A stretch of 64,000 nucleotides of DNA from Mobula hypostoma (Eukaryota): positions 67,890,001-67,954,000 of the forward strand of contig NC_086101.1 in the NCBI RefSeq assembly GCF_963921235.1. The letters run 5' to 3'. This document shows, piece by piece, positions 1 to 64,000 of this stretch (the first letter of the stretch is position 1; every line of letters starts with the position of its first letter). The notes below the pieces were generated by a model. That model was not told the origin of the DNA. It ran no database searches and saw nothing but the letters and a program-made list of their open reading frames with translations. A program made the position numbers and the translations under genes.

Positions 1-180
1 TCTGGATTAGATGTTATGTAATGGACCAGATTTGATTAGGCAGTTTAAGATAAAGGAACCCTTAGAAGGCAGTGATCACAAATGATAAAATTCACCCTGC
101 AGTTTGACGGAGCGGCTAAAATCAGATGTAACAGTATTACAAAAGAGGAGCTGGCTAAAATGGTTGGATGGGGTCACTAG

Positions 181-1114
181 TCATAGTCATAGTCATACTT
201 TATTGATCCCGGGGGAAATTAGTTTTCGTTACAGTTGCACCATAAATAATAAATAGTAATAGAACCATAAATAGTTAAATAGTAATATGTAAGTTATGCC
301 AGTAAATTATGAAATAAGTCCAGGACCAGCCTATTGGCTCAGGGTGTCTGACCCTCCAAGGGAGGAGTTGTAAAGTTTGATGGCCACAGGCAGGAATGAC
401 TTCCTATGATGCTCTGTGCTGCATCTCGGTGGAATGAGTCTCTGGCTGAATGTACTCCCGTGCCCACCCAGTACATTATGTAGTGGATGGGAGACATTGT
501 CCAAGATGGCATGCAACTTAGACAGCATCTTCTTTTCAGACATCACTGTCAGAGAGTCCGGTTTCATCCCCACAACATCACTGGCCTTACGAATGAGTGC
601 TACCCTCAGCCTGCTGCCCCAGCACACAACAGCAAACATGATAGCACTGGCCACCACAGACTCATAGAACATCCTCAACATCATCCGGCAGATGTTAAAG
701 GACCTCAGTCTCTTCAGGAAACAGAGGTGGCTCTGACCCTTCTTGTAGACAGCCTCAGTGTTCTTTGACCAGTCCAGTTTATTGTCAGTTCGTATCCCCA
801 GGTATTTGTAATCCTCCACCATGTCCACACTAACCCCCTAGATGGAAACAGGGGTCACCGGTACCTTAGCTCTCCTCAGGTCTACCACCAGCTCCTTAGT
901 CTTTTTCACATTAAGCCGCAGATAATTCTGCTCACACCATGTGACAAAGTTTCCCACCGTAGCCCTGTACTCAGCCTCATCTCCCTTGCTGATGCATCCA
1001 ACTATGGCAGAGTCATCAGAAGGCTTCTGAAGATGACAAGACTCCGTGCAGTAGTTGAAGTCCGAGGTGTAAATGGTGAAGAGAAAGGGAGACGAGACAG
1101 TCCCCTGTGGATCC
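181..1114 (-). mobile_element. 5'-truncated Rex1/Babar-type LINE inserted into CR1
   Basis: ORF 331-828 YKYLG..DNKLDWSKNT..KKGQS..FLKRLRSFN; (ACTATG)n tail at 181-198; TSD CACTAG at 175-180 and 1115-1120; the CR1 frame resumes after it. Confidence 0.88.
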
Positions 1115-2089
1115 CACTAGCAGCGATGACAACAGAACAGCAATGATTGGTGTTTCTAGGAGTAATTCGGAAGGTTCAAGGATAGCTTAAATTGGTGGGA
1201 AGTTAGAAGATTGAAATGCTTTTAAAAAACAAAAGAAGTGAACTAAAAAGCAATAAGGAGAGAAAAGATGAAATATAAATTTAAGGTATACAAAAGAGGA
1301 TACCTAATGCTTTTTCAGATATATAAACTGTAAAAGGGAAGTGGAAGTGGAAGTGGAAAATAATGCTAAGGAGGTAGCAATGGGGGAAAAGAAATGGCGG
1401 AAGATCTGAGTAATAAGTTTTCACTGTGGAAGGTACCAGCAGTATGCCAGAAATTGAAGAGTGGCGGGGACAAAAGTGAGAGTAGATGCTGTAACTAAGG
1501 AGAAGGTCCTTGGAAGTTGAAAGGTCTGAAGATAAATAAATCACCTGGACCAGATGGACTCCATCCCACAGCTCTGAAAGAAGTCACTGAGGAGATTGTG
1601 GAGGCATTATTTATGATCTTTCTAGAATCACTAGGTTTTGGAAGGGCTCCAGAGCACTGGAAAATTGCAAATGTCACTCCTGACTTTAGGAAGGGAAGGA
1701 GGAAAAAGAAAGTAAAGTATAGGCCAGTTAACCTGACCTCAGTATTTATTGGAGCCCATTATTAAGGTTGAGGGTTTGCAATACTTGGAAGAGCATGATA
1801 AAATAGGCCAAAGTCAGCATGGTTTCCTGAAGGGGAAATCTTGCTAACAAATCTGTTTGGAATTCTTTGAGGAAATAACAAGCAGCATAGACCAATGAGA
1901 GCTGATGGATATTGTTTGTAATAATTTTCAGAAGGCCTTTGACAAGGAGCCACACATAAGGAGGCTGAACATGGTAAGAGCCAATGGAAAGATGGGGAAA
2001 ATACTACAATAGATAGAAAATAGGTGAATTAGCAGGAGGCAAAGAATGGAAATAAAAGGGACCTTTTCTGGTTGGCGACTGGTGGCTAT

Positions 2090-2532
2090 TGGCACCCCCA
2101 CCACCCAGACCACACTCTCTTCTCACTGCTGCCATCAGAAAGGAGGTACACAAGCTTTAGTTCCTATACCACCAGTTTCAGGAACAGTTATTTCCCATCA
2201 ACCATCAGGCACTTGAACCAGAGGGGTAACTTCAATCAGCTTCACTCACCCCAACACTGAACTGATTCCACAACATATGGATTCATTTTCAAGGACTCTA
2301 CAACTCATGTTCTCAATATTTGTTGCTTATTTATTTGTTATTAGCATTTCAGGTATTTTTCTCATTTTGTATTTACAGAGTTTGTTGTCTTTTACACATT
2401 GATTGTTTATCTATCTTTGCTATGTGTGCTTTTTAATTGATTCCATTGTGTTTCTTAGTATTTACTATGAATGTCTGCATGTATATGGTGACATATATGC
2501 ATTTTGATAATAAATTTGCTTTGAACTTTGAA
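2090..2532 (+). mobile_element. Rex1/L2-like LINE 3' fragment inserted in CR1
   Basis: HPDHTLFSLLPSERRY..FRNSYFP C-terminal motif; AATAAA and (TTTGAAC)n-like tail; splits the CR1 GW..V-SGVP region. Confidence 0.8.
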
Positions 2533-4245
2533 ATAGTAGTGTTCCATAGGGATGGCTGGTGGGACTGCATCTTTTCACATTATATGTCAAGGATTTGGAT
2601 GACAGAATTAACACCTTTTTGGTTAAGTTTGCAGATGATACAAAGATAACTGGAGTGGCAGGAGGTGTTGAGGAAGCAGGGAGCCTTCAGAAGGACAGAC
2701 AGATTAGAAGACTGGGCACAAAGTGGCAGGTGGAATATTCTGTAGGGAATTGTATGGTCATATACTTTGGTAGAAGGAATAAAGGCATTTTCTGAATAGG
2801 GAGAAAACCTGCAATCGGAGAATCATCAGGATTTGGCAGTCTTTGTGCAGGATTCCCTGAAGGTTAACCTGCAGGTTGAGTTGGTGGTAAGGAAGCCAAA
2901 TCCAAGGTTAGCATTTATTTTGAGAGGATTAGAATATAAAAGAAAGAATGTAATGCTGAGACTTTATCAGCTTTGGTCAGACCGCACTTGGAAGATTGTA
3001 AGCAGTTTTTTTATCTGAGAAAAGATGTGCTGGTATTGGAGATGGTCCAGAGGAGGTTAATAAGAATGATTCCGGGAACGAAAAGGCTAACATATCAGGA
3101 GTGTGTGATGGATCTGGGCCTGTACTCACTAAATTTTAGAGGAATGTGGTTGGCGGCCGGGGGAGTGTGGGGGGGTGGGGGGTGGGGGGTGGGATCTCAT
3201 TAAAACTTATCGAAAATATATTGAAAAACCCAGATATAGTGGATTTGGAGAGGATGTTTTCAGAGGGCACAGCCTTATAATAGAGCAAGGGCTTCCAACT
3301 AATATATACTGTAATGTCCTAACATGTACATTTATGAGAGAACATCCATATCTGCTTTTTCTATGCTCGAAGATACTGTATTAAGCTGTTTAACAGGGCT
3401 GTAAAGCTGTCTCAGTTATGCTCATATACCAACAGCAAATGAATGTGAAAGTGTTAATATGAACCCCATTTCATATAATGCCATTATACCTACCAAGCCT
3501 CCTTGTCCCTGATTTTAATCTCTCCCGAAATAATGTTCAAATTCTATTACATTATGATCATTTTCCTCGTATTCCCCTTGACAACAGGATTAACAATTAA
3601 CATTCCTTGTTACACAGAACAAGATACAGGTTACTTTTCTTTTCCCCCAAATTGGATTTCTACTGATCTACAAAAACATCTTATGTAATTCCATGAATTC
3701 ATTCCGCTCTCCATCATGATCTGTAAAGCCAATATTGTACTTATGCTTGGTGAAATATCAAAGAACAAGAGAGGATCTCATAAGAAGTCATGAATCTCTA
3801 ACTTAGACAGCATAGATACTGCGAGGTTGTCCTCGATTGGTGCAAAATCCAGGATCATATTTTATAGTCTCAGAATACCAAGTTCATTATTTTGAACAGA
3901 AATCATGAAAATTGTCTTCACATACAGAATTTCCTACTGCAGAATACAATGGGGACTATCATTAAAATACTTTAAAATGAAGATAGTCATGAATGTGAAA
4001 TAGATTGAAGGATGTAGAACAGGGAGTACTTCAGTGAATGATCAGTGAAGATTGTATTGAATAGATCAAAAGATAGATTGGCCTATCCCGTTCCTTTTCT
4101 GTTTGCTTTGGTGGGCAGGATTTGCATCTATTTTGTCTATATGGCACATTAAAACTTTAATCATGTGAATCAGCTCTATATGAAGTATTCTCAGCATTTA
4201 GCATTAAAATCCATCATCGAGCAAAGTTGCTTCAGCTATGGTAAG

Positions 4246-4720
4246 TCAGATTCAGAATCAGGTTATTTATCACCGGCATGTGACATGAAATTTGTTAACT
4301 TAGCACCAGCAGTTCAATGCAATACATAATCTAGCAGGGAGAGAAAATAATAATAATAAATAAAGTAAAACATAATAATAAATAAACAAGTAAATCAATT
4401 ATGTGTATTGAATAGATCATTTTAAAAATGTGCAGAACAGAAATACTGTATACTAAAAAAGAGAGGTAGCGTCCAAAGCTTCAAAGTCCATTCAGGAATC
4501 GGATGGCAGAGGGGAAGAAGCTGTTCCTGAATCGCTGAGTGTGTGCCTTCAGGCTTCTGTATCTCCTACCTGATGGTAACAGTGAGAAATGGGCATGCCC
4601 TGGGTGTTGCAGGTCTTTAATAATGGACGCTGCCTTTCTGAGACACCGCTCCCTAAAGATGTCCTGGGTACTTTGTAGGCTAGTGCCCAAGATGGAGCTG
4701 ACTAGATTTACAACCTTCTG
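4246..4720 (-). mobile_element. Rex1/L2-like LINE 3' fragment
   Basis: ORF 4481-4690 CLRKAASIIKD..HPGH..FSLLPSGRRYRS..RFRNSFFP; short microsatellite tail at 4246-4260. Confidence 0.85.
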
Positions 4721-5197
4721 ATTATTACAAGATTATTCACTGAATGGGCTCAAAGCAAAGAATGATGATTTTGTTGATATTAAGTGAATTAAGTAATGCA
4801 GGGAGATACAAGAAAATTCCATGGAAAGGAAAGATCAACCATGATCTTATTTAATGACAAAGCAGAACAAGAAGCCAAAAGACCAAATGACATACTCTTG
4901 CTTCTATTTCTTCTGTCTCTGGGAAAGGATGTCAATAATTCCAATGGCAGATTGCTAGAACAGTGTGAAATTCGTATCTCTCCTGCAAAAAGTCATATGA
5001 AATATCAAAGTGTACCTGTTTGAATCTGACAGCTGAAATTGGACTTTCCTCCACAACTCTAATATTCAGAGTATCTTCCGACATGCTTGTTGGGAGGTGA
5101 GATGTTAGCCAGAAGAAGGTCCAAGACTGTTACACTTGAGCTGCACAATTACAGCTGGAAAGATGTGGAAGATCACACACAGAAGCTCTCTTGCTCA

Positions 5198-5330
5198 CAG
5201 GGTGTCAAAGGTTATGGGGAGAAGCATGTAAGTAGGATTGAGAAGGATAATAAATCAGCCCTGACAGAATGGCAGAACAGACTCAATGGGCCAAATGACC
5301 AAACTCTACTCCTATGGCCTGGTATATCCC
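5198..5330 (+). mobile_element. CR1 3' UTR fragment
   Basis: GGTTATGGGGAGAAG...GAATGGCAGAACAGACTCAATGGGCCAAATG matches the CR1 3' ends at ~27210-27320 and ~59010-59120. Confidence 0.7.
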
Positions 5331-7189
5331 AAATGTCATGATGTTCTTGGGTATCCATAGGCTTCTCATTGTGTTCCTTAGTCTCAACTGGTAATACTAA
5401 TTTCTGCATCAGAATTTTTTGGTTTCCAATTCTCATTCCAAAGGCATGCATAAAACCTTATCTGGTACTTTAACATAGTATTGCCAGAGTGCTGCTCTGT
5501 CTATTGTTCCAGCACCAGTTCAAAGAAGAGAGCAGAAATTACCCTTTCACCACTGCAGGAAGATAATGGCAATTGGCTCCCATTGCAACACTCACCCATT
5601 TTGATTCATCTCAGTACTGACAGATTCCAGTGCACCCTTGCATTTAGTGCCTTTCAGCTCACCTCTCACCCTCATTTATAAGTATTTCAGGGACATGTAA
5701 CGATTGGGTTGACTGGTCATATTTTTTGGTTGCCATGGTTGCTCTGAGTGCTTTGCTTTTTAAAAGTATACTTTTTAATGTTTTTCTTTCATCCATTTAA
5801 TCAAACAATTATTCCTAGAGCATATCCTTTCTTTTTAACTGTGATCTATGCATATAAATTGCAGATTGTAAGGTGAGAAATTTGTAGGAACAATTCCGGT
5901 ATGAAACAGTAATGGCTGTCAACTGAAATTTGGCTTCAGTTGACATGTTCTCAAATTAAGTTCTTTAGTTTGCATTGATTTTTCTAATATGAAACAAATG
6001 ATTTGTTCTGGAATACTTGCTTACTGATGCCTTCTGCAAAATGGACCCATTGATTTCCTATTAAAGTAGTGGGGATGTGTTCTAAATTTGATTTAAATAT
6101 CCAATGCTTGTTGTATTGGTGGTCATTAGACATTTGTGCTTTCAAGCCATTATATTGCTCTACTTCTTGCTTCTGCATCAATGTATTCATATCAATCTTG
6201 TGCAATTAGAACCAATTTCTTCCTTGTTTTCAGCACATTCTTTGATAAATAAATCAAAATCTAAGATGAAAATAACATCAAACGTGACTTTTTTCAATAC
6301 CTTTAACAAAATACTTTCCTTTTCTGAAGTTGTAGTTGGCTGCAAAAAGAATTACCTTCAGATATTATCCAATATAAGATGTAAGCTATATTTTGATTAA
6401 ATTAACAAGTTGCTATTTTGTCGTAATCTGGTTTTTGCATCTGCACAACCTTAAAAAGAATCCTTTGAAGGAGAAGAATTTCTTCTTTATAACCATAACA
6501 AATGCATCTGGCATAAGAGAAAATGAAAACGAAGCAATCCGTTTTCTGATGGCTTTGGTTATAAGTCAGTCTAGTATTGATGAGTGGAAAACCAGCCAAT
6601 GAATGCCATGATTAGAACCCACCAAACTCAAGCATGAATGAGAATGAAATAATTCTAATTAATATTTTTATTATATTAATTTTTTCTCTTATACCAAACC
6701 TAAAATAGAGTCACTAACAATTGGCATTCAGAGAATTAGAGTAGTCGTAATAAAGAATTTCTATTTGAAAAGTAGTACATTTTACATATTCTTTTTGATG
6801 TGTTTTTCAAAGATCTCATAACTTTTGACATGACATCCTTATTAGAAGTTTGTTTAAAAGCATATCCTCTTTTAAGCTGCCCGGTTGTTAATTGACAATA
6901 GGTGAAAAAGGGCAAAATTAGGGCTTAATGAGCTATGATAAAAGAATATAATTAAAAATTTAATATTAAGAAATATATCTCCTTTCTTAAAAATAGGAAA
7001 ATAAACATCCAGATTTAATTATTGTGACACAGAATGCAAAATACTTTTTATACTATGCAAGAGTGTATTTCTATAAGATCAACCATAGCAACACAACTTG
7101 AAAGTTAATGAATAAAACAAAGCAAAAGAAGAAGACATGGTTGACACAAGCAACCCCAGCTTTACTAATTGTATTTAGTAGGACATTTT

Positions 7190-10100
7190 TAGCCTCCCGT
7201 TATGCTGTTCCTTATCGTGGTGGGGAGGTCTGTGTGCCTTAATGATCCTGGGAGCTATACCAGCTGGGACTTGAGTCCCTGGTAGGTTCAAACTTGCTGG
7301 GCAGTTCCAGGTGAAGGGCCAGATGAATACAGCACCTGGTCCTCCAGGTTGTGGGTTGGGCGTAGGGCCAGCAATCCTACCCTGTAAAATCTTTGCCACT
7401 ACAGAAACCGAAACAAGGAAATTTGTTGATGCCGGTGAGAGGAGTGATGCAGAACTGGGAACAGAAATTATGATGGACGGAGGTCAAAACCACCAGGACA
7501 TTTCCGGACTAAGAGCTTAATAGTTTCACCCAAAGAAACTATCCATATTGGATGCTGGAATGTTCGAATTTTACATCAAACTGGAAAGCTTGCACAGACT
7601 ATCAAAGAGATGCATAACTACCAAATACAGCTGCTTAGAAACAAGAAACACATTGGACAGATTCTGGAAAGCGACCCCTAGCGTCTGGCGATACAATCAT
7701 TTGGTCAGGTCGCAAGGACAACCACCATTTACAAGGTGTGGCACTCATCATGGTTAAGGATGCCTCGAGGGCCTTATTAGAATGGAACCCCATCTATGAA
7801 AGACTCCTGTATGTTTGTTTAAACTCTAAGTTCGCTAAACTGTCCATAATTGTGGTATATGCATCTACTGAGGATGTGGAACAAGAAACTAAAGATGAGT
7901 TTTATAACAACCTTCAAGCTGCCGTGGAAAAGATCCAAAACACAATGTGCTCATTATAATGGGGGATCTTAATGCAAGAGTTGGCAGTGAAAACAGCAAT
8001 TGCGAAAGTACATGGTGATGAAGTCACAAATGACAATGGTGAAAAGCTTTGTGACTTTTGTGAAATGAACCATCTTACAGTAGGAGGCACCATTTTCCAG
8101 CATAGAGATATCCATAAACTTATGTGAAAATTCTCAGATGGAAAACAGAGAGTCAGATTGACCATATCATTATCAACAACAAATGGAAGAGATCACTCAA
8201 CGATGTTCAGGTAAAAAGGCTAGCAGATGATAGCAGCGATCACCATCTCCTTGCAGCAAAAGTGAAACTAAAATTGAGGAAAATGAGAATGGGCTTAGGC
8301 AGAGGCTGACGCTTTGATTCCAGCAAACTTCAAAACTTTGAGATACAGAGAAAAATTACGCTCAAACTTACAAACAGATTTAGCATACTTGGCAAAGATA
8401 CTGACATGACAATCCTCGACTTTAATAATGTGATGAAGGAGACTAGTAAAGAGATCCTGGGATACCAAAAGAAATGGAAAGAAGAATGGATTAGTGAGAC
8501 AACCTGGATGAAAGTAATGAAAAGGAAAGAAACCAAGAAAAGAATGTTGAGTACAACTTCCCGTCGCCTGAAGGAAAGACTTGCTGAATATGCCGAGAAT
8601 GACAAGGATGTTAAACGAAGCTGCAGAAAGGACAAGCGACAGTATTTTGAGACATTTGCCTCAAAAGCTGAAGAAGCTGCAAAAAATATGGATAGGAGAA
8701 CATTATACAAAATAACCAAGTGCATGAAGGGGAGCTATGGAAATAAGCATGATATCACTATAAAAGCAAAGGATGGCAATATTATCGAAAGCGAGAAAGG
8801 AATAACCACCAGATGGAAAGAACATTTTAAAGCAGTTTTGAATAGACCAACACCTCGAGAAACCCTTGAGATTTGTGAGAGTAATGAAGACCTTGATATC
8901 TCCACAGAACCACCTACAGTTGAAGAAGTCCAGCAACTATCAAGAAAATGAAGTCAGTAAAGGCACCCAGAGAAGATGAGATAAGTGCAAAAATGCTTAA
9001 GGGAGGTGGCAGAGAAATGTGCCGTGTGCTGTGTCAAATCTTTAACACCATCTGGAAAAGTGAAGAAGTGCCGGAGGAGTGCAAAACTGGACTTACTGTA
9101 AAACTGCCAACGAAAGGGGATTTAAGTATATTCGACAACTGGAGAGGTGTTATACTCCTCTCAATTACAAGCAAAGTTTTCAGTCTTATCTTGTTAAATC
9201 GGCTCTCAGAGGTTGTGGAAGATATCATCTGGAAAGAACAAGCTGGCCTTAGAAAAGATCGATCTTGCATAGGCCATATATTCGTACTAAGACAAATTCT
9301 CGAACAATCTGCAGAGTGGAACAACAATCTTTATGTACTATTTGTGGACTTCAAAAAAACATTTGACAGTATCCACCAAGAAACACTCTGGAAAATTTTA
9401 AGAAGATACAGATTTCCCCAAAAATTTGTAAACATTATCCAAATGATGTACAGTGACTTTCAGTGCAAGGTGATTTGTGGAAAGCAACTGACAGAAAGCT
9501 TCAGGGTATGCACAGGAGTTAAACAGGGATGTATACTATCACCTTTTTTCTTCTTTTTAGCAATGGATTGGCTTATAAGGGAAACAATCACTGAAAAGAA
9601 ATGGGGTATTCAATGGACACTTACCTCAACACTTGAAGATCTAGTTTTTGCTGACGATATCATTCTGCTAGCGAGTCGTCATTGTGACATTCAGGAGAAA
9701 TCAGACAGACTTACATCATATGCATCACAACTTGGGATGAACATTCAAGTGAGAAAAACAAAGATCATGAAGATGAACGCTTCCAACCTCCAACCAGTAA
9801 TCATAAATAATCAGCAAGTGGAAGAGGTAGATGAGTTCACGTACCTTGGGAGTAAAGTCAGCACTGATGGAGATAATGGTAAGGACGTATTAGCAAGACT
9901 CTCTAAAGCAAATCAAGCTTTTGGCAGCTTCAATGCAGTTTGGAAATCCACACAACTCAAACTTAACACCAAAATCAGATTTTTTAAAAGCAATGTCCTA
10001 AGCATGCTACTTTATGAAAGTGGATGTTGGGAGATGATGAAAGACATCTGAAAGAGACTTGACACATTCCAGACAAAATGTCTAAGATGTATCAAGAAGA

Positions 10101-10436
10101 TCTTCTGGCCTGAGAAAATCAGAAACCAAGACTTGCTTACATCTTGCAATATGAAATCAATCTCAGTTTGTGTGAAAAAAGACGATGAAGATGGCTGGGA
10201 CATGTAATGAGAATGCCAAATGATCAACTAGCAAAAGTAGCACTACGGTGGACCCCACAGGGAAACGAAGTAGAGGCAGGCCCAAAATGACATGGCGAAG
10301 ATCTGTGGAAGCAGAACTGAAAGAAATAGGTATGAATTGGGTAACGGCGAGCAGCAGAGCAAAAGACTGGCAGAAATGGAAGATCCTTGTGGAGGCCCCA
10401 TGTGCTACTTAGGCACTAAAGGTTCAGACGATGACG
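7190..10436 (+). mobile_element. Full-length decayed RTE-clade LINE (Expander/Rex3/BovB-like)
   Basis: RTE-type 5' leader; APE motifs IGCWNVR (~7547), SQIDHI, SDHHL; RT ORF 8948-10051 with FADD; C-terminal RW.GHV.RM; (GAT/GAC)n tail; TSD AGGACATTTT at 7180-7189 and 10437-10446. Confidence 0.93.
8948..10051 (+). pseudogene. RTE reverse transcriptase, largest remaining open segment
   Basis: NWRGVILLS, FVDFKKTFDSI, GVKQGCILSP, FADD, EFTYLGS; frameshift upstream and premature stop downstream. Confidence 0.9.
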
Positions 10437-10689
10437 AGGACATTTTAGAGGACACGCAAAAGCCAACATTAGTACTGTAGTTCTAAAGTCTCAAATAGGT
10501 TAGATCCAACAAGAATAATGGATTATCACTAAAAGACAAATTTAGATCAGGTGGAATTCAGACAATTCTCATTTTATACTCAGTCCCTCAAAACAAGATG
10601 TTCACAACATAACAATTAATTATTTTCAATAGCAAACTTCATTTATTGACCCTCACTTTTTCAGTGCCTGAACTGTATTTAGTGAAGAT

Positions 10690-10880
10690 ATACCCAGAAA
10701 TACCCAGTCAGAGTATAAGGTGTTGCTCCTTCAAGCTGAGTTGCCCTCATTGTGGCAGTAGAGCGAGCCATTGAATGACATGTCTGAATGGAAATGGGAA
10801 GTAGAATTGAAATGGGTGGCCACCGGGAGATCCGGATTTCTGTGGTGGATGGAGCAAAGGTGCTGGACAAAATTGTCTCC
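10690..10880 (-). mobile_element. Penelope-like element fragment (GIY-YIG C-terminus)
   Basis: Minus translation PDLPVATHFNSTSH.HSDMS...YC followed by an EEQHLI-like segment, typical of the PLE endonuclease end. Confidence 0.7.
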
Positions 10881-11780
10881 CAATCCACATTGGGTCTCAT
10901 CGATCCGAAACTGGCTGGACAATAGCAAGCAGAAGGTAATGGTAGGTGCTTTCTGACTGGAAATATGTAACAGGTGGCGTACCACAGGTATCAACAAATT
11001 GACCTTTGTTATTTGTAATATAAATAAATGACTTGGATGAGAACTTAAGTTGCCTGATCAGCACACTTGCAGTCAACATGACAATTGGTGGAGTTGTAGA
11101 TAGCAAAGAAAGTTGTTTAAAGATTCACTGGTACATAAATCAGCTGGGAAGTTGGACAGAGTGATAAAAGATGGAATTTAATTCAGAGAACTGTGAGGTA
11201 ATGCATTGTAGGAATTTAAATATGTGCAGGACATACAGAGTAAATGGTAGAGACCAAGGAGCATTGATACATAGAGCAACGTTGGGATACAATTCCACAG
11301 CTTGCTGAAAGTAGCAAAGCAGTTGAATAGGGTAGTGAAAAAGCCTGCTGTCATAGACTACAATACTGAGTATAAGAGTTGGGATGTTGTGTCGTGGTTG
11401 TACAAAACATTGTTGAGACCACAATTAGAGTATTGTGTGTTGTTCTGGTCACAGTAATAATACAGGAATGATATGGCAGCAGAGAGAGTGTGCAGAAGAG
11501 ATTCACAAGGATGTTGTCTGGAATGAAGGGTTTTAATTACAAAAAAATTGGATAGGTTAGATTTATTCTCACTGAAATGTAGGAAGTGAGTAATGACCTT
11601 ACAGAGATTTATAGAATTATGAGGGGCATGGATGGGATGGATAGTCCGAATCTTTTTCCCAGGTTAGGGAATTTTCTAAACTAAAGTGCTCATGATTAAG
11701 ATGAGATAATGGATATTTAAAGGAGATCTGAGGGAATCTTTTTTTCCCTGTAGATGGTAGTGAATATTTGGATATAATGG
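10880..11780 (+). mobile_element. Old CR1 LINE 3' portion
   Basis: IRNWL..KQKVMV, VTGGVPQ, LYKTLLRPQLEYCV, VQKRFTRML remnants. Confidence 0.8.
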
Positions 11781-12645
11781 ATTCCTGTCTAGCTCCAGTT
11801 CTGCTTTGTCCCCATACTTATGAATATCTATGAACCACTGACTTCAATTCCCCTTTTAAGGAGCAGAGCGATGATGGGAGGTGGACAATACAAATACCAA
11901 TAAGTTATATGGATGATCCGTCTATAGATTGTCTATTATTATGGGGCTTAAAGGAATTGAAAACAAACTAGTTTGGTAGCACTGTAGCTTGTGAACAATC
12001 ATTGACATAGCTCACCATTAATTTTGTTAGGACCATATTCTAGCTCTCTTGGAAAACATCTTTCAAAGAATCCAAGTTTTTACAACTTCACGTCATTATG
12101 AATAACTTCCAAAATTCATTTTGTTGTTTTATTTTACAACAGAAGAAAGACATTGATAAAATATTAGAATTTGAAATCCATGAATAAATAAAATCACAAA
12201 GTATGCTTCATCTTATTCCCTTGATTATCAATTGGATTTGTCTTCCTTCTTGGCTGAAAATGAAAGATTTAATCAAAAAAGGAGTCAAGTTTCAATTGTT
12301 TACTATCTCCACTTTACCATTTCCTTCTGTTATCCATGAAGCTGAGGCAAACTTTAAGAGGTACATTTTCTGTACGTAATTTGGGTTCTTTCCTCTCCTT
12401 GATGCCACATGCATTAAATGCTACTGACTCTAGGAAATGTGACTTTGACTTTGCTCTCCCATCAGTTTCATTCCATTAGTGATTTCCCTGTACCCCATCG
12501 TCTTTCACATGCTGATCAATTTCACTCCGATTTTCCTGGCACCAATGTACACTTGTCAAGTAACTTATTTTCAAGATGGGCAGAGAAACTGGAGTACCCA
12601 ACTGAACCCTGAAATTTCTCAGGCAGAACGTAGAAACTCCACTGA

Positions 12646-13273
12646 GATTAGATTAGATTAGATTAGATTATGAGGGCACGCAGTCCTCTTTTATTGTCAT
12701 TTAGTAATGCATGCATTAAAAAATGATACAATATTCCTCTGGTGTGATATCACAGAAACACAGGACAGACTAAGATTGAAAAACTGACAAAAACCACATA
12801 GTTACAACAGTGCAAACAATACCGTAACTTGATGAAGAACAGGCCATGAGCATGGTAAAAAAGTTCAAAGTCTCTCGAAAGTCCCACATCTTACACAGAC
12901 AGGAGAAGGAAGAAAATTCTCCTTGCCATACCCGACCACAGTCTGACTCTAAGTTGTCCGAAAACTTCAAGCTCCGACTAGTCCTCCAACACCGAGCACC
13001 AAGCATTGTTTCTGGCGAGCGCTTCGACCCCAGCCCCAGCCGCCAGCAGTAGGCAAAACCAAGGATTTTGAGGCCTTCCCTCCGGAGATTCTCAATCGCA
13101 CAGTAGCAGCAGCAGCGAACCAGGCATTTCAGAAGTTACTCCAGATGTTCCTCCATGCTCTCATGGCTGTCTCCATCAAATCAGAATTGTGCACGGTACC
13201 CTATATAACAAATAGGATATCATTTCACCGGAGAGGCTACGCATGCTGCATCACGCCGCCATCATCTCCTCCC
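12646..13273 (-). mobile_element. Non-coding LINE-mobilised element (SINE-like), copy 1
   Basis: (TCTAA)n tail at 12646-12670; ~600 bp body closely similar to 23876-24465; 5' end GGGAGGAGATGATGGCGGCG; no RT homology seen. Confidence 0.75.
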
Positions 13274-13939
13274 GCCCAATGGCCAGGATCAGGATCAAAC
13301 TCATCCCGTTGAAGGTGTGCAGTAGTGATAACTGCTGTGCCATCAAACCACCTCAATGCTTCACAATCACAACAATTGTTACAATCAACCTCAATTGTTA
13401 CAATCACAACATCCTTAGCTTTTATGCAACAGCATTGTTTCAGTCAGCCAACGAAGACAGCAGTAGTGACTGCCAATTCATCCAAGCATTGAGGCATTAT
13501 CTATATCATGAACAAATTGTTTGTTGGCACAAGCAATTTTGCCTCCTTCCTCTTGGTTAAGCAGTAATGACATGACGATTACATCTCATGCAACATAATT
13601 TGCACTCCAGGTCAATGTCATTATTTGCTTTAATAGGAGTGTTTTGCATTCTTTCAATCACTAGCTGAATTGTTCCAGTCATCAATGAATAGTTGGAGTT
13701 AATAGTTTCCTGACAAATCCACAATGCACTGGCCTTAAACTTTACTGACTCCAAAAATTTCCAAAGAACCCAACGGGGAAAGGAATAAGAGCCACCTGAT
13801 CTGTTCTTCATATCCATATTCCACCTGAAAGATACTCAAATAAATGGATTGGTTGGCAGACAATATGGAATATCAGCTCCACCAAGGGATGCTTCAGCTG
13901 AAATCAATCAATAGCACGGAGGAAAATATCAGTAATTAT

Positions 13940-14062
13940 GGAGATACAAGAGACTGCAGATGCTGGAATCTGAAGAAACACGCATTCTGCTGGAAGAATT
14001 CAACAGGTCAAGCTGCCTCAGTAGGAGGAATTAAATTGTCAATGCTTCAGGTTGAAACAACC
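13940..14062 (-). mobile_element. Degenerate Penelope pseudo-LTR fragment
   Basis: CTGCAGATGCTGGAATC..TGCTGGAAGAA.TCAACAGGTCAAGC resembles the pLTR sequence at 28935-29066 and 54268-54896. Confidence 0.65.
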
Positions 14063-14479
14063 TAAGGAAACAATGAACTGAAGTAACGAAGTCACATTTC
14101 TGCATTTCATTTCCCATCTGTCATTCGCTCAGCTTGTCAATATTTTACAGGAAACTTTTTATATGTTCCTCTATACTCACAGTCATAGATAAGATAAGAT
14201 ATAGGAGCAGAATTAGGCCAAGTCTGCTTAGCCATTTCATCATAGTAGTTCAATTTTCCCTCTCAGCCCCAACTGCCTGCCTTCTCCCTGTATCCCTTCA
14301 TGGCCTGACTCCCTAGCAAAATCCCACTATGCAAACTTGGAAATAAATCATTTGGTCCCCTCAGCCAGATCATTGATATGTATTGTGAATATCTAGGACC
14401 ACACCACTGCCCCTGATGTACCCCATTAGCCAATTAAAAATTGATATGATTACTCTCATTCTGCTTTCTGTCCAAGAAG

Positions 14480-14986
14480 ATACCTAATCAACCAATCATG
14501 TGACAACTCAATGCACAGAAGCATGAAGACTTGGTCAAGAGGTTCAGTTGTTGTTCAGACCAACCATCAGAATGGGGAGGAAATTTGATCTAATTAATGA
14601 CTTTAATCATAGGATGATTGCTGGTGCCAGACCGGGGTTTTTGAGCCGACCTCCTTGATTTTCACACACAACAGTCTCCAAAGTTTACGGAGAATGGTAA
14701 AAAAAAATGCGATAAAGAAATCCAATGAGTGGAAGTTCTGTGGGTGAAAACACCTTGTTAATGAGAGGGGCCAGAAGAGAATGGCCAGACTGGTTCATGC
14801 TGACAGGTAGGTGACAGTAACTCAAGTAACCATGCATTATAAGAGTGGTGTGCTGAAGAGCTCCTCTGAATGCACAGCACCTCGAACCTTGAAGTGGATG
14901 ATCTGCGGCAGCAGGAGACCATGAACATACACTCAGTGGCTACTTTATTAGGTGCAGGGGATACCTAATAAAATGGCCAAAGAGAG
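14480..14986 (+). mobile_element. Non-autonomous Tc1-like DNA transposon, copy 1
   Basis: Tc1 N-terminal DNA-binding remnants (FSHTTVSKVY.EW; RGQKRMARLV.ADR); TIR CACTCAGTGGC.ACTTTATTAGG; TA flank. Confidence 0.8.
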
Positions 14987-15481
14987 TACATCTCAGTCCG
15001 AATTGTTGTTACACCTAAATCCATGTGCTCTAACTGTGTTGCCCAAACACCTGTGTGAAACATTGTTGAAGGCCTCCTATATATCCAATGCACTATGCTC
15101 CCATGCCCAAAATACTTCAGCAGATAAGTTAGGCACAATTTTTCTTTAATAGGTCCTTACTAACTCTGCATAATCCTATTGACTTTTTCAGGTATTCAGT
15201 ATTGCACCTTTTATTGTGGATTCCAATAATTTCCCTCCACATTCAAATATTTTGGTCACTCTTCCCTAAAGACCTACAGTATTCACAACAAAATTATCAA
15301 TTAACCTTTTATCATTAGTTTATGTTTATATTTTTTTTCAGAAAAAACCTCCTGTCATCCCCCTTATTTTCCACTTTTAGTATCTGATCTACTGCAGATC
15401 AACTGTTATAACGTTAGAAGGGTGAACGTTTAAGGTAGCTTGATGACATCTCAGACTGAAGGCATGCTTTGGGAGCACAAT

Positions 15482-18400
15482 TCTAGGGTAATGTATTTGG
15501 TGGAAACGTATATAATTCACAAACACTAACATTGCGTTGGGGTTCACCTTAAGAGGTCGGTCTGACGTGAAGGTGTGTTCCATGAAGTTCTGTTACCACA
15601 CTTTTTATGTCCAGTGTTTGGAGTACAATAAATAAGTTGTTATGGTTTTTCTTAAACATAAAATGACTCACATCCTTTTAGTTGCAAGAACCTACTTTGG
15701 TGACCCTGATGCTCTAGGAGGATTCCAAAACTATTGAATGCGTCAGCCAATGAGGTCGCTTTGAAACTGCCAGAGTTTTGGGAACAAAATGCCATTGCTT
15801 GGTTTGTACAAGCCGAGGCCCAATTCATGCCATGAGAAACCACTGTCGATGACACAAAATATTGCTATGTGGGAACAACGCTCAGCAACTCCACGGTTGT
15901 GAAAGTTGTGAGTCTACTAGAATACCCACCAGTCGCTGAAAACCAACCTTCTACAGACTTTTGGACTATCGGAGTCTGAGTGCACCAAAGAGTTACTCTC
16001 TTTGCTCAGCCTCGGTGATGTTAAGCCATCGGAGCTAATGGACCACAATCTGTCTCTTGTGGTCTATTACCATCCTTGTTTTATTTTTAGAGAACTCTTC
16101 ATACACCAAATGCCTGATTAAGTTCACATAGCCCTCGGTGATCCACCCGTGAAGGACTATAGGGAGCTTGCTATAAAGGCTAAGAGTCTACACTCAGCCA
16201 GGCAGTGGTGCATAATTCCTCCTCTTTACCCTGCCTCACTAAGCCCAGCCAGCAAGGCCTCCAACATAAGCACGTAAAACAGACTACTAACTAATGCTGT
16301 GAAGCAGACTACACCAGAAAGTGCCAACCACCTTACAGCTTCAACAGTGCCAGCATATCAGGACATCAGAGGTCTGTGGACGTTGACCGTTCACTACAGA
16401 CACCCTCTCAGGGTGATTCTTCCTGGGTGACATGGGTACTCAAGTATTGCTATTGATGAAAAGGCAAAGAGCAACAAAACCTCACTGGAGGTTTTCCACC
16501 AATGGCAGAAGGATCCAGTCTTACCGGACACAACGGGTAATGCTCTGCTTCTGTGGGTGAAGTTGCACATGGTATTTCATCCTAGCTAAAGTGGCTAGAC
16601 CTCTGCTCATTGCAGATTTCCAGTGAGCCCAAGGACTGTTAGTCAAGCTTCAGAACTGCTGGCTTGTGAGTGTCAAGGAATTTGTGTCATAACCCAGCGC
16701 CCCCAGTAACTTCCCCACAACACCTCTGTCAAGCACATGCACCACCTCATCGGAGTTTACTCAACTACTGAGTGATTCCCCAAACCTCACCATGCCCACA
16801 TTCTCCACTACAATTACAAAACATAGGGCTGAACACCACATTCTCATAATTGACCCACAAGTCCATGCCAATGTGTGCGTAGACAGGACCCAGAATACCT
16901 GGCAACCGTGAATGCTGAGTTTGCAAACATGAAAAAATTTGGCATTCTGTACCAGTTGAATAGCCCTTGGGCTTTGCTTCTTGGGTACCTAAGTTCAATA
17001 GTGGTTGCTGAACGATGCTGCCACCCTTGATCATTACCCAATCCCATAAATCCCAGACTTTTCTGCATGTTTAGCCAGAAAGTTAATTTTTTCCAAAGGT
17101 GATTTAGTTAGATGCTACCATCAGGTGCCTGTGTGCTCAGAAGACATTCCCAAAACAGCTTTGATAAACCCATTTGGCCTCTTTAAGTTTGTGCACATGC
17201 CATTTGGGCTGAAAAATGCAGCACAGGCTTTCCAATGACAGATGCAGTCTGTATTAAGAGACATATTTTCTTTTTGTTTACCTGGATGACATAGTTGTCA
17301 CTAGTGCATCCAATATTGCATCTTTGCACACTTTTCAAGCACTAAACCAACATGGGTTGATAATTAACCCTGCTAAATATCAGTTTGGGTTGTCAACCAT
17401 TGACCTACTCTGCCATTACATCTCTGCAAAGCCTCTCCAACCAAAAGCAGCCGCTGTTATGGATTTCCTTCAGCCCCACACTACTAAAAACACTACAGTT
17501 TTTAGATGAACTTCTATCACTGTTTCGTTCCGCGAGCTGCTGAAATTATGCTCCCACTCGATAGTGCATTTAAAGACAATACCCCTATTCAGGTGCTTGA
17601 TTGGTCAGCAGACATGATCAGGGCTTTTGATGATACTAAGGGAGCTCTTTCCAATGTAACCCTACTGGCACACCTGCTACCCGATGCTCCCATAGCAATT
17701 ATTACTGATGCTTGTTGTGGTTGTGGTGCATGAACAATTGGTTGGAGACGTGCAGCAGCCACTCGCTTTCTTCAGCCGGCAGTTCTGTCTCCTCAAAAGG
17801 AAGTACAGTACATTTCACCATGAGCTTCTCGGTCTCAATCTGGCTGTCAGCCATGTTTGTTTTCTTCTAGAGGGATGCTATTGACCACAAACCCATCATG
17901 CTTGCGATGGCCAAGATATCATACCCTCGGTCTTCACAGTAGCAACATCACCTGGCTTAAATATCCGAGTTCACAACTGATATACAACCTATCAAGGGGG
18001 AAATAATGCTGTGGCTGATTGCTTGTCATGGACAGTCATTGAGGCCTTACACATAGGGGTTGATAATGCCAGCATTGCAACCAACTAAGCTACTGACCCA
18101 GAGGTTCAGTCTTACCGAGCAGCAGACACAGGCCTGTGGTTGGCTGACATTAAGTTCGGGGAAGCTAGGATTTCTTTTCTGTGCGATGTCTCAACTGGTT
18201 GCCCTTACCCCATAGTGCCTGCAAACCAGAGGCGGACTTTTTAAAATTTCATACATAGCCTTCCGCCTCTGGGCCAGGAAGGTCTCACAGAAACTGTTCA
18301 TACTAAAGTTTGTGTGGCACAGCCTCAGAAAGGACAGGTGTGATTGGACTGCGACCTGTGTGCACTGCCAGTGGGCATAAATTAACCACCATGTCCAGGT

Positions 18401-19548
18401 GCCATGGCACCTTTTGAGGTCCCTGAGTGACAGCTTGACCACGTAAATGTGGACCTGTTAGTCCTCTTCCCTACTCCCATGGTTTCATGCACTTACTTAC
18501 TATGGTGGATCGTACCACCAGGTGGCCAGAGATCATCCCCCTAGCATCGACGATGGCTACAGACATATCTCACATGGTCATCAGCACCTGGGTTGTTCGG
18601 CTAGGCACCCCATATCCATATCAGACCATTGCACTGTGATGGCCCAGAACCTCAGTGTTAGGCTATATCACACCATGCTGTATCACCACAGTCTGATGGT
18701 CAATGAGAGTGGTTTCACTGATCCTTAAAGGCTGCTCTCAGGGCTTCCCTGACAAAGGAGTGTTGGCATAATTGCCTCCTGTGGGTGCTGCTGGGGCTCA
18801 AAACACCTCCAAAAGAGGACCCATAGTCGTCTGCGGCTGAGCTGATATATAGGCAGCTGTCATGAGTGCCATGTGATTTTATTCCTGAGGCCACGTCCGC
18901 CTGGTTGGACTCACAACAACATTCCATCCTCCTCAGTAAATTCAATTATTTTTACCTATTCCTACCTCCCATCATGGAGTACAGCACTCCTAGGTTCCTG
19001 CTGACTTACATTCCGCTTCGTTTGTTTTCGTCCGCCATGAAACACCCAACATTCCACAACCTGGAATGGCGAGAGAAGACTTCTCTCATAGGTAGGAGAG
19101 GTAAACCTGAATGTGTTTCGGTAGATCGCCTTAAACCCGCCCACCAGCATTTGGAGGAGTCCGCTACCATGCCCCTGCCATCATGACATGGCCGTGAGTG
19201 CGTCAGCACACCTCTGGATGAGCCAGAGAGACCAGCTGTTCCTCCACCCATGGAACATAGGACCCGAGCTGAGTGGCTTGCCCGAGCGGACAGGCTCACA
19301 ACGCTGGTTTTAGTGAATTCTGGGGGGAGGGGAGCCTGTGTAGGGTAATGTAATTGGTGTAAACGTATAATAATTCACAGCCACTGACATTGAGTTGGAG
19401 TTCACTTTAAGTAGCTGGTCTGATGTGATGATGTAATTACCTAAAGTTCTGTTACCACACATTTTGTGTTCAGGGTTTGTAGTACAATAAATGAGTTGAT
19501 ACAGTTTTTCTTAAACATAAAACACTGTTTCATTTACAAAAGCCAACA
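15482..19548 (+). mobile_element. Full-length decayed Gypsy LTR retrotransposon
   Basis: LTRs ~15482-15696 and 19339-19548; PBS TGGTGACCC(T)GA at 15698 (tRNA-Trp type); PPT 19322-19334; gag LKLPEFWEQNAIAWFVQAEAQF; RT MPFGLKNAAQAFQ and YLDD; IN VSVDRLKPA; TSD CAAT/CATT. Confidence 0.92.
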
Positions 19549-19626
19549 CATTGATTATTCTATCCTTTCTATTGATTTTTGATTGTGAATAAATTGTCTT
19601 CAGGATACTGCTCCAGTTTAAGATAA

Positions 19627-22600
19627 CCTGGCACACTGGGGGGGTGTCCGACAGCTCGCCTCAGCGTTCCTAATGGCCAGCACTACTTAATGTTCTTGTC
19701 TTAAAGTGTGTTTGTGGAATTCTGGTGAGATGTTAAAGTTCATTTGTTGTTACATTTTAGCTCAGGTTGTATAGTTATTCACTTGTGTGTTTGTGGGTCA
19801 CCCTGACTGTAACCAGGGTGTGTGATCATCACCTCCCCCGTCTGTATGAGTCTGAATTGGTTCTCGCCAAGCAATGGCGCTCTGTCCATTATTCGGCTTG
19901 TCACAATAAAAAACATCTTTTGAGATAAACAAGTTCTTCTCATCTGTCATCATGGACTGAATGCTCACCTCACTGGTGTCAGGAGTGGGATTGGAAATTG
20001 GTGGCAAAATTGAAGAGCTGTGACATCAGCTGGACCCGGGGAGTAAGTCGAAGAACCCAGCGGTATGCCAGCCCCGCATCTCTGGACCAGGCTCCCGAAG
20101 ACAGGACAGCAACCTGGAGGGAGAGCCTGTGAACTGAGCATCATGTCTTCCCGGGGAACCCGATGAGGCAAGTGTACCCAGACAACCCAACCCCAGGTAC
20201 ATGGTGCAGAGCATCAGCTGCCTACATCATGGCCCACACCGGGTAACCCAAGAGAGAACAGGCAACGCTGCAGGTACCACTGACGCCACTAGAGAAAGGG
20301 GAGGACCAATCGGCCTCAGCAGTTCATGCTACAAGGTCCACCCTGAAGTTTGACAGATACAATGGTACCAGCCACCTGGAGCCTTTTTTTTGGTGCGAGT
20401 CAAACTTGCCGCACGGCACAGCAGCTAGAGCCCCAGCGAGACTGTGGTGAACCTTGCTCTGATGCTGAAGGGGGATGCCCTGTGGACCCTCCTCAACTTA
20501 AAACCAGCTGAGCGGTGTGACTACAGGGCCCTCGTAGTGGCACTGGAGTGGCATTTCGGGCAGGCACCACTGGAGGAAGCAATGAAGGAAGAACTTGGCA
20601 GCAGGGAGCAGCATGTGGAAGAAAGCCTGGGGGTGTTCACGGCAGATCTCCGCCACTGTGCTCGGCATGGCTATCCCCAGTTCCTTCCTGCGGCCCAGGA
20701 AGAGCTTGCCCTCCGTGCCTTTGTAAAGCCACTGACACTGGACCGCCTTTGGCAGCATGTTTGCCTGGTATCATCATCGTCGCTGGACGAAGCGTTGGCT
20801 TAGGCAGAGAGGGCAGTAGCAATTTTAGACCCCCCCCCCCAAGCGTTCCGGCGTCACCTCGCATGCCAAGAGCCTGTGCTTGTGTCACCGAGGCAGAGGA
20901 GGAAACTAATGAGGTGGAACCCATGCAACAGGACCAACTAGTGCCATGCTGCTCCCACCACGTGCCACAGTGCGACCTCTGCCACTGGTGCAATGAGGCA
21001 GACCATTTGGCCTGGGACTGCCCCGCACCAACACCACGCCAAGGCCCAGCGCAGTCATCGGGATATGCCAAGTGGGCAGCGCTGCCCGAGAACAAGCAGC
21101 ATCCCTCTCTGGGTGGGTCATTTGGGTGAAGAGCAAGGCTTATAATTGGACGGCGTGGTGGAGGGCATTAAATGTCGTGAACACATGATCAACCATCAGC
21201 ATCTTCTGTCCCGTTGTCCCCCACAACACAGACCAGCCGTCCCCGCCTGGGTGGGCAACGACGGCACTTCAGCTGACTGCAGTCACCGGCAACTGTATGG
21301 TGATGAGAGGGGAGAGGTGGCTGTGCATCTCAGTGGGGAAAAGCAGTGGAGCACGAGGTTTGGTTAGCTGACATCTGGGACTCCTGCATCATTGGCTTCG
21401 ACCTGCTTTCGCGCTGGTGGGGGCCCGTGTGGATGTGCTGAGGGGGCAGCACTCTACCTCGCCACTGGTACAGGGAAGCTCCAGGAAGCAGACCAAGCGG
21501 GCACAGCAACAACCACCACCGGCCTCACAGCAGCCCGCAGCAGTCCCACACAACACAGCAGAGCTAGGGCCAGGCAACGATGGCGACACTTCAGGTGACA
21601 GCTGGCAGCGAGGTAGACTTCCCTAACATTGACTATCAGCTGCTGTGCAGTGAGCAGGAGAACGATCCTGTGCTGGCCTGATTGAGGGGATGGCTGAGCA
21701 TGGGATGACGGCTGGAATGGGCAGGGGCCTCTGGAGACCAAGGCCCTATACTCTCAGTGGGGAACGATGGAGATGTGCGATAGGTTGCTGTTCTGGCCAT
21801 GGAGGTGGAAGTTTACTAATGGCAAAAAACATCTCCTGCAGCTGGTGGTCCCCCGGGGGCTCCGCACGGTTGTGCTGCAGTCGGTGCACGGGCTGGAGTG
21901 GCGGGGTGGAGGGTGGTCATTTCATAATCACAAAGACGTTGAGAAACGTGCATGAATGCTTCTATTGGCCAGGCTGCAGGAGCTGTTCGTGCACTACTGA
22001 AATGCTTGAATGCCCCAGAAGGGGCCAGACCACCAGTCTGGGGAACCAATGCAGCAATAACTGGTAGGAGCACCAGTATGCATCTCCTGCCTCACCTAGA
22101 TGATGGGACTATCTCCCAAGCTTGGAAGTCACTGGAAAAGGCCAGGAAAAGTGTTCCACCATATCTCCGATGTGGTAACCCAGGTGTGGTTGCCTGAGCA
22201 GTGGAAGGCAGTCATGCTGCACTGGGATCAGCTGGCACCCTTGGCCACCACCAACCCGGTGAACCGGAAGGAAGGAAATGATACTCTGTGCACCCTGCCT
22301 CTTATTTCACCAAACAGTGCCTCCCCTTTGGGGTTGCCATGGACGGCAGATCCCTCAGGTGGGAGCAGTGTGGCGTTCCAGGAGCTTGGTCAACAGCTTG
22401 CCCCAGCATTCCTAGCGGCCAGTGCTACTTATTGTTCTTGTTTTAAAATGCGTTTGTGGGACTATGGTGAGATGTTCAAGTTCATTCATTGTTACATTTT
22501 AACTCGGTTATACAGTTGTTTGCTTGTGTGTTTGTGGGTCACTCTGACTGTAACCAGGGTGTGCAGTTGTCTTTCCTCCTATCTGTAGGTGACTGAGTTG

Positions 22601-22721
22601 GTTCTCACCAAGCCATGGCACTCTGTCTGTTATTGTGCTTGCCGCAATAAAAACAGCAGTTGATATAAACAAGCTCTTCAGCTCTTCTCGTCTATCATCA
22701 TGGACTTAAATGCTCAGCACA
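19627..22721 (+). mobile_element. Internally deleted Gypsy-type LTR element (gag, protease, partial IN)
   Basis: LTRs ~19627-19972 and 22369-22721; PBS TGGTGTCAGGAGTGGGATT (tRNA-Leu) 19974-19992; gag ORF 20444-20803; zinc knuckle CHWCNEADHLAWDC (~20980-21020); IN N-terminal LVVP..LR..VL..VH...GHF...KT...FYWPG. Confidence 0.85.
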
Positions 22722-23762
22722 ATATAGAACATTCCCAGTTCTCAGTATTGGCTGAATCATCAGGTCACTGTAATTCTGATATTTTTCTCTGGATTCTAAT
22801 TCAAGCATCAGGGAGAAGTGCTGATAATGAGGATGGGAGGGGGTATGGTGAAGAGCAGATCATCGGATTCCATTATAAACATAGCAGCACCAAAGTCTTC
22901 AATGACTCTGCTTTCTGCCTTGGTTCTGTAGACATATATATGCAAGTGTTACCTTAAATGAAAGAGTTTGCATGATGTTGGGAAATGGTTCTAAAAGACA
23001 GCAACTCCCTTTATAGTGCTACTGTTTCTGTTATCAATTTACATCTCCCTCTCTGAGATGCTGTATTCAACAAATTTAGAAAACTATGTATTCTTTATCT
23101 ATGTCCGACATTCAGACTAGATCCTACACGTGAACATGAAGCCAATGTTTGCTTTGATCCTTTCATTACCATTTATTTTGAGATATTGGTGAATATCTTT
23201 AAAAAAGTTAATCATGATATACTGCATAATTAAAAGTAAAAATGTGTAATACTGTATTGCAAATATTTGTGGCAGGCCTGAAGATACAGAGAATTTAAAT
23301 GGCAGTGAAGTGAGCTATAAAAAACTCAAAGATAGAGAAAAAGATTATCAGAATAAATTTGCAAGAAATATAAAAAGATTGTAACAGATTTAACAAGTAT
23401 ATAAAAAATGAATAGCTAAGATAAAAATGATCCCAGAGGATGAGACCGGAATTAATAATGAAGCACTCATTTAATATGTCCATAACCCCTTTAAGCCTCT
23501 ACATCTTCCTCTGTATTCACAGTATCACCTAGATTTGTACCATCAGTAGGTCTAATATTTGGTTACCTCAACCAGATGGTCAATCTGGATGATCAAGAGC
23601 TAGTGCTGATGCAACAATTCTTGCAGTCTTAGCCTGACACCCTAAGAGAACTGCTCTTTTCTTTCTGTTAGCCGATTCTCATTCTATGTCAGCATTTGAC
23701 ACACAATTGTGTGTGTGTTCGTTCCAAACCTTGCTGACCAATCTCCTGTACAGGATCTTTTG

Positions 23763-25701
23763 AATGTATCTTATGGATTTTGAGCTGCTGATCATGAAAA
23801 TCACCATGAAATTTCCCTATCACACACCATTTTTTCAAATTGTCTATATTTGTTATTTCAATTCATAATTTTTTTTAGATTATGAAGACACGTAGTCCTC
23901 TTTTATTGTCATTTAGTAACGCATGCATTAAGAAATGATACGTTATTTCCTCCGGTGTGATATCACAAAACACAGGACAGACCAAGACTAAAAAAACTGA
24001 CAAAACCACATAATTATAACATATAGTTACAACAGCGCACAATACCATAACTTGATGAAGAAGTCCATGAGCACAATAAAGTTCAAAGTTTCTCAAATGT
24101 CCCACATCTCACGCAGACGAGAGAAGGAAGAAAAACTCTCCCTGCCATGCCGACCACAATCCGACTCTGAGTCATCCGAAAACTTCGAGCTCTGATCAGC
24201 TCTCCGACACCGAGTACTGAGCGCCATCTCTGTCCAAACGATTCAACCTCCTTCTCGGTCGCCAAAAGTAGGCAAGACCGGGGATTTTGAGGCCTACCCT
24301 CTGAAAGATTCCCAACCACACAGTAACGACAGCAGCGAACGGGCGCTTCAGAAATTTCTCCAGATGTTCCTCTGTGCTTTCACGTCCATTCTCCATCAAA
24401 TCAGAATTGTCCACGGCCCCTATTTAACAGATACAATATCATTTTTCACCGGAGGGCTGCGCACAAGTCAATGTTGTCCATAATACAAGCTGAAAAGTTT
24501 TCTATCTACTGTGAACTCATTATAATAAAATAATTGTATTTTGAGGAGCATTTGTGATAGCAAAATGTCTCAGAAATGGTGCTTTACCCATGATACTTCC
24601 TGTTATATTTGTGCAAGTATACACTTAAATCTAAAAGATGGACCATGACCCCTCTTAATAAGAAAGCCTATGAGCTCTACTGTGGGTGTAAAATTGGTAA
24701 CCAAGACAAAGCCTGGGAGGTAACCAGAAGCCAATGCCGTTCACTGTCCCAATGATATGGCAAGAGCAGAAGGATCATGTGACAAACTGCTGCTTCCGTC
24801 TGACCAGTGTGTCTGGTTACTCTGCTAAAAACAAGAAATGAGTCCAGAATGGAAACCAACACTGATACTGATACAGATTTTGAACTCTTCACGTTGAGTA
24901 AGCCTCATTTGATAATTCAATCTGAGTTTAATGACCTGGTCAGAGACTTGTGCTTGTCAAAGACAAAAGCAGAATTGCTGCGTTCAAGACTGCAAGAATA
25001 GAATCTGCAGTCACCAGCCACAAAATGTTCTGTGAAGGATTTCGATACTCAAGGCAGATGTTTCCCAACATAACTTATGCCAAGATTAAGGCATTTTTGT
25101 TGGTCCACAAATCAAAAAGATCACAAATGACAGGCAATTCGAAGAACTTCTAGTGGGATCAGAGAAGATCACATGGAAGGCATTCAAGGATGTTGTTGAA
25201 ATTTTTCTTGGGAACTGCAGAGCTGCAAACTACATGCAGCTGGTTGAAAACATGCTTCAGGCATACAAAACCATGAAGTGCAACATGTCACTGAAGTTTC
25301 ATTTTCTGCATTCCCATTTAGACTTCTTCCTTGCAAATCTTGGTACTGTCAGCGATGAGCTTGGTGAAAGGTTTCACTAGGACATTGCATCATGGAGAAA
25401 CGGTATCAGGGCAACTGGAATCCCTCAGAGCTGGCTGATTATTGTTGGATACTCAGTCATTAAGTACAAACAAAAATCATCAACAAAACATTTTTAGCTT
25501 AGTTGAACTATTACAAAGCATCAGCACCATTATGCAATTAAATGCCTAATATTCAAGGAAAGTTAATTTCTCGTTTCTCCAAATTCCTGCTTGATACAAG
25601 TACCTAAGATTATATTTGTGTTCAGCTTCAAGCAGTCTATCATAACCAAAAATAAATAATTCTGAGGAAGCAACACTTTCAAAAAACTTTGCCATCCAGT
25701 G
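23763..25701 (+). mobile_element. DNA transposon deletion derivative (TA-flanked; m44-like assignment tentative), copy 1
   Basis: QSEFNDLVRDLCLSK.KAELL.SRLQ and HFLHSHLDFF..NLG.VSDE.GERFH motifs; right TIR ends CCAGTG|TA at 25701; interrupted by 23876-24465. Confidence 0.8.
23876..24465 (-). mobile_element. Non-coding LINE-mobilised element, copy 2 (inside the DNA transposon)
   Basis: Colinear with and closely similar to 12646-13273. Confidence 0.78.
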
Positions 25702-25878
25702 TATTTAGCTGGTTCCTTTATAAGACTACTAGAAGGTATAAAATAATAGTTATATAGACTCGAATTGAAATAGTACCTGGAATATTCCATGCAAGTTGGT
25801 TTTCCTCACATAGAAAAGAAGATCCCTTTGATCCCGTTCTACTTACTGATCAGTATCTTCTCCATAAGTTAAGCTGTA

Positions 25879-26480
25879 CGAGGGGTGATTGATAAGTTCA
25901 TGGCCTAAGGTAGACGGCGTCAATTTTAGAAAACCTAGCACATTTATTTTTCAACATCGTCCCCTCCTACATTTACACACTTAGTCCAGCGGTCATAGAG
26001 CATACGGATCCCTTCTTTGTAGAAGTGGTCCACTGCAGGGGTTATTGATAAGTCCGTGGCTGAAGGTAGAGGGAGATGATTTATTAACTTTAAACTTTCT
26101 GCATTATCACTCAAAGAGTTGAACTGCACCTGCATGTAACAAGAGCATCTTGGACATCCAGGTGGTCCACAGCAGGGGTAATTGATAAGTTTGTGGCCTA
26201 AGGTAGAAGGAGATGAGTTATACCACTCTGGTTACATGCACGGGCAGTTCAACTCTTTGAGTGATAATGCAGAATGTTTGAAGTTTTAAACTCAAATCCT
26301 ACCGTAGGCCACAAACTTATCAATCACCCCTGCTGTAGGCCACTTCTGGAGATCCAAGACACCGACTTCTACAAAGAAGGGATCCATATGCTCCACGACC
26401 GCTGGACTAAGTGTGAACATGTAGGAAAATTAAATGTGCTAGGTTTTCTAAAATTGACTCCTTCTACCTTATCAATCTCA
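25879..26480. mobile_element. Mariner-derived foldback MITE, copy 1
   Basis: TA|CGAGGGGTGATTGATAAG TIR; both arms encode the mariner C-terminus FYKEGI.ML.DRWTKC (ORFs 25944-26135 minus and 26274-26528 plus). Confidence 0.85.
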
Positions 26481-26669
26481 TATCTCATTGTTTTCAATTT
26501 TGAGGCAATTACATACAAGTATAATTAAAGATTCGTAAACACCGTAGATACGATATCGTAAGGTAAGCACAAAGGCATAGATATGACTGGCAACTGCAAA
26601 TTATCTCTCATATAGGCAGGTTGTAGCAGAGTCAATGGAAAGTGAACAGATTGTAGGAAAGTAATTGGT

Positions 26670-27330
26670 GGAGTTTGATGAGCAAGTCAAATGCAATGTT
26701 AGCATTCATTTTGAGAGTACTAGAACATAAAAGCAAGCTTGTAATGTTGAGATTTTATAAAGCACTGATGAGGCCTCACTTGGAGTATTGCGAGCAGTTT
26801 TGGATCCTTTATCTAAGAAAGGATGTGCTGACGTTGGAGAAGGTTCAAAGGAAGTTTTCAAAAATCATTCTGGGATTGAAAGTCTTATCATACAAAAATT
26901 GTTTGATGTCTCTAGGGCAGTATTCACTGAAATTCAGAAGAATGAGGGGTGATTTCATTGAAACCTATCGAATATTGAAAGGCCTCAATAATATGGAGAG
27001 GATGTTTCCTATAGCGAGGGACTCGAAGAACAGAAGATACAGCCTCAGAATATAGGAGCATCCTTTTGGAATGGAGATGAAAAGGAATTTCTTTGGCCAG
27101 GCAGTGGTGAATCTGTGGAATACATTGCCACAGGTGGCGGTGGAGGCCAAGTCATTGTGCGTGTTTAAGGCAGAAGTTGATAGATTTATGATTAGTCAGG
27201 GCACGAAGGGATATGGGGAGAAAGCAGGACATTGAGACTGTGAAGGAAAATGGATCAGCCATGACGACTTAGTGGAGCAGACTCAATGGACCAAATGGCC
27301 TAATTCTGTTCATATATCTTATGGTCTTCT
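26670..27330 (+). mobile_element. CR1 3' fragment
   Basis: ORF 26675-27055 ..YKALMRPHLEYCEQFW..RMRGDFIETY; CR1 3' UTR and TTATGGTC-type tail. Confidence 0.9.
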
Positions 27331-28664
27331 AGGTTTATGGAATGGGATTGACAGGAATGCTCTCAGAATGTAATTGATTCCATGGGTTGAATGGTCTCCT
27401 GCATGAGTAAAAATTTAAAACATGTTTGAAAAGTTGTTCATATGAATGAGTGCTGCGGATTTCTGTAGGGCAGAAATGGCACTGTCAAATAATGCCAAAT
27501 GCATTATATTATGAAATATTAATTCTAATTTTCAATAATGCCCGTGCCTGCTTCCCTCAATCTTTATCAGACTAAAGGACATTTCCAGATGATTAGTGCA
27601 ACATCTGTTCATTCAGTTGGCACGTACTCTACTACTAAACAGCAATTTCATCCAGACTCTGATTTGAAGCAGTGCAATCGATCTGGAGACTTGCTGATGT
27701 CTGAATGCTGATTTAATATAATCAGATGTTCGGTGACAGTCAGCCACTCCAAAATGTTACATGCACTAACGTTGCTTTATAATATGATTCTTTCTATGTT
27801 TTTTCTGTTTAGGGTTCCAAAATGTTGCTCTAATATGTCTTTCTTGGTTTTATTGCTCAAACTACAAATATAAACAATATACTCTAACTTGCTTCTGTCT
27901 AAAAGAAGACATGATAAATTGAACCTCTCTAATTGCTGCTTTCTAAGTATTACAAAAGTAATGGATGTTGGCATTATCATCAATATAAGTACTAATCTAT
28001 GACCTACTCAATGTTGCTCAGTTTGGATTTGTTGGGTCCACTGGTTCCAGGTCTCAGTACCATCAAGGTCTCAACAAAGGACAGAAGAGTTCAGTCCCAC
28101 AGTGTGCATGTGTATGACCTCAAGGTATTATTTCACTGAGTGTCTCATCTAAGTGCCTATTTAAAACTGAAGTTAATATCAGTCAGAGAAGATACCCCAT
28201 TTGTTGGAGGTACACCTAGAAAAAACAGAAAAATAGTTAAATTTGTTGAAGATCAATAATCTCAGCCTGAAGAAATCACTACAGGAGTTTTTCAGGACAA
28301 CTTCAGAGTTCAGATGCTTCATAAATGATTTTGCACATTTGAACGGACACGTAATCTAAAGATTTTTACTCCTCGTGTATATGAAGGATGTAGGTAATAA
28401 AGTCAATTCCATTCAATTACATTCAGATGTCTCAAGTGGATGAGGCATCGCTGCTTACTCCTGAGATCATCAGCTTCACAGAACCTAATTCTTAGCCAAT
28501 CTGATTTTTTTTAAATGACAGAGGATTGATCAAGCAAAGGACCAGACAACACCCAAATGCACATGAAATAATTGCACATTTCATGCTTTAGCAAACTGTT
28601 AAATCATAGTTCTAAGACAACCTTCCACCCAATCAGGTACATTCTGTTTACTGGAATTATTAAC

Positions 28665-28850
28665 AAAGAAAACCTACAGCACAATACAAGCCCTTTGCCC
28701 CACAATGCTGTACTGAACATGTACTTACTTTAGAAATTACCTAGGGTTACCCATGGCCCTCTATTTTTCTAAGTACCATGTCTATCCAGGAGTCTCTTAA
28801 AAGACCCTATTGTATCCGCCTCCACCATAGTCGCTGGCAGCCCATTCCAG
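28665..28850 (-). mobile_element. CR1 3' end fragment
   Basis: WNGLPATMVEADTIGSFKRLLDR; same subfamily as 63140-63380. Confidence 0.8.
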
Positions 28851-28934
28851 ACTGGGTGGAACATCCTTGAGGGTTTATGGATATGAAAGCTAGACACCGA
28901 CATGGGACAAGAACGGAAAGCAACAATCATAGAC

Positions 28935-29066
28935 ATAAGAGGTACTGCAGATGTTGGACATCTAGAGCAATACACATAATGTGCTGGAGGAGCGCAGCAG
29001 GTCAGGCAGCATCCCTGGATAGGAATAAATCATTGATGTTTCAAGCTGAGACCTTTCATCAGGACG
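28935..29066 (-). mobile_element. Penelope pseudo-LTR with degenerate hammerhead core
   Basis: Minus strand reads CTGATGA-AAGGTCTCAGCTT-GAAAC-ATC at ~29035-29062. Confidence 0.7.
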
Positions 29067-29169
29067 GAACAATTTCATTTTTTTCAGCAAACACACATTT
29101 CAGTAGTTAATTTAGAAGTTATTTGGTTCATCACAGCATCCTGTGATATGAAGCTTAGTCAATATTGGG

Positions 29170-29975
29170 TCAACATAGTTTACTATGATTCAAAATGCAT
29201 TCTTTCTGCATGCTTGGCTACAGGAGACCATCTCCAGGTGATTTTCCATTCCATCTATCATCCACCTTTTTCATATGATCTACAGGGATATTCCTATTAG
29301 TGGGTAAATGCCCATCTTTCTGTTCTCCACACCGTACATTACTGTACATTAATGACATATATCAATGATTGCTACCAGGCTTGGGTATTCACTGGTACCA
29401 TTTTCAGATCAAATAAGCCCAATTAACATCAATCTACTGACAGCAGATGTGGATACCATAGCTTCTTTAATTCCCCATCCAGTAATAATCTTAATTAAAT
29501 AGAATGTGCTCAGTTTACAACATTATAATATCAGTTCCCATATGCACAGTTAAAAGTTTAGTTTCCCACTGTGTGGCTGATAGATGCCTTTCACATATTG
29601 GATCTGCTACCGTTAACAGAGCCATATGCTGCCAGTTAATATTCCCATTGGTTTATTGCAACAATACCACATTTGATTGATAAAATCTATTACAGCACCA
29701 TTTCCTTTCTTACAACCTGTGCCTTACACTTCTTTATTCCCATCCCAGTTTGAATATGTGAATTCCTACAATGGCCATATTTGATACAAAGGGTTTCCAC
29801 TCCCATGCCTGCCAAATTATTCATTATAAATCCTCCCAGAACAGTAAATTAACATTAACCAATTAGTTACTTACGCATTACTGTATGGAATGTCCTGAAT
29901 CTATCAGCTATTCTGTACTCTTCTTTTATAAACAGGTTGGTCAATTAAGTGCATTCCTAGCCACAAGACAGAACA
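29170..29975 (-). pseudogene. Ancient LTR-retroelement/retroviral pol relic (RT end to RNase H)
   Basis: Manual minus translation across frameshifts: VLWLG, NPLYQ...W..NKEC, AYGS, CERHLSATQW, TEH..LLLDG..VST, W.IDG. Confidence 0.45.
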
Positions 29976-29989
29976 GTGCGCATGGTATA

Positions 29990-30519
29990 CACTCAGTGGC
30001 CACTTAATTAGATACCTCTTGTACCTACCGAGTGTATGTTCATGGTTTTCTGCTGCTGTAGCCCATCCACTTCAAGGTTTGAGGAGCTGTGCATTCCAAG
30101 AGGCTCTTCTGCACGCTACTATTGAAAGGTGTGGTTATTTGAGTTACAGTCACCATCTTGTCAGCTTGAAGCAGTCTGACCATTCTCCTCTAACTTCTCT
30201 CATTAGCAAGGTGTTTTTGCCCACAAAACTGCTGTGATTTTTGTTCTTTGCACCATTCTCTGTAAACTCTGGAGACTGTCATGTGTGAAAATCTCAAGGG
30301 ATCAGCGGTTTGAGATATCCAAACCACCCCACGTTGCACTAGCAATCATTCCACGATCGAAGTCCCTCAGATTTCTTCCCCATTCTGATAGTTGGTCGGA
30401 ACAATTACTGAACCTCATGGCTTTATGCATTGAGCTGCTACCACATGATTGGCTCATTAGATAATTGCATTAATGAGCAGGTGCTCAGCTGTAGCTGAAA
30501 AAAATGTGGCCACAGAATG
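29990..30519 (-). mobile_element. Non-autonomous Tc1-like element, copy 2
   Basis: Reverse-complement match to 14480-14986, including TIR CACTCAGTGGCCACTT and a TA flank. Confidence 0.8.
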
Positions 30520-30997
30520 TTGTTGAATTGCCAAAAATAATTTAGTGAGCTACCATCTTAGCAATACCGCAATATACCCCATCTAAAGTTCTGATCCAAT
30601 TACCTGACCTTGACCACTGGAGTGTTGTTTGTTCAGTTCAATGACTTTCATATCTTCTTGCAATGTATGAAGGAAAATGTGCAAACCTCATGTGGATCTT
30701 GTGTGCGGTTGAATTTTAAAGCAGCAGATCTATTCAAAACATTGTCATATACTGTATGGGACATCAGGCTGTGGTACTTTAATAATTGCCACATGCTGTG
30801 TAAGTTGGTCTGGCTGATTTTCAGCTTCCTTCCAGGAATTACATGAAAGGGTGGAAAAATGGTAAATGTGCAGACATTCTGAGGTAATAAATTGCTGATC
30901 CCACTACATCATAGTCTTTCTTACAGGCTGCAATTAATGAACAAGTATAAACTACCAGAGATGAGTGATTCCCAGAAATCAAATCCAAGCAAAAACT

Positions 30998-31680
30998 AAA
31001 GTTCAAGGTCAATTTATTATCAAAGTATATACATGTCACCATATACAACTCTGAGATTCACTTTCTTGCAGGCATTACAGGAAACAAAATAGAATCAATG
31101 AAAGACTACCCTCAAAAGGATAAACAAACAACCAATGTGCAAAAGAGGATTAAATGTGCAAATACAAAAATAAATTATAATAATGAAAATAAATAAATAA
31201 ACAATGAATATTGAGAACATGAGATGAAGTATCCTTTTAAGTGAGTCCATAGGTTGTGGGAACAGTTCAGAGATAGAGTGAGTGATGTTGAGTGAAGTTA
31301 TCCCCTCTGGTTCAAGGGACTGATGGATGAGGAATAATAACTGTTCCTGAACCTGGTGGTTTGGGACCTGTGGCTCCAGTACCTTCTTTTTGCTGGCAGT
31401 ATTGAGAAGAAAGCACGGATTGGATGGTGGGGTGCTAGATGATAGATGCTGCTTTCCTATGACAGCACCCCATTTACTGTAGATGTGCTCAATGGTAGGG
31501 AGGGCTGAACCTTATTCATTACTTTTTGGAGGATTTTCCTTTCAAGGGCATTTGTGTTTCCATACCAGGTCCTGGTGCAACCAATCAATATACTCTTCAC
31601 CACACATCTACAGATATTTGTCTAAGTTTTAGATGACATGCTGAATCTTTGTAAACATCTAAGGAAGTAGTGCTGGCAAT
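30998..31680 (-). mobile_element. Rex1/L2-like LINE 3' fragment
   Basis: Same 3' motifs as 2090-2532 (CTGTTCCTGAACCTGGTGG; GATGCTGCTTTCC) and an AAGTTCAA tail. Confidence 0.8.
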
Positions 31681-31839
31681 CTGTCAGTCTACACAGCATT
31701 AATCAAAATTGCTACACATTGGGGCCCAAAGCCCTGAAAACATAGAAACATAGAAACATAGAAAATAGGTGCAGGAGTAGGCCATTCGGCCCTTCGAGCC
31801 TGCACCGCCATTTATTATGATCATGGCTGATCATCCAAC

Positions 31840-34839
31840 TCAGAACCCAGCCTTCCCTCCATACCCCCTGACCCCTGTAGCCACAAGGGCCATATCTAAC
31901 TTCCTTTTAAACATAGCCAATGAACTGGCCTCAACAGTTTGCTGTGGCAGAGAATTCCACAGATTCACCACTCTCTGTGTGAAGAAGTTTTTCCTAACCT
32001 CGGTCCTAAAAGGCTTCCCCTCTACCCTCAAACTGTGACCCCTCGTTCTGGACCTCCCCAACATCGGGAACAATCTTCCCGCATCTAGCCTGTCCAATCC
32101 CTTTAGGATCTTATACGTTTCAATCAGATCTCCCCTCAATCTTCTAAATTCCAACGAGTACAAGCCCAGTTCATCCAGTCTTTCTTCATATGAAAGACCT
32201 GCCATCCCAGGAATCAATCTGGTGAACCTTCTTTGTACTCCCTCTATGGCAAAGATGTCTTTCCTCAGATTAGGGGACCAAAACTGCACACAATACTCCA
32301 GGTGTGGTCTCACCAAGGCCTTGTACAACTGCAGTAGTACCTCCCTGCTCCTGTACTCGAATCCTCTCGCTATAAATGCCAGCATACCGTTCGCCTTTTT
32401 CACCGCCTGCTGTACCTGCATGCCCACTTTCAATGACTGGTGTATAATGACACCCAGGTCTCGTTGCACCTCCCCTTTTCCTAATCGGCCACCATTCAGA
32501 TAATAATCTGTTTTCCTATTTTTGCCACCAAAGTGGATAACTTCACATTTATCCACATTAAATTGCATCTGCCATGAGTTTGCCCACTCACCCAACCTAT
32601 CCAAGTCACCCTGCATCCTCTTAGCATCCTCCTCACTGCTAATACTGCCACCCAGCTTCGTGTCATCCGCAAACTTGGAGATGCTGCATTTAATTCCCTC
32701 ATCCAAGTCATTAATACATATTGTAAACAACTGGGGTCCCAGCACTGAGCCTTGCGGTACCCCACTAGTCACCGCCTGCCATTCTGAAAAGGTCCCGTTT
32801 ATTCCCACTCTTTGCTTCCTGTCTGCTAACCAATTCTCCACCCACACCAATACCTTACCCCCAATACCGTGTGCTTTAAGTTTGCACACTAATCTCCTGT
32901 GTGGGACCTTGTCAAAAGCCTTTTGAAAATCCAAATATACCACATCCACTGGTTCTCCCCTATCCACTCTACTAGTTACATCCTCAAAAAATTCTATGAG
33001 ATTCGTCAGACATGATTTTCCTTTCACAAATCCATGCTGACTTTGTCCAATCATTTCACCGCTTTCCAAATGTGCTGTTATCACATCCTTGATAACTGAC
33101 TCCAGCAGTTTCCCCACCACCGACGTTAGGCTAACCGGCCTATAATTCCCCGGTTTCTCTCTCCCTCCTTTTTTAAAAAGTGGGGTTACATTAGCCACCC
33201 TCCAATCCTCAGGAACTAGTCCAGAATCTAACGAGTTTTGAAAAATTATCACTAATGCATCCACTATTTCTTGGGCTACTTCCTTAAGCACTCTGGGATG
33301 CAGACCATCTGGCCCTGGGGATTTATCTGCCTTCAATCCCTTCAATTTACCTAACACCACTTCCCTGCTAACATGTATTTCGCTCAGTTCCTCCATCTCA
33401 CTGGACCCTCTGTCCCTTACTACTTCTGGAAGATTATTTATGTCCTCCTTAGTGAAGACAGAACCAAAGTAATTATTCAATTGGTCTGCCATGTCCTTGC
33501 TCCCCATAATCAATTCACCTGTTTCTGTTTGCAGGGGATCTACATTTGTCTTTATCAGTCTTTTCCTTTTTACATATCTATAAAAGCTTTTACAGTCCGT
33601 TTTTATGTTCTCTGCCAGTTTTCTCTCATAATCTTTTTTCCCCTTCCTAATTAAGCCCTTTGTCCTCCTCTGCTGAACTCTGAATTTCTCCCAGTCCTCA
33701 GGTGAGCCACTTTCTCTGGCTAATTTGTATGCTACTTCTTTGGAATTGATACTATTCCTAATTTCTCTTGTCAGCCACGGGTGCACTACCTTCCTTGATT
33801 TATTCTTTTGCCAAACTGGGATGAACAATTGTTGTAGTTCATCCATGCAACCTTTAAATGCCTGCCATTGCATATCCACCGTCAATCCTTTAAGTGTCAT
33901 TTGCCAGTCTATCTTAGCTAATTCACGACTCATACCTTCAAAGTTACCCCTCTTTAAGTTCAGAACCTTTGTTTCTGAATTAACTACATCACTCTCCATG
34001 TTAATGAAGAATTCCACCATATTATGGTCACTCTTACCCAAGGGGCCTCTCACGACAAGATCGCTAATTAACCCTTCCTCATTGCTCAAAATCCAGTCCA
34101 GAATAGCCTGCTCTCTAGTCGGTTCCTCGACATGTTGGTTCAAAAAACCATCCCGCATACATTCCAAGAAATCCTCTTCCTCAGCACCTTTACCAATTTG
34201 GTTCACCCAGTCTACATGTAGATTGAAATCACCCATTATAACTGCTGTTCCTTTATTGCACACATTTCTAATTTCCTGTTTAATACCATCTCCGACCTCA
34301 CTACTACTGTTAGGTGGCCTGTACACAACTCCCACCAGCGTCTTCTGCCCCTTAGTGTTACGCAGCTCTACCCATATCGATTCCACATCTTCCCGGCTTA
34401 TGTCCTTCCTTTCTATTGCGTTAATCTCTTTTTTAACCAGCAACGCCACCCCACCTCCCCTTCCTTCATGTCTATCCCTCCTGAATATTGAATATCCCTG
34501 AACGTTGAGCTCCCATCCCTGGTCACCCTGGAGCCATGTCTCTGTGATCCCAACTATATCATAATCATTAATAACAATCTGCACTTTCAATTCATCCACC
34601 TTATTACGAATGCTCCTTGCATTGACACATAAAGCCTTCAGGCGCTCTTTTACAACTCTCTTAGCCCTTTTTAATGCTTGCCCTGGATTTGTTGGCCTGC
34701 CACTTTTACTTTTCCCCTTTGTACTTTTTGCTTCTACGCTCACTTTACACCCCTCTGTCTCTCTGCACTGGTTCCCATCCCTCTGTTGTGAACTAACCTC
34801 CTCACACCTAGCCTCTTTAATTTGATTCCCACCCCCCAA
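31840..34839 (-). CDS. CR1 ORF2: APE endonuclease plus reverse transcriptase (999 aa open; TTG at the track start, frame open to 34860)
   Basis: NARS, GITETW, YRPP, GDFN, SDH (APE); KSPGPDG, YRPVSLTS, YLDFQKAFDKV, SGVPQGSVLGP, FADD (RT); no stops. Confidence 0.95.
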   Translation of the reverse strand: MGGGNQIKEARCEEVSSQQRDGNQCRETEGCKVSVEAKSTKGKSKSGRPTNPGQALKRAKRVVKERLKALCVNARSIRNKVDELKVQIVINDYDIVGITETWLQGDQGWELNVQGYSIFRRDRHEGRGGGVALLVKKEINAIERKDISREDVESIWVELRNTKGQKTLVGVVYRPPNSSSEVGDGIKQEIRNVCNKGTAVIMGDFNLHVDWVNQIGKGAEEEDFLECMRDGFLNQHVEEPTREQAILDWILSNEEGLISDLVVRGPLGKSDHNMVEFFINMESDVVNSETKVLNLKRGNFEGMSRELAKIDWQMTLKGLTVDMQWQAFKGCMDELQQLFIPVWQKNKSRKVVHPWLTREIRNSINSKEVAYKLARESGSPEDWEKFRVQQRRTKGLIRKGKKDYERKLAENIKTDCKSFYRYVKRKRLIKTNVDPLQTETGELIMGSKDMADQLNNYFGSVFTKEDINNLPEVVRDRGSSEMEELSEIHVSREVVLGKLKGLKADKSPGPDGLHPRVLKEVAQEIVDALVIIFQNSLDSGLVPEDWRVANVTPLFKKGGREKPGNYRPVSLTSVVGKLLESVIKDVITAHLESGEMIGQSQHGFVKGKSCLTNLIEFFEDVTSRVDRGEPVDVVYLDFQKAFDKVPHRRLVCKLKAHGIGGKVLVWVENWLADRKQRVGINGTFSEWQAVTSGVPQGSVLGPQLFTICINDLDEGIKCSISKFADDTKLGGSISSEEDAKRMQGDLDRLGEWANSWQMQFNVDKCEVIHFGGKNRKTDYYLNGGRLGKGEVQRDLGVIIHQSLKVGMQVQQAVKKANGMLAFIARGFEYRSREVLLQLYKALVRPHLEYCVQFWSPNLRKDIFAIEGVQRRFTRLIPGMAGLSYEERLDELGLYSLEFRRLRGDLIETYKILKGLDRLDAGRLFPMLGRSRTRGHSLRVEGKPFRTEVRKNFFTQRVVNLWNSLPQQTVEASSLAMFKRKLDMALVATGVRGYGGKAGF

Positions 34840-34844
34840 CCATT

Positions 34845-35078
34845 CTAGTTTAAAGTCACCTCAGTAGCCCCCGCTAATCTCCCTGCCAGGATATTGGTCC
34901 CCCTAGGATTTAAGTGTAACCCGTCCTTTTTGTACAGGTCACACCTGCGCCAAAAGAGGTCCCAATGATCCAAAAACTTGAATCCCTGCCCCCTGCTCCA
35001 ATCCCTCAGCCACGCATTTATCCTCCACCTCATCGCATTCCTACTCTCACTGTCGCGTGGCACAGGCAGTAATCCTGA
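34845..35078 (-). pseudogene. CR1 ORF1 C-terminal part (SGNH/GDSL esterase-like)
   Basis: SGLLPVP..N.WLR.W...GF.FLDHW..F...YK.DGLHLN..G with the DxxH esterase motif; stop TAG at 34845-34847. Confidence 0.9.
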
Positions 35079-36599
35079 GAAAACAGGCATCTGAGCTCCT
35101 CTCAAAACAGTAAAAGCTAGGAATTCTTGGTGTAATTGCTCATACTATGTTTTTTTTTACAAAATCAAGTGCAGGCAGATGAAAGTACTCTAACAACATA
35201 GTACAAAGACTGGACACATTCTTCTACATCATTCTCTGGCCCATCTCTCCAATACATCAAACTGATTTTTTGAAGTTCAGTTCCATTTCTGTCCTGCTCA
35301 ATTTTTCATGAAAGTTCAAGGAACCATTTTTCATTTTGGTTAAGGGAGGTAACTGAGATTAACACTTTTCAAAGAGATTATATCTTATGGATGAATTTAG
35401 ATTTCTCCAATGATAGTAAATGCATCTGCATAACTGTCACAGATAATTGGCAATTTAACTGCTTAAGAAGTGTGAAAGGGGCATTTCTCCAGCTTTCAGT
35501 CATTATCAGTCAAGGATAAGGATATTATATTATTTTCTACTGATAAAAATGATTTAAGCCACTTCTAAGTACAGCTTTTGTTTTTTTAAAATGTGCCTCA
35601 AGTTTGTGGTCAATATCAGTAGTTCCTTAAAAATCTATGTCAGCAAAATTAAAGATATTCTAACAATCGAAGTACAAGTTCTGGCAGTCTATTGCAATCT
35701 TTGTTGCTTTATAGATTTATGCAGCGCTACAAGTTTTTAGGATTTGCTGCATACGAAGAACTACACAATTGTATACAAAATTTTAAGAATTTCGTCCAAT
35801 ATGATGTAATAATTTGTATGTCATATTAAATTTCACAATGATGTCAATGAATAGCAACTTCTTTGTTTTTACTTTTATACTCCCCTTATGCTCAGAATGA
35901 TTTTGTGGTGACCATTATGTTAATTCCAGGCTGCATTTGCTGCCCACTTTATGAATGCTGTTATTTTCAAGAGTATATTCTGTACTTCCTAATTTGATAT
36001 TTTTTAAGTTAAATCTGTGCATTTTTAAAGTGTGTTGCTCATAACATTCACACAGGTCAATGAAAAACCTTAGCAATTAACATGACTATGTACTATAAAG
36101 CAAATAAATTACACACAGATCTTTAAACAGAAGAACAACAACTACATCTACAGGCACTACTCTGTTATTGGCAATCTGGGAGTTCAGTTTTCATGAATAA
36201 TCTAGCCCTCACGCTCAATAAACTTGAACCCTCCACCAATGGGAGCATTTTCAATCTCCTTTCTCTTCCTTTACCTTTCATAATCTAAATGCCTCTATTA
36301 GATCTCCCAGCAATCTACATTGATCCAAAGCCAGCAGCTCAAGCTTCGCCAATCCCTCCACATCACTAAAGACCCTAAACTTTGCATTGATTCCAATGTA
36401 CCCAGGACAAATCTGATCACACTCTGAAATTGGTCTTTTACGCTGGAAATGTCCACATCTCTTTCTGAGACGATCTTAGACTGATTTAGGGACATAAGAT
36501 AGTGAGGGCAAATAACTAGTAAATAGGGACCAATGAACCATTCACAATTCAGTTTTTGTAATGAAACGTGTATGTTAATGTAACAGGGCTGCTTCCTTT

Positions 36600-38094
36600 G
36601 AGAATTAATCACTGCGGGGATCCCTGTTTCCACAGTGCAGTGCGGTCCAGAGGAACACTTGGTGGGGGGGGGGGGGATAGGATTAGTATTCAGGTAGGGA
36701 TGGAAGGATTACTCTAGTACCAGGCTACAGATGTGTGCAGCTAGTTTTTAAGCTGACTGCTTTACAACCCCCTAGTTCTTGCATGGATAGCACAAATTGC
36801 CTTTTCCAACATTTACTCTATAGGCAAGTTACTCACAGTGAAATTAGGACAAAGGCAGAGAAGGAAAAGAGGAATTATAAAGTTGTTAGAAGCAGGATAT
36901 TCATTGTTTGAGTCCACAGTTAATACCTTAGATATAGCAGATATAGATGCTTTGGATGAAGTTAAAGGGAATGATAAGTCAAAATTATGATGACCTGGGA
37001 CAAACTAGTTAGAGAAGTAAACTGCAGAAGTGAGATGGTAATTATACAATTATTGCAGCCATTTAAGGACACAACTAATGGGTTATTGATGGAGTGAACA
37101 ATGATTCCTGTCATCATGATAAAAATGCTACTTCTGTAACATTTCGGCGCCAAGCTCTTGTCGGTAGTCGGGACAAACTTTCTATATTTAGAAGGCCAGA
37201 GAGTCCCAGACTAGAAAGGACATCTGGCAACCAGCTGAAAGCGTGGGTGAGCAAAGGTGATTCAAGATCTCACACTGACTGATCATGCCCCAAAAGACTG
37301 AGAAAAATCAGAGGAGCCCACTGTATGATACCACAGTCCTCAGCATTCTCCAACATGGTGATAATTAAAGCACACTCTCATTGGAGTGCATAATGTCAGA
37401 AAATACCATGAGGGAAATTGGATATCACTAAGCACCTCCGGCCAATACAATCGAGTTGCACAAGTCTGATGTGGGGGTAAATTTAATGCAAAAGGGAATC
37501 ATTGGGCATGTCCAGAGGGGATTGTGTGTGGCTGAATTGATTGTGATTTTGCTACGCATGATAATTGTTCCCTGTTCATATTGCCTTTTAATAATGAAAC
37601 CTTCTTGAAATATACTTTGGTGAGGCAACATCTACAACCTAGCAACATCAGTAAGAGTATATTACAAGGGGTAGTTCCAATGCAGCCTGATTGGCTATAA
37701 TGTGGCAATCTGTGTCACATTAATGATTGGAGAGCATACCTTGCCTCAGCTACTTGCAGAGGAGATGCTGGAGTTGGAGCTTACCATTTATGGTAGTGAC
37801 ACAGACGAAGGATTGTTCAATTCTGTAGCCACAAACTACCAGACATTGCACACATTATTGCTGATTGGGAAAAGATCATCTGGGAGAATAAGCGACTCAT
37901 TAAGAAATGAGATGCACTGTCAAAAAATATAATGGATTATTAGAACAGGCTCAAAGTGGCTCCAGAAAACACTCCCTTTGGGAAAGTATTTGGAATTGGG
38001 GTTTGAATGTACAAATCCATCCCTGGATTTGACTTCCATCGCTGGTGTACAGCTGATTGTTTTAATGACCATTATCATCTTAATGTGCAGGTAA
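36600..38094 (+). pseudogene. Decayed class I fusion glycoprotein (F-like env) of an endogenous retrovirus-like element
   Basis: RQRRKR|GIIKLLEAGYSLFESTVNTLDIADID (furin-type site 36859-36870); Cys-rich HWACP..CDF..NCSL; LWESIWNWG..HPWI followed by hydrophobic IAGVQLIVLMTIIILMC. Confidence 0.65.
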
Positions 38095-38157
38095 AGCATT
38101 GGTGTTTGGGGAATACTCATTTAGTTAGCATTCTATTAGGAATCTAATATTTAGAAC

Positions 38158-38630
38158 TGTTATAGGAAAAAGCACAGTGAGGGCTAATAATTAGTACATA
38201 GAGATGTAGATTATGCTAATGTGGTAATAGGGATCCACAGACAAAAGTAGAGACATGGAATGCAATAGCTAGGACCCCCAAGTTTCAGGAATTCACTAAT
38301 TGTGTTACAGCTTGCACCCATTCTTGCAATAGAAAATTAGATTTACTGCTAGACAGGAGGAGGATAATTTTATTCTGTAATCAGGGCCTAATTTGCTACT
38401 TAATTAAGTCCTCCTGTAGCCAACAATCTGTTATTAAAATGTAGTTGTAGTCAACTGAGTTTTTTCTAAAGCTTGACCAAATTCATGCTCAGGTAGATCA
38501 GTGCTGGCTAGTCTCCTGGTACGCATCAGCTTTTAATAAATCGCCTGTTATTTTGAACACCAACTCATTGTGATCTTTCAGTTTGCTCTGACGTAGATCT
38601 CATCTCCCATTTAATTTCCCATTAATAACA
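38158..38630 (+). mobile_element. Candidate 3' LTR of the env-bearing element
   Basis: TGTTAT...ATAACA inverted termini, AATAAA at 38535-38540, directly after the env stop. No partner LTR or TSD found, and the last CA overlaps the next element's TIR. Confidence 0.35.
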
Positions 38631-40155
38631 CTGGACAACAAGCATTTTGCTTCCTGAATTCCTTTGGGTGTATCCTATGGATTTTGGGTTGCTGATCATG
38701 AAAATCATCATGAAATTTCCCTACAATGCACCAATTTTTTAAAAAAATCCCTATATTTGTTATTTCAATTCATAATTCATGTCAATTAAAATGTTTCCCA
38801 AGTTTTCTATCATGTCCAGGTTTTAGAAAGACTATAAAAGCATCAGGCACACACTGTTCTATGCTTTGCATTTACAAGTATATCAGTTTGCAATCCTGTT
38901 AGTGTGCATAATTTACCCACATATCATACTGTGAGTACTCATTATAATACAGTACTGGTAGTTTAGGTGTATTTGTAAGAGCAAAATGTCTCACCAATGT
39001 TGCAACAGCTGCGATACTTTCTTTATATTTTTGACAAGAATACACTTAAATTTTAAATACAGATTGTGACTCCTCTTATTAAGAAAGCCTATGAGCTCTA
39101 CTTTGGGTGTAAAATTGGTGACCAAGACAAAGCCTAGCCTCCTCATATTTTTTGCACAACATGCGTTTTTGATATTAGAGCTTGGCTCAGGGGTACTCTG
39201 AAGTCAATGCAGTTTGCTATGCCCATGATATGGCTAGAGCAGAAGGATCATGTGACAGATTGCTACTTCTGTCTGACCAGTGTGTCTGGTTTCTCTATTG
39301 AAAACAAGAAATCAATTGAATGCCCCAATCTTCCTTCAGCCATGAGACCTGTGCCGCATGACAATAGTCTTCCAGTACCAAAGCCACCAGAGACATGGAG
39401 TCTAGAGGAAGCAAGTTAAGATGCCATGATACACAAGCCAGGGATAAAAAACAACAGTGATACTGATACAGATTTTGAACTCTTTATGTAGAGTGAGCCT
39501 CATCTGATATCTCAGTCTGAGTTAAGTGACCTTGTCAGAGACTTGTGTTTGTCAATGGCAAAAGCAGAATTACTGCATTCAAGACTGCAAGATTGGAATC
39601 TACGGTCAACAGGCACAAAAATTTCTGTGAAGGATTTTGATATTTGAGACAGATGTTTTAGAGAATAGCTGTTGCCAAGATTAAGGAAAGCATTTTTGTT
39701 GGTCCCCAAATCAAACCAGTCATCGATGACAGGCAATTCGAAGAACTTCTAGTGCGACTGGAGAAAATCACATGGAAGGCATTTAAGCATGTTCTTGAAA
39801 ATTTTCCTGGCACCTACAGTGCACCAAACTACTTGTATGCTTCAAGCATATAAAACTTTGAAGTGCAACAAGTTACTAAAGATTAATTTTCTGCACTCCG
39901 ATTTAGACTTTTTCCCTGCATATCTTCTTACTGTCAATGAGGAGTATAGTGAAAGGTTTCACGAGGACTTTTCAGTCATGGAGAAATGGTATCAACACAA
40001 CTGGAATCCATCAATACTGGCTGATTATTATTGGACGCTTCAGCGAGAAACCTCAGACAATTAGTACAAATGAAAAACATCAACAAAACATTTTTAGCTT
40101 AGTTGAACTGTTGCAAAGTGTCAGCACTGTTATGCAATTAAACATATTATTTTCA
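38629..40155 (+). mobile_element. DNA transposon deletion derivative, copy 2
   Basis: Left TIR CACTGGACAACAA..TTGCTTCCT (complement of the copy 1 right end); FAMPMIW.EQKDHVTDCYFC, SRLQDWNL, GPQI, LADYYW. Confidence 0.82.
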
Positions 40156-40159
40156 ATGT

Positions 40160-40470
40160 ATTGCCCATGTCAAAGATGTCTAAATCTAGAATGCAAATGT
40201 TTAAGTGAGAAGGAGAAGGTTTAAAGGAAATCTGAGGAACAATTTTTCACAAAAAGTACTTGGCATCTGGAATCAGCTTTCTGAGAAGGTGGCAGAGACA
40301 GGAAGAGTAACCATTTTTAAGAGGAAACTTGAATGAGAAAAGCCAAGAAGAACATAAATTAATTCAGGAAAGTGAGATCGGTATAGATAGGCATGATGGT
40401 TGGCATAAATGCAGTGATCAATGGTCATGTTCCTTTGCTGTAAAATTCCACATGATTCTTTAACTCTAAG
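40160..40470 (+). mobile_element. Old CR1 3' fragment
   Basis: Degenerate F.V.GE.FKG.LR..FF and WN.L.E.V.E region plus CR1 3' UTR. Confidence 0.65.
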
Positions 40471-40739
40471 TTCAGTTAAGCTTCCATTCTCATTGGATCA
40501 AAATTGCTTTGATTAGGAAAATTCTGCTGAGCACATTTTAGAATTTTTCCCACACACTTTACCTCCATTATTATTGCTTTTCCATTCCATGTTAAGATTG
40601 TTCAAATCATTCATTATCAATTTTGCATGTCTCCATAATTTTCTTAAAGATTTGTTCTTCAATATTTTTCTCTCTAGTTGGCAGCCTGAAGAATAGACCT
40701 AGCTTTTTTTTTTAACTTTTTTAAATTGCTTTTATTTTA

Positions 40740-40967
40740 TTTAGAGATACAGCATGTTGACAGGCCATTATGGAACAAAGAGCAAGCACTGCCCATTTAC
40801 ACCCATGCGACAAATTAACCTGCTAACCAATACTTCTTTGAATTTTAGAAGGAAACCCATGTGGTGACAAGGAGAATGAACAAACTGCCTATAGACTATG
40901 GCGGAATTGAACTTAGGTCATTGGCACTGCCGCTATGTACACTAACCGCTATGCTGCCATCCTGCCC
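40740..40967 (-). mobile_element. tRNA-derived V-SINE (HE1-like)
   Basis: Minus strand: GGCAGCATAGCGGTTAG (A box), GTTCAATTCC (B box), start of the V domain GGGTTTCC. Confidence 0.65.
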
Positions 40968-41434
40968 AATTTTTAGCGCTTTTTTTAAAAACTCTGTAAC
41001 ATAAAGATTCTATTCCAGATCATTCTTGGAAATTATCTTGCTCCCCTGCACTCTAATATTGTCCTTAATCAATACCAATAATTCTGCTCTTTTCTTTCCT
41101 AATTATCTTACCTGATCACCCTGTATACAGAAACGTTAGAAGCCTTTACTGCTCCTTTTTAGCCAAATCTGTGCTGCTGCCATGGCATTGCTATGGTAAT
41201 CACTTACAGTTCTTCCAACATCTTTAAAATGGTTCTTGTGTTTATCCATATATATCTTGAAACTTTCTTAGACCTGCTCATATTTTTCTTTGACTATTCC
41301 AGTCAAAAGTATTCCTATTTCTTGTTCTAGTGCTATCTCGGTTTCCTTTTCCTTTTTGCATCATTTATCTCCTTTTCAATATTATGTTCCTGTATCCAAT
41401 TCCCTGTCAAATCTTTTTAAACTTTTCTTCAAGC

Positions 41435-41710
41435 CTACAGTACAGGCCTTTTGGTCCACAATGTCAAACCAACCTTCCAACCTATTCTAATATCAATCTC
41501 ACCCTTCACTCTTATATAGTCCATTTTTCAATTGGCATACACCTATCTAAGAGTTTCCTAAATGCCCCTAATATTGCTGCCTCTACCACCACCCCTGGCA
41601 GGGTGTTCCATGCACTCACCACTCTTTGTGTAAAAAATTTACCTCTGACATTCCCTCCCTTATACTTTCTTCCAATCACCTTTAAATTATGCCCCTTGCT
41701 ATTAACCATC
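41435..41710 (-). mobile_element. CR1 3' end
   Basis: ORF 41512-41811 GHNLKV.G.KY..FFTQRVVSAWNTLP. Confidence 0.85.
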
Positions 41711-43049
41711 AGATTCTTGACCTCTAGAATGTTCTGCAGTTGTTCAGTCCTTAACCCTAGCAACAGGAAGGCAATCATATCCTCAACTACAGAAATGACT
41801 CTCTGTTCCACACAATTTTTGAGTCCCTTATAAAGATTTCTCTTTGGACCTTCTGCCCACTATTCAGTTGAGCCACCATGGTGGGATATTTTGGTCTTAC
41901 TGCATTTGACTGGGGAAACAACTCTTCCATCAGTACTCAGTACTGAATGCTGACTAGAAAGAAAGATGCACTCACAGATCCAAATTCTCTTTTTTATCTG
42001 TCTGGTGATCACCCATTCACTCCCTGCCAGATAATCCTCAACCACTACCAGCTTGACAATCATTTGACGAGAGGGAGGAACAGCCATCTCCTGTAATATG
42101 AAACACATATAGAAGGTTCATAATAATGTCAGCTATTACTCAAGCTTCTTTGGTTGACAATTATTATGATATGTGTAGTCATCCAGGAGAAATAAATCAT
42201 TTAGAGCTCCAATGTGGGATAGGAAATTATTTTTATCTGCTTCTATTCATTAGACTTATTCACTCAATAGATAAACAGACTACATAAAACATAATTCTAT
42301 CTTGAATTACATACTCCTTTCCTTACTCTGATCAAACATTTTAACTTCTGCACTTTATACTTAAACTAAATATTTGCTGGGTCTCAGTTTCCTGTGTTCC
42401 TTCTACTTACGGTGTTGCCGTTTTCCATGATGATTGACTCGTCAGGGTTCTATTTCCCCTGCCCATTGTATTCAGTTTCCCACATTCTTTTTTAAATCAC
42501 CACGACGTTGTTCCCCATTCTCCTTTTACTCAGATGGTACCTTTCCTGATTCCCTCCAACCTTACCTTTTCAATTCGTAAGAATTCTGTTTCTCTTGCTC
42601 TGACACTGGGGACTATGCTTCCTACGCTTCCTTCACTCATTCAGACTCTGTTTTCATTCACCAGAGATCTGATCATTTTACTCACCAGCTCTGTTTCTGA
42701 CACCCACTCTGTACTCATTGGGAGTTCATGTACTCTGAGGGCCTCTCATTCTGCAGATATTTCCATAAGATCATAACATATAGGAGCAGAATTAGGCCAC
42801 TTGGCCCAATGAGCCTGCTCTGCAGTGTTCAACACCATTTTTTTAATTCACTTAGACCATTTCCTCCAATCCTTTAGCTCATCAGAAGGTTTACTTCCAG
42901 CCTTCCTCTTTAATACAGCAGGGTTCTGTTTCTCACCGTTCTTTTATTCATTGGAATTTTTCTCTCAGACTCCACTTTAGTCTTATCCAACCACAAGACC
43001 TTCTTTCACATCTTTACATTATCTTCTAAGTTACCTTTGCAAAGTTTTT

Positions 43050-43804
43050 AAGGGGAAGGATATGCCCTTTTTTTTAGCTAGGTCTTCTTCCTTGCTGCTT
43101 TTTCATGAATAACCTTTTTGGTCAAAGCTTTAGAGATTGTGGAACGATGAACTTTGTTTCCATTTGCAGATACTGACTTCTGCAGCTCATTCAAAGTGAC
43201 TGTTGGTGTCACAATAGCCTCTCTTACAAGTCCCATTCTTCTCCGTCGACTAAGTTTAGAGGGGCAGCCTGACCAAGGCAGAGTGGCTATGTCTTTATTT
43301 TTTTCCCCTTTTTCACAATGGACTGCATTGAGCTCTGAGGGATGTTCAGTGCCTTAGAGATCGTCTTGTACCTTGCCTCAGATTTGTGTTTTTCTATTAC
43401 CATTTCACTGTTTTGCCTTGAATGTTCTTCTGTCTTCATTTTGGTTTGATCTGTTGAAAATCTACTATGCTGTTGGACATTACACAGAAAGCGGGTATTT
43501 TATTCAGGAGATTCTTCAATTTTCTACAACAATTTGGGTGAGTTGGTAAAGTAATATTTCACCTGAGGAAAGTTAGCATAGTAATCACAAAGAGAATGAA
43601 TTCTTTTACAGCCTCACAGTTTTGGTTTTAAGTTTTTAGGAAATTATAGACAGGCTTTGGAATTTTTTTTTTTTGTTTGACATGATGCACAATGTTTTGT
43701 AGCTTAGCTGAAAAACATCCAACATCAATATACTTTAAATTTTGGAAACAAGACAGTAAAATGTGAAAATAGTTGTGGAGGCTGAATACTTTTTCAAGGC
43801 ACTG
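43050..43804 (-). mobile_element. Tc1-like transposon, left end and N-terminal remnant
   Basis: TIR TA|CAGTGCCTTGAAAAAGTATTCA on the minus strand at 43783-43806; GCPSKLSRRRR..LVREA..TPTVTL.ELQ remnant. Confidence 0.78.
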
Positions 43805-44109
43805 TATTCTACTGTAGATACTGTAAATTACCTATTTACTTAAAGAGTTATTAGGGAAGGGTTTGGGATACAAGCATCCAAAAGGCCTAAGAATGCATTG
43901 AAAAATAATTATTTTCTATGGCTTGGAATTACAGCCTCGATACAAGACACCACGTAACAGTTTAATGTTTCCTATCCCTACATCCACTGTTTTATACATA
44001 ATTGTAATTAGCTACTAGAGCTATTTTTGACTTTATTGTAATTTCATTAAGTAATTTAATTTTACAACAATGCAAAGCAGCTTGGATTAGGAAGTTTTCA
44101 TGAATTTCC

Positions 44110-45530
44110 TCAACAACCTCAAACATGAAATGACAGGGAACTACAGTCCAGTGAGCATGACTTCAATTGTAGGGAAGTTATTGGAGGGAATTCCAATGGA
44201 CAGGATCTACTGCCATTTGAATATTGTCAAGGCTGATCAGAAATAGTCAGTATGGTTTTGTGTGCATGGGAGGTCATGTCTGACAAATCTTTTAAAGTTT
44301 TTCAAAGACGTAACTATGGGGAAAGGTGAAGGTCAGGTATTGACTGTGGTCAATATGCACTTTCTCAATATGCAATATGCACTTGCCTTTGACAAGGACC
44401 AATTTGGCACATGAATCTGGAAGGTTAGGTCACATGGAAGTCAGAGGGAGCTAGCGAGGTGGATTCAGAATTGAGTCAATGATATGAAGCGGAGGGTTAT
44501 GATTGGAGTTCAACTCTCTTACTAGAAGTCTGTAAATCGAGGGATCCTTAAGGGTCATTGTTGGCACCTCTGTTATTCATTGTTTATGCAAATAACTTTC
44601 ATATGAATGTATCTGGCATGATCAGCAAGCTTGCTGATGGTGCTAAATGAGAGAGCCATGTTGATAGTGAAGCAGGTAACAATGAATTACATTTCATTGC
44701 ATTCATCATTTACGGAGATGGGCTGAGAAATGCCGAATGGGTTTTAACTTAGATAAATATTAGGTGATGTACCTTGTACATTCAAGCCAGAGTAAGGACA
44801 ATACAGTGAATTGCAGGGCACTAACAAGTGTTGTGAAACAAAGGGAGTATAAGTGCACAGTTCTCTGAAAGAGGCCACACAAGTAGACAGGGTGGTGAAG
44901 AAGGTGTCTAGCATGTTGGCCTTCATCAGTTAGGACAATGAGTTTAGGAATATGGATGTTATGTTGCAGTTATGTAAGTAATTGGTGAGGCCATAATTGG
45001 AAATTGTGTACAATTTTTGGTCATCCTCTTATAGAAAGACATTGTCAAGTTGCAGAGTGTGAAAAACACATTTGTGAGAAACCTGCCCGCACTTGATGGC
45101 CTGAGTTATAAGAATGGACAGCCAAAATGGATCTTAGCTATCCAGTCCCCAGAGAAGCTTATAAAATCATAAAGGATATGGATATGGGGGATGGTCATAG
45201 TCTTTTCCCAGAGGTGGTGAGCTCAGAACTAGAAGGCACAAACATAAGATAAGAGAAAAGAGTTGGAAAAGAGACCTGAAATGTATCCTCTTTGGAGATG
45301 GTAGTGAGTATCTGCAATGAGCTGCCAGAAAAAGTGCCGGGCTGGATACAATTTCAGCATCTGAGAGCCACTTGGATTGGTACATAGAGGGGAGGGGTGG
45401 GGCTTGGAGAATTATGGGCCATATGTGGCCAATTGGGATTAGAGGTGACAATGCTGTGGTTGACATGGAGCAGTTGGGCTGAAGGGCTTGTTTCTGCGCT
45501 GTATTAATCTGTGACTCTGTGACTCTAATT
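44110..45530 (+). mobile_element. Old CR1 LINE (RT to 3' end)
   Basis: GNYSPVSMTSIVGKL, AFDK, KLADG, LVRP remnants; (TGACTC)n tail. Confidence 0.82.
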
Positions 45531-45609
45531 CACATGTGCAACCGGAAGTGTTTATAATGATCATCCTTTAATCTGCTTTGTGAAGCATGACTCGTGCGGC
45601 TCTGTCAAA

Positions 45610-46050
45610 TCAAAATTCAAAGGTCAAAGTAAACTTAATATCAAAATATAACTATACTAACCTGAGATTCATTTTCTTACAGTCATTTACAGAAAAAAAG
45701 AAATTCAATAGAATTTACAAAACAAAGCCTATGCATGAACAGACAACCAATGTGCAAAAGAAGACAAATTGCAGAAAACATAATACTGTGAACACAAATT
45801 GTAAATTCCTTGAAAGTGAGTCTGTAAATTGTATAATTAGTTCAGGGTGGTGATGATTGAAGTTATCCACACCAGTTCAGGAGCCTGATATTTGTAGGGT
45901 TCTAACTGTTCCTATATGATGGTATGTGATCTGAAGCTCCTGTACCTCCTGCCTGATGGTGGTAGTGAGAAGAGGGTATGATAGGAGCCTTTGATGTTGG
46001 ATACTGCTTTGTAATGGCAGAGTTCCATGTAAATATATTCAATTGCAGTA
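45610..46050 (-). mobile_element. Rex1/L2-like 3' fragment
   Basis: CTGTACCTCCTGCCTGATGG..GTGAGAAGAG motif and tail as in the other copies. Confidence 0.75.
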
Positions 46051-47696
46051 ACTCCACAAATTTAATGAATTACCATTTTGGAAATATCTGTTGCTGGATT
46101 GGATAAGGCAGACACATAGGTGTATTCTGCAAATATTACTTGTTCTTGAATGTCAGGAAATTATTGAGGAAATAGAAATGGTGGGCAATGAAACTATGGA
46201 CTGAATGCATCCTCCTACGTCATAAGAAAATGTGCAAAAATGTGAAAAATATGAGAATTGCTCTATTAATAAATTGGAACAATTTGCGTTCATATTTCCA
46301 CATCTCAAAAAGCTTACCTCATCATTCAAACACGAGACACTAACAGATAATGGAACTTTAGTGACTCCTAATGGTACATTGTGTAACCACAGCTTCATTC
46401 TTATTTTTCCCAGCTTTGATAGATGTATGTACACAGCTTACCTTCAATATATGATCATCTAAATGATGCATGTTAAAAGTGGGAGCCTCATATGGTCTAT
46501 GTGATTTAATGAATAAACATTTTAGCCTTAACTTCCTTCATATTTCTGATTTAAATGCATGCAGCTAGTTTACTGTTCATTGATTTCAGTTCCATAAATT
46601 AGTGATTTGCAGAAGTAATGGCTAAATCTCTTGAGCTCTACATCTGCTGAGTATTTCACCTCCATAAGTTGTTGCCTATTAAATGAGTCATCGCTTCTAA
46701 TGACACTTCAATGTGAACTTTCTGCAAACATACTTGTACAGAGGCCACACTTAAATTTGATGTGCATTTTTTGGTTGTGAAGAACTTCTGGATACTTTTG
46801 CCAAATGTATGTGAATGAGCTTAGCATATTTTTTGGACTTTGATAGATTACATTAATTTCTGACAATTTATTCTGTTTTATGTTAGAGCGTTCAAAAGAT
46901 ATCAGATGATTCCCGTCCTTTTTTATTTTCAAAATGCCTTAAAATATTTACAGGCAAAGGGAAATGGCTGCAAATCTTCTCTTCTCATTGTGATTCTGAA
47001 TAACTCCTCACCTCTCGCCATAGTTTTTTTCTCAGATGCCTGCTCCTGGCTGTACTTGAAGACCAATTAAAATATTATGCAAAAGAACATCACAGAACTT
47101 CACACAGAAAATTGCTCTAATGAAGCTTAATCCAGCTCAGGGACAATGTTGTCAATACTGCTTTCTGAATTGTTGCTCCAGCTACAGCCATCATGTATCA
47201 GTCAAGTGCTTACGGAACATTGTTAGCTCTGTAACAGGAGCCTGTGAACACCTCCAGAGACATGAACACTGAATGGAAACTGACAGGGTGAGTTCTACAG
47301 TGGCATCAATGTTGATCTCTGCAGAGGAAATTGGTTCTGGTAACTCAAGTTGTTTAGGTCAATGGTGATAGCAATCTGAAGTCTTCCACAGGCAAACTGA
47401 ACTTAGGTTGCCCCACATGCAGAGGTCAAGACCACTGTGGCCTTCACCTTTCATGGTCTGTCTCTGCCATATGTCACAGTGCAGTTAAGCTAGAATACTG
47501 ATTCTCTCTACATGAAATCAAGAGACTTTCAACAACTGATACTCTTTAATTGATGAATATCACAATTTACAAATTTTAATAATAAATTATTTGTCTTTTC
47601 AGGGTATGTAACCTTCACTTATAAAGTTTCTTTTTCCACCATAACAAGTAATTCCTAATGTGAAGGGGAAAGAGAGATTACATCACCAATACCAAT

Positions 47697-47965
47697 TGCT
47701 AGCACAACATTTTACAGTATCAGCGACACGAGTTCAATTCTCACCGCTGCCTGTAAGGAGTTTGTACGTCCTCCCCGCGACCTCGTAGATTTCCTCCGGG
47801 TGCTCCGGTTTCCTTCCACAGTCCAAAGACATACTAGTTGATAGGATAACTGGTCATTGTAAATTCTCATGTGATTAGGCTAGGATTAAATTGGGGGATT
47901 GCTAGGCAGTGCGGCTCGAAGTAGAAAGGGCTGTATTTCAATCAATCAATCAATTAATTAATTTA
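47697..47965 (+). mobile_element. V-SINE (HE1-like)
   Basis: B box GAGTTCAATTC; V domain TTTCCTCCGGGTGCTCCGGTTTCC.TCCACAGTCCAAAGAC; (ATCA)n tail. Confidence 0.85.
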
Positions 47966-48199
47966 ATTAAAACAAGATTACTGTCCATTAGCCTTCCAGA
48001 TGCACAAAAATAAGCACTATTTAAGTAGACTATTGATATACAGTAAATATTTCTTGAAATAAACTGCAGCCTATTGATACTAATGACGATTAGCACAATT
48101 GACTATTCAAAATAAACATCAGTTGATGCAACACAGTGTTACCATGATAGCCCATCATGTGTGACTAAGATTACAGATGACAAAATAGAGATAGAGAAG

Positions 48200-51100
48200 G
48201 AAGGTTTAGGGAAGTGGTGAGACAACTGGAATCAAAGACATGTGCTCCTGAATTTGATGATGATCCAGAAAAATATAAGATTTGGAGAACATAAGTTGGG
48301 TGTTAGATCTTCTGAAAGGGTCAATATCAGCAAGACCAGTTATGGTTGGTGGATTTTTTCAGCAAACATCCAATCCAGCATAATATTCATTTGACATGGA
48401 GGCATTGAGAGCAGATATTGTGCAGTTTCTAAAGGAGCTGAAGCAAACCAACTGCAAAAGTGGATTATCTCCTAAGCAATGTTTCACATAGATGAAGTGG
48501 GGATCCTTAGTAATAGGATGGCCTCATCCATGTTTATTTTGAGAGATGAGAAAACTGCTCCAGCTTACAAGACAATGAAAGGTCATCTTACATTTCTCCT
48601 TTAGGTGATGCCGAGGGTAACTGTAAGCTTAATTCTCTCCGTAAGACCATAAGATATAGGAGCAGAATTAGGCTATTTGGCCCATTGAGTCTGTTCTGCC
48701 ATTTCATCATCGCAGATCCATTTCTCCTCTCAGTCCCAATCTCCTGTCTTTTCCCCATATCCTTTCATGTCCTGACCAATGAAGAATCTATCAAACTCTT
48801 CCTTAAATATACGCAAAGACTTGCCCTCCACAGCTACCTGTGGCAAAGAATTCTGCAGATTCAGCACTGTCTGGCTGAGGAAATACTTCTACATCTCCGT
48901 TCTAAAAGGACACCTCTCTATTCTGAGGCTGTGTCCTCTAGTCTTAGACTCTCCTACAATAGGAAACATTCTCTCCATATCCACTCGATCAAGGCCTTTC
49001 ACCATTCAACAGATTTCACTGAGGTCATCCCTCATTCTTCTGAATTCTAGTGACTACAGACCTGGAGCTATCAAACACTCTTGACAAACCATTCAATCCT
49101 GGAATCATTTTCGTGAAAATTCTTTGAACTCTCTTCAGTTTCAGCACATTCTTTCTAAGATAAGGAGCCCAAGACTACTCACAATACTCCAAGTGAGGCC
49201 TCACCAGTGCTTTATGAATTCTCAACATTACATCCTTGCTTTTATATTCTAGTCCTCTTCAAATGAATGCTAACATAGTATTGCCTTCCTCACCACAGGC
49301 TCAACCTGCAAATTAACTTTAGGGAATCTTGCACAAGCACTCCCAAGTCCCTTTGTGCTTCTGCTTTTTGTATTTTCTCTCCATTTAGAAAATAGTCAAG
49401 CCTTTCATTTCTTACGAATGAAGTGCATGACTATACACTTCCCGATACTGTATTCCATTTACCACTTCTTTGCCCATTCTCCTAATCTGTCTGTCCTTCT
49501 GTAACCTACTTACTTCCTTAGAACTATCTACCCCTTCACCTATCTCATAAAGGTCTGCAAACTTTGCAACAAAGCCATCAATTCCATCATCTAAATCATT
49601 GAAATATAACGTAAAATGATTTAGTCCCAACACCAACCACTGTGGAACCAGCAGCCAACCAGAAAAGGCTCCCTTTATTCCCACTCTTTGCCTCCTGCCA
49701 ATCCTCCACTGCCTTATCCATGCTAGAACTTTTCCATTGGTTTGCTGCTTGTTAAGCAGGCTCATGTGTGGCACCTTGTCAAAGGCTTTCTGATAACCGA
49801 AATACACAACATCAACAGACTCTCCTTCATCTATCCTGTTTGTCATTTAATCAAAGACTTACAATGTATTTGTCAGGCAAGATTTTTCCTTGAGGAAACC
49901 TTGCTGACTATGGTTTATTTTATCATGTGCCTCCAAGTACACTGAGACCTCATCCTTAATAATCGACTCCAATATCTTCCCAACCACTGAGGTCAGGCTA
50001 ACTGGCCTTTAGTTTCCTTTCTTCTGTCTCTCGCCCTTCTTGAAGAGTGGAGTGACATTTGCAATTTTCCAGTCTTCTGCAACCATACCCGAATCTTGTG
50101 ATTCTTCAAAGATCATTACTAATGGCACCACAATCTCTTCTGTCAGCTCTTCCAGAACCCTGGGGTGTACACCATCTGGTCCAGGTGACTTATCTACCTT
50201 CAGACCTTTCAGTTCCCCAAAAATCTTCTCTCTATTAATGGTAAATTCACACACCTCATGACCCCTGATACTTGGAACTTCCCCCAAACTGCTAGTGTCT
50301 TCCACAATGAAGACTGATGTAAAATAATTATTCAGTTCATCTGCCATTTCTTTGTTCTCTCATGGCCCCAGTTCTGGCTAACTCCTCTCTCATGCCTCTG
50401 TAAATTCCTTTACTCCACTGTAATACTGATAGAGCTGACTTTAGCTTCTCTTCAAAATTCAGGGTGAATTTGATCACTTTCCCCTCAGGGTTCTTTTACC
50501 TTAAGATCTCTAATCAATTCAAGTTCATTACACAACACCCAATCTAGAATAGCTGAGCCCCTAGTAGGCTGAACCACCAGCTGTTCTAAATAGCCATCTC
50601 GTGGGCATTCTAGAAATTTCCCCTCTTGAAATCCAGCTCCAACCTGATTTTCCCAATCTACCTGCATATTGAAGTCCCTCCTAGCTGTTGTAACGTTGTC
50701 CTTTTGGCATGCATTTTCTGTCTCCCATTGTAATTTGTCAACCACATCCTTACTACTGTTTGGGGGTCCGTATACAACTCTCTTAATATGCCATTCAGAG
50801 GACGTGCAAAGACACCTTCAAATGTCAACCTTCCAGTGGTGTGATAACTTAACAAACTGCATTCCTTCCTCCACTATCAAACTGTATTATGCTGGAAATA
50901 ACCTGGGTCAGTTTCAATGAAAGCCATAAACACCTAGTTTTTGTTGAAGACATAGTTGACATAATCCAAGTCATGTTTTAGGTTCCATTGTCCATGGACC
51001 AGGAAGTTACTGTGGTCAGCATTCATTACCTTTAATGTCCAAAAATAATCAATAACTGTTGCAAGAAATCCGGAAGAACTCCAATATCATGATAATTATT

Positions 51101-51600
51101 GATACTAAGTACTTCTTGCAATGATGTAAGTCATGCTGGAATGAATGGTGTATCATATCAAGTGTGTATGCATGGTTCCCATGGGTTTACAGTGTTCGAT
51201 GACATAGACCAGTATAACTGGGAAGAATTACTGGAATCTCATGACATAAAGGTCACAATCAGGACTAGTTAGACTTGAGCAACAAAGATCAAGAGAGGAA
51301 CAAAGATCCACAATACAACACCATCATCGAAACAGCTCATCATGAAGACACTTTCAGAGGCATTCTGCCACATCTGGAAAGTGACACCCATCTTCAAAAA
51401 TGACCTCATAATTGTACTCGACATTAGGTTTGGCCTATTAGAGAAATGGGTTATGAAGGGGTGCCTGATGTTCAACTTCTGGTTACCTTTCATAACACAA
51501 AGATGCCCTGAAAGTGCCTGCCTTCACCAGTCTAGGGAGGTTTCCTCCAGGATCACCCAAGTGAGTTTCTGAATGTGGCTGTCCTATCAGAAACTTAGGA
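48200..51600 (+). mobile_element. Possible very old Gypsy-like relic split by the CR1 at 48643-50785
   Basis: Gag-like APEFDDDPEKYKIW (~48245) and RH/IN-linker-like KDPQY...EAF.HIWKV...NDLI (~51300-51410); weak. Confidence 0.3.
48643..50785 (-). mobile_element. Decayed CR1 LINE (APE end to 3' tail)
   Basis: ORFs 50485-50745, 50009-50347 (KSPGPDG) and 49412-49846 (QKAFDKVPH, KFAD); TCTTATGG-type tail. Confidence 0.92.
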
Positions 51601-51711
51601 CTTTGTCTGTTTCACTGAGTGAATTGCCTGAAAGGGTATGTTTTATATATTTTATTAAATTTGCTTAAGGTGCGATTGTCAATAAATCAATATTTTATTA
51701 ATCAAACACTT

Positions 51712-52000
51712 GCAGAATTAAGGTAATCGGCCCATTGGGTCTGCACTGCTATTCCATCATGACTGATTTATTTTCCCTCTCAACCCCATTCTCTTGCCTT
51801 CTTCTCATAATCCTTGATACCCTTACTAATCAAGAACCTATCAAACTCCTCTTTATATATACCCAATGACTTTGCCTCCACAGCCCTCTGTGGCAACAAA
51901 CCCCAGAGGTTCATTACCTTCTGTTCTAAAGTGTCGTCCTTGTATTCTGAGGCTGTGCTCTCCCATCCTAGACTCCCCCACTATAGGAAGCATATATTCT
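51712..52000 (-). mobile_element. CR1 3' end
   Basis: Matches the 3' UTR of 48643-49000. Confidence 0.8.
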
Positions 52001-53045
52001 TAAATGGTTATTTTTGAAATAAATTTGTGAGTTGTGGATCACAACCAGAAACTGATAGAAATGAACTTTTTGATTTATGAATTTTTAATGGAATGAAACT
52101 TTTTGACTGGAACTTAACCTTTCTTGTAAATGAGAAGGATGGGTGGGGGTGCAAGCTGGTGTTGTTACGTTTATTCTGCAGAGAATGAGGCTGAGAAGAG
52201 CCTAGAAATTTACTACTTCTAGTCTCTCCAGTGTTCTGTTCGTTGTGTTTCAGGTTCCCCTTCATAACACAAACCTCAAAGAGCAACACCATGGTTGTCC
52301 TTGAGAATATCTACTTTAAGGTCAATGCCGATAAGTGTGTATGACTCACTTATTCATAGGCAATCCACCTTGCCTATCATACTTCATTCCCCCAGAGGTG
52401 GTACTAGTCAAGGAAGGTTGTCCCTCTTTCCATGACTTATGACTTCTGTTGTATTCCAGAGAGTGCAGCTGTCACTATATTATGAGCCAACCGAGTGAAG
52501 GATTCTTCTTAAAATAAAATTTGTCTGCCTGCACCAATCTGGGGAAATTTCCTCCACTATTCACCCAGGGGAGGTTCTTACTTAGATAAAACCAAGAACT
52601 GTGCAGCTCAGGCAGCCGTTAAGGAAAAATAAACAAAGTTAATGTTTCAGGTCAAGGACACTTCATCTGAACGGTTTTGTACTTTGTTTTGTTCACTGCA
52701 GCAGGTACTAGAGGATGAATCCTTCTGAATACAGTTCTTCAAAGGTTCTGCACTGATTACCCTCTCTATTGTTATTTGGCAAGCATCTATAATGGTAGCA
52801 CACAGCACTGTGAATCTTCATCTTCAGTGAATTTCACAAGGAGAAGCTACTGAGTGATTGTATTCTTGACTGCAGAGAAGTGTTCAACAAGAACCTGCAA
52901 ATCTAGACAAAATCAGCTTTTGCCTATAGATGTAGCACTACTGTGCTCCCAAAACAAATAATGTACATAAAGGGCACATTCTGTATTTCTTTACTTTCCA
53001 AAGTTTGATTGTTTTGCAGTGCAGTTGTGTAACTTTCATAGTGTT

Positions 53046-53203
53046 GGTAGAACATAATACAACACCCCCTTAATCCTGATAGAGGAGACCAGGATGATAA
53101 GAGACATACGAGGGGTGATTGATCGGTAGAACATAATACAACACCCCCTTAATCCTGATAGAGGAGACCAGGATGATAAGAGACATACGAGGGGTGATTG
53201 ATC
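53046..53203 (+). repeat. Exact 79-bp tandem duplication
   Basis: 53046-53124 is identical to 53125-53203. Confidence 0.93.
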
Positions 53204-53669
53204 AGTTCATGCCTAAGGTTGAAGGAGTCAATTCTGGAAAACCTAACACATTTATTTTTCAATGTAGTCCCCTCCTGCATGTACACATTTAGTCCAGCGG
53301 TCGTGGAGCATACGGATCCCTTCTTTGTAGAAGTGGTCCACAGCAGGGGTGATTGATAAGTTTGTGGCCTAAGGTAGAAGGAGATGAGTTATATCGCTCT
53401 TGTTACATACACGTGCAGTTCAACTCTTTGAGTGATAATGCAGAAAGTTTGAAGTTAATAACTCATCTCCTTCTACCATAGGCCATGAATTTATCAATCA
53501 CCTCTGCTGTGGACCACTGGAGGACCAAGATGCCGACTTCTACAAAGAAGGGATCCGTATGCTCCACGACTGCTGGACTAAGTGTGTAAATGTAGGAAAA
53601 ATAAATGTGCTAGGTTTTCTAAAATTGACTCCTTCTACCTTAGGCTACAAACTTATCAATCACGCCTCA
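53188..53669. mobile_element. Mariner-derived foldback MITE, copy 2, in a CR1 3' fragment
   Basis: TIRs CGAGGGGTGATTGAT and ATCAATCAC(G)CCTC; TA TSD at 53186-53187 and 53670-53671; homologous to 25879-26480. Confidence 0.88.
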
Positions 53670-53929
53670 TAGCTAGAAGTAGATAGCAAAAGACCTTTTC
53701 CCAGGTGGAAAAGAGATATCATGTTAAGGTGATTGGAGGAAATCATGGTAGGGGGTGGGTGCGGGATGTCAGAGCTAAGTTCTTTGCACAGTGGGTGGTT
53801 AGTGTCTGCCTACCAAGGGGGTGGTATAGGCAGATACAATAGTGGCATTTATGAAACTCTCAGATAGGCACATGGGTGATAGAAGAAAAATGGAGGACTG
53901 CGTAGGAGGGAAGGTTTAGATAGATCTTG

Positions 53930-54099
53930 TTGTCCATCGGGATTTTGTGGCAAGATACAGAAATAGATTGCCAGGCCTTTTTTCTGTGCAGGCCCTGCTG
54001 CTGCTCAGGTTAGGCCAGGTTGGGGATCCAGCTGGATTCAAACTCAGGACCTTCCACCTCGATGTCCAGCGCTGATGCCACTACAGCACCACCCAGCTC
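53930..54099 (-). mobile_element. tRNA-headed SINE with RTE-like tail
   Basis: Minus strand: GTAGTGGCATCAGC (A-box-like), GAGTTTGAATCC (B box), GGCAATCTATTTCTGTATCTTGCC..AATCCCGATGGAC, (CAA) tail; TSD ATAGA(T/A)CTTG at 53920-53929 and 54100-54109. Confidence 0.7.
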
Positions 54100-54326
54100 A
54101 TAGAACTTGGTGTAGTTTAAAGGGTCAGCACAACATGGTAGGTCAAAGGGCTTGTCCTGTGCTGTAGTGTTCTGTGTTCTATATTCTATGTTCATTGTTC
54201 GTGCAATTATTGGCAATCACTTATCTGTCCCCACTGCCTACAGACAAAGAGCATGGTTTCATTGCAACACACATAAAAGTTGCTGGTGAATGCAGCAGGC
54301 CAGGCAGCATCTCTAGGAAGAGGTGC

Positions 54327-54362
54327 AGTTGACGTTTCAGGCCGAGACCCTTCGTCAGGACT
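54327..54362 (-). ncRNA. Minimal hammerhead ribozyme, inverted copy
   Basis: Minus strand AGTC-CTGACGA-A-GGGTCTCGGCCT-GAAACGTC-AACT; core intact, one stem I mismatch and one extra G.U pair in stem II. Confidence 0.72.
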
Positions 54363-54761
54363 AACTGAAAGAAGAGCTAGTAAGAGATTTGAAAGTGGGA
54401 GGGGGAGGGGGAGATCCAAAACGATAGGAGAAGACAGGAGGGGGAGGGATGGAGCCAAGAGCTGGACAGTTGATTGGCAAAAGGGATATGAGAGGATCAT
54501 GGGACAGGAGGCCTAGGGAGAAAGAAAAGGGGGAGGGGGGAAACCAGAGAATGGGCAAGGGGTATAGTGAGGGGGACAAAAAGGAGAGAGAGAAAAAGAA
54601 TGGTACGAGGGGGAGGTGGGGCATTAGCAGAAGTTTCAGAAGTCAATATTCATGCCATCAGGTTGGAGGCTCCATCCCTCCCCCTCCTGTCTTCTCCTAT
54701 CATTTTGGATCTCCCCCTCCCCCTCCCACTTTCAAATCTCTTACTAGCTCTTCTTTCAGTT

Positions 54762-54797
54762 AGTCCTGACGAAGGGTCTCGGCCCGAAACGTCGACT
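54762..54797 (+). ncRNA. Minimal type I hammerhead ribozyme (PLE-associated)
   Basis: AGTC-CTGACGA-A-GGGT(CTCG)GCCC-GAAA-C-GTC|GACT: stem I AGTC/GACT, conserved core, GUC cleavage triplet, palindromic ACGT stem III. Confidence 0.8.
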
Positions 54798-56670
54798 GTA
54801 CCTCTTCCTAGAGATGCTGCCTGGCCTACTGTGCTCACCAGCAACTTTGATGTGTGTTGCTTGAAATTCCAGTATCTGCAGATTTCCTCATGTTTGTGGT
54901 TTCATTGCAATTGGTCACGTCAATGATTCTTTAAAATTCCAATTAAATATATTCTTAAAGATGCTTGAGGTCACTTGTACTCATGGATGGACAAGTAATT
55001 GAAATTCCCATTTGCTGCAGTAGCCAATGGGACAAATCATGGCTGAATCTTTGAGGACCAAATGTTCACCTCACCATAACTAGGCATTCAGGAAGCTGTA
55101 CTCTTTACTCTTCTGTGTTCTATAAAGCATCTACCACGTCTCTCCTCAAAACAAGAACATCGGTTTCTTCATTATGAAAGTAAATATTAAAAATGATTTT
55201 GTTCATTGATTTCTGCTATTCCTCCACATGTCTTTGTTCAAAGTACATTTATTATCACATATGTATAAATTATACAACCTTGAAATCCATCTGCTTACAG
55301 GCAGCCACAAAGCAAGAAACCTGAAAGAACCCAATTAAAAAAAATAAAGACCAGAGGCTCAGTGAAAGAGGAAAAGCACAAAAGATGCAAACAATAGAAA
55401 TGAGCAACAGCATTCTGAACCAAATTGAGTCCTCAGATCCAAATCTCTGGAGCAGCAGAGAGTAGGCCCAAAGCCTCGGTCTCAGTTCATCCTATTAGCA
55501 GACCGAAGCTTACTGACACAATGCACAGCAGCCAGGGCTATTTCACAGCCTCAGCGGGAAATCAGCCTGACCCTCAACTCCGATCCCAACACCCTGCTTT
55601 GCAATGCAGAATCTAGGCTCCCCCTCCAATCAGCTTCACCTCCGCTCGTCTATTCGTTGTTTATGGTGATAGTTTACCATAATTTACTTCATAAAAGGTA
55701 TTATTAACAATGTTTTAATATTAATAATGCTTTCACTGACCTCAAATACATGTGATGGATGAAAATTAATATGAAAATTGTTGGCGCTTCACTAAACCCT
55801 GGAACATCTGGACAGCAAAGATGCATACACCAGGATGCACTTTATCAACTACAGCTCAGCTTTCAACACTATCAGCCTCTTAAAACTAATCAATAAACTT
55901 CAAGTCTTTGGTCTCAATACCTCCTTCTGCAATTGGATACTTGATTTCTTTACTTGCAGACCCCAGTCAGCACAGATTGGCAACAATATCTCTGTCACAA
56001 TCTCCAGCAGCATAATTTCAACACAAGGCTGTATGCCTAGCCCGCTGCTCTACTTGCTTTACACTTCTGGCTCTGTGGCTAAGCACAGCTCCAATGCATA
56101 TTTAAGTCTGTCATAGGCCAAACTAAAAATGGGGATGATTCAGTATATAAGAAGGCGATTAACAATTTGACTGAGTGTGCCATAACAGCAATTTTTTACC
56201 CAAAGTCAGCGAGACCAAGAAGTTGAATATTGACTTCACGAGGAGGAAACCGGAGGTCCATGAGCCTGTCCTCATCGGGAGATCAGAGATGTCAAGGGCC
56301 AGTGTTATATTCATTCTTGATAAGAGATATAAATTTCCATGGGTTTTCAAACACTAGCACATTTATTAACAATCATGACTTCTAGCTCCACCCTTCAGCA
56401 TGCACTCCCCAGTTCACCAACATCACCTCCAGTTACCCCAAACCACCTGCATTGCACACTGGGAACTGAACTGAAGCTCTTTATTATGTACACATACAAT
56501 GACACATCTTCCCCTTTGAAGAAAGCAAGCACAATGCTATGTCCTCATAAACGTGCAAGAAACAATAATGCTTTCCAACAAAGATATTTACATTAATTTC
56601 AATTGTAATGAACAAATACAGTTCCCCATTTACTCTACCACTCTCAATCCACCTCTGTAGTGGCTTAATG

Positions 56671-58106
56671 TGTCATGGTCTGGATCGGGGTCCCTTTAAA
56701 TTTACCTTGTTTACGTTACGATCCAGACCGTTGATTCCTTGTTTTCCCGTTTTCCTTGACTTTGGTGATGAGAGGCAATTAGCACTCGGCTGAACCGGTA
56801 GTTTATAATCACTGGCTTTCAGCTGTTCGGTGCAGGAGCGTCTGCAAAGTCTGCAAAGTCACGGCGTACCAATGTCATCTGGCCGGAGCAAGCCTTGTCT
56901 CCGCCCGAAGCAAGTGCCGGTAATTCGCCTTTCCTCACCTGAGCAACCCTGTCCAGTTACCTCCCCGAAGCAAGCCTGCAAAGTTTCCTCATCAAGGTGG
57001 GTCCGTCAGTTAACCCGTCAGAGAGCATCAAGAGCCGCTGTCTACTGTTCCCGGGTCGAGTCGAGAGCTCGGCACTACCCGGAGGTTCCAAGCACCACGT
57101 CCCAGCTCTGGCGGCATTCAAGTACCACGTCCACGTCCTGACCCTGGCTGCATTCAAGTACCACGTTCACGTCCTGGCCCTGGCGGCATTCAAGTACCAT
57201 GTCCACGTCCTGTCCCTGGCGGCGTTCAAGTACCATGTCAAGTCCTGGCCCTGGCAGCTTCCAGTTCTGAGTCTAGTCCTGGCCCTGGCGGTCTGTGATT
57301 CCTGTCCTACCCCCTTGTCTGAATCTCTTCTCTGCCCCTCTCACCTCTAGCCCTCGTCTTCGGTCTAGTTCCATCACTGGAGCTACTTAGGTACTGTCTG
57401 GTGTTCATTCATGTTGGTCTTGTCTTGTCTTGTCCTCGCCTCCGTGGGGTAAGTCAAGCCGTCTTGCCTTTGCCCCGTGGGGAATCATGTCTTGTCTTGT
57501 CCTTGCCTCCGTGGGGTAAGTCAGGCCGTCTTGCCGTTGCCCCGAGGGGGGTCATGTCTTGTCGTGTCTTGTCCTCGCCTCCGTGGGATAAGTCAGGCGT
57601 CATGAGTCACGGCCCTATGTCCCGTACCCAAGGAGGAGGCCTGGCTGTCTGTTCTGTGTGCGAGTCCCGGCCCTATGTCCTGTACCCAAGGAGGGGTCCC
57701 GACACTGTGCTCTGTGTCTGTGTCCATGGTTCCATGTACCTGCTCTCCCGAGACCGAGGTTCTGTGTTCCCATGTTCCTCCTCTCCCTAGCCCATGTCAT
57801 GTCCATGCCTGTTTCTAGGGTCCGAGCCCGAGGCAAGACCCAGGTACTGGGTCCTTGCCCAGTCTCGGGCTCGGAGTCCATACCCTAGCCTCTTCATGTC
57901 TCCTCTAGTTCTGGGATCCAATACCAAGTCCTAGTCCAGACCCTTGGTTCCAGCTTAGTCGTAGTGCTCAGTCCTTGTTCAGTTCACTATTCCTACTCCT
58001 GCCTTGCTCTCCTGGTTTTGAACAATAAACTAAATTTAAGTAACCTCACAAGATTTGTCTTGCATTTGGGTCCACCCTTGCTCCCTATGCCCCCACCATT
58101 GTGACA
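56671..58106 (+). mobile_element. 1.44-kb solo LTR with internal tandem arrays
   Basis: TGTCA...TGACA termini; perfect 5-bp TSD TAATG (56666-56670 and 58107-58111); AATAAA ~58024. Confidence 0.88.
57087..57257 (+). repeat. 36-bp minisatellite within the solo LTR (~4.5 copies)
   Basis: Unit TTCAAGTACCACGTCCACGTCCTGGCCCTGGCGGCA; reads as repeated LAAFKYHVHVL in ORF 56997-57350. Confidence 0.9.
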
Positions 58107-58654
58107 TAATGATCCCTTTTGGACTGCTATTTATTTCCACAGATGTATCGATTTCACTTTCTGTGTTAATACAAGTGTCCTTTTGAGAACTCTAATCTAT
58201 GTATTCATATCTTCACATCCCTCTGCCAAGATCTATCTGTTATTCTCCATTCTTGTTTTCGCTGTGTGACCGCAATTCACCTCACATGCCTCACAATGGA
58301 GCCCTGAACTACATCCATGTGATCAGTGAGTCTTTGCACAAGTTCCAACTAATTGTGTGTCAATCCAACGAGCTGCTTCTGTTGGCTGCATATCATAGAT
58401 AGCGACTCCACCTGTCAGTTTTTGGTTGAACTGGTGCTGTTGTTCTGACATTGGGGATTGTGTGGTCTCCTAAACTTCCTTTTTTATTTTTCTTCCTCAA
58501 ATTTGGCAAGGATCATGTTGATATTTTTGATTTCCAGTTAACTGGAAGTCGATGAGAGACAGATTTTGACCCAAAGCTTCATGATGTGGAAATAAGATTG
58601 GTGACTCTATCATGATCACTCTGTTCAACACTGGCATCCTGACTGTCATGATGG

Positions 58655-59152
58655 TGTAGCTGGGCAGAATGTATATGGCTTGTCATATGAAGGGCGTTTG
58701 ATGGTTCTGGGCCTATATTCACTGGAATTCAGAAAAATGAAGGATGACCTCATGCAAACCTATTGAATGGTGAAAGGCCTTGATAGAGGGCATGTGGAGA
58801 GAGTGTTTTCTATGGTGGGAGAGTCTAAGTCCAGAGAACACAGCCTCAGAATAGAGCAACATCCTTTTGGAATGGAGATGAAGAGGAATTTCTTCAGCCA
58901 GTAATCGGTGAGTCTGTGGAATTCTTTGTCACAGACATCGGAGGATGCCGAGTCTTTATGTATATTTATGCCGAGGTTGATAGATTCTTGATTGGTCAGG
59001 ACATAATGGAATACAGGGAGAAGACAGGAGAACGGAGCTAAGAGGAAAATTGGATCTGCCATGATGAAATGGTGGAGCAGACTCAAGGGTTCAATTGGCC
59101 TAATTCTGCTCCTATAGCTTATGGTTTTATGGTTTTATGGTCTTATGGTCTT
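58655..59152 (+). mobile_element. CR1 3' fragment inserted in the Gypsy element
   Basis: LSYEGRL..LGLYSLEFRK; 3' UTR; (TTATGGT)n tail. Confidence 0.88.
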
Positions 59153-60485
59153 AAATATATTTCCTGGAGCAGGCTTTCTCTGAGCCTGTTATCTGGGATT
59201 CCACAAACTATTTTGTCTCTGATTAGTGAGTCTCTCAAATCTCCAAACTCACAGAACTTACTCAGTATGCGAAGCTCACCTAAGTATTGGTCAAAGCTAA
59301 CACCTCATTTTTGTCCACAAGAAAAGAATTTATAGCTTTCAAGTGTGATGTTTTTACTTGGGACAAAATATCCCTCCAATTTTGTCATCAGAATGTCCAA
59401 TTTAAAATCTGTCTCATCAATTTGAAAGCAGTTGTAAATATCCAAAGCATCGGCACCAATTGCATATAGAAAGTTAAATGCTTTCAATTTTTCCTCCACG
59501 CCTCCGGCTCAACTCACGGCTAAATATATATTGAACCGCTGTCTGAAGTGTTTCCAGTTATCAGCTAAATTGCTGGTACGTTGCATAGCTATGGGAGGAC
59601 TTAGGTTATCCACTGAGGGGATTTTTAGGCTTTCACCTCAATTTATTGGTGAACTTCGAGACTGAATGCTCTCTTGCCAACAGCTTCTCTTCGTTGGAAC
59701 CTAGCATCTCTTTCTTGGAAACTCACAGATAAGCTTCATATTGAGATCTCACGCTGACTTCTAAGACCACGTTATGTTTGTCCTTGATAAAAGACAAACT
59801 TTGCATGGGTTTTCAAACACTAGCACATTTATTAACAATCATTGCTTCTAGCTCCACCCTTTAACACACACCTCGGTATACCAATGTCACCTCCAGATCC
59901 CCCCAAATCACCCGCCTTGTATACTGAGAACTGAAGTTCTTTATGTACACACGTAACAACTCAGTCAGCAACTTTAAATTCCTCGGTGTTACCATTTCAG
60001 AGGATCTGTCCTAGGCCCAACTGCAATTATAGAAAAAGCATGACATTGCCTCTGCGTCCTTAAAAGTTTGCAAAAATTCAGCATAATATCTTCGGCTTTG
60101 AAAAACTTCAATAGATGTGTGATGGAAAGCATACTAACTGACTGCATCACAGCCTGGTATGGAAACACCAATGCCTTTGAATGGAAAGTCCTGCAAAAAG
60201 TACTGGATATGGCTCAGTCAATAATGAGTGAAGCACTCCCCAACATTGTGCATATTTACATGGAGCAATGTCGGAGGAAAGCAGCATCATTCTGTTTCCT
60301 GCTGTCGGTTTTGTCAACAGCGTTCAGGACAACGTTAGCACCTGGCAAGAGTTTGGCAGGAAAATGCACAGGAAATCTCAGACCGGAATCTGAATGTTGT
60401 ATTCCCAGGTCAGGGGAGAGGGATTTGTATCCCAGACCCAGGCTGATCCGTAAGCAGTCTCTGCAGCCACACATTGGCATAAGAC

Positions 60486-61093
60486 TGTAACGTTTCGTCA
60501 TATTGGTTCGTATATGTCTAGGGGAAATCCCACCCAGCACCTGCCTCAACACTCCCCACAGGGTCGGTTGCCGCTCGAATCAAGCCCAAACATCAATCAT
60601 CAGCCAGCACACCCAGTAAATTTTAACAAGTACACTTTATAGATATTATTAATTCTATGACATTAATATAAATTTGATACAGAAAGGGAAGTAATGAAAA
60701 AAAAGGCGCCAACACTTTATCAAAGTCCAAGTTCTTCGCGCGCAACTGTTGGAGCTCAATCGAATCCGGACGACCACCCGAATCCTGTCGACCCACGGCT
60801 CAGGACCACCCGAAGTGATCGACCGCAGCCTCTCTGCACGTCTGCGGTCCTCCCCGTCTCTCCTCCGACTCCCCGTCTCTCCTCCGACTCCCCACCAAAA
60901 ACCCCCGTTCCCAGTCATATGAGACAGCATTGTATCCGAAAACAAAACGATACATGACCACCCATTGGTTAATAGCACCCTGCTATCTATAATAACCCAA
61001 GCAACTGTCTAGTTAGAGATTTTCTCAGCATTCCCCAGTATAACATAACAAAAGAAGCAAATTAAATTTATCAAAAAAGAAAGACCCCGTACA
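60486..61093. mobile_element. Solo LTR (608 bp) inserted in a CR1 tail
   Basis: TGTAAC...GTACA termini; 4-bp TSD AGAC (60482-60485 and 61094-61097); a CR1 3' end continues at 61094-61240 on minus. Confidence 0.72.
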
Positions 61094-61929
61094 AGACCAT
61101 AAAACTTGTTGGCAGAGTTTGGCCATTTGGCCCGTTGAGTCTGCTCCGCCATCTGGTCATAGTTGGTTTGTTTTCCCTTTCAGCCCCATTCTCCCGCCTT
61201 CTCCCTGTGCCCTTTGGAGCCCTTACTAATCACCAATCTGGACCCAAGTTCAGGAACAGCTGTTGTCCCGCAGCCATCGGGCTCCTGGCCCTGCGTGGAT
61301 AATTTCACTCGGCACGGAGCTGATTCCACAACCTGTGGACTTCCTTTTTCAGTGACTCTGCAGCTCCTGCTCTCAGAATATCACACAGAAAGCCCATCTG
61401 CGGTGTTATAGTAGAATCACAGCATAACACACAATCCATTGCACCACATGAGCCAGTGTGATGGAACCATGAAGAGGGTATCAGCATTCCTGCTGTGGTG
61501 CAGATGCATTTTAGCCAATGACTTTGTTTAAACTTAAGCACTAACAGCAGAGTTAGAGCAAAGAGCAATGTAGCAAGGGATAACCATGAAGTACTGATAA
61601 ATCTATAGGAATTTGTTGATTTTTTTAATTAATGGTGATCCCATTCGAATGTACTTTCCTTTAACATTCAATAGGTCAAAACATATCATAAGCTGAATTA
61701 GATATTACTGAAAAATTACATAGAAGTCTTGATGCACAAACCAGTAAACCAACTTTATTCTGTCTGCTTGTTCGCAGTTATCCTGAATTTTGTTTGTTAG
61801 GTGCACTCATGAGGGAGATCTGTGCTCATTGACATCAACCTGCAGGTCACATAAAGAGGCATAATGGATTTTAGTGAGAGCTTGCAGGCAATCTCTCACT
61901 GAATATGATCTGAGAAACCTTGAGAGGAA

Positions 61930-62105
61930 TAGCACTACAGATTTAAATGTTGCATTGGAAGTTCTGATGCAGAATGTGAAACGCAGACATGTGGTCCAGA
62001 TATCAAAGTAAAGGTAAGGAAAGCCAATGCGTGCAGTGGTCATTGCTAGGAGGTAAACAACAAGGACCATCATGCAGGTATCAAAAATGTTTTAATGGTT
62101 TCACT
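61930..62105 (+). pseudogene. Possible PIF/Harbinger Myb/SANT-like relic
   Basis: Across frameshifts: ALEVLMQNVKRR ... W..IA.EVN ... RTIMQ..K.FNG, resembling the Myb/SANT accessory protein pattern. Confidence 0.35.
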
Positions 62106-63139
62106 CCAGCTGTACTTTACCAACTGCACCACTAGCCTCAGATACGGTTCAGTTCTTCCTATTTCTCACTTGAGACTCTCATATCTAACCATATCACTTA
62201 AAAGAAAAATTCAAGCACTGCTAAAAGCTTTACGTCCACATGTCACACTTGGCCACACTGCCAGTGAATCAGTCATGATACACACATCACTCAGAGACAT
62301 AACTCAACGCTCGTTCGCGCAAGCTTCTCACTTGTAATCAGGAGGACAGCTGCTAGTCAGTGAGAGACAGATGTTACTGAGACCTGCAGAGGACAGAGCC
62401 TGTGATCATTGCAGTGGCTGTGCTGAGGACTTCAAAAGCAAACATGCCCAGAGTTCTCACTGTAATCCATTCTCCCAACATTTCCTTCAATTGTACCACC
62501 TGCCTACACCTGGCACCTCTGACCAACGTGCACATATTTGGGACATGGGAGAATACTGAAGCATCTAGAGGAAACATACAGTCACACAGAGAATGAGCAA
62601 ACAACATCAGAGGCAGATCACTGGGGCTTTTAGGCAACCGTCCCACTAGCTGTGCCACCGTATTAGCCCTGAATCCACCTCCGCTCCCCTGGTCTTTGAT
62701 AAGACATCTTGGGAGGACTGAGAAAACACAGAAGTAAAATTACACTGTCACTGGATTTACCAGTTTAACCACTAATCAGGCACTGATACTGCTAAAGATG
62801 GATGTAAACATGGGTCTATGTGCTTGAATGGCTTGCATCCAAGGCAAAAGAAAAGGGTAGAATACACATCAGAATCCATAGCCATAATGCGATGTTTAAT
62901 TGAAAGCTAGTTTAATGCCATAGATACGTTTGGTGCTATACAAGTATTAGTAACCAAAAATGGGCTCTATAACAGATTCCAAAATATGAAAATGAGACAT
63001 TTGACTGGCAGACTGACCTCTAATTTATTCCTGATATTTACAGTTCATGACTGACAAACTTCATAAATAACAGAAAGCAGAGTACTGAGTTGCTGAACAA
63101 AGACCCCCAAGAAATGGCGCTTAGGAGTAGATACAGAGG

Positions 63140-63380
63140 AAATGTCAGGGGTAAGTTTTTTTACTCAGAGAGTGGTAAGTGCATGGAATGGGCTGCCGGC
63201 AACGGTGGTGGAGGCGGATAAGATAGGGTCTTTTAAGAGACTCTTGAATAGGTACATGGAGCTTAGAAAAATTGAGGGCTATGAGTACCCCTAGTAATTT
63301 CTGAGATAGGGACATGTTCAGCACAACTTTGTGGGCCAAAGGGCCTGTATTGTGCTGTAGGTTTTCTATATTACCATGTT
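63140..63380 (+). mobile_element. CR1 3' end
   Basis: FFTQRVVSAWNGLPATVVEADKIGSFKRLL plus 3' UTR. Confidence 0.88.
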
Positions 63381-64000
63381 CCTAAAACAATAATTCTTTC
63401 TGAAATTTGATGAAATCAGAATAAAGTTGTCCCTAAAGCCGCAAGAAATATTTTGGTCAACCAATTCTTTTCCTTTCGTCTCATTCTATCCAGAAATATA
63501 ATGAGATAAACAGGTCCATTTATCTCCTCTTATTAATTTCACGAGTATCCACATTTACCTTGGCTTCAGGCAGTAATCTGCTATTATATCCATCAACTTC
63601 ATAAGAAAAAGGAAACCGCATCAAATCCAGAACCCCAAAGCAATTTTATGTAATTATTTGAGGAGGTAAAAAAAACTTAATGTCAATGAAAGAAATGGCT
63701 TAGTCACTTTGCTGTGGGATATAGCTAATGAGAAAAGCCATTATTATTTATAGGCAGCAAGTATGAAAATCATCTTCAATTTTTGTAGGAACATATTCAA
63801 ATGAAATCCTTCAAAGTTGATTAAAGCCAAAGTAAAATATGGAAAAGTTGATTAAAAAGGAATCAATTTAGAGTGTTTAAATAACTTAGAATTTGTCTAA
63901 AATCCCTTTGGCTGAATCTTCTGTGCCCTTTTAACATTGGCAATAGGAATGAGAACAGAATCTTCACTCAAAGATATAAGAGATCATTATGGTGAACTTA

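Follow-up and report, generated by a model that had tools for sequence, protein, structure and literature searches.

In most vertebrates other than mammals, CR1 is the dominant retrotransposon; its 3' ends carry a hairpin and tandem octamer repeats in place of poly(A). The heptamer U_UUA_AAC drives programmed -1 frameshifting in coronavirus 1a/1b, and gag-pol frameshifting is found in retroviruses and LTR elements. Canonical vertebrate CR1 elements with an esterase ORF1 are described, in the available parts of the sources, as members of CR1 subgroup 7 with a type IVB ORF1 comprising zf/lz and the esterase (PMC4120745; survey, PMC13343379). The coupling of ORF1 and ORF2 by a slippery site is not addressed in those parts, and the word "frameshift" is absent from the main text of both papers and of a squamate CR1 survey (PMC11303007). 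No report of CR1 frameshifting was found in the literature searched, the founding CR1 papers lying outside that coverage.

Other routes have been described for RNAs that, like that of CR1, are bicistronic, non-LTR, and in need of low ORF2 output. As far as the accessible portions of the reports go, L1 relies on unconventional, AUG-independent initiation of ORF2 (PMC5009743) and SART1 on UAAUG coupling (PMC3708506), and both yield a separate ORF2 protein and need no slippery heptamer. In the arterivirus PRRSV, according to the part of the report at hand, nsp1beta/PCBP stimulates frameshifting by acting on a C-rich motif that lies 11 nt downstream (PMC7939443). Synthetic constructs combining UUUAAAC with a G-quadruplex reached, in an excerpt of the study, an optimum of ~7% with four G3 tracts and a 6-8 nt spacer versus 0.4% in a disrupted control (PMC3919603).

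The CR1 element of Mobula hypostoma and its junction

The window, a stretch of 64,000 nucleotides from Mobula hypostoma (contig NC_086101.1), contains on its minus strand a very young esterase-type CR1 LINE, the class of which was assigned by its domains and 3' end (Table 1). It shares with canonical CR1 an esterase ORF1 with N-terminal Cys pairs, an APE-RT ORF2, a 3' end of a hairpin and octamer repeats, and frequent 5' truncation. ORF2 matched PF03372, PF14529, and PF00078, so that APE and RT domains are both present, and the APE domain is 41-42% identical to those of bird/reptile-like relatives. The ORF1 remnant matched Pfam Lipase_GDSL_2; the ORF1 of the sibling copy L001 matched PF13472 (E=3e-16) and its translation has two visible CxxC pairs, and the ORF1 profile matched the ZfL2-1 esterase (PDB 4c1b) at 5e-42. 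Both parts of a CR1 3' end were found, the hairpin at 31806-31768 (-23 kcal/mol) and the tandem octamers at 31764-31741. The window copy is 99.3% identical to L001 as far as 35080, where it is truncated at the 5' end; it therefore retains only the last ~78 ORF1 codons and is itself unable to make a fusion protein. The full 311-aa ORF1 is present in 15 of 30 sibling loci.

Table 1. Features of the CR1 element (positions within the window)
Feature	Position	Strand	Basis
CR1 ORF1 3' remnant, C-terminal part of SGNH/GDSL esterase, ends T-L-N-TAG	34845..35080	-	Pfam, sibling alignment
Slippery heptamer U_UUA_AAC (TTTAAAC), in register with ORF1 codons	34848..34854	-	sequence; conservation
ORF1 stop TAG, directly 3' of the heptamer	34845..34847	-	sequence
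Uninterrupted G-run (start 34837) and GGG after a 10-nt spacer from the heptamer; candidate stimulator, putative function	34828..34837	-	sequence and family representatives
ORF2 frame, -1 to ORF1, 1006 aa stop to stop	31840..34860	-	reading frame
APE endonuclease domain, ORF2 aa 93-279	34024..34584	-	Pfam PF03372 (Exo_endo_phos)
Reverse transcriptase domain, ORF2 aa 566-783	32512..33165	-	Pfam PF00078 (RVT_1)
First ORF2 ATG, codon 209, within the endonuclease	34234..34236	-	sequence
8-codon ORF, AUG 1 nt past the ORF1 stop, +1 frame, not the ORF2 frame	34817..34843	-	sequence
CR1 3' end, hairpin and three TTTCTATG octamers	31741..31806	-	sequence, fold

An earlier note on this DNA proposed that the heptamer joins ORF1 to an ORF2 that lacks an ATG at its start, and its reading of the junction was borne out throughout. 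The minus strand reads GTG ACT TTA AAC TAG AAT GGT, which gives the T-L-N-stop end with TTTAAAC at 34854-34848, and ORF2 is open from 34860 in exactly the -1 frame. The annotated "M" of ORF2 is a TTG (34839-34837), the first true ATG, expected approximately 200 codons in, lies past the NARS, ETW, and YRPP motifs, and the G-rich tract begins 5 nt past the heptamer with TGG at 34842. TTTAAAC occurs 15 times on both strands of the window. Of the 6876 stop triplets there, only 1 directly follows this heptamer, and 32 follow an X XXY YYZ sequence of any kind.

Conservation of the heptamer and of the ORF2 phase

Blind loci were found via the ORF1 protein, and the junction was located by an HMM from which the last 8 residues had been removed. 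Of 85 blind loci, 60 had TTTAAAC precisely where it was predicted, as did 100 of 140 distinct loci in a larger set; among the 40 of 140 without the exact heptamer there, those inspected were mostly decayed copies with single substitutions or with indels. Most copies in each large ray cluster carried the heptamer, and the commonest 13-mers by themselves account for 39/55, 14/29, 15/27, and 9/12. A pattern search with 845 matches was not counted as evidence of conservation because it had the junction in its pattern, and L105-L107 and L225-L228, which were chosen from it, were excluded from the blind counts.

Ten family representatives, hand-picked from copies with an intact junction and with an ORF1 identity of 21-70%, were then compared codon by codon. 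The last Leu was TTA and the last Asn AAC in all ten, and the preceding codon ended in T in all ten even though it encoded T, G, D, A, S, or C. As a control, the two other invariant Leu residues used 4 codons each and the one other invariant Asn residue was split 6:4 in the same ten sequences, in which only 4 of 139 third positions were invariant, 3 of them inside the heptamer. The expected joint usage of the heptamer codons was 0.009-0.019 per lineage. The comparison of junctions across CR1 families, which had been suggested as a check, confirmed that the heptamer, synonymous positions included, is conserved at the nucleotide level together with the -1 phase.

Proteins pointed in the same direction over a wider range. 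L-N ends were found in 134 of the 184 ORF1 homologues that end near the expected place, including proteins named from rays, sharks, coelacanth, frogs, turtles, squamates, and a hummingbird. Residues without a U-ending codon preceded L-N in 2 of 134 sequences. After collapsing, the count was 1 of 57, whereas positions -4 to -9 gave 56 of 342 (for the collapsed comparison, Fisher p=0.002, the rows not being independent). Distant relatives have G-N ends (10 sequences, Q preceding in 9) or K-N ends (3 sequences from one cluster), which, as protein sequences only, are compatible with G_GGA_AAC and A_AAA_AAC; overall, 147 of 184 ORF1 ends fitted X XXY YYZ versus a background of 4.9%. The DNA of the G-N and K-N families was not found in viral or genome contigs, one genome-contig search returning mostly bacterial esterases. 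In an unrelated LINE, L138, ORF2 lies in the -1 frame and there is no heptamer.

In copies whose frame runs uninterrupted from the junction as far as the endonuclease, ORF2 was in the -1 frame, with a linker of ~30-110 codons that varied in length. Its first AUG is codon 4, 5, 16, 19, 23, or 39 depending on the family, or does not occur before the endonuclease, as in four ray families (F1, F6, F7, and F8). In the window family, the -1 frame is blocked two codons before the heptamer, and thus the conserved F-K-L cannot stem from an upstream start. A weak search among longer proteins yielded no natural in-frame ORF1-ORF2 fusion. The heptamer and the -1 phase are kept in at least seven ray families found blind to the junction and in bird/reptile-like CR1s, and ORF2 has no conserved AUG; the suggestion of programmed -1 frameshifting in CR1 is supported.

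The G-run and candidate stimulators

A GGGG begins at +10/+11 in all 12 family representatives, and ORF2 codon 7 is GGG in 8 of 8, versus a GGG usage of 23-38% for Gly. No local stimulatory structure was found in 90-nt folds of the 12 representatives, in which z ranged from -2.1 to +2.1. Minimum-energy folds and duplex scans revealed no pseudoknot or stem-loop 5-9 nt downstream, and neither a long-range partner recurring across families nor a relevant Rfam match was obtained. The first 40 nt downstream hold only 2-9 C, which leaves little available to pair with the G-run. A conserved local hairpin was rejected as the stimulator because none was conserved, and only in ray families could the G-run pair with ORF1 codons that lie 35-45 nt upstream. 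The hairpin at the 3' terminus offers its 3' strand as another partner of the G-run: this pairing took rank 1 among 128 bins in the window, ranks 2-9 in six other ray copies (in one of them the span was unusually long), and rank 27 among 121 in a bird/reptile-like copy, 15 of 23 loci being without a ranking. It is unsupported, since that strand is already engaged within its own hairpin and covariation was not observed.

The junction resembles coronavirus and retrovirus sites in its in-register X XXY YYZ at the end of ORF1, its polymerase ORF in the -1 frame, and its short overlap. It differs from them in that CR1 is a non-LTR element, known here from sequence alone, with a stop directly after the heptamer and, instead of a detectable pseudoknot or stem-loop, a G-run at a fixed distance. 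In the absence of a predicted structure and in the conserved low-complexity motif ~10 nt 3' of the shift site, CR1 is reminiscent of PRRSV as depicted in the portion of the report cited above; however, the CR1 motif is G-rich and its heptamer canonical, and the likeness is an analogy only. The synthetic constructs, to judge from the published details at hand, have the identical heptamer and a G-rich tract downstream, whereas CR1 has at most a two-tier G-quadruplex pattern, in 5 of 12 representatives including that of the window family.

Proposed translation of ORF2 by frameshifting and the rival explanations

Considering the conserved U_UUA_AAC-stop, and that ORF2 lies in the -1 frame and lacks a conserved start, ORF2 is likely to be made by programmed -1 frameshifting as an ORF1-linker-endonuclease-RT fusion, with a predicted length of 1,313 aa in a full-length element. 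Termination would be the usual outcome and would yield the 311-aa ORF1 protein, whereas a minority of ribosomes would move back by one base, the Leu and Asn tRNAs shifting from UUA AAC to UUU AAA, and carry on at CUA, the entry codon in the window being CTA at 34848-34846. The slipped fraction would set a ratio similar to that of Gag to Gag-Pol, and the adjacent stop codon and the fixed-distance G-run may aid the slip.

The main rival is termination-reinitiation at an AUG or near-cognate codon just past the ORF1 stop in the -1 frame, a route with precedents in SART1 and L1. In 5 of 12 representatives, ORF2 has an in-frame AUG at codon 4-5, right after the stop, and in two of them (L097 and L054) stop and start overlap as UAAUG, so that reinitiation stays a rival; F1, F5, F6, and F7 have a TTG at codon 5-6. 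However, an AUG overlapping or adjoining the stop in the ORF2 frame is absent from the window family, the stop-adjoining AUG of which is in the +1 frame, and from 6 other representatives, and F4 and F8 have neither an AUG nor a near-cognate codon at codons 4-6. Since reinitiation also leaves the synonymous invariance 5' of the stop and the apparent switch to other slippery heptamers unexplained, we regard it as an unlikely general account, which may nevertheless accompany frameshifting in some families. It is far less probable that L-N is kept for the function of the ORF1 protein with the heptamer as a by-product: L-N is indeed invariant in alignment A1, but the codons of other invariant Leu and Asn residues vary while the codon just before L-N, though variable, keeps one and the same third base, and this synonymous control largely refutes the idea. 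The solved ZfL2-1 esterase construct (PDB 4c1b), moreover, ends ~2 residues past profile position 317/321 and lacks the tail.

Two further explanations bypass the decoding of the junction, and we consider both extremely improbable. The first is splicing into ORF2, in which the TAG would serve as the 3' splice acceptor, and the TAG of the window family does end in AG; nevertheless, the stop is TAA in several other families and TGA in single copies, so that the AG is not conserved, and none of the best 15 of 44 joints recurred at the junction in the element sense, a weak result from contigs of four runs the RNA status of which was guessed. An RNA-level signal unrelated to decoding, such as one for protein binding or packaging, with ORF2 made from 5'-truncated transcripts or leaky starts, would agree with a G-run that is conserved without a partner strand, as expected of a protein-binding site. 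Such a signal would not, however, fix the register to ORF1 codons, the -1 phase of ORF2, or the X XXY YYZ form, and a start at AUG 209 would remove most of the endonuclease.

Beyond programmed frameshifting itself, we tentatively raise the rather doubtful possibility that all esterase-type CR1s of jawed vertebrates, and with them more distant esterase elements that would carry G_GGA_AAC or A_AAA_AAC, have relied on a Gag-Pol strategy like that of retroviruses for more than 400 million years. Stimulation would then come not from an RNA structure but from a protein, either ORF1p or a host G-run binder, on the G-run 9-10 nt downstream, which may render the ORF2 output regulable.

The translation of LINE ORF2 is a long-standing open question, and the conserved slippery site makes it testable by one synonymous mutation. 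Within the literature searched, no demonstration of a retrovirus-like slip route for CR1-type elements was found. If frameshifting occurs as proposed, the CR1 enzyme would be an ORF1-ORF2 fusion in which the reverse transcriptase is tethered to a membrane-targeting esterase, annotations that place the start of ORF2 at its first AUG would be wrong, and engineered CR1 constructs would require the junction. A very common class of vertebrate transcripts would, moreover, carry a natural -1 frameshift signal with no obvious structural stimulator.

Anatomy of the junction in the window copy

The CR1 LINE copy on the minus strand, which we assign to the esterase type from its sequence, has a 3' end consisting of a hairpin and three octamers. 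The earlier note had placed the heptamer TTTAAAC at a T-L-N-stop end of ORF1, an ORF2 frame open in the -1 phase, and the first ORF2 ATG beyond the NARS, ETW, and YRPP motifs, all of which were borne out by the minus-strand read: ORF1 ends in ACT TTA AAC TAG, and the first ATG of ORF2 is codon 209. The -1 frame is closed by a TGA two codons 5' of the heptamer, and neither intervening codon is a start. Among the 6876 stop triplets in the window, 32 are directly preceded by an X XXY YYZ heptamer and one by TTTAAAC.

Coordinates of the junction and of other features in the window
Feature	Positions	Strand	Remarks
5' truncation of the CR1 copy	35080	-	
Heptamer TTTAAAC	34854-34848	-	directly before ORF1 stop
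ORF2 (-1 frame)	34860-31840	-	1006 codons; APE endonuclease and reverse transcriptase
Decayed reverse-transcriptase ORFs	8310-10051	+	RTE-like by motif resemblance
CR1/L2-like reverse-transcriptase fragments	~331-1110, 1514-3140, 26678-27229, 44124-45336, 48742-50778, 58614-59003		
GC-rich island	20001-22000		58% vs about 40%; overlapping ORFs, one with CCHC-like motif

A search of the animal's own genome with a 351-nt query spanning the junction returned 1070 candidates, 40 of which were scored; since 24 of these, including the window's own place, reached the top score at 100% identity, the family is very young. The sibling ORF1, complete at 311 aa in 15 of the 30 siblings fetched, carries an SGNH esterase, and its closest named homologues are from rays. 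The window copy lacks most of ORF1 and preserves the junction only as a passive record. The 5' UTR of L001, a full-length sibling, contains, approximately 400 nt 5' of ORF1, tandem repeats of a ~170-nt unit that includes a GC-rich block and TTTAAAA. Another locus, L219 (G000:C21:108145900-108151000), joins a 5' part of ray family F6 to a 3' end of the window family's type ~1 kb later than expected, possibly through nested or chimeric copies.

Conservation of the ORF1 end and the heptamer

Among 254 ORF1 homologues, 204 had the esterase C-terminal segment and 184 ended near the expected place. The last two residues were L-N in 134, G-N in 10, and K-N in three, such that 147/184 ends were compatible with X XXY YYZ against a background of 4.9%; the remaining 37 were diverse. 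Named L-N proteins came from rays, sharks, coelacanth, frogs, turtles, squamates, and a hummingbird. The residue preceding L-N was highly variable, yet K, E, Q, M, or W, which have no U-ending codon, occurred there in 2/134, a scarcity that we read as the fingerprint of a fixed U 5' of UUA. Q preceded G-N in nine of ten cases, consistent with CAG GGA AAC. Q-G-N or x-K-N ends were found in distant unnamed esterase ORF1 proteins (P0116, P0172, P0173, P0180, P0184, P0194, P0197, P0215, P0236, and P0242; P0183, P0253, and P0254); they suggest the heptamers G_GGA_AAC and A_AAA_AAC, a covariation that we infer from protein. Together with U_UUA_AAC, these are among the shiftiest heptamers for mammalian ribosomes according to PMC5009743. 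Other distant esterase ORF1 proteins end in F-F-R or have K-N 8-12 residues ahead of the stop, and P0021, named as a Pseudomonas hydrolase, resembles fish CR1 ORF1.

At the DNA level, loci were collected by ORF1 proteins and the junction was positioned by an HMM without the last eight residues; 29 siblings and three loci that had been selected by queries including the junction, along with 16 non-CR1 loci and eight that were duplicates or lacked flanks, were excluded from this blind count. TTTAAAC stood at the predicted place in 100/140 loci (60/85 in a smaller earlier set). Of 27 metagenome loci, labelled bird/reptile-like by protein resemblance alone, 11 contained the ORF1 end and nine reached the junction, where the heptamer was exact in six and displaced by an indel, mutated, or absent in one each. 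In ten family representatives picked by us (ORF1 identity 21-70%; ray vs bird/reptile-like 21-35%), xxT TTA AAC was invariant, while ten other invariant ORF1 residues used mixed codons, and three of the 4/139 fixed third positions of ORF1 lay within the heptamer. ORF2 kept a single codon at 6/50 invariant non-Met/Trp residues, four of which were F, K, L, and the Gly encoded by the G-run. The conservation of the heptamer and -1 phase across CR1 families, which the earlier note had proposed to examine by aligning junctions, was thus confirmed. In family F5 (L154-L173), copies vary in the length of a G-run just 5' of the heptamer, which alters the apparent ORF1/ORF2 phase of several.

Origin of ORF2 and the downstream region

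These sequence patterns are best explained if this non-LTR retrotransposon uses the heptamer for programmed -1 frameshifting, which we consider probable. With tRNA-Leu and tRNA-Asn placed on UUA AAC and the stop codon ahead, a minority of ribosomes would slip to UUU AAA and resume decoding at CUA, producing a 1,313-aa fusion (computed length) alongside abundant 311-aa ORF1p. Reinitiation downstream of the ORF1 stop, which we regard as improbable, finds its best evidence in AUGs at codons 4-5 in five of 12 representatives and in TTGs at codons 5-6. ORF2 has no conserved start codon: ahead of the endonuclease, an in-frame AUG first occurs at codon 4 in two representatives, at codon 5 in three, and at codons 16, 19, 23, and 39 in one each, and three have none. 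An eighth ray family, chosen via the junction pattern, had neither an AUG before the endonuclease nor a near-cognate at codons 4-6; the linker to NARS, about 40 to 111 codons, was in frame throughout. In the families of loci L097, L092, and L054, an in-frame AUG overlaps the stop (UAAUG) right after the heptamer, and SART1-like reinitiation could operate there alongside frameshifting. The remaining explanations together are less probable still; the ORF1 stop as a conserved splice acceptor was ruled out because it is TAG or TAA according to family. Locus L138, a eukaryote-type LINE in a bacterial MAG and likely host contamination, has an ORF1 with an esterase-like segment and a 1013-codon ORF2 in -1, overlapping by 49 codons, at a stop without a heptamer.

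A weak search revealed no naturally fused in-frame ORF1-ORF2 family among four longer protein matches. Four proteins in the database extend the esterase into the F-K-L frame; these appear to be single copies carrying an indel and do not count as evidence of expression.

With regard to a possible stimulator, the G-rich tract pointed out by the earlier note stood as a conserved G-run, GGGG starting at +10 or +11 past the heptamer in 12/12 representatives and usually being followed by a second GGG, whereas no conserved RNA structure was found for a stimulatory role. The region 3' of the heptamer is purine-rich and folded no better than shuffles, a two-tier quadruplex pattern was present in 5/12, long-range pairing partners did not recur across families, and an Rfam search returned nothing relevant. 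LINEs require little ORF2 protein, and a weak frameshift signal could therefore suffice. UUUAAAC frameshifting was 0.4% with a disrupted G4 and about 7% with an optimal G4 (PMC3919603), and in PRRSV stimulatory proteins are recruited by a C-rich motif 11 nt downstream (PMC7939443).

Prior reports and significance

Literature searches, the coverage of which did not extend to the founding CR1 papers, yielded no report of CR1 frameshifting. The link was not found in the examined portions of PMC5009743, which treats HeT-A, TART, and L1 with no match to "CR1", or of PMC13343379, PMC4120745, PMC11303007, PMC3708506, PMC3905857, PMC4255032, PMC11835228, and PMC5405496, the last of which suggests +1 frameshifting or reinitiation in Paramecium non-LTR elements. 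We judge an earlier remark on the CR1 ORF overlap in the founding papers to be possible, if somewhat doubtful. The junction is real and conserved, and its reading as a frameshift site in CR1 is open to direct test.

Follow-up and report, generated by a model that had tools for sequence, protein, structure and literature searches.

Foamy virus Env and paramyxovirus F are reported to have a common core (Fernandez 2024, PMC11468914), and an F-like Env with a signal peptide, an RXKR cleavage site, a fusion peptide, a coiled coil and a transmembrane (TM) segment has been described for the lokiretroviruses (Wang and Han 2020, PMC7947760). On a further retroviral branch, that of snakehead retrovirus (SnRV), related endogenous retroviruses are known in the elephant shark as CmiERV lineage I (Han 2015, PMC4422223), and clade Huo has been reported from all major vertebrate lineages (Xu 2018, PMC6001957). 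The parts of the present picture are thus known separately: SnRV-like endogenous retroviruses in chondrichthyans, and F-like Env in lokiretroviruses and foamy viruses. Among the titles listed in literature searches, none joined an F-type Env to SnRV-like elements or dealt with env capture in elasmobranchs; a report of the latter may already exist within a survey of retroviral co-option. Known env captures are mostly of the gamma type. Here, we describe an env remnant in the window, by which we mean the whole stretch of 64,000 nucleotides of DNA that was analysed, together with its relatives in the same genome. From sequence comparison we consider it very probable that this env belongs to an internally deleted LTR provirus of an old multi-copy family, the pol of which is likely SnRV-like and the Env of which is predicted to be a class I fusion protein of the F type.

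The element spans positions 36482-38593 of the window on the plus strand and is flanked by a 5-bp target-site duplication, TAGAC on the left (36477..36481) and TAGAT, one letter off, on the right (38594..38598). A 5′-LTR stub consisting of the first 48 nt of the LTR (36482..36529), which matches the start of the 3′ LTR at 78% over 40 nt, is fused straight to a decayed env remnant (36530..38094) of about 520 codons in 17 frame segments with 5 in-frame stops. After a gap of about 60 nt comes the 3′ LTR (38158..38593, about 436 nt), which starts with TG, has a decayed CA end and is paired in fuller copies. Homology to other copies extends from about 36526 to 38590. Because positions 36482-36529 match the LTR start and TAGAC and TAGAT flank the element, the window copy is a whole integration site minus its interior, that is, a dead, internally deleted retrovirus fossil. 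It has lost most of the 5′ LTR, gag, pol and the env start; no gag-pol adjoins env in the window, just as the original prediction had it, and this is the outcome of the deletion. A comparison with 10 copies revealed a few bases common to both sides of the LTR/env junction. About 6 kb would have been lost, likely by deletion at a short sequence common to both ends, and the locus is now likely an inert relic.

Several other features are present in the window. Immediately to the right of the LTR, at about 38620-40200, lies a decayed DNA-transposon-like remnant with a Cys/His motif near 39220, which we take to resemble that of Chapaev/CACTA-type elements. On the minus strand, a stop-free frame of 1006 codons (31840-34860) looks to us like the ORF2 of a LINE with endonuclease and reverse transcriptase (RT), and is likely a young copy. 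A GC-rich remnant at 20429-22588, presumably Gypsy-like, contains gag-knuckle and integrase-like pieces, and short tandem repeats at 56943-57350 encode a repeated peptide in one frame.

The original prediction, made by translating across stops and frameshifts from 36600 to 38094, listed six blocks of motifs. All of them are found at their places and in their order on the plus strand at 36680-38094, in three frames; the frame of the piece 'GLL' alone has no support from the copies. The end at 38094, with its TM-like stretch and stop, is correct, and the start has to be moved to 36530. In translation, a polybasic furin-type cleavage site, RQRRKR, is located at 36853..36870, and the pattern R-x-[RK]-[RK]-K-R is present in 6 of 20 fetched copies. 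The site is real, but its position early in the gene is partly an artefact: it looks early in the window copy because the part of env upstream, about 100 env codons, has been deleted, and in fuller copies it lies about 185-215 codons after the start, behind a signal-peptide-like start. The predicted fusion peptide (36871..36940) matches P0051, a natural catshark ORF of 513 aa, at 52% over 40 aa, and the score of this region in copy L027 against a PF00523 cluster is 0.91, which we treat as no more than a lead. Then follow a predicted long heptad-repeat helix A (36941..37215), corresponding to helices 82-184 in the AlphaFold model of P0051 (block pLDDT 54-87), and a Cys-containing, beta-rich region with sequons (37305..37830), recognized by alignment (hhalign against an unbroken relative, E 1e-71), the fold of which is modelled only at low confidence. 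A predicted heptad-repeat helix B (37836..37972), supported by alignments and by helix 423-471 in the P0051 model, leads to a Trp-rich membrane-proximal stretch, a TM segment with a mean hydropathy of 2.2 and a stop (37976..38094). There is almost no cytoplasmic tail, the stop codon at 38092-38094 closing the TM-like stretch.

Are these motifs more than a chance pattern in decayed DNA? A DNA search of the same genome (G000, 3.48 Gb), in which the window is C12:67890001-67954000, gave 56 matches including the window, the other 55 at 66-82% identity, so that the element is multi-copy. The catshark ORF P0051 is collinear with the window env (tblastn E 2e-13, against E 0.52 for a reversed-protein control), and an unbroken relative from the same genome matches it at E 3e-51. 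Among 26 copies, one frame is almost stop-free in nearly every 60-nt window, and the other frames usually hold stops common to many copies. In 20 of 21 intervals, the commonest distance from one motif to the next is divisible by three, and the remaining interval spans a G-run. By these other copies, the P0051 match with its reversed control, the unbroken relative, and the frame and spacing patterns, the env motifs are more than chance. Since one frame is nearly stop-free across the 26 copies and the motif spacing is three-fold, the ancestor of the family likely had a single long open env frame. The copies show no codon-position periodicity, which is consistent with neutral decay, and a Pfam search with three frames of the window gave no match for any of them.

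The fuller copies span about 8.5 kb and carry knuckle, protease, RT, RNase H and integrase motifs upstream of env; in L027, L028 and L037 the motifs stand in the order gag-pro-pol-env. A Cys-His knuckle-like motif was seen in 2 of 13 decayed copies scanned. A primer-binding site matches the 3′ end of tRNA-Ser(AGA) of the same genome at 16 of 18 positions in L073 and 15 of 18 in L037, and 5-bp target-site duplications with one mismatch also flank L031 and L034. The LTR search (749 first-look genome candidates, 40 of them scored) gave 41 matches, and in 10 copies with two LTR matches the pairs differ by K2P 0.16-0.31 (median 0.21). With two published rates, 2.2e-9 and 2.2e-10 per site per year, these pairs put the age of the family at about 50 to 480 million years, which is poorly bounded. 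On account of the paired LTRs, the 5-bp duplication and the tRNA-Ser-type primer site, the family is an old multi-copy endogenous retrovirus with LTR proviruses. Its entry into the germ line would date back at least tens of millions of years, and neutral decay would have followed.

The linkage of RT and env has been seen from both sides. Copies found by env hold RT motifs, and 6 of 20 fetched stretches found by RT match the window element; a search of the same genome with RT, independent of env, puts the same family at the top. In addition, two further families came to light. A younger sister family (L069, L072, L074, L075, L077, L084, L085) shares the RT type and has clear knuckles in gag. 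Five of its copies have LTR pairs at K2P 0.055-0.15, its primer site differs, and no env match was found in it. In another family (L099-L108), the env is of the F type and shares about 40-49% identity with the unbroken ORF, and 5 of 10 stretches have an LPQG-type RT motif upstream of env.

To which retroviral branch does the family belong? The original prediction had pointed to the lokiretroviruses, so that the locus would be a lokiretrovirus relic and cartilaginous fishes would be added to the hosts of that lineage. Besides their RT clade, lokiretroviruses are marked by an Env similar to the fusion glycoprotein family PF00523, by an integrase closest to CGIN1 and, in some, by an smc gene. An F-like Env with an RXKR site is indeed a feature of that lineage, and six chondrichthyan genomes stand without an asterisk, taken as the positive mark, in the table of PMC7947760, so that such a gap exists; as far as that table goes, lokiretroviruses were not reported in the chondrichthyans screened. 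DIANGFW- and RLTIDY-type motifs are common to the RTs of both, as is an RNase H downstream of a tether-length spacer. However, in the RT alignment in the supplement of PMC7947760, all 24 Loki rows have PFG and all 15 retrovirus rows viewed have LPQG, whereas PFG occurs in none of 12 family RT rows, where the LPQG type, often decayed, predominates. The furin site also differs, being about 120 codons into the Loki-Str Env, and the surface subunit is about 120 residues in Loki and about 200 here. Thus the linked RT, of the LPQG type and without PFG, does not support the lokiretrovirus lead, which we regard as very improbable.

Other observations would be accounted for if the element came from a foamy or foamy-like virus that had become endogenous in cartilaginous fish. 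The best PDB match of the RT piece is foamy RT (E 3e-10), followed by MLV (4.5e-9) and, far weaker, Ty3 (7.6e-5); foamy Env is the only named row to reach the naming bar in the structure search described below, and a foamy endogenous retrovirus of cartilaginous fish is cited in the literature. Nevertheless, foamy Gag lacks a knuckle (PMC2717909), whereas 2 of 13 copies have one here; the Env is about 630 aa as against 990, with a surface part much shorter than gp130; the family LTR is about 440 nt; and the RT is longer before YVDD, as in SnRV and unlike the foamy rows. A foamy origin is therefore very unlikely.

The SnRV-like reading of pol fits these RT features. The motifs TRLPQGFH.SP.IF and LQYVDD.L of the family are as in the SnRV row, a gag zinc knuckle is common to both, and the branch that includes SnRV, CmiERV lineage I and clade Huo has already been reported in cartilaginous fish (PMC4422223, PMC6001957); the likeness is one of RT and gag. 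In a FastTree RT tree (midpoint-rooted, 61 rows of at least 110 residues kept), the 12 family rows group in a star-like clade with a support of 1.0. It adjoins proteins of sharks (Heterodontus, Mustelus) and a minnow (Pimephales) as well as unnamed ones, and stands apart from the gamma-like sequences. The tree contains no SnRV, Loki or foamy references, and the family looks nearest SnRV as judged by eye from the RT alignment of the Loki paper. A homologue search with an 89-aa RT piece passed none of 131 candidates, viral-contig scans with two pol homologs gave no matches, and a metagenome scan with a pol homolog gave one distant RT, which was not placed in the tree.

Several lines of search bear on the type of the envelope. 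With a profile built from natural env pieces, 11 of 1.84 billion proteins were found, of which 8 are named, all from five shark genera, and P0034, P0035 and P0041 are without a name; a second env search gave 10 catshark proteins, 8 of them new. As the named homologs are all from sharks, the host is likely a cartilaginous fish, a shark or ray. In a feature search of the ESM Atlas, P0051 was tied to PF00523 clusters at 0.93-0.95, having 206-218 features in common with them, as well as to Baculo_F and Gypsy Env. In the structure search of the Atlas, foamy Env (PF03408) reached the naming bar, and Baculo_F, Gypsy and F0 appeared at TM 0.41-0.49, all rows having TM <0.5. The homolog P0042 matched Baculo_F at E 0.0011, under the cut-off. 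AlphaFold models of P0051 and P0052 are mainly helical, with two long helices and a TM helix, at a low pLDDT of 53 and 58 and with no confident core. Three Foldseek runs gave no match at E 0.001 or better, foamy post-fusion Env (8rm1) being third in one of them at E 1.4; VIA runs on Env returned generic coiled coils; PDB profile searches with three env alignments and phmmer with the unbroken ORF gave nothing significant; and neither P0051 nor the unbroken ORF was assigned to an F-type family by Pfam. In these respects the Env differs from foamy Env and paramyxo- or pneumovirus F, which it matches at the sequence level neither in PDB nor in Pfam, and resembles them in its predicted F-type core and in a cleavage followed by a second subunit of about 405 residues. 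The comparison with F and class I profiles and structures that had been proposed for this locus is divided: Pfam and the PDB profiles are blank, and the Atlas features and structures point to F-type or foamy Env.

The layout is that of an F-type protein, with a furin site, a fusion peptide, two heptad helices and a TM segment. The CX6CC/ISD pattern is absent in all five shark homologs and CX6CC is absent in the unbroken ORF, as had been said of the window copy. Since our own AlphaFold models are poor, the ESM Atlas is the one source of support for the core fold. Taken with the layout, it suggests that the ancestral Env was likely an F-type class I fusion protein, in keeping with the predicted relic of an endogenous retrovirus bearing such an envelope without CX6CC or ISD. 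Such an Env would have a signal peptide and a surface subunit of about 200 residues, and a furin cut would free the fusion peptide. Helices A and B would then refold into a hairpin and so draw the membranes towards each other, in the manner of paramyxovirus F and foamy Env. That the env is instead a stand-alone F gene of a negative-strand virus, inserted by chance inside an LTR element, is suggested by the feature similarity to Mononegavirales F clusters, but it is hardly credible and is largely ruled out by the pol-env linkage: env occupies the canonical slot, beginning right where pol ends, and does so in many copies and in at least three families that have retroviral pol pieces. The N-terminal part of the Env differs between the window family (L068:3994-4392, minus strand) and the unbroken relative (L087 residues 1-180), and had no Pfam match in either. 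In Heterodontus, the gene model of P0042 (fbxo15 isoform X3), an F-box gene, ends in an env fragment from helix B to TM, which may be an exonised env or an annotation artefact.

The unbroken relative deserves separate treatment. A search of the same genome with P0051 gave 95 matches, the best of which is a stop-free frame of 741 codons containing an ORF of 733 aa (L087:826-3027, plus strand; G000:C2:126459313-126461514), an open frame within a decayed provirus. The ORF begins with a hydrophobic stretch, carries eight sequons and an RRRR site at residue 279, and includes a TM segment; its match to the window family sets in at about residue 180 and continues from there. L087 belongs to a different family from the window element (92 DNA matches, the others at 67-88%). 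Its upstream pol pieces are broken, at 25-40% identity to relatives, and an LTR-like pair has K2P 0.196 over 317 nt. A splice-acceptor-like site is seen just before the env ATG, and the ORF has no exact match in the protein collection.

The open frame stands out from its siblings. In 11 sibling copies, 223 disruptions were counted in 5,227 codons, by which about 31 would be expected in 733 codons, and none is seen. The L087 branch has a pN/pS of 0.20, with 82 of 133 changes at third positions, as against 0.53-0.99 for the siblings; when changes are not polarised, the mismatch between L087 and the siblings is 0.147 at first, 0.127 at second and 0.205 at third codon positions. Thus, the L087 env is an open frame under purifying selection in a decayed provirus.

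The locus is also present in other species. The L087 stretch or a part of it occurs in 20 of the 24 sequencing runs listed, from seven organisms, one of which (organism A) may be the source itself; no RNA run was on record as containing it. All four runs examined (organisms C, D, F and G) hold the ORF and flanks at the same locus with partial cover. Within the ORF, 10 of 32 contig pieces shown give 143 differences in 4,077 nt (3.5%) with no gaps. The flanks, represented by 13 pieces, some beyond the 3′ LTR, give 516 differences in 8,070 nt (6.4%) and 115 gap letters, with gaps in 12 of the 13 pieces. This comparison left out three pieces straddling an ORF end and six in-ORF pieces about 12-14% divergent, five of them gapped. 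These six either overlap closer pieces or are covered at low depth, and we take them to be paralogs. No indel in the ORF occurs among the 12 indel rows listed of 34, no single piece spanning the whole ORF.

Captured env genes such as the syncytins, percomORF and the teleost captures, as described in PMC12813294, are like L087, and like it only among the copies studied here, in being a single open env within a decayed provirus, under purifying selection and at a locus common to several species. L087 differs from them in its Env, predicted to be F-type rather than gamma-type, in its likely cartilaginous-fish host and in its expression and fusion activity, which are putative. The L087 env is likely a host-captured F-type envelope gene, still a putative one: a sister family bearing an Env of this kind would have left one unbroken env, likely kept by selection as a host gene. 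We lean, somewhat more cautiously, towards the wider view that the Env of SnRV-like retroviruses in sharks and rays is a compact fusion protein of the foamy/paramyxovirus type, and that one such Env, that of L087 with its 733 codons, was captured long ago and kept across several species in a syncytin-like manner.

The present findings would place the F-type envelope on a third retroviral branch, besides the foamy viruses and the lokiretroviruses. This bears on whether the F-type Env is the ancestral retroviral envelope, for which four scenarios are laid out in PMC7947760. The L087 env offers a natural template for modelling this kind of Env and, provided that it is expressed, would be a candidate for a host role in fusing cells, in reproduction or in blocking viruses in sharks or rays. 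If the capture is true, it would be a syncytin-like capture of an F-type envelope in the cartilaginous fishes, a group with many live-bearing lineages.
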